Source of the DNA: a virus
Taxonomy: Duplodnaviria > Caudoviricetes
Direction: 5' to 3' (one strand)
Length of the DNA: 30,659 nt
IMG/VR virus record: IMGVR_UViG_3300027142_000034
Span: 1-30,659 of that record
The stretch's first letter is position 1; each line of letters opens with the position of its first letter. A model generated the notes under the pieces. The model was not told where the DNA came from. It saw nothing but the letters and a program-made list of their open reading frames with translations, and made no database searches. Below are positions 1 to 30,659 of the stretch, one piece after another. Position numbers and translations under genes: made by a program.

Positions 1-86
1 TCTTGCTGGTCAGTCATAGGGTATTTGCGCTGGTATTCGGCAGCAATTGCCACAACCATCTGCTCATACTCTTCTAAGTAGTCCAC
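1..86 (-). CDS. N-terminus of a probable phage sigma-factor-like protein (runs off window edge)
   Basis: GTG at 86 directly follows the stop of the preceding gene. It reads MDYLEEYEQMVVAIAAEYQRKYPMTDQQ, resembling the sigma70 region-2-like start of actinophage sigma-like proteins. Only 28 codons are visible. Confidence 0.45.
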   Translation of the reverse strand, partial: MDYLEEYEQMVVAIAAEYQRKYPMTDQQ

Positions 87-87
87 G

Positions 88-378
88 TTATCCCTCTGCT
101 ACGCCTTCCCATTGTCGCCTTTGTACCAATAGTCCGATTATTGCATAATTTGCTAGGTCAAGAAAGGTATCTTCAATACTTTCATAGTTCGGCGTGTCGT
201 TACTTTTGTAGTAAAGGTTTTCTAATCGTGCCATCTTATCGTGCATACGCACAAGCAGCCCATTCATTGCACCACCTGGAGCATTGGCTATGTTAAATGG
301 GCCGTAGTCTTGATGCTTGCGCACCATAATAATACGTAGTTCATTGAGAATATCTTCAAAGTTATCAAGGTTTTTCAT
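88..378 (-). CDS. Nucleotide-modification-associated domain 1 (DUF1599/Nmad1-like, MazG-like helical fold)
   Basis: Motifs RKHQDYG, VRMHDKMARL and ESIEDTFLDLANYAII. Start moved to ATG 378 because GGAG lies upstream. Confidence 0.7.
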   Translation of the reverse strand: MKNLDNFEDILNELRIIMVRKHQDYGPFNIANAPGGAMNGLLVRMHDKMARLENLYYKSNDTPNYESIEDTFLDLANYAIIGLLVQRRQWEGVAEG

Positions 379-676
379 CAAGTATCTCCTTAGCCTGTTG
401 TTCAAAATCTATCATTGCTTCTTGCACTAACACTTCTTCTACTATCTTTTCTCCGTGTCCTGCTTCTGCTGAAATAAGAACTGCTGCCAGCATAGTCAAC
501 ATTGTATTTGCTTTTTGTTGGTCTACTTGATTCATAACCCATACATCCCGTAGTGCATTAAGGATGTCTAATCCCTGGCGTTTAGAGATTGGTATACCTA
601 TGTGTCTAGGATTATCTTTAATAAAATCCCATACTTCATTGCCATTATTCAGAAAGGCATTTTCGGATTCGTTCAT
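365..676 (-). CDS. Hypothetical protein (103 aa, helical)
   Basis: ORF overlaps both neighbours in a tightly packed operon; no motif recognised. Confidence 0.7.
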   Translation of the reverse strand: MNESENAFLNNGNEVWDFIKDNPRHIGIPISKRQGLDILNALRDVWVMNQVDQQKANTMLTMLAAVLISAEAGHGEKIVEEVLVQEAMIDFEQQAKEILDEKP

Positions 677-1274
677 TAATAAACTCCGCTCCTTGTAGCA
701 TTACTATACTGTTTACGTCATGCCCTTCTGGCATCTGAACTATATTAACATTACCTAACTCTCGGCTAACTTTCTTGCCAAAATCCATACCTGCTGAATC
801 ACCATCTGCTAATACAATTACTGTATCAAAATCATCTAATATCTTGGAATAGAATGGCTTCCAGTTGTTTGCACCTGGAATACCTACTGCTGGATGTGGT
901 GTTTTAACAGATACTGTTATGCAATCTATCTCGCCCTCAGTCACACAGATATAGTCTGATGCTGTTAGTACTGCCTGTGCATTGAACATACTGGTCTTAG
1001 CACCTGGCATACCCATATACTTTGGGTCTACATTACCCAACGCTCTGAATCTAATATCAACTACACCTGATGGTGTGATGTAAGGTATTGCTAATCTTCC
1101 AAGGTATGGTTCATGACCTGGAAGAGCGTCCTTTACCACTCCAAGATGAAAGCGTTGCGCCTCTTCTACCGATAGATTGCGTGTTGCTAGGTACTCTGTT
1201 GCTAGATGAATCTGACTGGCGTACTGGTGCGTTGCCTGCAAGAGAAATTGTCTGTGCGAACTTGATAGCCTCAC
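645..1274 (-). CDS. DNA primase, catalytic/TOPRIM half
   Basis: RLAIPY, KY, CVTEGEIDC, GIPGA, LADGDSAG and GHDVN TOPRIM motifs; GTG start preceded by GGAGG. Confidence 0.9.
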   Translation of the reverse strand: MRLSSSHRQFLLQATHQYASQIHLATEYLATRNLSVEEAQRFHLGVVKDALPGHEPYLGRLAIPYITPSGVVDIRFRALGNVDPKYMGMPGAKTSMFNAQAVLTASDYICVTEGEIDCITVSVKTPHPAVGIPGANNWKPFYSKILDDFDTVIVLADGDSAGMDFGKKVSRELGNVNIVQMPEGHDVNSIVMLQGAEFINERIRKCLSE

Positions 1275-1485
1275 GATATGTGCCTCCTTCCTTATAGATA
1301 ATTAAATCGTATACATCTCCACTGACGCCACAACCATGACATTTAAATCTTTCTTCTTCAAAGTTAATACCTGCTGATGCATGGCTGTCATTGTGGAATG
1401 GGCATTTAATTTTGCGCCAGCCGTGTCCCTCAGCAGGAACGGCTGCGCCTATATAGCGTAGATAGTCTGCGATACTATGTTTCAC
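1111..1485 (-). CDS. DNA primase zinc-binding (CHC2) half
   Basis: CPFHNDSHAS...FKCHGCGVSGD motif; GTG at 1485 preceded by AGGAGG; low-complexity tail overlaps the TOPRIM gene. Confidence 0.85.
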   Translation of the reverse strand: MKHSIADYLRYIGAAVPAEGHGWRKIKCPFHNDSHASAGINFEEERFKCHGCGVSGDVYDLIIYKEGGTYREAIKFAQTISLAGNAPVRQSDSSSNRVPSNTQSIGRRGATLSSWSGKGRSSRS

Positions 1486-1819
1486 CCAAGACCCTCCTAA
1501 TAAGAGCGAGCCACACGCTGGCAGGCATACTGCAATACCATTCTCCAACATCTGACTTTCCTTTCCGCTTATGCAAGACTGTTCCTGTCCATGCATTATC
1601 GTTCTTCATTTCTATTTCTAGTTCTTTAATCCAAGCGCTCAAGTCCATGCGGACGTGGTTTTTAACCTCAATTGTTACTCCATTGACGCCACTAATATCG
1701 CCTTTGTCTAACTGTGCTCCTGCTATTCTGCGGTCTGCATAAGGAAAACCATTAACCTTCAGCCATTTAACTGCATCTGCTTCGGCTTTGCTGCCTTTAC
1801 GCTTGGCTGGTGTACTCAT
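1475..1819 (-). CDS. Holliday junction resolvase-like PD-(D/E)XK nuclease
   Basis: KRKGSKAE...DKGDI...IEVKN pattern, located in the replication module. Confidence 0.75.
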   Translation of the reverse strand: MSTPAKRKGSKAEADAVKWLKVNGFPYADRRIAGAQLDKGDISGVNGVTIEVKNHVRMDLSAWIKELEIEMKNDNAWTGTVLHKRKGKSDVGEWYCSMPASVWLALIRRVLGET

Positions 1820-1959
1820 TCTTTAGGTTGCTCCGTAATGATTGCTATTACCCAACCGTTGCCTTCGCCTTTTTCTGCACGCTCACGTGCAATATCAATG
1901 TTAGATGCACGGATAACTTTTGTTTTATTTTTCTCATAAATGATTTCATACTTAGGCAT
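1816..1959 (-). CDS. Small hypothetical protein (47 aa), absent from the ORF track
   Basis: MPKYEIIYEKNKTKVIRASNIDIARERAEKGEGNGWVIAIITEQPKE; TAATG overlap with the helicase stop and ATGA overlap with the next start. Confidence 0.75.
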   Translation of the reverse strand: MPKYEIIYEKNKTKVIRASNIDIARERAEKGEGNGWVIAIITEQPKE

Positions 1960-2771
1960 TACATTACCTCTTCCTGTTGGTACCTGACTGGTACATCCTC
2001 TAGATACATAGAGTCTGGACTAAAAGATAGGCTAACATAATTGCTGCCTGTCTGGTCTGCTCTACCGTATCTGTTCTTGACTGGTGCTACACATAGGTAT
2101 GTGTCGTCACCTTGTTTCATCTGACCAATAGTTAAAACCATTGCTGGAATCTGATTGACCATGCCCTGCACTGCGCTGCGTGGCTGGCAAGGATAGCCAT
2201 CAAATCCTTCTTTTGTATGGTGTAGTACTAACACTGCTGCGTTGGTATCTCTGGCTAGATACTTGAGTTCTTTCATAACGGCACGCATTGCACCAAACTC
2301 ATCGTACCCATCCATTGCTACATCCATTAGGTTGTCTACAACTATAAGGGTTGGCGACTTACCCCATACTGTTTCAAAGGCTGAGACTTCATCATCTAAA
2401 TCTTTGAGTGTAGGGCTAGATTCAAAGGACCAGAACAAATGGTTGTTGAGTTGTAGTATTTCATGCGACCTAGCAGGGTCGCGTTTTAGTAGTTGTTCTG
2501 CTGCTGCCTGTGTCATCTTGCCAGTCATAGCAATCAAGCGCATAGCCATTGTGTGTGCATTGGTATCTGCTGAAAAGTAAAGTGTAGGATGTTTTGTTTT
2601 AGCAGCAATAGCCAATGCAACTGATGACTTACCTGCACCTGGAGTGCCTGCAATAACAGTTACTTCTGCTCTACGCAGAATAATTCCTGCTCTCTCAAAT
2701 GCAGCAAAGGCAGGCGGTAATGGTTCCCCGCCTACCTCTGCTTTATTTATAGAGCGTCTAAGTGTTTTCAC
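1959..2771 (-). CDS. DnaB-like (RecA-fold) replicative helicase, ATPase domain only
   Basis: Walker A GTPGAGKS, Walker B LIVVD, LVLHH, and C-terminal VKNRYG. Confidence 0.85.
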   Translation of the reverse strand: MKTLRRSINKAEVGGEPLPPAFAAFERAGIILRRAEVTVIAGTPGAGKSSVALAIAAKTKHPTLYFSADTNAHTMAMRLIAMTGKMTQAAAEQLLKRDPARSHEILQLNNHLFWSFESSPTLKDLDDEVSAFETVWGKSPTLIVVDNLMDVAMDGYDEFGAMRAVMKELKYLARDTNAAVLVLHHTKEGFDGYPCQPRSAVQGMVNQIPAMVLTIGQMKQGDDTYLCVAPVKNRYGRADQTGSNYVSLSFSPDSMYLEDVPVRYQQEEVM

Positions 2772-3238
2772 TTAATCTGTTCTGGAACGAATGTGTTCCA
2801 TTCTGGTGAAGTGTTAGTAACATACTGGTTCTTACACTTGTCAAATGCACCCTTTGGTGCTGGGCAGAACCAACCTTTATATGGTCTGCCATCTTTACCC
2901 ATACCTTGAATCGCTGTCATCTTTCCATGTGGACATGAACGGCCACCAATTGTAGGTGTTGGTGCTGGCTGTGTATATTCTTGGGCAGGAATTGTTGTTC
3001 CTGTTTCAATGATGTTGCCACCTAATGCTGCGGCAACTACTTGTGCAGACATAACTGGTGCTGCTGGTGTTGATGCACCACGCACTGCTGCTTCTAGTTC
3101 TGTTGCTGCTGATGCAATCGCTGCGATTGAATGTGCAACTACATTGTCTAGTTCTTCTCCGCTTTCTGCACGGACTGTAACAAGACTACCTGCTGGTGTC
3201 TTAACTGTGATACTGATTGGTGCTTCTGTACTAGGCAC
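2768..3238 (-). CDS. Replication/recombination-associated protein with C-terminal Zn-ribbon (GRF-like)
   Basis: CPHG-x-YKGWFCP-x-C at the C-terminus after an Ala/Pro linker; GTG 3238 preceded by AAGGAG. Confidence 0.6.
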   Translation of the reverse strand: MPSTEAPISITVKTPAGSLVTVRAESGEELDNVVAHSIAAIASAATELEAAVRGASTPAAPVMSAQVVAAALGGNIIETGTTIPAQEYTQPAPTPTIGGRSCPHGKMTAIQGMGKDGRPYKGWFCPAPKGAFDKCKNQYVTNTSPEWNTFVPEQIK

Positions 3239-4013
3239 TATCTTCTCCTTGCTCAAATGGAGTAGCCAAACCCTTTTGGTCTCGCCACTTTCTTACTTTC
3301 ATTGCAAATTGTACACCTTTCCATCCTTCTTGGATGTCAATCCATACTAACTTGCAAGTTCCTGTCCCTGCTGGGGCATGAATGATGATTGCTTTTTCTT
3401 TATTGATGTCGCCCCATGTGCCACGGGTCGCCGTATCTATCATGTACGGCGAGCCGTTGGCGTAGATTGCTAATTGCATAGCAATATTATTTGGATGGTC
3501 AATGCGACCTGTCTTTAGGTCTGCAATAAACCTTTCGCCTTTATATTCAACAACTCTATCTGGTGTACCAGCAATTTTAAACTTGTCTAGTACTGTAAAT
3601 TGTTCGATGTAAAGTTTAGTAAGTATGCTAGTTGCTTTTTGGTATGCAAGAATGTCTGGCATCCATTGTTCTGGTACTGCACCTAACTCTAAACCTAAGT
3701 CTAGTTTTTCTGTTAACGCATGGATTGCTGTACCAATTGTTGCTGCTTTACTAGCACCTGCTGCATCCATTGCTTCTTCGATATATGCATTAACCAACTT
3801 GTTATCATCTGCTGCTACACCAATGGCTAGTAATAGGTCTGGTCTACTTGTTAAACCTATTGCTGCCATACGCATCTTCCATGCTGTTAATGCTGATGCA
3901 TCATCAAGACTGTTGGCTATTGTGGTAGCACGCGTATATGCAATTGCTTTGCCACCTTTAGGGGGAACGACTAACGGTCTTCCGTATCTATCTCTTTCAA
4001 TTTCTACTGGCAT
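3231..4013 (-). CDS. PD-(D/E)XK exonuclease (RecE/RecB-nuclease-like)
   Basis: GTAIH, IEQ, AGTPDR, IADLKTG and QLAIYA motifs; ATG 4013 preceded by AAGGAG. Confidence 0.82.
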   Translation of the reverse strand: MPVEIERDRYGRPLVVPPKGGKAIAYTRATTIANSLDDASALTAWKMRMAAIGLTSRPDLLLAIGVAADDNKLVNAYIEEAMDAAGASKAATIGTAIHALTEKLDLGLELGAVPEQWMPDILAYQKATSILTKLYIEQFTVLDKFKIAGTPDRVVEYKGERFIADLKTGRIDHPNNIAMQLAIYANGSPYMIDTATRGTWGDINKEKAIIIHAPAGTGTCKLVWIDIQEGWKGVQFAMKVRKWRDQKGLATPFEQGEDSA

Positions 4014-4032
4014 ACATCTCCTTGTTATTAGT

Positions 4033-4112
4033 GTCCCGTGTTCGCAGATGGCGGGACCACCCATCCCCAAGTCTAACACATAGTAGAAATGAACAAACGC
4101 CTATGTGTTAGA
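4033..4112 (-). promoter_or_regulatory. Structured mRNA leader: 12-bp hairpin plus H-type pseudoknot upstream of the exonuclease RBS
   Basis: Perfect inverted repeat TCTAACACATAG (4072-4083) / CTATGTGTTAGA (4101-4112). The minus strand then reads GATGG-gtg-GTCCCG-CCATC-tgcgaaca-CGGGAC (4065-4033). Confidence 0.55.
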
Positions 4113-4132
4113 TAGCGCATGATTGATGGTGG

Positions 4133-4573
4133 TTATTCCCGTTCGATTTCGCTTATACTTACATCGTGGCTGTCAATGTCTAAGTCGTAGCCGCTGACTT
4201 CGATATTGTCATTAATAATATCTTCGGCTTCCTCTTTAGAGGTAGCCTTGATACCAGTAATGTTAACTGTAATCTCTACAGTTGCACACCAAGTTGTAGT
4301 AAGCATGTCTGAACCAATTGATTCAAGCAATGCGTTAACCTCATCGCGTGTAACAGTTGTTTCATCCTCATCAACAGAACCATCAAATGCTTCTGTAAAG
4401 TAGGCATGTACTTCAGTACGTACCTTCATTAGTTTTCTATATGCTTCTTGTGCTTCAGTAGATACTGCATCTAGCCTACGCTTAGTTGCAATGTCTGTCT
4501 TGATTAGTTCCTTCAATGATTCTTCAGTGAAGTTATAGGTTGTGCCATCTACTGTAATTGGGTTTAAGTACAT
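4133..4573 (-). CDS. Hypothetical acidic protein (146 aa)
   Basis: ORF with AAGGAG RBS; coiled-coil-like N-terminal half. Confidence 0.75.
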   Translation of the reverse strand: MYLNPITVDGTTYNFTEESLKELIKTDIATKRRLDAVSTEAQEAYRKLMKVRTEVHAYFTEAFDGSVDEDETTVTRDEVNALLESIGSDMLTTTWCATVEITVNITGIKATSKEEAEDIINDNIEVSGYDLDIDSHDVSISEIERE

Positions 4574-4581
4574 GTTGCTCC

Positions 4582-5529
4582 TTAGATTCCGACTAGTTCT
4601 AGTGCTCGTAGTTTAATGCCATCATTGCGCCCTGCAAGGGTAGCAATACTAGCATCTTTCTGAGAGTAGTGGTCAGCATATTCAACTACTGCTTGCCATA
4701 AACCAAACTCTGTATGACGGATGTTCTCTTGTGTTGGGCTATCTGAATAGATAGCAAATGCTTTCTGCCGTGCATTGAGGGCACGGGACTTGGCATTCTT
4801 TTCACCCTTGCTGAGTAGGTGTAGAGGTGCGTTCTCAATTTTAGATGGTAGAGCCCACACTTTCTTGAAGTACTCAGTTGCTTTGTTGATGTCTGCCTCA
4901 CGCTGTAATAGATGGTTAGCAAGATTACTATACGCATCAATACTTGTGTAAGTCAAGTCAAGGATGTTTCGCATATCGGATACTGATAACACTGAGTTTT
5001 GTGTATGACGCAGTGTGTATGTGTGCGCTTTGTTCTTGGCACGATAGATACGATTGATTTGGTTGGCACACCACAATCGTTCGATGATAGGACGGATGAC
5101 CACTGATGATGAACCATCATGACTAGTCTTGGCTAGTAAGAAGGCTGCGTGTGGGTCGCCCTTGATTTCCATTTCTTTTGGTAGTGACATAAGCATCCAT
5201 ACTTTTGCGCCACCATCATACTCACCTGCTGCTGCATAGCGAGCATCACCTGAATCAATTAAGCCGTCAAGGCAGCCAAAGACTTCTTGGTTTTGGAAGA
5301 CTTTGTATTTGCTACCTACTACGCCAATGACTGACTCATTTCCATTTGCTTTTTTTACGACTGCTTGCTTGTTCGGTACATGCAAGAAGTCAGATGTATG
5401 CATATCAGATAAACCAACAGTCCAATTAAGTCCTGCTTGTTCTGCTACCTGTGCTGCACTACTTGCTTCTACTGCTACGCCAGCCTTTTGCCAGGCTGAG
5501 CGGTTCTTCGCTACATTTGCTGTAGTCAT
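4582..5529 (-). CDS. DUF932/DUF945 family phage/plasmid protein
   Basis: AGLNWTV, GVVGSKYKVFQN, SHDGSSS, RLWCANQ, RHT and WQAVVEYADH motifs. Confidence 0.88.
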   Translation of the reverse strand: MTTANVAKNRSAWQKAGVAVEASSAAQVAEQAGLNWTVGLSDMHTSDFLHVPNKQAVVKKANGNESVIGVVGSKYKVFQNQEVFGCLDGLIDSGDARYAAAGEYDGGAKVWMLMSLPKEMEIKGDPHAAFLLAKTSHDGSSSVVIRPIIERLWCANQINRIYRAKNKAHTYTLRHTQNSVLSVSDMRNILDLTYTSIDAYSNLANHLLQREADINKATEYFKKVWALPSKIENAPLHLLSKGEKNAKSRALNARQKAFAIYSDSPTQENIRHTEFGLWQAVVEYADHYSQKDASIATLAGRNDGIKLRALELVGI

Positions 5530-5541
5530 GTGTCCCTTTCT

Positions 5542-6036
5542 TTACCATGAAGCCTGATACTCGAAGGCCCATCCTTCAGGTACATCTTCAATTAGTTTGC
5601 TTACTATCTCCACGGTTTTTTTTACGCCATGGAAATACCATTCGTCATACTCTGTGCTTCCAAAGAAGAAGCCACCACCTGTTGGCAGTAGTTCTTCTGC
5701 TTTAGTATGGTCTGCTAACACTTCTTCACATGCAATCTTTAAATCAATTAAAGAATTACGAGGTACATAAATAGGCTGGCAGTTATCTTCTCCATCTGCT
5801 AAGTTCTCAATAAACCAAGAATGGATAGCATTAACTTTACGCCAATAACCAACTTGAATAGATACCTGAGCAAAGGCTAGTTCGTTTGGGTCATAAGCCC
5901 AATCGTTAGCACCCATAAGGCTGGTTAGGATTTTGTAATCTGCATTTGGAAAACTAACTCCAGTTCCATCTGGATTTACTTTCCAATCACGGGATGAGAT
6001 ACCTTTACGGGCATAGAGATACATATCTAATCCCAT
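5542..6036 (-). CDS. Conserved phage protein of unknown function
   Basis: MGLDMYL, GYWRKVNAIHSWF, LLPT-GFFFGSTEYD and YQASW motifs, typical of a widespread phage family. Confidence 0.75.
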   Translation of the reverse strand: MGLDMYLYARKGISSRDWKVNPDGTGVSFPNADYKILTSLMGANDWAYDPNELAFAQVSIQVGYWRKVNAIHSWFIENLADGEDNCQPIYVPRNSLIDLKIACEEVLADHTKAEELLPTGGGFFFGSTEYDEWYFHGVKKTVEIVSKLIEDVPEGWAFEYQASW

Positions 6037-6038
6037 GA

Positions 6039-6539
6039 TTAGATACCCATTCCTTCTTTAACTCTTGGATGTAGTTCGTGTGTCATAGCAACAAACGCAC
6101 CTGATGGCCAGCCTGAAGTAAAGACACGGTTAAGTAGATTTGCTAGTGAGTAACTAGGATTATGAACTAGCGCAGTACTAAGAAGTTCTTTAGCAGAATC
6201 TACTTCTTCTAGTGCGTATAGATTTGCAGCCAACACACTTGCAATAGGTGCAATGAACTTAGTAGGAACTGAGTCCATAAAGTATGCAAGGTATCCATTA
6301 ACATCTTCAATCTTGCGCTCAGATGGCAGACCTAATACAAAGTCACGCAACTGAATGTCTTTCTGTAATGCTGCTGCAATCTCTGCAATATGGTCATTAT
6401 CTGGTGCTGTGCCTGAATCAACCTGTGTATAGATAGCGTCAGTTAAACGCTTGCGTTGTGTTAGTAGTTGTTCTTCTTTATCATTCTCACCCAATAGGAT
6501 GTTGTAGTAGTTTTCGATTTCTTCTAGTGTTACTGTCAT
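6039..6539 (-). CDS. DUF4192-like protein (actinobacterial family)
   Basis: DIQLRD and AL-x-NPSYSLANLL-x-GWP resemble the DUF4192 C-terminal region. Confidence 0.65.
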   Translation of the reverse strand: MTVTLEEIENYYNILLGENDKEEQLLTQRKRLTDAIYTQVDSGTAPDNDHIAEIAAALQKDIQLRDFVLGLPSERKIEDVNGYLAYFMDSVPTKFIAPIASVLAANLYALEEVDSAKELLSTALVHNPSYSLANLLNRVFTSGWPSGAFVAMTHELHPRVKEGMGI

Positions 6540-6560
6540 TTCTTTCTCCTTAGTTTGTTG

Positions 6561-6974
6561 TTAGTACCAGCCATTGGTACGCCAATGCGACCAAGCAACT
6601 GATGGTTTCTCGTAGCGGTGCTGGATATAAGCCAGCCCCCGCTCAATCTGAAGCGGGGCTGGCGTTGATGGGTCGAGGTTAAGCAACTGTGGAATACCAA
6701 ATGCAGAACTGTTTGGGTTATCTGCTGCTGGATTCCATGCTGATTCTTTACCCCATAGTTTCATGAGTGCTCGATGTTCCGATAAGTTCCATTCGGGGTA
6801 TGCCAACTTCATGAACTGTCTTGCATATAATTTCAGAGCGCGAGGAGTCCAATGGAACTCGCTCATCTCCGTAGGTTTTGGTTCTGTATGTGCCTGTGCT
6901 AGTGGCATGTGCCACGGTAGCATTGACAAGAATGCTACATACCATGCTGTAAGCAGTGCGAATAGTTTCTTCAT
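6561..6974 (-). CDS. Secreted lytic transglycosylase (SLT/lysozyme-like fold)
   Basis: Signal-peptide-like N-terminus; catalytic KESAWNP, AFGIPQ, QIERGLAYIQHRY and C-terminal GWY. Confidence 0.85.
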   Translation of the reverse strand: MKKLFALLTAWYVAFLSMLPWHMPLAQAHTEPKPTEMSEFHWTPRALKLYARQFMKLAYPEWNLSEHRALMKLWGKESAWNPAADNPNSSAFGIPQLLNLDPSTPAPLQIERGLAYIQHRYEKPSVAWSHWRTNGWY

Positions 6975-7066
6975 TTAGTAACCCATCTGTAGAGGATATA
7001 GAAAACTGTAATGAGGAAGAGCCATGACTGTAATGGTGTGAGAGGGAGGAATGTAATGTCATTCAT
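6971..7066 (-). CDS. Membrane micro-protein (31 aa), absent from the ORF track
   Basis: MNDITFLPLTPLQSWLFLITVFYILYRWVTK; ATGA overlap with the transglycosylase start. Confidence 0.6.
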   Translation of the reverse strand: MNDITFLPLTPLQSWLFLITVFYILYRWVTK

Positions 7067-7163
7067 CTCCCCACATCCTGTCTGGTTCTTGGTAACCATC
7101 ATCCTCTTCTTCTGTGTCTTTGTCTAGTGCTATATCATCTTCAAGTGGTGGTTCATAGGTCAT
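7059..7163 (-). CDS. Highly acidic micro-protein (34 aa), absent from the ORF track
   Basis: MTYEPPLEDDIALDKDTEEEDDGYQEPDRMWGDE; AAGGAG upstream; overlaps both neighbours. Confidence 0.6.
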   Translation of the reverse strand: MTYEPPLEDDIALDKDTEEEDDGYQEPDRMWGDE

Positions 7164-7251
7164 CTTCTTCTATCTCCTTTAGCATCTCATTTAGTATGGG
7201 CTGTACTGCTAGGGCTGCTTTGTCTAATGCTTCCTGTAGTTCTTTACTCAT
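7153..7251 (-). CDS. Helical micro-protein (32 aa), absent from the ORF track
   Basis: MSKELQEALDKAALAVQPILNEMLKEIEEDDL; overlaps the XRE stop and the next start. Confidence 0.55.
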   Translation of the reverse strand: MSKELQEALDKAALAVQPILNEMLKEIEEDDL

Positions 7252-7528
7252 TGTCGTATCTTTCTTTGTATTCCATTAATCTTTTATGATGCATTCTCAT
7301 AAGTAATTGTGTTGGCTCTTTTTCTTTTACTAATGATTCAATAGATATATCGTACCTATTGCATAGAAGTATTAGGTTTTCAAGGGTAGGTTTTCTATCT
7401 CCTCTTTCCCAACTTCCTAATGTTACTGCGGTTATCTGTGCAATTTTAGATGCTTCACTTAATGTTAAACCTTTGGCTTGTCTTACTTGTCGTAATCTTT
7501 TACGCACTGTTCTATAGGTTGGATTCAT
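7244..7528 (-). CDS. XRE-family helix-turn-helix regulator
   Basis: LRQVRQAKGLTLSEAS...TLGSWERGDRKPTLENL. Confidence 0.88.
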   Translation of the reverse strand: MNPTYRTVRKRLRQVRQAKGLTLSEASKIAQITAVTLGSWERGDRKPTLENLILLCNRYDISIESLVKEKEPTQLLMRMHHKRLMEYKERYDNE

Positions 7529-7656
7529 TCTTCTTCCACATAGATGCGTCCTGTTGCCATCATCTCTTCCAAGATATTGTTGGCTGCTTTGAGACTGAGT
7601 ATTGCTTTGTCAATGGACTCGTTCAAGTCCGCTATTTCATGAACTGTGTATGACAT
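7525..7656 (-). CDS. Small helical protein (43 aa), absent from the ORF track
   Basis: MSYTVHEIADLNESIDKAILSLKAANNILEEMMATGRIYVEEE; AGGAG RBS; ATGA overlap with XRE. Confidence 0.7.
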   Translation of the reverse strand: MSYTVHEIADLNESIDKAILSLKAANNILEEMMATGRIYVEEE

Positions 7657-7786
7657 CTGTTGCTCCTAACTTAGACCAAGCACACGCTTGGCAATAGTTC
7701 CTAGCGTGTGCTTTATTTATATCTACTACTATTGCTATCCCACATTGGTAGCAATCAAATGTTTGATACTTTACTTGGTTGTCCAT
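7637..7786 (-). CDS. Small Zn-ribbon protein (49 aa), absent from the ORF track
   Basis: MDNQVKYQTFDCYQCGIAIVVDINKAHARNYCQACAWSKLG...; two CxxC motifs; AAGGA RBS. Confidence 0.65.
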   Translation of the reverse strand: MDNQVKYQTFDCYQCGIAIVVDINKAHARNYCQACAWSKLGATDVIHSS

Positions 7787-7974
7787 AGGTCTTCCTTTGC
7801 TATGTCTGGGTCATAGTAGAAGTTCCGCCCCTGCTTTTCTATTCTTAAAGCACGGCGCAGATTCATATTGTCTCGATGCAATATAGCATTCTGTCTGATT
7901 GCTAGTGTAATAAGTATGATACTTGTAGACATTGCAATAATCAATGCCAGTATATCTCCTGCTTCTAATAACAT
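7771..7974 (-). CDS. Single-pass membrane protein (67 aa)
   Basis: Start reassigned to ATG 7974 (GAAAGG RBS); hydrophobic ILALIIAMSTSIILITLAI. Confidence 0.7.
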   Translation of the reverse strand: MLLEAGDILALIIAMSTSIILITLAIRQNAILHRDNMNLRRALRIEKQGRNFYYDPDIAKEDLWTTK

Positions 7975-8038
7975 TTTGTTACCTTTCTGATTAGATGGAC
8001 TCGCGGTATTCCGTAGTAGGTACATGGCCCTCCACGAT

Positions 8039-8079
8039 AAAAAGAAAAGGCAGGTGAGAGCCGAAGCCCCCACCTGCCT
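8039..8079 (-). terminator. Intrinsic terminator
   Basis: Minus strand reads AGGCAGGTGGGGGC-TTCG-GCTCTCACCTGCCT followed by TTTCTTTTTT (cUUCGg tetraloop), just after the SSB-like stop. Confidence 0.9.
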
Positions 8080-8085
8080 GAGTCT

Positions 8086-8400
8086 TTATGCTTGTGATAC
8101 GGATGTAAGTACTACCTGCTTAAGGCCTGGCTTACGGTCTTTGTTATCAATGTTTGGACGGCGGTCCCAGCGTGTGTTACCGATGCCTTCTGCGTTGATG
8201 TATGCAGTTGAATCTGCGAGCCAGTTAAGTTCTCGTAGTTGTGTAATTACATTCTCATCGAAGATAACTACACGTGTAGAGTCAGAGCAAATTTGGCGCC
8301 CTGTTGGTAGTTGTTCGTAGTCGTTGATGGTTGCTGTGTAGAAACCATTGCGGTCAACAACATTCTTGATAACGCTGTTCTTGAATGTGACTGTGTTCAT
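8086..8400 (-). CDS. Putative OB-fold single-stranded DNA-binding protein
   Basis: 104 aa with an SSB-like strand pattern (RVVIFD...YINAEG.GNTRWD...KQVVLTSV) and a strong A-rich RBS; lacks an acidic tail. Confidence 0.55.
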   Translation of the reverse strand: MNTVTFKNSVIKNVVDRNGFYTATINDYEQLPTGRQICSDSTRVVIFDENVITQLRELNWLADSTAYINAEGIGNTRWDRRPNIDNKDRKPGLKQVVLTSVSQA

Positions 8401-8432
8401 TTTGTTTCCTTTTCTGTTGGTAGTGTTGTTGT

Positions 8433-8469
8433 GCAGACCTGCTCCTGCACTTGTTCAGAGCAGGTCTGC
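8433..8469 (-). promoter_or_regulatory. Perfect 12-bp hairpin in the SSB-like gene leader
   Basis: GCAGACCTGCTC (8433-8444) / GAGCAGGTCTGC (8458-8469), 13-nt loop, A/C-rich unstructured flanks on the minus strand, no U-tract. Confidence 0.6.
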
Positions 8470-8478
8470 TTTGGATTG

Positions 8479-8841
8479 TTAGTTACAACTTGGACATACA
8501 GCGTGCTTATTGCATACCATGTGGCAGTCTTGGCACACGGTCTCATGTGGACCTAAGTCCACAACCAGTTCAAAGAACCTGTCGGATAGGTTGGTGACAG
8601 GTTCCATAAACTCGTTTCGTTCCTTTTCGTCGTTGTCAATGGTTACAGCACCTACCCAGTCGTGGCCAGATGGGCTGTCAACCCTATGCATGGGACGGTC
8701 GTATTGGTCACTGTTTTCGTCTACTAGGTCATGGGCGATGTTGGTCGCCCGTGAATCTCGTAGGTCTTGGCAGTCTACGCATAGTTCCATCTGAATCATG
8801 CACTGGTAGCATGGGTTGGAGACAGTCAGTTCATCAGACAT
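8479..8841 (-). CDS. Cys-rich early protein with two putative Zn-binding modules
   Basis: CYQC-x6-CVDC at the N-terminus and CQDC-x9-CPSC at the C-terminus; GAAAGG RBS; first gene of the left arm. Confidence 0.75.
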   Translation of the reverse strand: MSDELTVSNPCYQCMIQMELCVDCQDLRDSRATNIAHDLVDENSDQYDRPMHRVDSPSGHDWVGAVTIDNDEKERNEFMEPVTNLSDRFFELVVDLGPHETVCQDCHMVCNKHAVCPSCN

Positions 8842-8859
8842 TGTACTTTCCTTTCTTTA

Positions 8860-9161
8860 ACCTGATACACGCGATAACCTCTCGGTTCAGGATTACGCCA
8901 CTTTGAATCATGGCAGTCATCGGATAGCGCATTCTTGCGCTAGACGCGGGGCGTGGCTGGACTGCGAGCCTGCGAGCAGGCGCACATTCATGGGCGCTCC
9001 AGACACGGCGTTGCGGGGATTCCGCAACGAGTAGTCCTGTTGCGCTTATGAGTTAGCCCCCTTCCGCCGAATAGGCGGGAGGTGCGGGATAACGAATGCA
9101 ATAGGACTTGACAAACATGATACAAGGCGCGTAGTCCTGAGAGAGAGGATTCTGTTCAGGT
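8860..9161 (+). other. ~300-nt branched secondary-structure element (candidate ssDNA promoter/origin or structured ncRNA)
   Basis: Imperfect inverted repeat 8860-8919 / 9109-9161 enclosing hairpins 8925-8942, 8944-8954, 8957-9002, 9009-9029 and 9033-9108. Mismatches are mostly G.T on the plus strand. Confidence 0.65.
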
Positions 9162-9666
9162 CAGGCATTCTGGAGTGAGTACAGCACTGCCAAGTGTGGC
9201 TGCATGGAATGCTGACGCACTGCAGTCGGCTGACGGAACGGGCAGGTGAGGGGTTGCCATTGCCAAGGCTGAAACTATTTTTATTTAGTATGAAACAAAT
9301 AGTTATCTGACTGGGGCGCAGACATCTGGTCAAGCCCGCAGACTGCTAGCCGTAACAGGACCCACTGTACAGGACAGTAGAGCGGCAGCATTAAACAGTC
9401 TGTGGGTCTGTAAGACCCCAGAGTGTTTAATAGTCTTTCTAACCTGTAGTAGTATCTGCCATAAAAATATTTCCGTACAACAGTGCCCCTGATACAGGCA
9501 TTACTTAACAGTTTTTGGCAAATAAAAAATATTTTAAAATAAACCGTTCGGAATGGCTGTTTGAACGGGTTAATACTATATAGAGAGTATTTATTATTAC
9601 AGTAGCAAGTCTCTTAAAGACTTGCGTTACAGACTGTATCTACTGTCTGTTACAACTGACTGTAAC
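9160..9666 (+). other. Hairpin-dense non-coding region upstream of terminase (candidate genome end/packaging/late control region)
   Basis: Stems at 9160-9216, 9223-9313, 9273-9304, 9335-9406 or 9390-9431, 9544-9568, 9572-9591, 9605-9625, 9629-9650 and 9649-9666. Confidence 0.55.
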
Positions 9667-9687
9667 TATTGTAGATGGGACCATTCT

Positions 9688-11574
9688 GTGACTTTTCAAA
9701 AGGGGTCTAATAACCCTCAAAGTACCGCGCTGGCAGAGGCAAAACGTAAAGTTTTAGCCCTTGTAGCAGAGGGTATGTCGCCTAAAAAGGCGATGGAGAA
9801 TCTGGGCAAAAAGCCAGATACCATCCGAATCTGGATGCTTAGGGATAAAGAGTTTGCCGCCGATTTAGAGCAGGCTTTGCAGGATGCAAAGTCCAACTCA
9901 ATCAAGGCGTTGGGCATCGCAAAGGAGGAAATCACCTTTCCTCAGTTTAGCGAGATGTTCCTTGACCAGAGGGTGTTTCCACACCATATGGACTGGGTGG
10001 ACTTGCTAGAGGATAGACCCCCTTCTTGGCTCCATGATAATATGATTTACGAGCCTGGGGATAAAACCCGCCTCCTGATTAACGTGCCACCAGAGCACGC
10101 CAAAAGTACGGTCATTACCGTCAACTACTCAACTTATCGTATCGCCCTCAACCCTAACATCCGCATCATTGTGGTTAGTAAGACGTTGAACAAAGCACGC
10201 GAGTTCGTGTACGCAATCAAGCAAAGACTATCCCACCCGCGCTGGACAAAGTTGCAAACAACTTTTGGTCCTGAAGGGGGCTGGAAAGAAGACTCAGATA
10301 CTTGGCGAGTTGATACCGTTTACCTTGGGGGCGATGCGAGAAACTCAAGCGAAAAGGACCCTACCCTTCAGGCATTGGGTATGGGTGGTCAGATTTACGG
10401 TGCACGTGCTGACCTGATTATCCTTGACGACTGTATTACTACGGCTAACGCCCATGAGTTCGATAAGCAGATTGACTGGCTACAAAAAGAAGTTATTACC
10501 CGTTTGGGTAAGAACGGTAAGTTATTAATTGTTGGGACGAGAATTGCCACGCAAGATTTCTATAAAGAGTTACGTGACCCAAAGTATTGGTCAGGCGGTA
10601 AGTGTCCTTTTACGTACATGGGCATGCCTGCTGTTTTGGAGTATAGTGAAAAGCCAGATGACTGGGTTACTCTTTGGCCGAAGTCAGACCTACCGTGGGA
10701 CGGGGATGACGAAACCCCAGACGAGCAAGGACTCTTTCCCAAGTGGGATGGACAAGCCCTTGCCAAAAGACGCGGAGAAGTAACTCCCACTACATGGGCT
10801 TTGGTTTACCAGCAGGAGGATGTCGCAGAAGATTCTATCTTCCCACCCGCCCTGGTTCAAGCCTGTATCAAAGGAACACGTAAGCGTGGTATCTTGAAAC
10901 CAGGCGCGGTGGGACATCCGACTCAGGTTGAGGGATACACCATCATTGGTTTTGACCCTGCTATGGCAGGTAATGCAGCATTTGTTGCTGTTACTTATAA
11001 CAGGTCAGATTCTAAAATATACGTTTTAGACTGCATTAATATGGGAGACCCTACTCCGCAAAAGATTCGTAACACAATCGAAGAGTTGGTTTTAAAGTAT
11101 AAACCACAAGAGTTTCGTGTTGAGATTAACGCTCACCAGAAAGCCTACTCTCTAGATGATGATTTGCGTCAATGGCTATCCTCCTATGGAGTACGCCTAG
11201 AAGCGCACCACACAAATAAAAACAAGTGGGATACAAACTTTGGTGTTGCATCTATGTCAACACTGTTTGGAACCATGCGAGATAATAAGTTCCAAGGCAA
11301 TAACACTATTGAAATTGCATCTACTGATGGTTCAGAGGGCATGAAAGCATTAGTGCAGCAGTTGATTACATGGAAAGCAAATACCCGTGGCAAGACCGAC
11401 TGTGTTATGGCGCTATGGTTTGCGGTTATTCGCGCTAGAGAGTTTATGCAACAAACCTCATACATGAAGCGATACACCGAAAACCGCTGGACTACAAGAG
11501 CCCAGATGAATAGACGTGTATCAGTTAATTTAGACGAAGCCTTTGCAGAGCAATGGGCTGAGAACTACGGATAG
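9688..11574 (+). CDS. terL: Terminase large subunit with N-terminal HTH extension
   Basis: Walker A variant VPPEHAKS, Walker B LIILDD, coupling motif VGT, YQQ, nuclease IGFDPA and late D (TDCVMA). GTG 9688 is the likely start (GGGA upstream). Confidence 0.92.
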   Translation: MTFQKGSNNPQSTALAEAKRKVLALVAEGMSPKKAMENLGKKPDTIRIWMLRDKEFAADLEQALQDAKSNSIKALGIAKEEITFPQFSEMFLDQRVFPHHMDWVDLLEDRPPSWLHDNMIYEPGDKTRLLINVPPEHAKSTVITVNYSTYRIALNPNIRIIVVSKTLNKAREFVYAIKQRLSHPRWTKLQTTFGPEGGWKEDSDTWRVDTVYLGGDARNSSEKDPTLQALGMGGQIYGARADLIILDDCITTANAHEFDKQIDWLQKEVITRLGKNGKLLIVGTRIATQDFYKELRDPKYWSGGKCPFTYMGMPAVLEYSEKPDDWVTLWPKSDLPWDGDDETPDEQGLFPKWDGQALAKRRGEVTPTTWALVYQQEDVAEDSIFPPALVQACIKGTRKRGILKPGAVGHPTQVEGYTIIGFDPAMAGNAAFVAVTYNRSDSKIYVLDCINMGDPTPQKIRNTIEELVLKYKPQEFRVEINAHQKAYSLDDDLRQWLSSYGVRLEAHHTNKNKWDTNFGVASMSTLFGTMRDNKFQGNNTIEIASTDGSEGMKALVQQLITWKANTRGKTDCVMALWFAVIRAREFMQQTSYMKRYTENRWTTRAQMNRRVSVNLDEAFAEQWAENYG

Positions 11575-11583
11575 GAATATAAA

Positions 11584-11823
11584 ATGCCAGTACCATTAAT
11601 AGCAGCCGCAGCAGCGGCAGCAGCGGCAAGAATTGCAGCAAAAAAAATAGCACAACGAGCAGTAGGTGGCATTACAGGTGCTGGTGCTAAAAGCATTAAC
11701 AAAGTTTACAAACAAATGGGTCCTACAAAATCTCAAAAAGATACTATGAGACATGAGATTCGTATTGACCAAGAAAAATTAGCCGCAAAACAATATAAAG
11801 AACACTTAAAAAAGTTTAAATAA
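11584..11823 (+). CDS. Small basic poly-Ala protein
   Basis: AGGA RBS; nine consecutive Ala, Lys-rich; fills the terL-portal gap. Confidence 0.7.
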   Translation: MPVPLIAAAAAAAAARIAAKKIAQRAVGGITGAGAKSINKVYKQMGPTKSQKDTMRHEIRIDQEKLAAKQYKEHLKKFK

Positions 11824-11848
11824 TTTTTAATTAACCGTTAGGAAACCA

Positions 11849-13591
11849 ATGGCATTATCTATAGAACAGGTTGCTGCACGGGTTGAGTCCCTAAAGCACC
11901 GCTCTTCAGAGCGTGATAGTCGTCAGCAAGACGTGCTATCCGTTCGCAAAGGAAACATTTCTGAAGTTTATCCAGAGTTCTTTCCTGAAGGTGTAGATGC
12001 AAATGTAGTTGCTAACTTTATTGACATTGTTGCCCGTGACTTATCAGAGGTAATGGCACCATTGCCAGCAGTTAACTGCTCTGCTGTTAATGCTGCAAAA
12101 GATAATGCTCGCAGATTTGCAGATACACGCACACGTATTGCTAGCAATTATTTTTTCCATTCAGAATTACAAGTACAGATGTATACAGGCGCAGACTGGT
12201 ACATCACATTTGGATTCGTTCCTTTCATAATTGAATTGGACGATGAAGCAGGCATACCACGTATTCGCATAGAAAGTCCTATCGGGGCTTACCCAGAGTT
12301 TGACCGCTATGGACGTTGTATTGCTTTTGCTAAACGCTACTCACTATCACTTGGAGAATTGGTTAGCCAGTTCCCTGAGTTTGAATACCAACTGTTAGGA
12401 CGTGATGGTTACGACCAGAACCTTAATACACAGATGGATATTATTCGTTACTACGATAAGGACCAATCAGTAATTTTTGTTCCTTCACGTAATAACTTAA
12501 TTTTGTCACAGGCTAAAAATCCTATTGGCAAGATGATGGTAGTAGTAGCACGCCGTCCCTCTGTAGACGGCGAAATGCGTGGACAGTTTGATGATGTTCT
12601 TGGTATTCAGTTGCTTCGCAATCGTTTTGCATTACTTGCAATGGAAGCAGCAGAGAAGTCAGTTCAATCACCAATCGTAGTTCCAGGCGATGTACAGGAG
12701 TTTGAGTTTGGTGGAGATGCGGTTATCCGCACTAACTCACCAGCAGGAGTACGACGTGTCGAACTTCCAATTCCAGCAGGTGCATTTACAGAACAACAGG
12801 TTCTTCAACAAGAACTACGTATGGGTACACGTTACCCAGAATCTCGTACTGGAAATCTTGATGCATCAATTATTACGGGACAGGGTGTTCAGGCACTCAT
12901 GGGTGGTTTTGATACACAAGTTAAATCAGCACAGGCTATCTTTGCCTCTGCTCTTAAGAATGTTATTTCTCTTTGCTTTGAGGTTGATGAAAAGTTTTAC
13001 AACTTTGAAAAGACAATTCGTGGCGTAGATGCGGGAGCACCATACGCCGTTGACTATTTACCATCAAAGAATATCAAGGGTGACTACTCAGCAGATGTCC
13101 GTTATGGAATGCTGGCTGGTCTTAACCCAGCGCAGGGACTTATCTTTATGTTACAGGCCCTTGGCGGTAAATTAATTTCTAAGGATTTAGCACAACGTGA
13201 ACTTCCATTTGGAATTAACGTAACTCAGGAACAAGAAAAGATTGAAGTAGAAGAAATGCGTAACGCATTAGTCTCTTCATTACAGGCAAGTGCACAAGCA
13301 ATTCCACAGTTAATTGCTTCAGGCGGGGACCCAACTACTATCGTTAAGCAGATTGCTGATGTCATTCGACTTCGCCAATCTGGTAAGTCTATTGAAGACT
13401 CTATTAACGATGTATTCGCTCCAGAAGAATTACCTGCTGCTGGTGCACCTATGGTTGAGCAACCGTCCCCTGCTCCCGCCGCGCCAGCAGCAGGCGCTCC
13501 TGAAGCACCAGCGTCACTTCAATCTTTATTCTCTAGCCTTAGTGCCAGCGGTAGAGCAAGTGGTGGAGCAAGAACTGTAACGCGACAATAA
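11849..13591 (+). CDS. Portal protein
   Basis: 580 aa after terminase; helical/beta pattern typical of podovirus-type portals; Pro/Ala-rich tail. Confidence 0.85.
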   Translation: MALSIEQVAARVESLKHRSSERDSRQQDVLSVRKGNISEVYPEFFPEGVDANVVANFIDIVARDLSEVMAPLPAVNCSAVNAAKDNARRFADTRTRIASNYFFHSELQVQMYTGADWYITFGFVPFIIELDDEAGIPRIRIESPIGAYPEFDRYGRCIAFAKRYSLSLGELVSQFPEFEYQLLGRDGYDQNLNTQMDIIRYYDKDQSVIFVPSRNNLILSQAKNPIGKMMVVVARRPSVDGEMRGQFDDVLGIQLLRNRFALLAMEAAEKSVQSPIVVPGDVQEFEFGGDAVIRTNSPAGVRRVELPIPAGAFTEQQVLQQELRMGTRYPESRTGNLDASIITGQGVQALMGGFDTQVKSAQAIFASALKNVISLCFEVDEKFYNFEKTIRGVDAGAPYAVDYLPSKNIKGDYSADVRYGMLAGLNPAQGLIFMLQALGGKLISKDLAQRELPFGINVTQEQEKIEVEEMRNALVSSLQASAQAIPQLIASGGDPTTIVKQIADVIRLRQSGKSIEDSINDVFAPEELPAAGAPMVEQPSPAPAAPAAGAPEAPASLQSLFSSLSASGRASGGARTVTRQ

Positions 13592-13606
13592 TCTAAGGAG
13601 GGGACA

Positions 13607-14179
13607 ATGACAACATTAGTAGCAATTCAAGGTAATGGTTGGGCAGCAGTAGGTTGTGATTCCCGTTCATCTGGTGATGATGGTCGTTGTATGGAACTTG
13701 CAACACATAAGATTATTGAAAACAACGGAGTTTTAATTGCAGGTTCAGGGGCAAGCCGTGGCTCTAACATTTTACAGTTTGGGTGGAAAGCACCTAAGCC
13801 ACGTGTAACAGATGATTTAGATGTATTCATGACTCAGACATTTATACCAGAAATGCGTAAATTGTTTATAGATTCTGGTTATGATATGAAAGAAGACGGG
13901 GATGCAGCAGCACATGATTCGCAATTTCTTGTTGTCGTTCGTGGAGTTATTTATCCTATCTTTGAAGATTATTCTTGGGATAGGGATATGCGTGGTATTT
14001 ACTGTGCTGGGTCTGGTGCTGATATTGCTCTTGGTGCCATTGAGGCTTTTGCTGCAAGTAGAAAACAAACTACGCCAAAGGTGGCAGAGTTAGATATTAG
14101 AATGGCGATTAACATCGCTTCACGTTGGGATATTCACACGGCTGAACCAGTCATAGTGAAAGTACAACATGCAAAATGA
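13607..14179 (+). CDS. HslV/proteasome beta-like Ntn-hydrolase protease
   Basis: After Met removal: Thr1, Asp17 (CDSR), Lys34, Gly47 (AGSG), later AGSG and WDIHT; AAGGAGG RBS. Confidence 0.88.
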   Translation: MTTLVAIQGNGWAAVGCDSRSSGDDGRCMELATHKIIENNGVLIAGSGASRGSNILQFGWKAPKPRVTDDLDVFMTQTFIPEMRKLFIDSGYDMKEDGDAAAHDSQFLVVVRGVIYPIFEDYSWDRDMRGIYCAGSGADIALGAIEAFAASRKQTTPKVAELDIRMAINIASRWDIHTAEPVIVKVQHAK

Positions 14180-14445
14180 GTAAAACATTTAGAGACAAAA
14201 TTGAAGAAGCACTAAGAATCCTTATAGAAGAGGATGAGAAGGGGACTGATTACATCTGCGTCAATTGGTTGTTAATAACCGAATGGGCAGACTACGAAGG
14301 GTCCCGCTATTTACACACAGAAGTTAGTGAAGCCATGACACCATGGAATGCCTATGGCATGATGAAGATGGCTCAAGAATATAACAGCGAAGTGTTAGGC
14401 ACTAAGGCTGAAATTATTGATGACAAAGAAGAGGATGATGAATGA
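14176..14445 (+). CDS. Hypothetical acidic protein (89 aa)
   Basis: ATGA-coupled to both neighbours. Confidence 0.75.
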   Translation: MSKTFRDKIEEALRILIEEDEKGTDYICVNWLLITEWADYEGSRYLHTEVSEAMTPWNAYGMMKMAQEYNSEVLGTKAEIIDDKEEDDE

Positions 14446-14858
14446 TAACAGAATCTGGCGGACGTGGCGGTTACAAGAAGCCTTCTAATCCAACACCAGT
14501 TTCACTTCCTGGTGCTCTTTCTAGTCGTACTGATGGCTCTCCTACACAGGCTGCTACATACATTCCTGGTTTACCATACGGAGAAGGCGAACAAACATAC
14601 AGTAATCAAACAGCAGCACCTATGGCTGGTACTCCTTATGATGCACTTCCAGCACAACCAGTATCTTTAGATACACCAACACAGTATCCAGATGAGCCAG
14701 GAACTGCTGGCATTGACCGTGGTCCTGGAGGCGGTTCAGAACTTCTTGCTGGTATGCCAAAGCCAAAGCCAAACCCAATGGACACTCTTAAGAAAGTAAA
14801 TCTCTTTGATGATTCTGGAGAAGCAGAATTAATCTTAATGAACTTCTTCACTAGTTAG
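14442..14858 (+). CDS. Pro/Gly-rich putative virion protein
   Basis: 138 aa, low complexity, in the head module. Confidence 0.65.
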   Translation: MITESGGRGGYKKPSNPTPVSLPGALSSRTDGSPTQAATYIPGLPYGEGEQTYSNQTAAPMAGTPYDALPAQPVSLDTPTQYPDEPGTAGIDRGPGGGSELLAGMPKPKPNPMDTLKKVNLFDDSGEAELILMNFFTS

Positions 14859-14866
14859 GATACTTA

Positions 14867-17800
14867 ATGCGCGTTTTAAAACCCATAGTCGCAGAAATGT
14901 CTCCGAACCTTTACTCAGCGGCACAACGAGCAAATCTTTTACCTGAAGAACAGAACCAACTTGAGCAAATGAGTTGGGCTGTTAAGAAGAATAAAGAACT
15001 TACTCGTATGAACTCAGCAGATGCTCGCAAGGTATTTGAGAGTCTTGACCCTGATGCACAAGAGGGATTAAAGTTTTTTTATAAAGATGCTGACTACATG
15101 CAAGCACCACCAGATTTTGGTGACCGTGCTGTTGGTGCATTAAAGTTTGCTGGCAAAACTGTTGCTAGTCCTTTGATTGCAGTCTTTAAAGTTGCTGGTG
15201 CTTACAACCGTGCTATCAATACGCCATACTTGGTGGGCCGTCAAGTAGCACAGGGCGAGAATATCTTTAGTGCTAACGTTTGGTCTGATGCTTGGAACGG
15301 TACAGATGTCTACGATAACGGTGCTTTAAAAGAAGCAACAGACCGTTTTGGTAAAGCAAATGTATATATTGCAAAAGGATTGCTAGCAGGTAAGCGTCCA
15401 GGAGAAATCCTAGAAGCATATGGAGAACTTACTCCTGAGATTGCTAAAGCCTTTGAGGTTGCATTTAATGAACCAGAAGAGTTTAAGCAAGTTTTAGATG
15501 CAACCAAGTACGCACAGGTTTCTTTAGGTCGTGACGTTGCACGTATGCTAGATACCAAGCCACCAAAAAATGGTGCGCTTGCTGGTGACTACATTGACGG
15601 AACAACTAAGAACATCTCTGGCGTTATTGATTTTGCATACCAGATTGTAATTGACCCATTTACTTGGATTACTGGTGGTGCATCTGGTGCTGCTAGAAAA
15701 GGTTCTCAGTTAGCGCAGATGGTTACTGATGCTGCTCAGTCAGGAAATGTTGGCTATGGAGTATCCCGTGCTTTTAAAGATAAGGGAGTGCAGACTCTTT
15801 GGAATGACCAACTTGGTCCAGCCATTGAGAAGTTGTCTAAGGCAGAGACGGTTGCAGAGCGTGCAAAGATTCGCCGTGCAATTGGTAAGTTAACTCCTGG
15901 CTACAACAATGATGAAGCAATTGCTTTCTTGGAAAGAAACAAAGTCTTTAATGCAGATGAAGCCGAAAAGGTTTTTAGTGATGCAGAAAATACTTATTTG
16001 CTTTTATCTGGTCGTGTAGATGGTATTACCTATCGCCGTAATGGTATAGCCGTTGCTCGTACTAATCGCCGTTTGAGTGATGGATTTAATAACATGCTTG
16101 ATTCTGTTTTTAACAAAACAGTATCTAAGCAAAACATTGATGAGTTTAACGCTAAAGGCGAAGAGGCTTTTGATATTTTATTAAAGTCTGGTGAAAACTC
16201 AGACAAGGCTTTTAACCCAAACATTACAGACCTTGTAAAAATTGAAGATGACATCAAGGGTCTCAAGCGCATTGCGCTTAAGGCTGGTCGTCTTGCAGCA
16301 CGAAACCCAGCAGGTCAGCAGATTCTTATTGGTGAAGAAGCAGTCAAGACAATTGACACAGTAAGACTTGTTGCACGACAGGTTGTTAATCGTGACATGG
16401 CTGATTTTATTGCTCAAAAGTTTTTGCGTTCCTCTGAAGATGAGCAAGTAGTTATTGTTCGTAATCTATACGCAGCAGTTATGCAGCGTGCAGGTTTGGC
16501 TGGAGACCCTAACGGCGAAAAGTTAATGCATGATATTCTTAAAAGAACTCTTAATGAACGTGCTGGTTTTACAACTACAGTTAAGACTGAGATTGATGCA
16601 CCTTTTTCAAAGGTAATGAGCAAGAATGCTGTTAAGTATGAGAATGAAACGCCACTACTTGCAGGTTCTTCTGCAATTCAGCCATCTCAGTTAGCAGGAG
16701 CCATTGCTCCGCTACCTTATGAGCAGATTGCACTTGAGGCTAATACAATTCGTTCAAAGAAAAACCTACTAGTTGCTGCAATGGGTACTCCTAACAGCAA
16801 ACTTGCTAAGGATTTTGTAGACTTTTGGTCTATTTTTACTTTGTTCCCACGTTTAGGTGTACGTTCAGCCATTGATGAAGGTTTTATGTATGCATTAACA
16901 GCCCCAGCAAGAGATTTACTTGACTTTACTAAGGGTGTTGGACGTAAGTTAAACAAGTCTGGTATGGCATACACAGCATCTAATGCATCTCAAGGCCCTA
17001 TTGCAGAACTTTTAAGAAAAAGTTTTAAAAGAAACCCAGCAGACTTGCTTGGAATTGAAGCACGTAATGAAATTATTGAAGCAATTGCTAAGCGTGAAAA
17101 AGTTTCTATTGCCGAAGTCAGCCATCTTAAGATTAATCAAGAGATTGCTGAAAGAGCAAATGTATTTATTCGCAATTTAGACCCTGCTGAGCGTGATTAC
17201 TGGACACAGGCTATGGTCTATCACCCAGATTTGCTCAACTCAATGGCACAGTCTATTGCTGCTCGCACAACCCTTGGTGGAAAACTAGACCAAGAGATTA
17301 TTGCTGAGCAGTTAAACATTAGTAAGTTAACTGAAGCCCTTAATACAATTGGTAAAGAAGCAACTGGCAAACGATTTAAGTTTGGTAAGTATCAAGAGAT
17401 TGAAGTAGACAAACTACGTGCTGCTGGTGATGATTTTGTTACCCTTGCTCACTATGATAACTGGTTTATCCGCTTTGCTACTCCACGCCAACACGGTAAG
17501 TTAAAACTACCAGGGCAATACAGGGTATCTCCTGCAGTTGCATTTTTTGCAAACAATGGACTTGAGACTCCAGATGATTTAGTCCGTGCAGTAGATGGAA
17601 TGATGACTCGTCTAGGTATGACTAAGGAGAATGAGTTCTGGAAGGTTGCAGATGAAGCGCAACCAGCACTCAAGAAGTTTCTTTCATACTTTGGAGATAC
17701 AGTTTACTGGCGTCAAAAGGGATTAGGTGATGAAGACATTGCCCAAATTTACTTTGAGCGCATGCTTATGGATTTACGCGATAACTTCCATGGTGGTCCA

Positions 17801-19945
17801 CGTTTATATAACAAAGAACTAATGGACACAGTTAAGACAAACTATGAAAAGTTGTTAATCATCCAGGATGAAACAGGCCGTGCCATTAACGACAAGTGGA
17901 TGAAGGCTGCTAATCAAATTAGCATCGAAGAGTTTGCGGATGTAACAAAAGGATTCCAACCAACTGGTTATATTAATACACGTGTTGAGTTTCCAGACTT
18001 TACGGATGTAGAGACAGCATGGAAGCGTAGCGGTAACAACATGATGGAACTTATGGACCGTCAAGTTAACGGTATTCTACGTAGTCCTGTTGTTAATATA
18101 TCTTATCTGCACCTACGTAAGAACTATTCTGGTATTGAACGAGAGTATGCAGATAACATAGTTAAGAAAGCATTACGCGATAATCCTGATAGTTATGGTT
18201 TGCCTTGGCAAAAAGCGCAACTAGAACGCCGTGCTACAGAGTTGGCTGAAAAAAGATTTACAGAATTAGCAATGGAAGAAGCAGCAGACACAGTACTAAA
18301 GTTTGCTGATAACCCAGGAATCCGTTCTAATTTTGCGGTATCTGTTCGCACAGTTGGTCGTTTCTACCGTGCAACAGAGGACTTTTATCGCCGTATCTAC
18401 CGTCTTAAAGATGTAGCACCACGGGTTCTTTACCGTATGCGCCTAGCGCATCTTGGTTTAAATGCTAGCGGTATGTTCTATGAGGACAGCGAAGGTGCAC
18501 CATACATCATGATGCCTATGGATAATATTATCTTTAAGGCAACAGATACTACTATTCGTACTCTTACTGGTAATACAGATAGTGAGTACAAGCAGCCTTT
18601 GTTTAATGACTTTACTATGAAGTTAACTTTGGCTAACCCATCCTTTTCACCAGAAGCGGGTCTACCTACATTCTCTGGTCCTATTGCAGCATTAAGCGCT
18701 ATTGGTATACGTAATATACTAGGAACAGTAGATAGTCCTGCAATTCAAAAGGTTGGTCAAGAAATTGACAACATGGCCCTTGGCCCAATTGGAGACAACA
18801 TTGATATTGCTAGAGCGATTATCCCGTCTACTCTTCTCAAGATTTACCAAACCTTACCCGTCAACGAAAAGTCCAGACAAGAAGTAACAGCAGCACAGCA
18901 AGCAATTGCATACAATGCTGCTAATGGTAAGTATCTAGAGCCTAATGCTACAGATGAAGAGAAGTATAAGTACATAAAGAACATACGTATCTCAGCACAT
19001 AATGTGATGGTAATGCGTTCAGTTCTAGGACTTATCTCACCAGTTGCTCCTACAGTTCAGGAATCTCAAGGAGTTCCTTCGTATCTACTAGACGTAGGAA
19101 TCACAGGATTGCGTAATGAGTTCTGGGATATTTATGAGGCTGTCTATAAGAAGTATGGCGATGATGTTCAAGACCCATACGAGCAGGCACTTGTTATTTT
19201 TACTGGTAAGTATCCAGGAAAGATTGCTTATACAGTAGCCCGTGATACCAAGCAGACTAAAGTTCTTATCTCTAAAACTGGAGATATGAAGAACTGGTCT
19301 TTGGCTAATAAGAAGTTTATTGATACTTATGGCGAATCTGCTTACATCTTTGGTCCTCATACTGGTGACTTTAATGCTGGTGTGTATAACTGGATGCAGG
19401 CATCAGGACTGCTAGAGGATAAGAAACTAGAACAGTACTACGATGATGTATTAGTTGCTGAAGATAAGCAGAAATACTTTGATGTAGCATCATGGGAAAA
19501 GCAGTCATTGGCTACTGAAACCCGTATATCTGAGCGTAAGTTTATTATTGATTCTGCAACTACTGCTCGTAAACAATTACTTGCTTCTAATCCATTATTG
19601 CTAGGTGCTATTACTGGTGGTGGTAATGAAATTGCAACTGAAGAGCGCATGCTTCGCAGCCTAAAGCAAGTAGTTGTTGATAACTCTGATGCTGTTTCTT
19701 CTGGAACAAAGATGAAGTTAAAGGTTGCTATTCAGGCAATGGAAGATTTTATTGCCCTTGCTAATGATGAAGAAGTACGTGGTTTGTATAATGCATCTCA
19801 GATTAAACGTGATACACGCACAAGTGTAGAGGCTCTTCTTAGCCAACTTGGTAGCCAGGATTACGCAATTAAAGAAGCAACAAAAGCAATATTCAATTCA
19901 ATCTTGAAATACTATTCAAGAGATACTTATAGCGCGAGGGTGTAA
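14867..19945 (+). CDS. Large putative internal virion (ejection) protein, 1692 aa
   Basis: Very long, mostly helical ORF in the structural operon, without tape-measure repeats; function inferred from size and context. Confidence 0.6.
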   Translation: MRVLKPIVAEMSPNLYSAAQRANLLPEEQNQLEQMSWAVKKNKELTRMNSADARKVFESLDPDAQEGLKFFYKDADYMQAPPDFGDRAVGALKFAGKTVASPLIAVFKVAGAYNRAINTPYLVGRQVAQGENIFSANVWSDAWNGTDVYDNGALKEATDRFGKANVYIAKGLLAGKRPGEILEAYGELTPEIAKAFEVAFNEPEEFKQVLDATKYAQVSLGRDVARMLDTKPPKNGALAGDYIDGTTKNISGVIDFAYQIVIDPFTWITGGASGAARKGSQLAQMVTDAAQSGNVGYGVSRAFKDKGVQTLWNDQLGPAIEKLSKAETVAERAKIRRAIGKLTPGYNNDEAIAFLERNKVFNADEAEKVFSDAENTYLLLSGRVDGITYRRNGIAVARTNRRLSDGFNNMLDSVFNKTVSKQNIDEFNAKGEEAFDILLKSGENSDKAFNPNITDLVKIEDDIKGLKRIALKAGRLAARNPAGQQILIGEEAVKTIDTVRLVARQVVNRDMADFIAQKFLRSSEDEQVVIVRNLYAAVMQRAGLAGDPNGEKLMHDILKRTLNERAGFTTTVKTEIDAPFSKVMSKNAVKYENETPLLAGSSAIQPSQLAGAIAPLPYEQIALEANTIRSKKNLLVAAMGTPNSKLAKDFVDFWSIFTLFPRLGVRSAIDEGFMYALTAPARDLLDFTKGVGRKLNKSGMAYTASNASQGPIAELLRKSFKRNPADLLGIEARNEIIEAIAKREKVSIAEVSHLKINQEIAERANVFIRNLDPAERDYWTQAMVYHPDLLNSMAQSIAARTTLGGKLDQEIIAEQLNISKLTEALNTIGKEATGKRFKFGKYQEIEVDKLRAAGDDFVTLAHYDNWFIRFATPRQHGKLKLPGQYRVSPAVAFFANNGLETPDDLVRAVDGMMTRLGMTKENEFWKVADEAQPALKKFLSYFGDTVYWRQKGLGDEDIAQIYFERMLMDLRDNFHGGPRLYNKELMDTVKTNYEKLLIIQDETGRAINDKWMKAANQISIEEFADVTKGFQPTGYINTRVEFPDFTDVETAWKRSGNNMMELMDRQVNGILRSPVVNISYLHLRKNYSGIEREYADNIVKKALRDNPDSYGLPWQKAQLERRATELAEKRFTELAMEEAADTVLKFADNPGIRSNFAVSVRTVGRFYRATEDFYRRIYRLKDVAPRVLYRMRLAHLGLNASGMFYEDSEGAPYIMMPMDNIIFKATDTTIRTLTGNTDSEYKQPLFNDFTMKLTLANPSFSPEAGLPTFSGPIAALSAIGIRNILGTVDSPAIQKVGQEIDNMALGPIGDNIDIARAIIPSTLLKIYQTLPVNEKSRQEVTAAQQAIAYNAANGKYLEPNATDEEKYKYIKNIRISAHNVMVMRSVLGLISPVAPTVQESQGVPSYLLDVGITGLRNEFWDIYEAVYKKYGDDVQDPYEQALVIFTGKYPGKIAYTVARDTKQTKVLISKTGDMKNWSLANKKFIDTYGESAYIFGPHTGDFNAGVYNWMQASGLLEDKKLEQYYDDVLVAEDKQKYFDVASWEKQSLATETRISERKFIIDSATTARKQLLASNPLLLGAITGGGNEIATEERMLRSLKQVVVDNSDAVSSGTKMKLKVAIQAMEDFIALANDEEVRGLYNASQIKRDTRTSVEALLSQLGSQDYAIKEATKAIFNSILKYYSRDTYSARV

Positions 19946-20994
19946 TGGCAAAGATTGATATTCCTGCTCCATCAGAAGAAGTAACTTTAGTTTGGCTGCG
20001 TGCAGGTGCTGGCGATAGCAAACTTGTATTTAATAAAAATACAAAAAAATGGGAAGTTGTTCGTGCTGGTAAAACACAAGACTATCATGTTTTATATGAT
20101 ACCTGGAAGTCTGGTACTAAATCTTTTGACCCAGAAGATAGAATAAAAGAACTTCTTAAAAACGCAAACGATAAGACTGTTTCTAATGAAACTTTTGTTG
20201 AAAACCTTTTTGCTGGGGCTAATGTATCTGTTGATGGTGGACAGACTGTAGTTCAAGTTACTGACCCAGAGAAAAAGACGCCTTATCAGGCTTATCTTTA
20301 TACTGAGCCTGCTCAAACAGTTCGTACCCAAGCACCTGGTCCATCAGATATTGCTGATTTAAATAAGCCATATTTTCTAGACCAAGGCGTTCAATATGGA
20401 CGCACAGATGCAGTCCGTGATATGTACCTTAAGCAGTTGTTAAAGCAGTATGGCAATGACAAGGCAAAGGTAGCAAGTAAACTACGTAGTGCTGGTTATC
20501 TTAGCAAGACTAAAGATATTACATCAGAAGATATTCTTGTAGCCCTTGATAGAGCAGTATCTGCTTATACAGTTGAGCAGACAACAGCATACAAGTTTGA
20601 AGGTAAAAAAACTTTAGATACATTAGATGAGTTCTTGTCAAAGAAAAAACCATCTGATACTTATACATCTAAAACATTAAGAGATGCAACTGTCTTTGGA
20701 GAAACTGATGCTCGCAAAGCGGTTAATGCTATGTACCAACAACTACAAGGTATCAATGCTACAGATGAACAGTTTGAAGCAATCTTTCCTATGCTACAAA
20801 AGGCTCAACGTAAAACTCCAAATGTTTCTACTACAACTTATGATGCAGAAGGTGCACCAGTATCTAGAGTAACAAACACAGGTCTTGACCCAGAGCAGTT
20901 CTTATACGAACAACTCTCTAAAACAGATGAAACTAAAGCAAACAGAGTACTTGAATACTACGACATATTTAAAAGAGTGACGGGAGTTCAGTAA
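19945..20994 (+). CDS. Putative internal virion protein (349 aa)
   Basis: TAATG-coupled to the 1692-aa gene; context only. Confidence 0.55.
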   Translation: MAKIDIPAPSEEVTLVWLRAGAGDSKLVFNKNTKKWEVVRAGKTQDYHVLYDTWKSGTKSFDPEDRIKELLKNANDKTVSNETFVENLFAGANVSVDGGQTVVQVTDPEKKTPYQAYLYTEPAQTVRTQAPGPSDIADLNKPYFLDQGVQYGRTDAVRDMYLKQLLKQYGNDKAKVASKLRSAGYLSKTKDITSEDILVALDRAVSAYTVEQTTAYKFEGKKTLDTLDEFLSKKKPSDTYTSKTLRDATVFGETDARKAVNAMYQQLQGINATDEQFEAIFPMLQKAQRKTPNVSTTTYDAEGAPVSRVTNTGLDPEQFLYEQLSKTDETKANRVLEYYDIFKRVTGVQ

Positions 20995-22001
20995 TGGCAG
21001 ATACAACCACAATTGCTGGTATTAATACTGCTTCTGGAATGACTCCAGCAGAAAATGCTAATCCAGAGTTTGCTAACATTCTTCAAAAGGCAAAAGAAAA
21101 GTACGGCTACATTGATGCAATCTTTTCTACTGATGATGAACTAAGAGAGTTTTTAATCCGCGCCATTGAAGGCGACATGAATCCTGCTCAGTTTGAGCGT
21201 GAGTTAACTAGCAAGAAATGGTTTATTGCTAACGCTGATACCGTTAGAGCACGTGACTTTTTCCGCCGTCAATATGAAAACTTAGTTAAAGGTCTTGACC
21301 CAAATGACCCAGACTATGATAATAAGGTTAAGGCTGCTGCTGGCAATACAGATTATGCCCGTGGTTTGCAAAATGCAAAAGACAACCTTGAAGTTCAACT
21401 TAACAATAAAGGTATTTCTTATACACAAGCAGAACTTAATACATGGGCTAAAGATATTTATGATTCAGCCAATGACAAAAACCTTACTTACATTTCAAAG
21501 TATCTTAATGCTAAAATTAAAGTAGGCGATGGCACACCTAAAGGTGCAATTGCTACAAATGTTTCAGACCTAGAAGATTATGCTAATGACTATGGTTTTG
21601 AATTAAACAAAGACTTTACTAAGTCACAGGTTTCTACTTGGATGCAGCGTATAGACCGAGGTGAAAGTCTTGATGCTATTAAGGCTGAAATTAAACAGTC
21701 TGCTCTTATTGGACAAACAGAGCAAGTTCAAAAACTTATGAACCAAGGTTTAACATTACGTGCTATTTATCAACCATACGTTAATCGTATGAATACAAAG
21801 TTGCAGCGTACAGATGTAACCATGAAAGATAACTGGCTAATGACTAATATGTTTGATGAAAAAGGCAACCTTCGTCCAATATGGGATTTTGATAGAGCAG
21901 CCATGAAACATCCAGATTTTGCATTTACAGACGAGGCTATAGAAAAGTCTACAAGTACGGCTTTACGTATCTTGCAAGACTTTGGATTGCAGGGTAGGTA
22001 A
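20994..22001 (+). CDS. Putative internal virion protein (335 aa)
   Basis: TAATG-coupled; helical; context only. Confidence 0.55.
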   Translation: MADTTTIAGINTASGMTPAENANPEFANILQKAKEKYGYIDAIFSTDDELREFLIRAIEGDMNPAQFERELTSKKWFIANADTVRARDFFRRQYENLVKGLDPNDPDYDNKVKAAAGNTDYARGLQNAKDNLEVQLNNKGISYTQAELNTWAKDIYDSANDKNLTYISKYLNAKIKVGDGTPKGAIATNVSDLEDYANDYGFELNKDFTKSQVSTWMQRIDRGESLDAIKAEIKQSALIGQTEQVQKLMNQGLTLRAIYQPYVNRMNTKLQRTDVTMKDNWLMTNMFDEKGNLRPIWDFDRAAMKHPDFAFTDEAIEKSTSTALRILQDFGLQGR

Positions 22002-23377
22002 TGGCTAGATACAATCCAGAATTAATGCGTATTGACGATGGCCAAGAACAACCTAGAAGAGTTTTTGGGCCACGCACTGATACATCTCAAATAACAGAAC
22101 AACAGATATATGAAGCATCACGTGATGCTGCTATTGAACTTGAAGTTGACCCAGTACAACTTGCTTATGAAGCAGGTTTGGCTGGTGATACTTCAAAGCC
22201 CATGAATAAAATGACTGCAGCAGAACGTACTGCTTTTGCAAAGGGTCGCACTGCCAAACAGGCTGAGGCACGTGAAACAACACAGGCTGGAGATAATCCA
22301 GATAACCCTATGCCAAGTGAAGACCCAGGTCCAGGTATGTACTGGGCTAACTATGGTGGTGTTTGGCGTAAGTATAAATATGTAACAAAAAGTACTGCTA
22401 CTAATAATGCTGGTAATAATAACAATAGTAATAATAACGGCAATGGTAATAACAACAATAATGGTAATGGTAGCGGAAACGATAGTGGTGCAGCAACTAA
22501 GTATGCTGCAGATTTAGCAGCAGCCTCTGAAGCAGCAGCAATTAAATCTGAACGTCTGTCTGCTTGGGCGGTATTAAAGGCTGAGTTTGATAAGTATGGT
22601 TTAGGTTCTCTTGCAGATGCTGTTAAAGATATGATTATTAATGGAACACCATCTGCTCAAGCAACAATGATTCTTCGTGAACGACCAGAGTATAAGGCTC
22701 GCTTTGCTGGTAATGAAGCACGTAGAACAGCAGGACTTAATGTTTATGATGAAGGTACTTATTTAGACCTTGAAAATACAATGGCTGAAATCTTTACAGC
22801 CTATGGTCAGAAGTCTCTTATGGGTTCTACCCGTGAACAGCAACAGGCTACATTTGCTAAGTATATTGGTGCAACCATTGCACCTACAGAATTAAAGCGC
22901 CGTATGGATATTGCTACTGGTCTTTCCAAGTCAGATAACAATACGCTTAAAGCAATTAAACAACTGTATCCAATGATTGGCGACAATGACATTGTTGCTT
23001 ACTTCTTAAACCCACAAGAAACTCTACCTAAACTAGAGACCAAGGCTCAGGCTGCTTCAATTGGTGGAGCATTCTTGCAGCAAGGATTAAAGATTAACTC
23101 AGCATCAATGGAAGAGTATGCTGCTCTTGGTATTAGTAGAGAGCAAGCACAACTTGGTGCAGCGCAAATTGCTAGTGTTCTTCCACGTGCGGCTACATTA
23201 CGTTCTTATGAAGAGGGAATGTACACACAAGAACAAGCAGAAGATGTTTATCTACGTCAATCTGCAACGGCTAAAAAAGAACTTGAAGATATTAGCAAGA
23301 GAGAAATTGCTCGCCTTAGTGGCTCAGCAGGAACTAGCAAAGTATCTCTTAAGTCAGCAGCAAGAAACACATTCTAA
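22001..23377 (+). CDS. Putative internal virion protein (458 aa) with Asn/Gly tract
   Basis: TAATG-coupled; Ala/Gln-rich helical C-terminal part. Confidence 0.55.
   Translation: MARYNPELMRIDDGQEQPRRVFGPRTDTSQITEQQIYEASRDAAIELEVDPVQLAYEAGLAGDTSKPMNKMTAAERTAFAKGRTAKQAEARETTQAGDNPDNPMPSEDPGPGMYWANYGGVWRKYKYVTKSTATNNAGNNNNSNNNGNGNNNNNGNGSGNDSGAATKYAADLAAASEAAAIKSERLSAWAVLKAEFDKYGLGSLADAVKDMIINGTPSAQATMILRERPEYKARFAGNEARRTAGLNVYDEGTYLDLENTMAEIFTAYGQKSLMGSTREQQQATFAKYIGATIAPTELKRRMDIATGLSKSDNNTLKAIKQLYPMIGDNDIVAYFLNPQETLPKLETKAQAASIGGAFLQQGLKINSASMEEYAALGISREQAQLGAAQIASVLPRAATLRSYEEGMYTQEQAEDVYLRQSATAKKELEDISKREIARLSGSAGTSKVSLKSAARNTF
22403..22489 (+). repeat. AAT/AAC/GGT low-complexity tract encoding NNAGNNNNSNNNGNGNNNNNGNGSGNDSG
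   Basis: Read directly from the sequence. Confidence 0.85.
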
Positions 23378-23381
23378 CTTC

Positions 23382-23465
23382 CTGACACGGACCTATCGGC
23401 CCCGTGCAGTGTATAAGACCGACAGCAGAAGCCAGCCAGTTTCCCCGAACTGAACTGTGGTCTGC
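23382..23465 (+). promoter_or_regulatory. Candidate cis-regulatory RNA (pseudoknot plus hairpin) in the scaffold gene leader
   Basis: CTG-A-CACGG / CCGTG-CAG stem; its loop CTATCGG pairs with CCGACAG (23419-23425, one mismatch); then GCAGA..CCA..CAGTT-tccccg-AACTG..TGG-TCTGC. Confidence 0.55.
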
Positions 23466-23494
23466 GACTAACAACGAATAGAAGGGTGGTTGCT

Positions 23495-23968
23495 ATGAGC
23501 AACAATTACTGGGATGACGAAGACGACGAACTAGATACCGACCAGCAACTTGGTGGCGATGACTTAGTAAAAAAGTTACGTAAAGCCAAGCGTGCAGATG
23601 AGAAGCGTATCAAGGAACTTACTGAGCAACTTGAGGGTTTATCCAAGGTGCAGCGTGAGCGAACCGTCAAAGAAGTCTTAGAACAAAAGGGAGTCAATCC
23701 TAAAGCAGCACGAATTATCCTAAAGGACTTAGAAGAAGTTAACGAGGAGACAGTTATGAACTGGCTCGATGATAACGGAGATTTGTTCGGATATACCCGT
23801 GATGCACAGGAACAAAGCATTACTGATGTAGACCGTGCGACATTACGTCAGCAAGACATCATCACACAAAATGCGGGGACTCCATCAAGAGCAGAGGATT
23901 TGGAATCACGTTTGGGCGGAGAGTTTAACTCTCAAGAAGAACTAATTGCATTCCTTCGCTCTCAATAA
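23495..23968 (+). CDS. Capsid scaffolding protein
   Basis: Acidic N-terminus, coiled coil, directly upstream of the capsid gene; ATG 23495 preceded by GAAGGG. Confidence 0.75.
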   Translation: MSNNYWDDEDDELDTDQQLGGDDLVKKLRKAKRADEKRIKELTEQLEGLSKVQRERTVKEVLEQKGVNPKAARIILKDLEEVNEETVMNWLDDNGDLFGYTRDAQEQSITDVDRATLRQQDIITQNAGTPSRAEDLESRLGGEFNSQEELIAFLRSQ

Positions 23969-24002
23969 TTTTCCGCTCCTAGTCACTTGGAGGTGACAAC
24001 TC

Positions 24003-24956
24003 ATGGCTAATGCCTATACATCAACAGGTTCCTCTACTCTTGGAGGTACAGTTGGCGCAGCAGGTCTAGTACAAAAGGCGTATGACCGCCTTCTAGAGTT
24101 CGCTCTCCGCTCAGAACCACTTATTCGTTCTGTCGCAGATAAGCGTCCTGCACGTCAAGCAATTCCAGGTTCAACTGTAGTTCTACAGAAGTACGTTGAC
24201 CTTTCAGTAGCAACAACTGCTCTTACAGAAGATGCTGACCCAGATGCAGTAGCATTGTCTACACCAACATCTGTAACCATCACTCTTAATGAGTATGGTA
24301 ACTCAGTACTTGTAACACGTGCGTTGGAACTCTTCAGCCTTGCTGATGTAGACCCAGCGATTGCTAACATCATTGCATTTAACCTTGCAGATTCTATTGA
24401 CTCAGTAGCAATGACAACATTGCGCGGTGGTACAAACGTAATCTACTCAGGTTCAACTGCTACTTCAACAGCAACAGTTACAGCAGCAGCAACAATTTCT
24501 TCAGCAAACATCCGCAAGGCTGTTGCTAAGTTGCGTGCTGGTAAGGCTGTCGCCCGCAAGGGTTCTCTATACTGGACAGGTATTCACCCAGAGGTCTCAC
24601 ACGACCTTCGTGCAGAAACAGGTTCAGCAGGATGGCTTCTACCAAATCAGTACGGTTCTGCACAGGACCGCATCTGGGCTGGTGAAATCGGAACATACGA
24701 AGGTGCATACTTCGTAGAGTCTCCACGTTTGTACTCAGCAACTGATGGTGCTTCATCTGCAAAGGTGTACCGCACAATCATTGCTGGACAGCAGGCTATG
24801 GCTGAGGCAGTTGCCGAAGAGCCACACGTAGTAATCGGACCAGTAGTAGACAAGTTAATGCGTCATCGCCCAATGGGTTGGTACGGCGTACTTGGCTTTG
24901 CTCGCTACCGCGAAGAGGCACTATACCGAATCGAATCAGGTTCATCAATCGCTTAG
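24003..24956 (+). CDS. Major capsid protein (HK97 fold, N4-gp56-like)
   Basis: TLNEYGN, IHPEVSHDLR, GEIGTYEGAYFVES and DKLMR..GWYG motifs; GGAGGTG RBS; strongly biased codons. Confidence 0.92.
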   Translation: MANAYTSTGSSTLGGTVGAAGLVQKAYDRLLEFALRSEPLIRSVADKRPARQAIPGSTVVLQKYVDLSVATTALTEDADPDAVALSTPTSVTITLNEYGNSVLVTRALELFSLADVDPAIANIIAFNLADSIDSVAMTTLRGGTNVIYSGSTATSTATVTAAATISSANIRKAVAKLRAGKAVARKGSLYWTGIHPEVSHDLRAETGSAGWLLPNQYGSAQDRIWAGEIGTYEGAYFVESPRLYSATDGASSAKVYRTIIAGQQAMAEAVAEEPHVVIGPVVDKLMRHRPMGWYGVLGFARYREEALYRIESGSSIA

Positions 24957-24967
24957 TTGATTGACGG

Positions 24968-24993
24968 GTGGGGCTAGGGAAACCTAGCCTCAT
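24968..24993 (+). terminator. GC-rich GAAA-tetraloop hairpin after the capsid gene (terminator/stabiliser without U-tract)
   Basis: GTGGGGCTAGG-GAAA-CCTAGCCTCAT, 11 bp including two G.U pairs. Confidence 0.65.
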
Positions 24994-25017
24994 CAGTAAG
25001 TCCATTAAGGAGGACGA

Positions 25018-25287
25018 ATGACAGAGTACGTATTCAAAACACCAACTGTCCGTGAAGGACCAGCAGGTGGGCATCGTCTATTTCATTTCTACAAATTAGA
25101 TAAGGGACTGACAGTTGTTAAGAGTAGTGGGACATATTCAACTACACGATATTTATTAGATAGCCAGTTAGATGACTATCAAGAAATCTACCTTGGCGGA
25201 AGAAACCATGTTGTTTCTGAAGCAACTAAGGCTGCTCTTATTGCTGGTGGTATCGGAGTAACAGAGGATAACTTTACAGCAATATGA
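25018..25287 (+). CDS. Hypothetical virion-associated protein (89 aa)
   Basis: AAGGAGG RBS; follows the capsid gene. Confidence 0.75.
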   Translation: MTEYVFKTPTVREGPAGGHRLFHFYKLDKGLTVVKSSGTYSTTRYLLDSQLDDYQEIYLGGRNHVVSEATKAALIAGGIGVTEDNFTAI

Positions 25288-25595
25288 GTCTACATAAAAA
25301 GCAAACACATCCAGAGTATGTTGAAGGATGTTTTGGTTGCAAAATCTCTACTCTTGAACTAGGAGTTGGAGATGCAGCCAGAGACATTCCTGATAAAAAA
25401 TGGAATGCGGAACTACAAGCATATAGGGATGCACGTGCCCAAGGTATGCAACCAGCAGGAACAAGAATATCAGATGTTGAAGCAGCGTATAACGCATCAG
25501 AAACTTTAGGTAAAGCCTATGATGCAAACACAATGCCAAAGACAAAAGACATAAATAAAAAAACCGCCGAAGTACTAAAGGAAATAGGAGTCTAA
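25284..25595 (+). CDS. Hypothetical protein with H-x4-H-x6-CxxC putative metal site
   Basis: HKKQTHPEYVEGCFGCK; ATGA-coupled to the previous gene. Confidence 0.72.
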   Translation: MSLHKKQTHPEYVEGCFGCKISTLELGVGDAARDIPDKKWNAELQAYRDARAQGMQPAGTRISDVEAAYNASETLGKAYDANTMPKTKDINKKTAEVLKEIGV

Positions 25596-25596
25596 C

Positions 25597-25737
25597 ATGA
25601 TGGGTAAAAAGATGACTGGTAAGGCTGGAAAGATGTACAAGAAGGCTGAGTCAATGGAAGAAAAAGCCATGATGATGAAGATGGCAAAGAAGAAAGTTGT
25701 TAAGAAGGCTGCAAAGAAGATGGGCAAAAAGAAGTAA
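25597..25737 (+). CDS. Lys/Met-rich basic mini-protein (46 aa), absent from the ORF track
   Basis: MMGKKMTGKAGKMYKKAESMEEKAMMMKMAKKKVVKKAAKKMGKKK; AGGAG RBS; TAATG overlap with the next gene. Confidence 0.75.
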   Translation: MMGKKMTGKAGKMYKKAESMEEKAMMMKMAKKKVVKKAAKKMGKKK

Positions 25738-25862
25738 TGCCAAAGGTAGGAAAGAAAGAGTTCCCATACACAGCAAAAGGTAAGGCAATGGCGTTAGCCG
25801 AGGCTAAGAAAACTGGTAAGCCAGTAAAGAAGGCTATGAAGAAGATGGGTAAGAAAAAATAA
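25737..25862 (+). CDS. Lys-rich basic mini-protein (41 aa), absent from the ORF track
   Basis: MPKVGKKEFPYTAKGKAMALAEAKKTGKPVKKAMKKMGKKK. Confidence 0.75.
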   Translation: MPKVGKKEFPYTAKGKAMALAEAKKTGKPVKKAMKKMGKKK

Positions 25863-25863
25863 A

Positions 25864-26052
25864 ATGGCTGCTCCTAAGAAAAAAACTGGTGTTGCTTCTA
25901 GTGCTGATGAAGCACGACGTCAAGCAATGCAACGTGAACAACGCATGAAGAACCTATCTCCAGAAGATAAGGCATTCTTAAAATTAATGGAAAAATATAA
26001 GTATGATGTTACTGCAATTCCTGGTTGGAGTGGCGGAAAAGGTACACAATAA
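25864..26052 (+). CDS. Small basic protein (62 aa)
   Basis: 1-nt gap upstream and TAATG overlap downstream. Confidence 0.7.
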   Translation: MAAPKKKTGVASSADEARRQAMQREQRMKNLSPEDKAFLKLMEKYKYDVTAIPGWSGGKGTQ

Positions 26053-26309
26053 TGACAGACCCTAGACTAAAGCGAGCAGGAGTGTCAGGCTTTAACAAGC
26101 CTAAGCGCACACCAAATCATCCAAAGAAGTCACACGTAGTTGTGGCTAAAGAAGGCGATAAGGTCAAAACTATTCGTTTTGGTCAGCAGGGTGTTACTGG
26201 TGATAAAAAGCCAACAGCACGTCAGAAGTCTTTTAAAGCGCGTCATGCTAAGAACATTGCCAAAGGCAAAATGTCAGCAGCATACTGGGCAGACAAGGTG
26301 AAGTGGTGA
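26052..26309 (+). CDS. Small basic conserved viral protein (85 aa)
   Basis: IRFGQQG, RQKSFKARH and SAAYWADKVKW; start at the TAATG overlap. Confidence 0.78.
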   Translation: MTDPRLKRAGVSGFNKPKRTPNHPKKSHVVVAKEGDKVKTIRFGQQGVTGDKKPTARQKSFKARHAKNIAKGKMSAAYWADKVKW

Positions 26310-26485
26310 AGAAAAAAAAGTCAACAGTTAATGCTGCTGGCAATTACACTAAGCCAGCAATGCGTGCTGCTTTGTTTAAGAAGATTAAGGCTGGCTCAAA
26401 GGGCGGAGACCCTGGTGAATGGTCAGCCCGTAAAGCACAATTACTAGCAGTTCAATATAAAAAAGCAGGCGGAGGTTACAAGTAA
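26306..26485 (+). CDS. Small basic protein, N-terminal half of a DUF5872-like family
   Basis: YTKP..IKAGSKGGDPGEWSARKAQLL..YKKAGGGY; GTGA overlap. Confidence 0.72.
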   Translation: MKKKKSTVNAAGNYTKPAMRAALFKKIKAGSKGGDPGEWSARKAQLLAVQYKKAGGGYK

Positions 26486-26721
26486 TGGCACTTGCTAAAT
26501 CTCAAGAGTCTCTTAAGAAGTGGACTGCACAAAAGTGGAAAACTTCAGATGGCAAACCATCAAAAGGTAAGAAGCGGTATTTGCCTGAGAAAGCATGGGC
26601 TGCATTAACACCTGCAGAAAAGGCTGCTACTAATAAAGCAAAAGCCGCTGGTAATGCAAAGGGTAAGCAGTTTGTAAAACAACCTAAAAGCATTGCAAAG
26701 AAAACTGCAAAACATAGATAG
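26485..26721 (+). CDS. Small basic protein, C-terminal half of a DUF5872-like family
   Basis: SQESLKKWTAQKW, RYLPEKAWAAL and GKQFV; TAATG overlap. Confidence 0.72.
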   Translation: MALAKSQESLKKWTAQKWKTSDGKPSKGKKRYLPEKAWAALTPAEKAATNKAKAAGNAKGKQFVKQPKSIAKKTAKHR

Positions 26722-26736
26722 TAAAGGTAGGGGACA

Positions 26737-27456
26737 ATGCAAGAAACAGTATCAATTGCTTGGTGTGATAACGGCAATGTAGATGGCAAGTTTATGCAGG
26801 GAGTAGTAGATGTACTACTTAAGTCAGGTATTAAGTTTGAAACCTCACTACGTAGTCAGGGCAACCAGATTGCCCGTCAGCGTGAAAAAGTAATTAATTA
26901 CTGGTATAACGAAAATAAGTCAGACTGGCTACTATGGGTAGACTCAGATGTAGTTATTAGCGTTGATAAGTTTAAACTATTGTGGGATAACAAGGACGCA
27001 AATGAGCGTCCTATTGTTACTGGTGTTTACTTTACTACTGATAATCCAGAAGACCCGCTTATGATTCCCATGCCTACGGTATACGAGTTTGGCGAAGCAG
27101 ATGGCGTAGTAGGTATCCAACGGATACATCCGCTACCTGATAATAAGTTTATTCAAGTAGGCGCTGCTGGTATGGGGTTTGTCCTTATGCACCGTAATGC
27201 AGTTACTAAGATTAAAGAAGTTTTGCCAGATGCCCCATTTTTTACAGAAGTAGGGGTTGGCAATACATTCATGGGTGAAGATATTTACTTCTTTGCAGTA
27301 TGTGATAAGGCTGATGTTCCAGTCTGGTGTCATACAGGAGCAACAGTTCCACACATGAAAAGATTTTCATTTGATGAGCATTACTACAAAGCATTTTTTG
27401 GTGCAGTAGAAAAGCCATCTAATTTGATATTACCAAAACATCATCGAAAGAGGTAG
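26737..27456 (+). CDS. GT-A fold (family 2-like) glycosyltransferase
   Basis: LLWVDSD (DxD), GMGFVLMHR, GEDIYFF and C-terminal H motifs. Confidence 0.85.
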   Translation: MQETVSIAWCDNGNVDGKFMQGVVDVLLKSGIKFETSLRSQGNQIARQREKVINYWYNENKSDWLLWVDSDVVISVDKFKLLWDNKDANERPIVTGVYFTTDNPEDPLMIPMPTVYEFGEADGVVGIQRIHPLPDNKFIQVGAAGMGFVLMHRNAVTKIKEVLPDAPFFTEVGVGNTFMGEDIYFFAVCDKADVPVWCHTGATVPHMKRFSFDEHYYKAFFGAVEKPSNLILPKHHRKR

Positions 27457-27459
27457 CAA

Positions 27460-27726
27460 ATGCCAGGTACAACAGGCAGCACATTATGTGCAGAGTTAAA
27501 TAGGTTGGCTAATGGCGGTACTTATCCTGCCCGTACTGCATTTCTAGATGAGCAGGGTGCTGCTAATGCTTGGGCTGGTACTACTGGCAAAGGGTTAATT
27601 GGTGCACTTAACTATAAAGTTAGTTCATCTCGTCAGCCATCTGCTTTTAAAGATTTAAATGGCGTATGTAATGAACTTGCTAGCACTACTGGCAAATCTG
27701 CGGTTGACGCATTAAGGACTCTATAA
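27460..27726 (+). CDS. Small virion-associated protein with internal duplication
   Basis: AANAWAGTTGKGLIGALN versus VCNELASTTGKSAVDALR; GAGG RBS. Confidence 0.7.
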   Translation: MPGTTGSTLCAELNRLANGGTYPARTAFLDEQGAANAWAGTTGKGLIGALNYKVSSSRQPSAFKDLNGVCNELASTTGKSAVDALRTL

Positions 27727-28649
27727 TGACAGTAACGCTTGACGCTTTAACAGATGAAGTGCTTATTAACCTTGCTGGTTATACACTGCAGCAAGACCGT
27801 GCTACACACCTTACTGGTGCGGTAACAGCAACTGCATCTACTATTGCAACTCCCATTGTTCTTAGCCTTGGTTCTACTGAAAATGTAGGTAAAGGTATAC
27901 TTGAGATTGATGATGAATTGCTTTGGGCGGATTCATTTGACCGTGTTGCTAGTACAGCAACTATTTCTCCTTATGGTCGTGGCTATCTAGGTACTACAAC
28001 TACAACCCATATTGCTGGTGCTAAGGTAACAATTGCTCCTACATTTCCACGCTTTGTAGTTAAACGTGCTATCCAAGACACTATCCGCGCTATTGGCGCA
28101 ACTATTTTTTCTGTAGGTCAGACTACATTTACATATAACTCAGCGGTAAGTACTTATGCTTTAACTGGTCTTGATATTCAAAACATCTTGACAATGCACT
28201 GGCAGTCAATTGGTCCATCACAAGAATGGATTCGTGTCAAACGTTGGGATTGGGACTCTAATCCAGATGCTACAACTTGGGGTGCTACTGCACAAACTGT
28301 AACTATTGGAGACCCAATCATTTCTGGTCGTACAGTTAAGGTTACCTATGCTAAGGCTCCAACAACTATGAGCACATCAGCAGAAACATCTTTTGCTACT
28401 CAGACTGGTTTACCAGAATCTTGCCGAGACATTGTAATTCTTGGCGCAGCATATCGTTTGCTTACATTCCTTGACCCAGCCCGTGCTGCACAAGTTAGTC
28501 CACAGGCTGATGAAATTGATAGCAAGCGTCCATTTGGTTCATCACAGAATGCAACCAAACAACTGTATGCACTTTATACACAGCGTCTTAATGAGGAAAC
28601 TCAAGCGCAACAACAACAGTATCCAATCCGCGTCCACTTCAGCCGATAG
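27726..28649 (+). CDS. Putative head-tail adaptor / tail tubular protein
   Basis: Helical N- and C-termini (LPESCRDIVILGAAYRLL) flanking beta domains; lies before the fibre gene. Confidence 0.6.
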   Translation: MTVTLDALTDEVLINLAGYTLQQDRATHLTGAVTATASTIATPIVLSLGSTENVGKGILEIDDELLWADSFDRVASTATISPYGRGYLGTTTTTHIAGAKVTIAPTFPRFVVKRAIQDTIRAIGATIFSVGQTTFTYNSAVSTYALTGLDIQNILTMHWQSIGPSQEWIRVKRWDWDSNPDATTWGATAQTVTIGDPIISGRTVKVTYAKAPTTMSTSAETSFATQTGLPESCRDIVILGAAYRLLTFLDPARAAQVSPQADEIDSKRPFGSSQNATKQLYALYTQRLNEETQAQQQQYPIRVHFSR

Positions 28650-28657
28650 GTTAATAA

Positions 28658-30659
28658 ATGACAACTAGAAAATACTCATCCCGCTCTCAGCAAACAACGC
28701 TGACTGGAGCACTTACCTCATCTGGTACAAGTGCAACTGTAGTATCGGGTTCAGCCTTGCTTGGTGGCGTAACAGTCTCAGCAGGTGAAACCTTTACAGT
28801 TGTTATTGACCCAGATACAGCCCTTGAAGAAATTGTAGATGTTACAGCGGTTAGTACCAATACATTAACCATTACCCGTGGCATTGATGGTTCATCTGGA
28901 CAGGCTCACTCTGCTGGTGCAGTGGTTCGCCATATGGCAATTGGCCGTGACTACCGCGAAGCCAATACCCACATCGAAGCAAGCACTGGAGTACATGGTG
29001 TAACTGGTGCTGTAGTAGGCACAACAGATACTCAGACTCTAACCAATAAAACTTTAACTTCTCCAACTCTGACAACTCCAGCACTTGGTACTCCAGCATC
29101 TGGAACTCTTACTAATGCAACTGGTCTGCCAATCTCAACTGGTGTGTCTGGTCTAGGTACAGGAGTTGCTACATTCCTTGGCACTCCATCTAGTGCAAAC
29201 CTTCGTGGTGCGCTGACAGATGAGACAGGCACAGGCTCTGCAGTATTCGGCACAAGCCCAACACTTTCTAGCCCAACCATTACTGGTACTGGTGCTATCG
29301 CAGGTACATTTACAGGTAACCTTACAGGTAACGTAACTGGTAACGTAAGCGGAACCTCAGGTTCTACAACAGGTAATGCTGCTACAGCCACAGCCCTTGC
29401 TACTGGTCGTACATTCCAGTTGACTGGAGATGTAGAGGCAAGCGGAGTTACCTTTGACGGCACTGGCAACGTAAGCCTAACCACAGTCATTGGTACTGGT
29501 GCAATTGTAAATGCTGATATCAATGCTTCTGCAGCAATTGACAAGACTAAGATTTCAGGAACAGCAGTTACTGTTGGGGATACTGGCACAGTAACGAGCA
29601 CAATGATTGCAGATGGAACCATTGTTAATGGTGACATTTCAGCAACTGCTGCTATCGCTAAGACTAAGTTAGACCTTGGTGGAACCATCACTTCTGCTGA
29701 CTTGGTTGACGGAACTATTGTCAACTCAGACATTAACGCATCTGCTGGTATTGCACTTAGCAAGTTGGCTACAGACCCACTAGCCCGTGCTAACCACACT
29801 GGTACTCAACTAGCAGCAACCGTTTCAGACTTTGATACACAGGTTCGTACCTCTAAAGTAACTGACCTTGCAGCACCTACTGGTTCATTCTCAATGAACA
29901 GCCAGAAGATTACATCTCTTGCTACACCAACAAACAGTACTGATGCTTCTACAAAGGGATATGTTGATACTCAGGTTTCTAACTTAATCAACTCAGCACC
30001 AAGCACACTTGATACTCTTGGTGAGATTGCAACAGCAATTCAAGCAGGTGGAACCTTCTACGATGCAATCGTACTCAAGGCTGGTTCTACAATGACAGGT
30101 GCTCTTACCTTGTCAGGTGCTCCAACTGTAGACCTACACGCTGCTACAAAGGCGTATGTAGATACAGTTGCTGGTTCTGCTACCGCTGCTGCAGCAAGCG
30201 CTGCCGCTGCCGCTGCTTCTTATGATTCTTTTGATGATAGATATCTTGGTGCTAAGGCAACTCCACCAACATTAGATAATGATGGTAACGCTTTAGTTAC
30301 TGGAGCAATCTATTGGGATACCTCTGCTGCTGCCATGTATGCATGGTCAGGTTCTGCCTGGGCATCTATCTCATCTACTGCAGCAATTTACCGTTATCGC
30401 TATACAGCAACTGGTGGAGAAACTACAAAGTCTGGTTCCGATGATAATGGCTTAACTCTTAATTATCTGGTTGGCAAGGAACAAGTATATCTAAATGGTA
30501 TCTTACTTGTTCGCACATCAGATTATACTGCCACATCTGGCTCAAGTATTACATCTCTTGCAGCATTAACTGCTGGAGATATTCTTGAGATTATTACTTT
30601 TACCGCATTTGATTTGGCTACAGCAATTCAACAATCAATTTTCACTGCTAAGGGAGATA
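28658..30659 (+). CDS. Tail fibre protein (partial, runs off window; absent from the ORF track)
   Basis: Open frame from ATG 28658 to the window end: [14 protein letters not shown]...; Thr/Ser/Gly/Ala-rich; [23 protein letters not shown], three IVNxDI..AxI..KL repeats, and TKGYVD/TKAYVD fibre motifs. Confidence 0.85.

Follow-up and report, generated by a model that had tools for sequence, protein, structure and literature searches.

A candidate single-stranded-DNA promoter of Frpo-like design ahead of the early genes of a freshwater clade of tailed phages

Promoters that act on single-stranded DNA (ssDNA) have so far been described for conjugative plasmids, and Frpo of plasmid F reportedly goes back to Masai and Arai in 1997. 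Frpo1 and Frpo2 of F, the ssi of ColIb-P9 and the class 1-3 elements of pESBL, as described in PMC9849209, PMC11541004 and PMC12672017, have a long stem-loop on the template strand, in which -35 and -10 boxes are reconstituted ahead of the first-expressed genes, and a like pattern is predicted at the phage locus described here. These sources, together with bioRxiv 10.64898/2026.01.09.698686, indicate that such plasmid promoters are silenced upon conversion to duplex DNA. Early transcription of a dsDNA podovirus through a template-strand hairpin and SSB is likewise known for the virion RNA polymerase promoters of N4 (PMC13492108); the N4 hairpin is small and is read by a T7-like polymerase of the phage itself, whereas here sigma-type hexamers lie in a fold of 100-800 nt. 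The locus also differs from Frpo and ssi in belonging to a tailed dsDNA phage for which ssDNA transfer is not known and in which no conjugative context is seen, in its many unrelated interchangeable versions, including a class with a 6-8-nt spacer and giant mirror copies, and in a junction-assembled hexamer and a conserved mismatch at A-11. A literature search covering few subscription papers found no ssDNA promoter in a tailed dsDNA phage. Here it is proposed, with the balance of probability somewhat in its favour, that the element would be a Frpo-type ssDNA promoter for the ssb/DUF932/exonuclease early operon of a dsDNA phage; newly described are the clade-wide promoter anatomy, the contrast with the outgroup, the A-11 mismatch and the two spacer classes.

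The window, meaning the whole 30,659-nt stretch that was analysed (IMG/VR record IMGVR_UViG_3300027142_000034), comes from a tailed phage whose replication genes run leftward and whose terL, portal and capsid genes run rightward. Its gene order is like that of Streptomyces phage Percastrophe (Beephvirinae; terL 44%), and, as in Percastrophe, the primase is split into two overlapping ORFs (645-1596). Neither a relaxase nor a DNA polymerase was found among the 42 window proteins scanned, the gene set being that of a tailed dsDNA phage, and Sigma70_r2 and WhiB were each not found in five of five clade genomes. The terL identity to the cultured Planktophila phages of PMC10202952 is 59% (two records), and from this relatedness an acI host is likely; a direct host link is absent because no terL relative was found in prokaryote genome contigs. 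The terminase large subunit (plus strand, ending at 11574; family scan, relatives) most likely starts at GTG 9688 and not at TTG 9622. Upstream of it there is a conserved TTGAACRGRYY block (9561..9585, plus strand), present in 58/74 clade and 23/43 outgroup regions, which is a candidate rightward (late) promoter for terL. Several perfect hairpins also precede the terL start within 9561-9690, and locus L008 has an extra 108 nt there.

The early genes run leftward on the minus strand. The first of them (8479..8841) encodes a Cys-rich protein of 120 aa that matched no family in the family scan, and its place is taken by other genes in loci L298, L348, L072 and L153. The second (8086..8400) is an SSB-fold (OB) protein by its predicted structure (pLDDT 90.9), for which the top structure matches are all SSBs. 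Further along are a PD-(D/E)XK exonuclease (3231..4079), with no PDB sequence match, and a DUF932/TIGR03299 protein (4582..5529), both assigned by family scan and clade comparison; the predicted model of the latter is poor (pLDDT 61) and gave no fold match, and a paper that mentions DUF932 gives no mechanism for it. The DUF932 gene, the exonuclease and a 146-aa gene occur in 6/6 clade genomes and 0/5 outgroup genomes and are absent in Percastrophe, a separate count for DUF932 giving 5/5 clade versus 0/5 outgroup genomes, and the three (3231-5529) may possibly form an ssDNA-processing module. The original prediction had noted ssb and DUF932-type genes here, as in plasmid leading regions, and both an SSB-fold gene and DUF932 are indeed in the early operon. 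The F leading region also has a DUF932 gene and ssb, the phage and F DUF932 proteins sharing 30% over 76 aa; from gene order and PMC9849209, the F gene would be ygeB, behind Frpo1. Hairpins are also present between the early genes, at 8433-8468, 8048-8079 and 7678-7712.

The fold-back element lies at 8860..9161 on the plus strand, as delimited by folding, relatives and a read-run join, and has a core stem (8878-9148) and a five-loop head. The long interrupted stem with five sub-hairpins that had been read from the letters is real, and its named helices were found where the original prediction put them, namely ACCTGA/TCAGGT at the base (8860-8865/9156-9161), CCTCTC/GAGAGG (8878-8883/9143-9148), a helix with 12-nt arms (8887-8898/9129-9140), CTTTG/CAAGG (8901-8905/9123-9127), ATCATG/CATGAT (8907-8912/9116-9121) and GTCA/TGAC (8916-8919/9109-9112), all on the plus strand. 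The stem is capped by four arms, at 8921-8946, 8952-9007, 9009-9029 and 9033-9108; the second of these ends in two loops, which makes five terminal loops in all. Folded as DNA, the plus strand of 8860-9161 reaches -81.8 kcal/mol (z -9.1, 0/100 shuffles as good) and the minus strand -68.3 kcal/mol (z -6.6); folded as RNA, the values are -150.9 (z -8.8) and -125.5 (z -7.2), the plus strand being better with both parameter sets. The plus fold has 105 Watson-Crick and five G.T pairs, and the minus fold 105 and none. The basal helix is present in locus L302 and absent in L044, L101 and L348.

The 5' arm (8878..8919, plus strand), which according to folding and the register table is the predicted template strand, ends beside the RBS (AGAAAGGAA, 8848-8856) of the leftward gene whose ATG is at 8841 (RBS and start together 8839..8856, minus strand). 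The positions given earlier for TTGACA, TAGTCC, RBS and ATG are all correct; the reading of the two hexamers is what changes. TTGACA (9108..9113, plus strand), a -35-like hexamer, lies 7 nt from the conserved -10 and spans the point where the last arm meets the main stem, because its first T pairs with A9033 and TGAC with the 5' arm. The conserved -10 is the extended -10-like TG-A-TACAAG (9118..9126, plus strand), in which A9122 (A-11) is unpaired and faces A8906. This 7-nt spacer is outside sigma-70-type -35/-10 geometry, and current models do not permit it. TAGTCC (9132..9137, plus strand), which the original prediction had taken as the -10 at an 18-nt spacer, is fully paired and most likely mis-assigned: it is kept in near-identical copies only, while TAnnn(T) at 6-8 or 15-16 nt is what recurs across cassettes. 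The predicted +1 would be near 8895, or near 8883 were TAGTCC used, and TAGTCC may be a second site in the window, with a leader of then about 42 nt. A sigma-70 consensus scan of 6500-10000 gave six matches versus 6.0 by chance, the element not among them; five loose leftward promoter matches lie inside the early region of the window, and blastn searches with the region returned no useful match among phage and plasmid records.

In the freshwater clade, the element is part of a cassette located between the first leftward gene and terL. Relatives whose terL is 96-98% identical have different sequence in place of the cassette (8862-9256), an alternative one is joined at 8862 in the river run X9, and one and the same cassette stands ahead of different first genes and different late blocks in L298 and L348. 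It includes a second folded segment (9162..9256, plus strand) that differs among relatives. Unrelated cassette sequences share one design, with TTG(A/C)N and TAnnnT in the 3' arm and a 5' arm that leads to the RBS, and they take the form of simple hairpins, branched structures like that of the window, or giant fold-backs, of which there are eight. In the giant forms, the start of the first gene is mirrored by a 3' arm that is bulged and does not code, with 250-330 pairs by alignment. These giant fold-backs (L153, L167, L151, L163, L171, L209, L139 and L185) lie about 450-1300 nt before terL; the mirrored part comprises the RBS, the start codon and the initial portion of a gene that aligns with the SSB family, and the bulges are mostly on the coding-side arm and break the mirrored frame. 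On a terL tree of 53 rows, made as a quick tree only, the six outgroup rows are one side of a fully supported branch, and the short, long and giant labels (by spacer class and form) change 16, 13 and 8 times versus 17.6, 13.2 and 7.6 when shuffled. Clustering of the labels is thus no greater than that of shuffled labels, and the spacer classes are exchanged across the tree, even between identical terL. Additionally, an extra folded insert of about 250 nt is present in L026 (about 4100-4400), where it is flanked by GGCTGAAACTAT repeats, and also in L192; because this insert is common to distant relatives, the cassette is itself modular.

The comparisons used 83 clade regions, made non-redundant from 155 loci with terL of at least 70%, and 45 outgroup regions from 49, with per-locus promoter counts on 74 and 43 regions, respectively. 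On the plus strand of the 83 clade regions, TTG[AC][CT]N..TAnnnT peaks at spacers of 6, 7 and 8 nt (8, 12 and 9 matches) and again at 15 and 16 nt (8 and 12 matches), the shuffle means for these spacer counts being 3.3-4.7. Since automated first-gene detection was noisy, curation was manual: 44 elements were picked by eye, and 33 of them, non-independent as relatives, were retained for the register table. Those left out (L042, L195, L011, L141, L152, L156, L161, L168, L030, L031 and L163) were excluded mostly for weak or misplaced pairing partners. The curated elements comprise 21 with short and 12 with long spacers, the classes being 6-8 and 15-18 nt and about one helical turn apart. Canonical -35/-10 spacing is present in the long class only (12/33), and the conserved -10 of the window is at 7 nt.

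Pairing follows a common register around the -10. Its mean over all 44 picked elements is 0.84-0.92 at -16..-13, 0.77 at -12 and 0.43 at -11. In the curated set, -15 is Watson-Crick paired in 33/33 elements, with four pair types, -14 and -13 in 32/33 and -12 in 29/33. A-11 is mismatched in 26/33 and opposed by A in 14, G in 6 and C in 6, compared with 75/166 mismatched at other TA steps that follow three paired bases (p 5e-4, with non-independent rows). According to PMC1919498, melting probably nucleates at this A, and stable complexes form slightly better when it is mismatched. TG at -15/-14 is found ahead of the -10 in 21/33. T-7 is absent from TACAAG in the window and from seven other curated elements, of both short and long class, and L312 has the hairpin with the TA of the -10 absent. 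The predicted leader is 31-54 nt in 26/33 elements, 80-90 nt in three and, with unconfirmed start calls, 152-652 nt in four. The idea that the template strand of the early genes folds back into a promoter thus gains support from the conserved 3'-arm hexamers, the pairing kept despite differing sequences, the A-11 mismatch and the distance to the RBS.

The 3' arm could instead act in duplex DNA as an ordinary promoter that points right and serves a leader or small RNA; the inverted repeat would then be a regulator site or a divergent copy that has decayed. Long-class 3' arms do read as good rightward duplex promoters, such as TTGACG-16-TACAAT in L019, and some 5' arms show TTGACA-8-TA on the minus strand (L149, L162, L164 and L200). 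However, the 6-8-nt class has no -35 at normal distance and yet freely replaces the long class, the spacer positions co-vary between the arms, and the 5' arm differs precisely at -11. In addition, terL has its own conserved upstream block. This explanation would also leave the early genes promoterless, and it is the most improbable of those weighed here.

The contrast with the outgroup bears on how the early genes of the clade could be transcribed. In the 45 outgroup regions, the motif peaks on the minus strand at a spacer of 17 nt (16 matches versus 4.1 shuffled) and is evidently an ordinary leftward promoter, whereas the clade minus strand has 0 matches at that spacer. The outgroup early promoters (relatives of Planktophila phage E7, PMC10202952) share the position and the hexamer consensus with the clade element; they differ in lying on the minus strand with a 17-nt spacer and in requiring no fold. 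Leftward TTGACA-16/18-TAnnnT was found in 0/74 clade and 11/43 outgroup regions, as a count of motifs in sequence. With a looser -35, the numbers are 8/74 and 13/43; 32/43 outgroup regions are likewise without a leftward TTGACA promoter in the scanned stretch, and a duplex promoter that lacks a -35 or depends on an activator would escape the scans used. Under an automated fold-back rule, the plus strand scores in 50/74 and the minus strand in 23/74 clade regions, versus 12/43 and 6/43 in the outgroup; the plus strand has no such motif in 24/74 clade regions.

An ssi- or sso-like signal, at which RNA polymerase makes only a primer for the minus strand and the early mRNA starts elsewhere, would be expected to have the same promoter-like anatomy. 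According to the plasmid literature, Frpo transcripts also prime complementary-strand synthesis, the element seems to be near a genome end, and the non-canonical 7-nt spacer may suit a priming site. Against this stand the 5' arm, which is tied to the RBS by the 31-54-nt leader in most curated elements whatever the first gene, and the clade's lack of the ordinary leftward promoter of the outgroup. A signal for priming only is thus unlikely, and priming and mRNA synthesis are compatible.

It was also considered that the plus strand might encode a large structured non-coding RNA, to which the hexamers would either belong or be there by coincidence. Folding is equally significant with RNA parameters, covariation and a bias of G.U type fit RNA as well as DNA, and the many additional arms are not needed by a promoter. 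On the other side, Rfam 15 gave no covariance-model match at gathering score for the element (three chance-level hits), and a conserved A-11 mismatch would be meaningless in RNA. Such an RNA would also have no room for its own promoter, because the stem adjoins the RBS of the opposite gene and in eight relatives runs deep into the gene. The perfect hairpins of the cassettes have GNA triloops, 12 on the plus versus 3 on the minus strand (p 0.035), and not GNRA (1:3) or UNCG loops, in contrast to early coding DNA, where GNRA loops are 14:1 on the mRNA strand; the early-region hairpins of relatives likewise favour GNRA on that strand. GNA triloops are favoured in DNA, a preference for which a literature search found no source, and the cassette loops look DNA-type. 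A structured RNA is therefore quite improbable as the main function, and an ssDNA promoter is retained as the preferred reading.

The strand bias in non-Watson-Crick pairs, which the original prediction had used as an argument for the plus strand, holds in part. It is present in the window (G.T 5:0) and in the eight giant fold-back relatives (G.T:A.C 81:32, A.G:C.T 113:30), but several clade-wide counts of G.T versus A.C were non-significant, namely no-GU folding (28:32, folded on plus), local arm alignment (79:71) and two of three helix thresholds (62:59 and 9:6). Among five window-type copies, 94.7% of pair cells are kept. The five pairs in which both partners have changed all belong to the arms; the main stem, being invariant in these close copies, has no covariation there. 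One-sided changes that preserve pairing pass through plus-strand G.T, and compensation is seen in 18/41 pairs of a mixed-cassette alignment. With mixed cassette types, RNAalifold failed to recover the central main stem, which MAFFT had misaligned.

All four metatranscriptomes contain contigs on the early genes (up to 8825, 8653, 8700 and 8539) and on terL; none lies on 8826-9538, which DNA contigs span in runs X2 and X9. As the stops differ, depth is low and folded RNA is perhaps under-read, this gap was not counted for or against an RNA.

The likeness to Frpo of F, as originally claimed, applies to architecture and gene content and does not extend to sequence: the element has no similarity beyond chance to F Frpo1/2 or to plasmids, and it would work like Frpo by design without being a member of that sequence family. 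In F, too, the template strands form folds whose 5' arm is directed at the RBS. A consensus scan of F Frpo1/2, done blind to the published box positions, found no consensus hexamer pair. In the Frpo1 region of F (L350 11700-12033, template strand), the 3' arm has GTGACA-6-TAAACA, which resembles the short class; such a pair was not evident in the ColIb-P9 rows examined.

Sequence analysis supplied the fold, strand bias, hexamers, mismatch, RBS spacing and cassette exchange, from which a mechanism may be outlined. An exposed plus strand would fold, its 3' arm providing -35-like and -10-like hexamers with a mismatch ready at A-11; the host holoenzyme would bind the pre-melted -10, and leftward transcription of the 5' arm by host RNA polymerase would run through the first gene, starting with its RBS, and on through ssb, DUF932 and the exonuclease. 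Conversion to duplex would silence the promoter, and this transcript could at once serve as the primer for rebuilding the minus strand. In the short class, a start would need the pre-melted extended -10 or an adaptor, because the hexamer cannot be a normal -35. The short spacer would have about ten bases less than that of the long class, often a purine-rich internal loop, with helical phase kept; it may silence the 3' arm in duplex DNA, and an adaptor of the PafBC kind is conceivable. PafBC of mycobacteria likewise uses a canonical -10 with an upstream element closer than a -35 (PMC8635444), and the title of PMC11804915 states that ssDNA triggers PafBC. The PafBC motif, tGTCgg-N10-tAnnnT with its upstream part at -28..-23, acts on duplex DNA, whereas here TTGAC is at about -25..-20 in a fold-back; the elements differ from the PafBC motif in both letters and spacing.

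The ssDNA might arise by 5'-to-3' resection on entry or by incomplete lagging-strand synthesis, either of which would leave a plus-strand 3' tail; the relevant background is host AdnAB-type resection and the entry order of podoviruses. This origin of the ssDNA, with the element about 300 nt from the right virion end, is the most speculative part of the proposal. In the Percastrophe record, a 264-bp terminal repeat ends about 400 nt before terL. Among 29 distinct clade contigs truncated 100-1000 nt before terL, 10 start at the equivalents of 9305-9348, and 2 of the 15 early-gene contigs examined end at 9456-9462; these contig ends are a weak hint of a terminal repeat, and so of the virion DNA ends, of about 150 bp at 9305..9460, and assembly breaks beside a variable region could yield an identical pattern. 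With a repeat there, the distance between the -10 and the right end would be about 330 nt, and the plus strand would be the one that has its 3' end there. The end of the Percastrophe repeat, aligned to the window, was non-significant (72 versus 66.8 +/- 5.2).

An ssDNA phase is so far not known for these phages, and this fits a cruciform-like extrusion from supercoiled or transcription-opened duplex, with an N4-like trigger and the host polymerase. Early promoters of N4 are supercoil-extruded hairpins aided by SSB, according to PMC13492108. Extrusion here would presumably cost many base pairs because the stem is long, bulged and branched, and the 1692-aa virion-region protein (14867-19945), which has 32-60% identity among clade genomes and is possibly an ejection protein, matched no family or polymerase and had unnamed look-alikes only. 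Extrusion is accordingly very improbable as the trigger. For promoter firing on ssDNA, a wider scenario can be offered tentatively: a widespread clade of acI-actinobacteria dsDNA podoviruses may have given up its ordinary early promoter for a fold-back one that fires only once the entering genome end has become single-stranded, host resection thereby switching on infection. A majority of the curated versions may then have a junction-assembled TTGACA one helical turn nearer the pre-melted -10, a new geometry that would be inactive in duplex DNA and used by host polymerase either by itself or through an adaptor. If true, there would be an unrecognised single-stranded step early in infection of these phages, and lytic commitment would be set by the state of the DNA and not by a repressor. 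The dozens of unrelated natural versions (short, canonical and giant) are also a mutational series for RNA polymerase on folded DNA.

Other recurrent structures were observed in the cassettes. A CGTGGC...GACACG motif with a G.A mismatch is present in the window at 8952-9007 and 9193-9222, often with several copies per cassette in relatives; at 8952..9007 (plus strand) it forms an arm with a 4-bp/G.A internal-loop motif (CGTGGCT...AGACACG). Its counts are 41/74 on the plus and 12/74 on the minus strand of clade regions, 2/43 in the outgroup and 4 and 6 of 65 in coding controls, and it is possibly a protein-binding or stabilising DNA motif. The L004 type (L004, L047, L063, L079 and L195) has a first domain with TTG hexamers at both 7 and 15 nt and a second fold-back domain, in which TTGACC with TA at 8 and 18 nt resembles the double -10 of the window. 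The L004 and L048 types can be explained by a -35 hidden in their last arm at 16-18 nt; for the window type this explanation fails. The spacer of the simple long-class hairpins in L039, L072, L077, L194 and L213, and similarly in L030 and L031, is taken up by an internal loop rich in purines, in which GAAGGGAA faces GGAATGAA; the two sides are swapped in L030. With this loop removed, the 16-nt spacer becomes one of about 7 nt.
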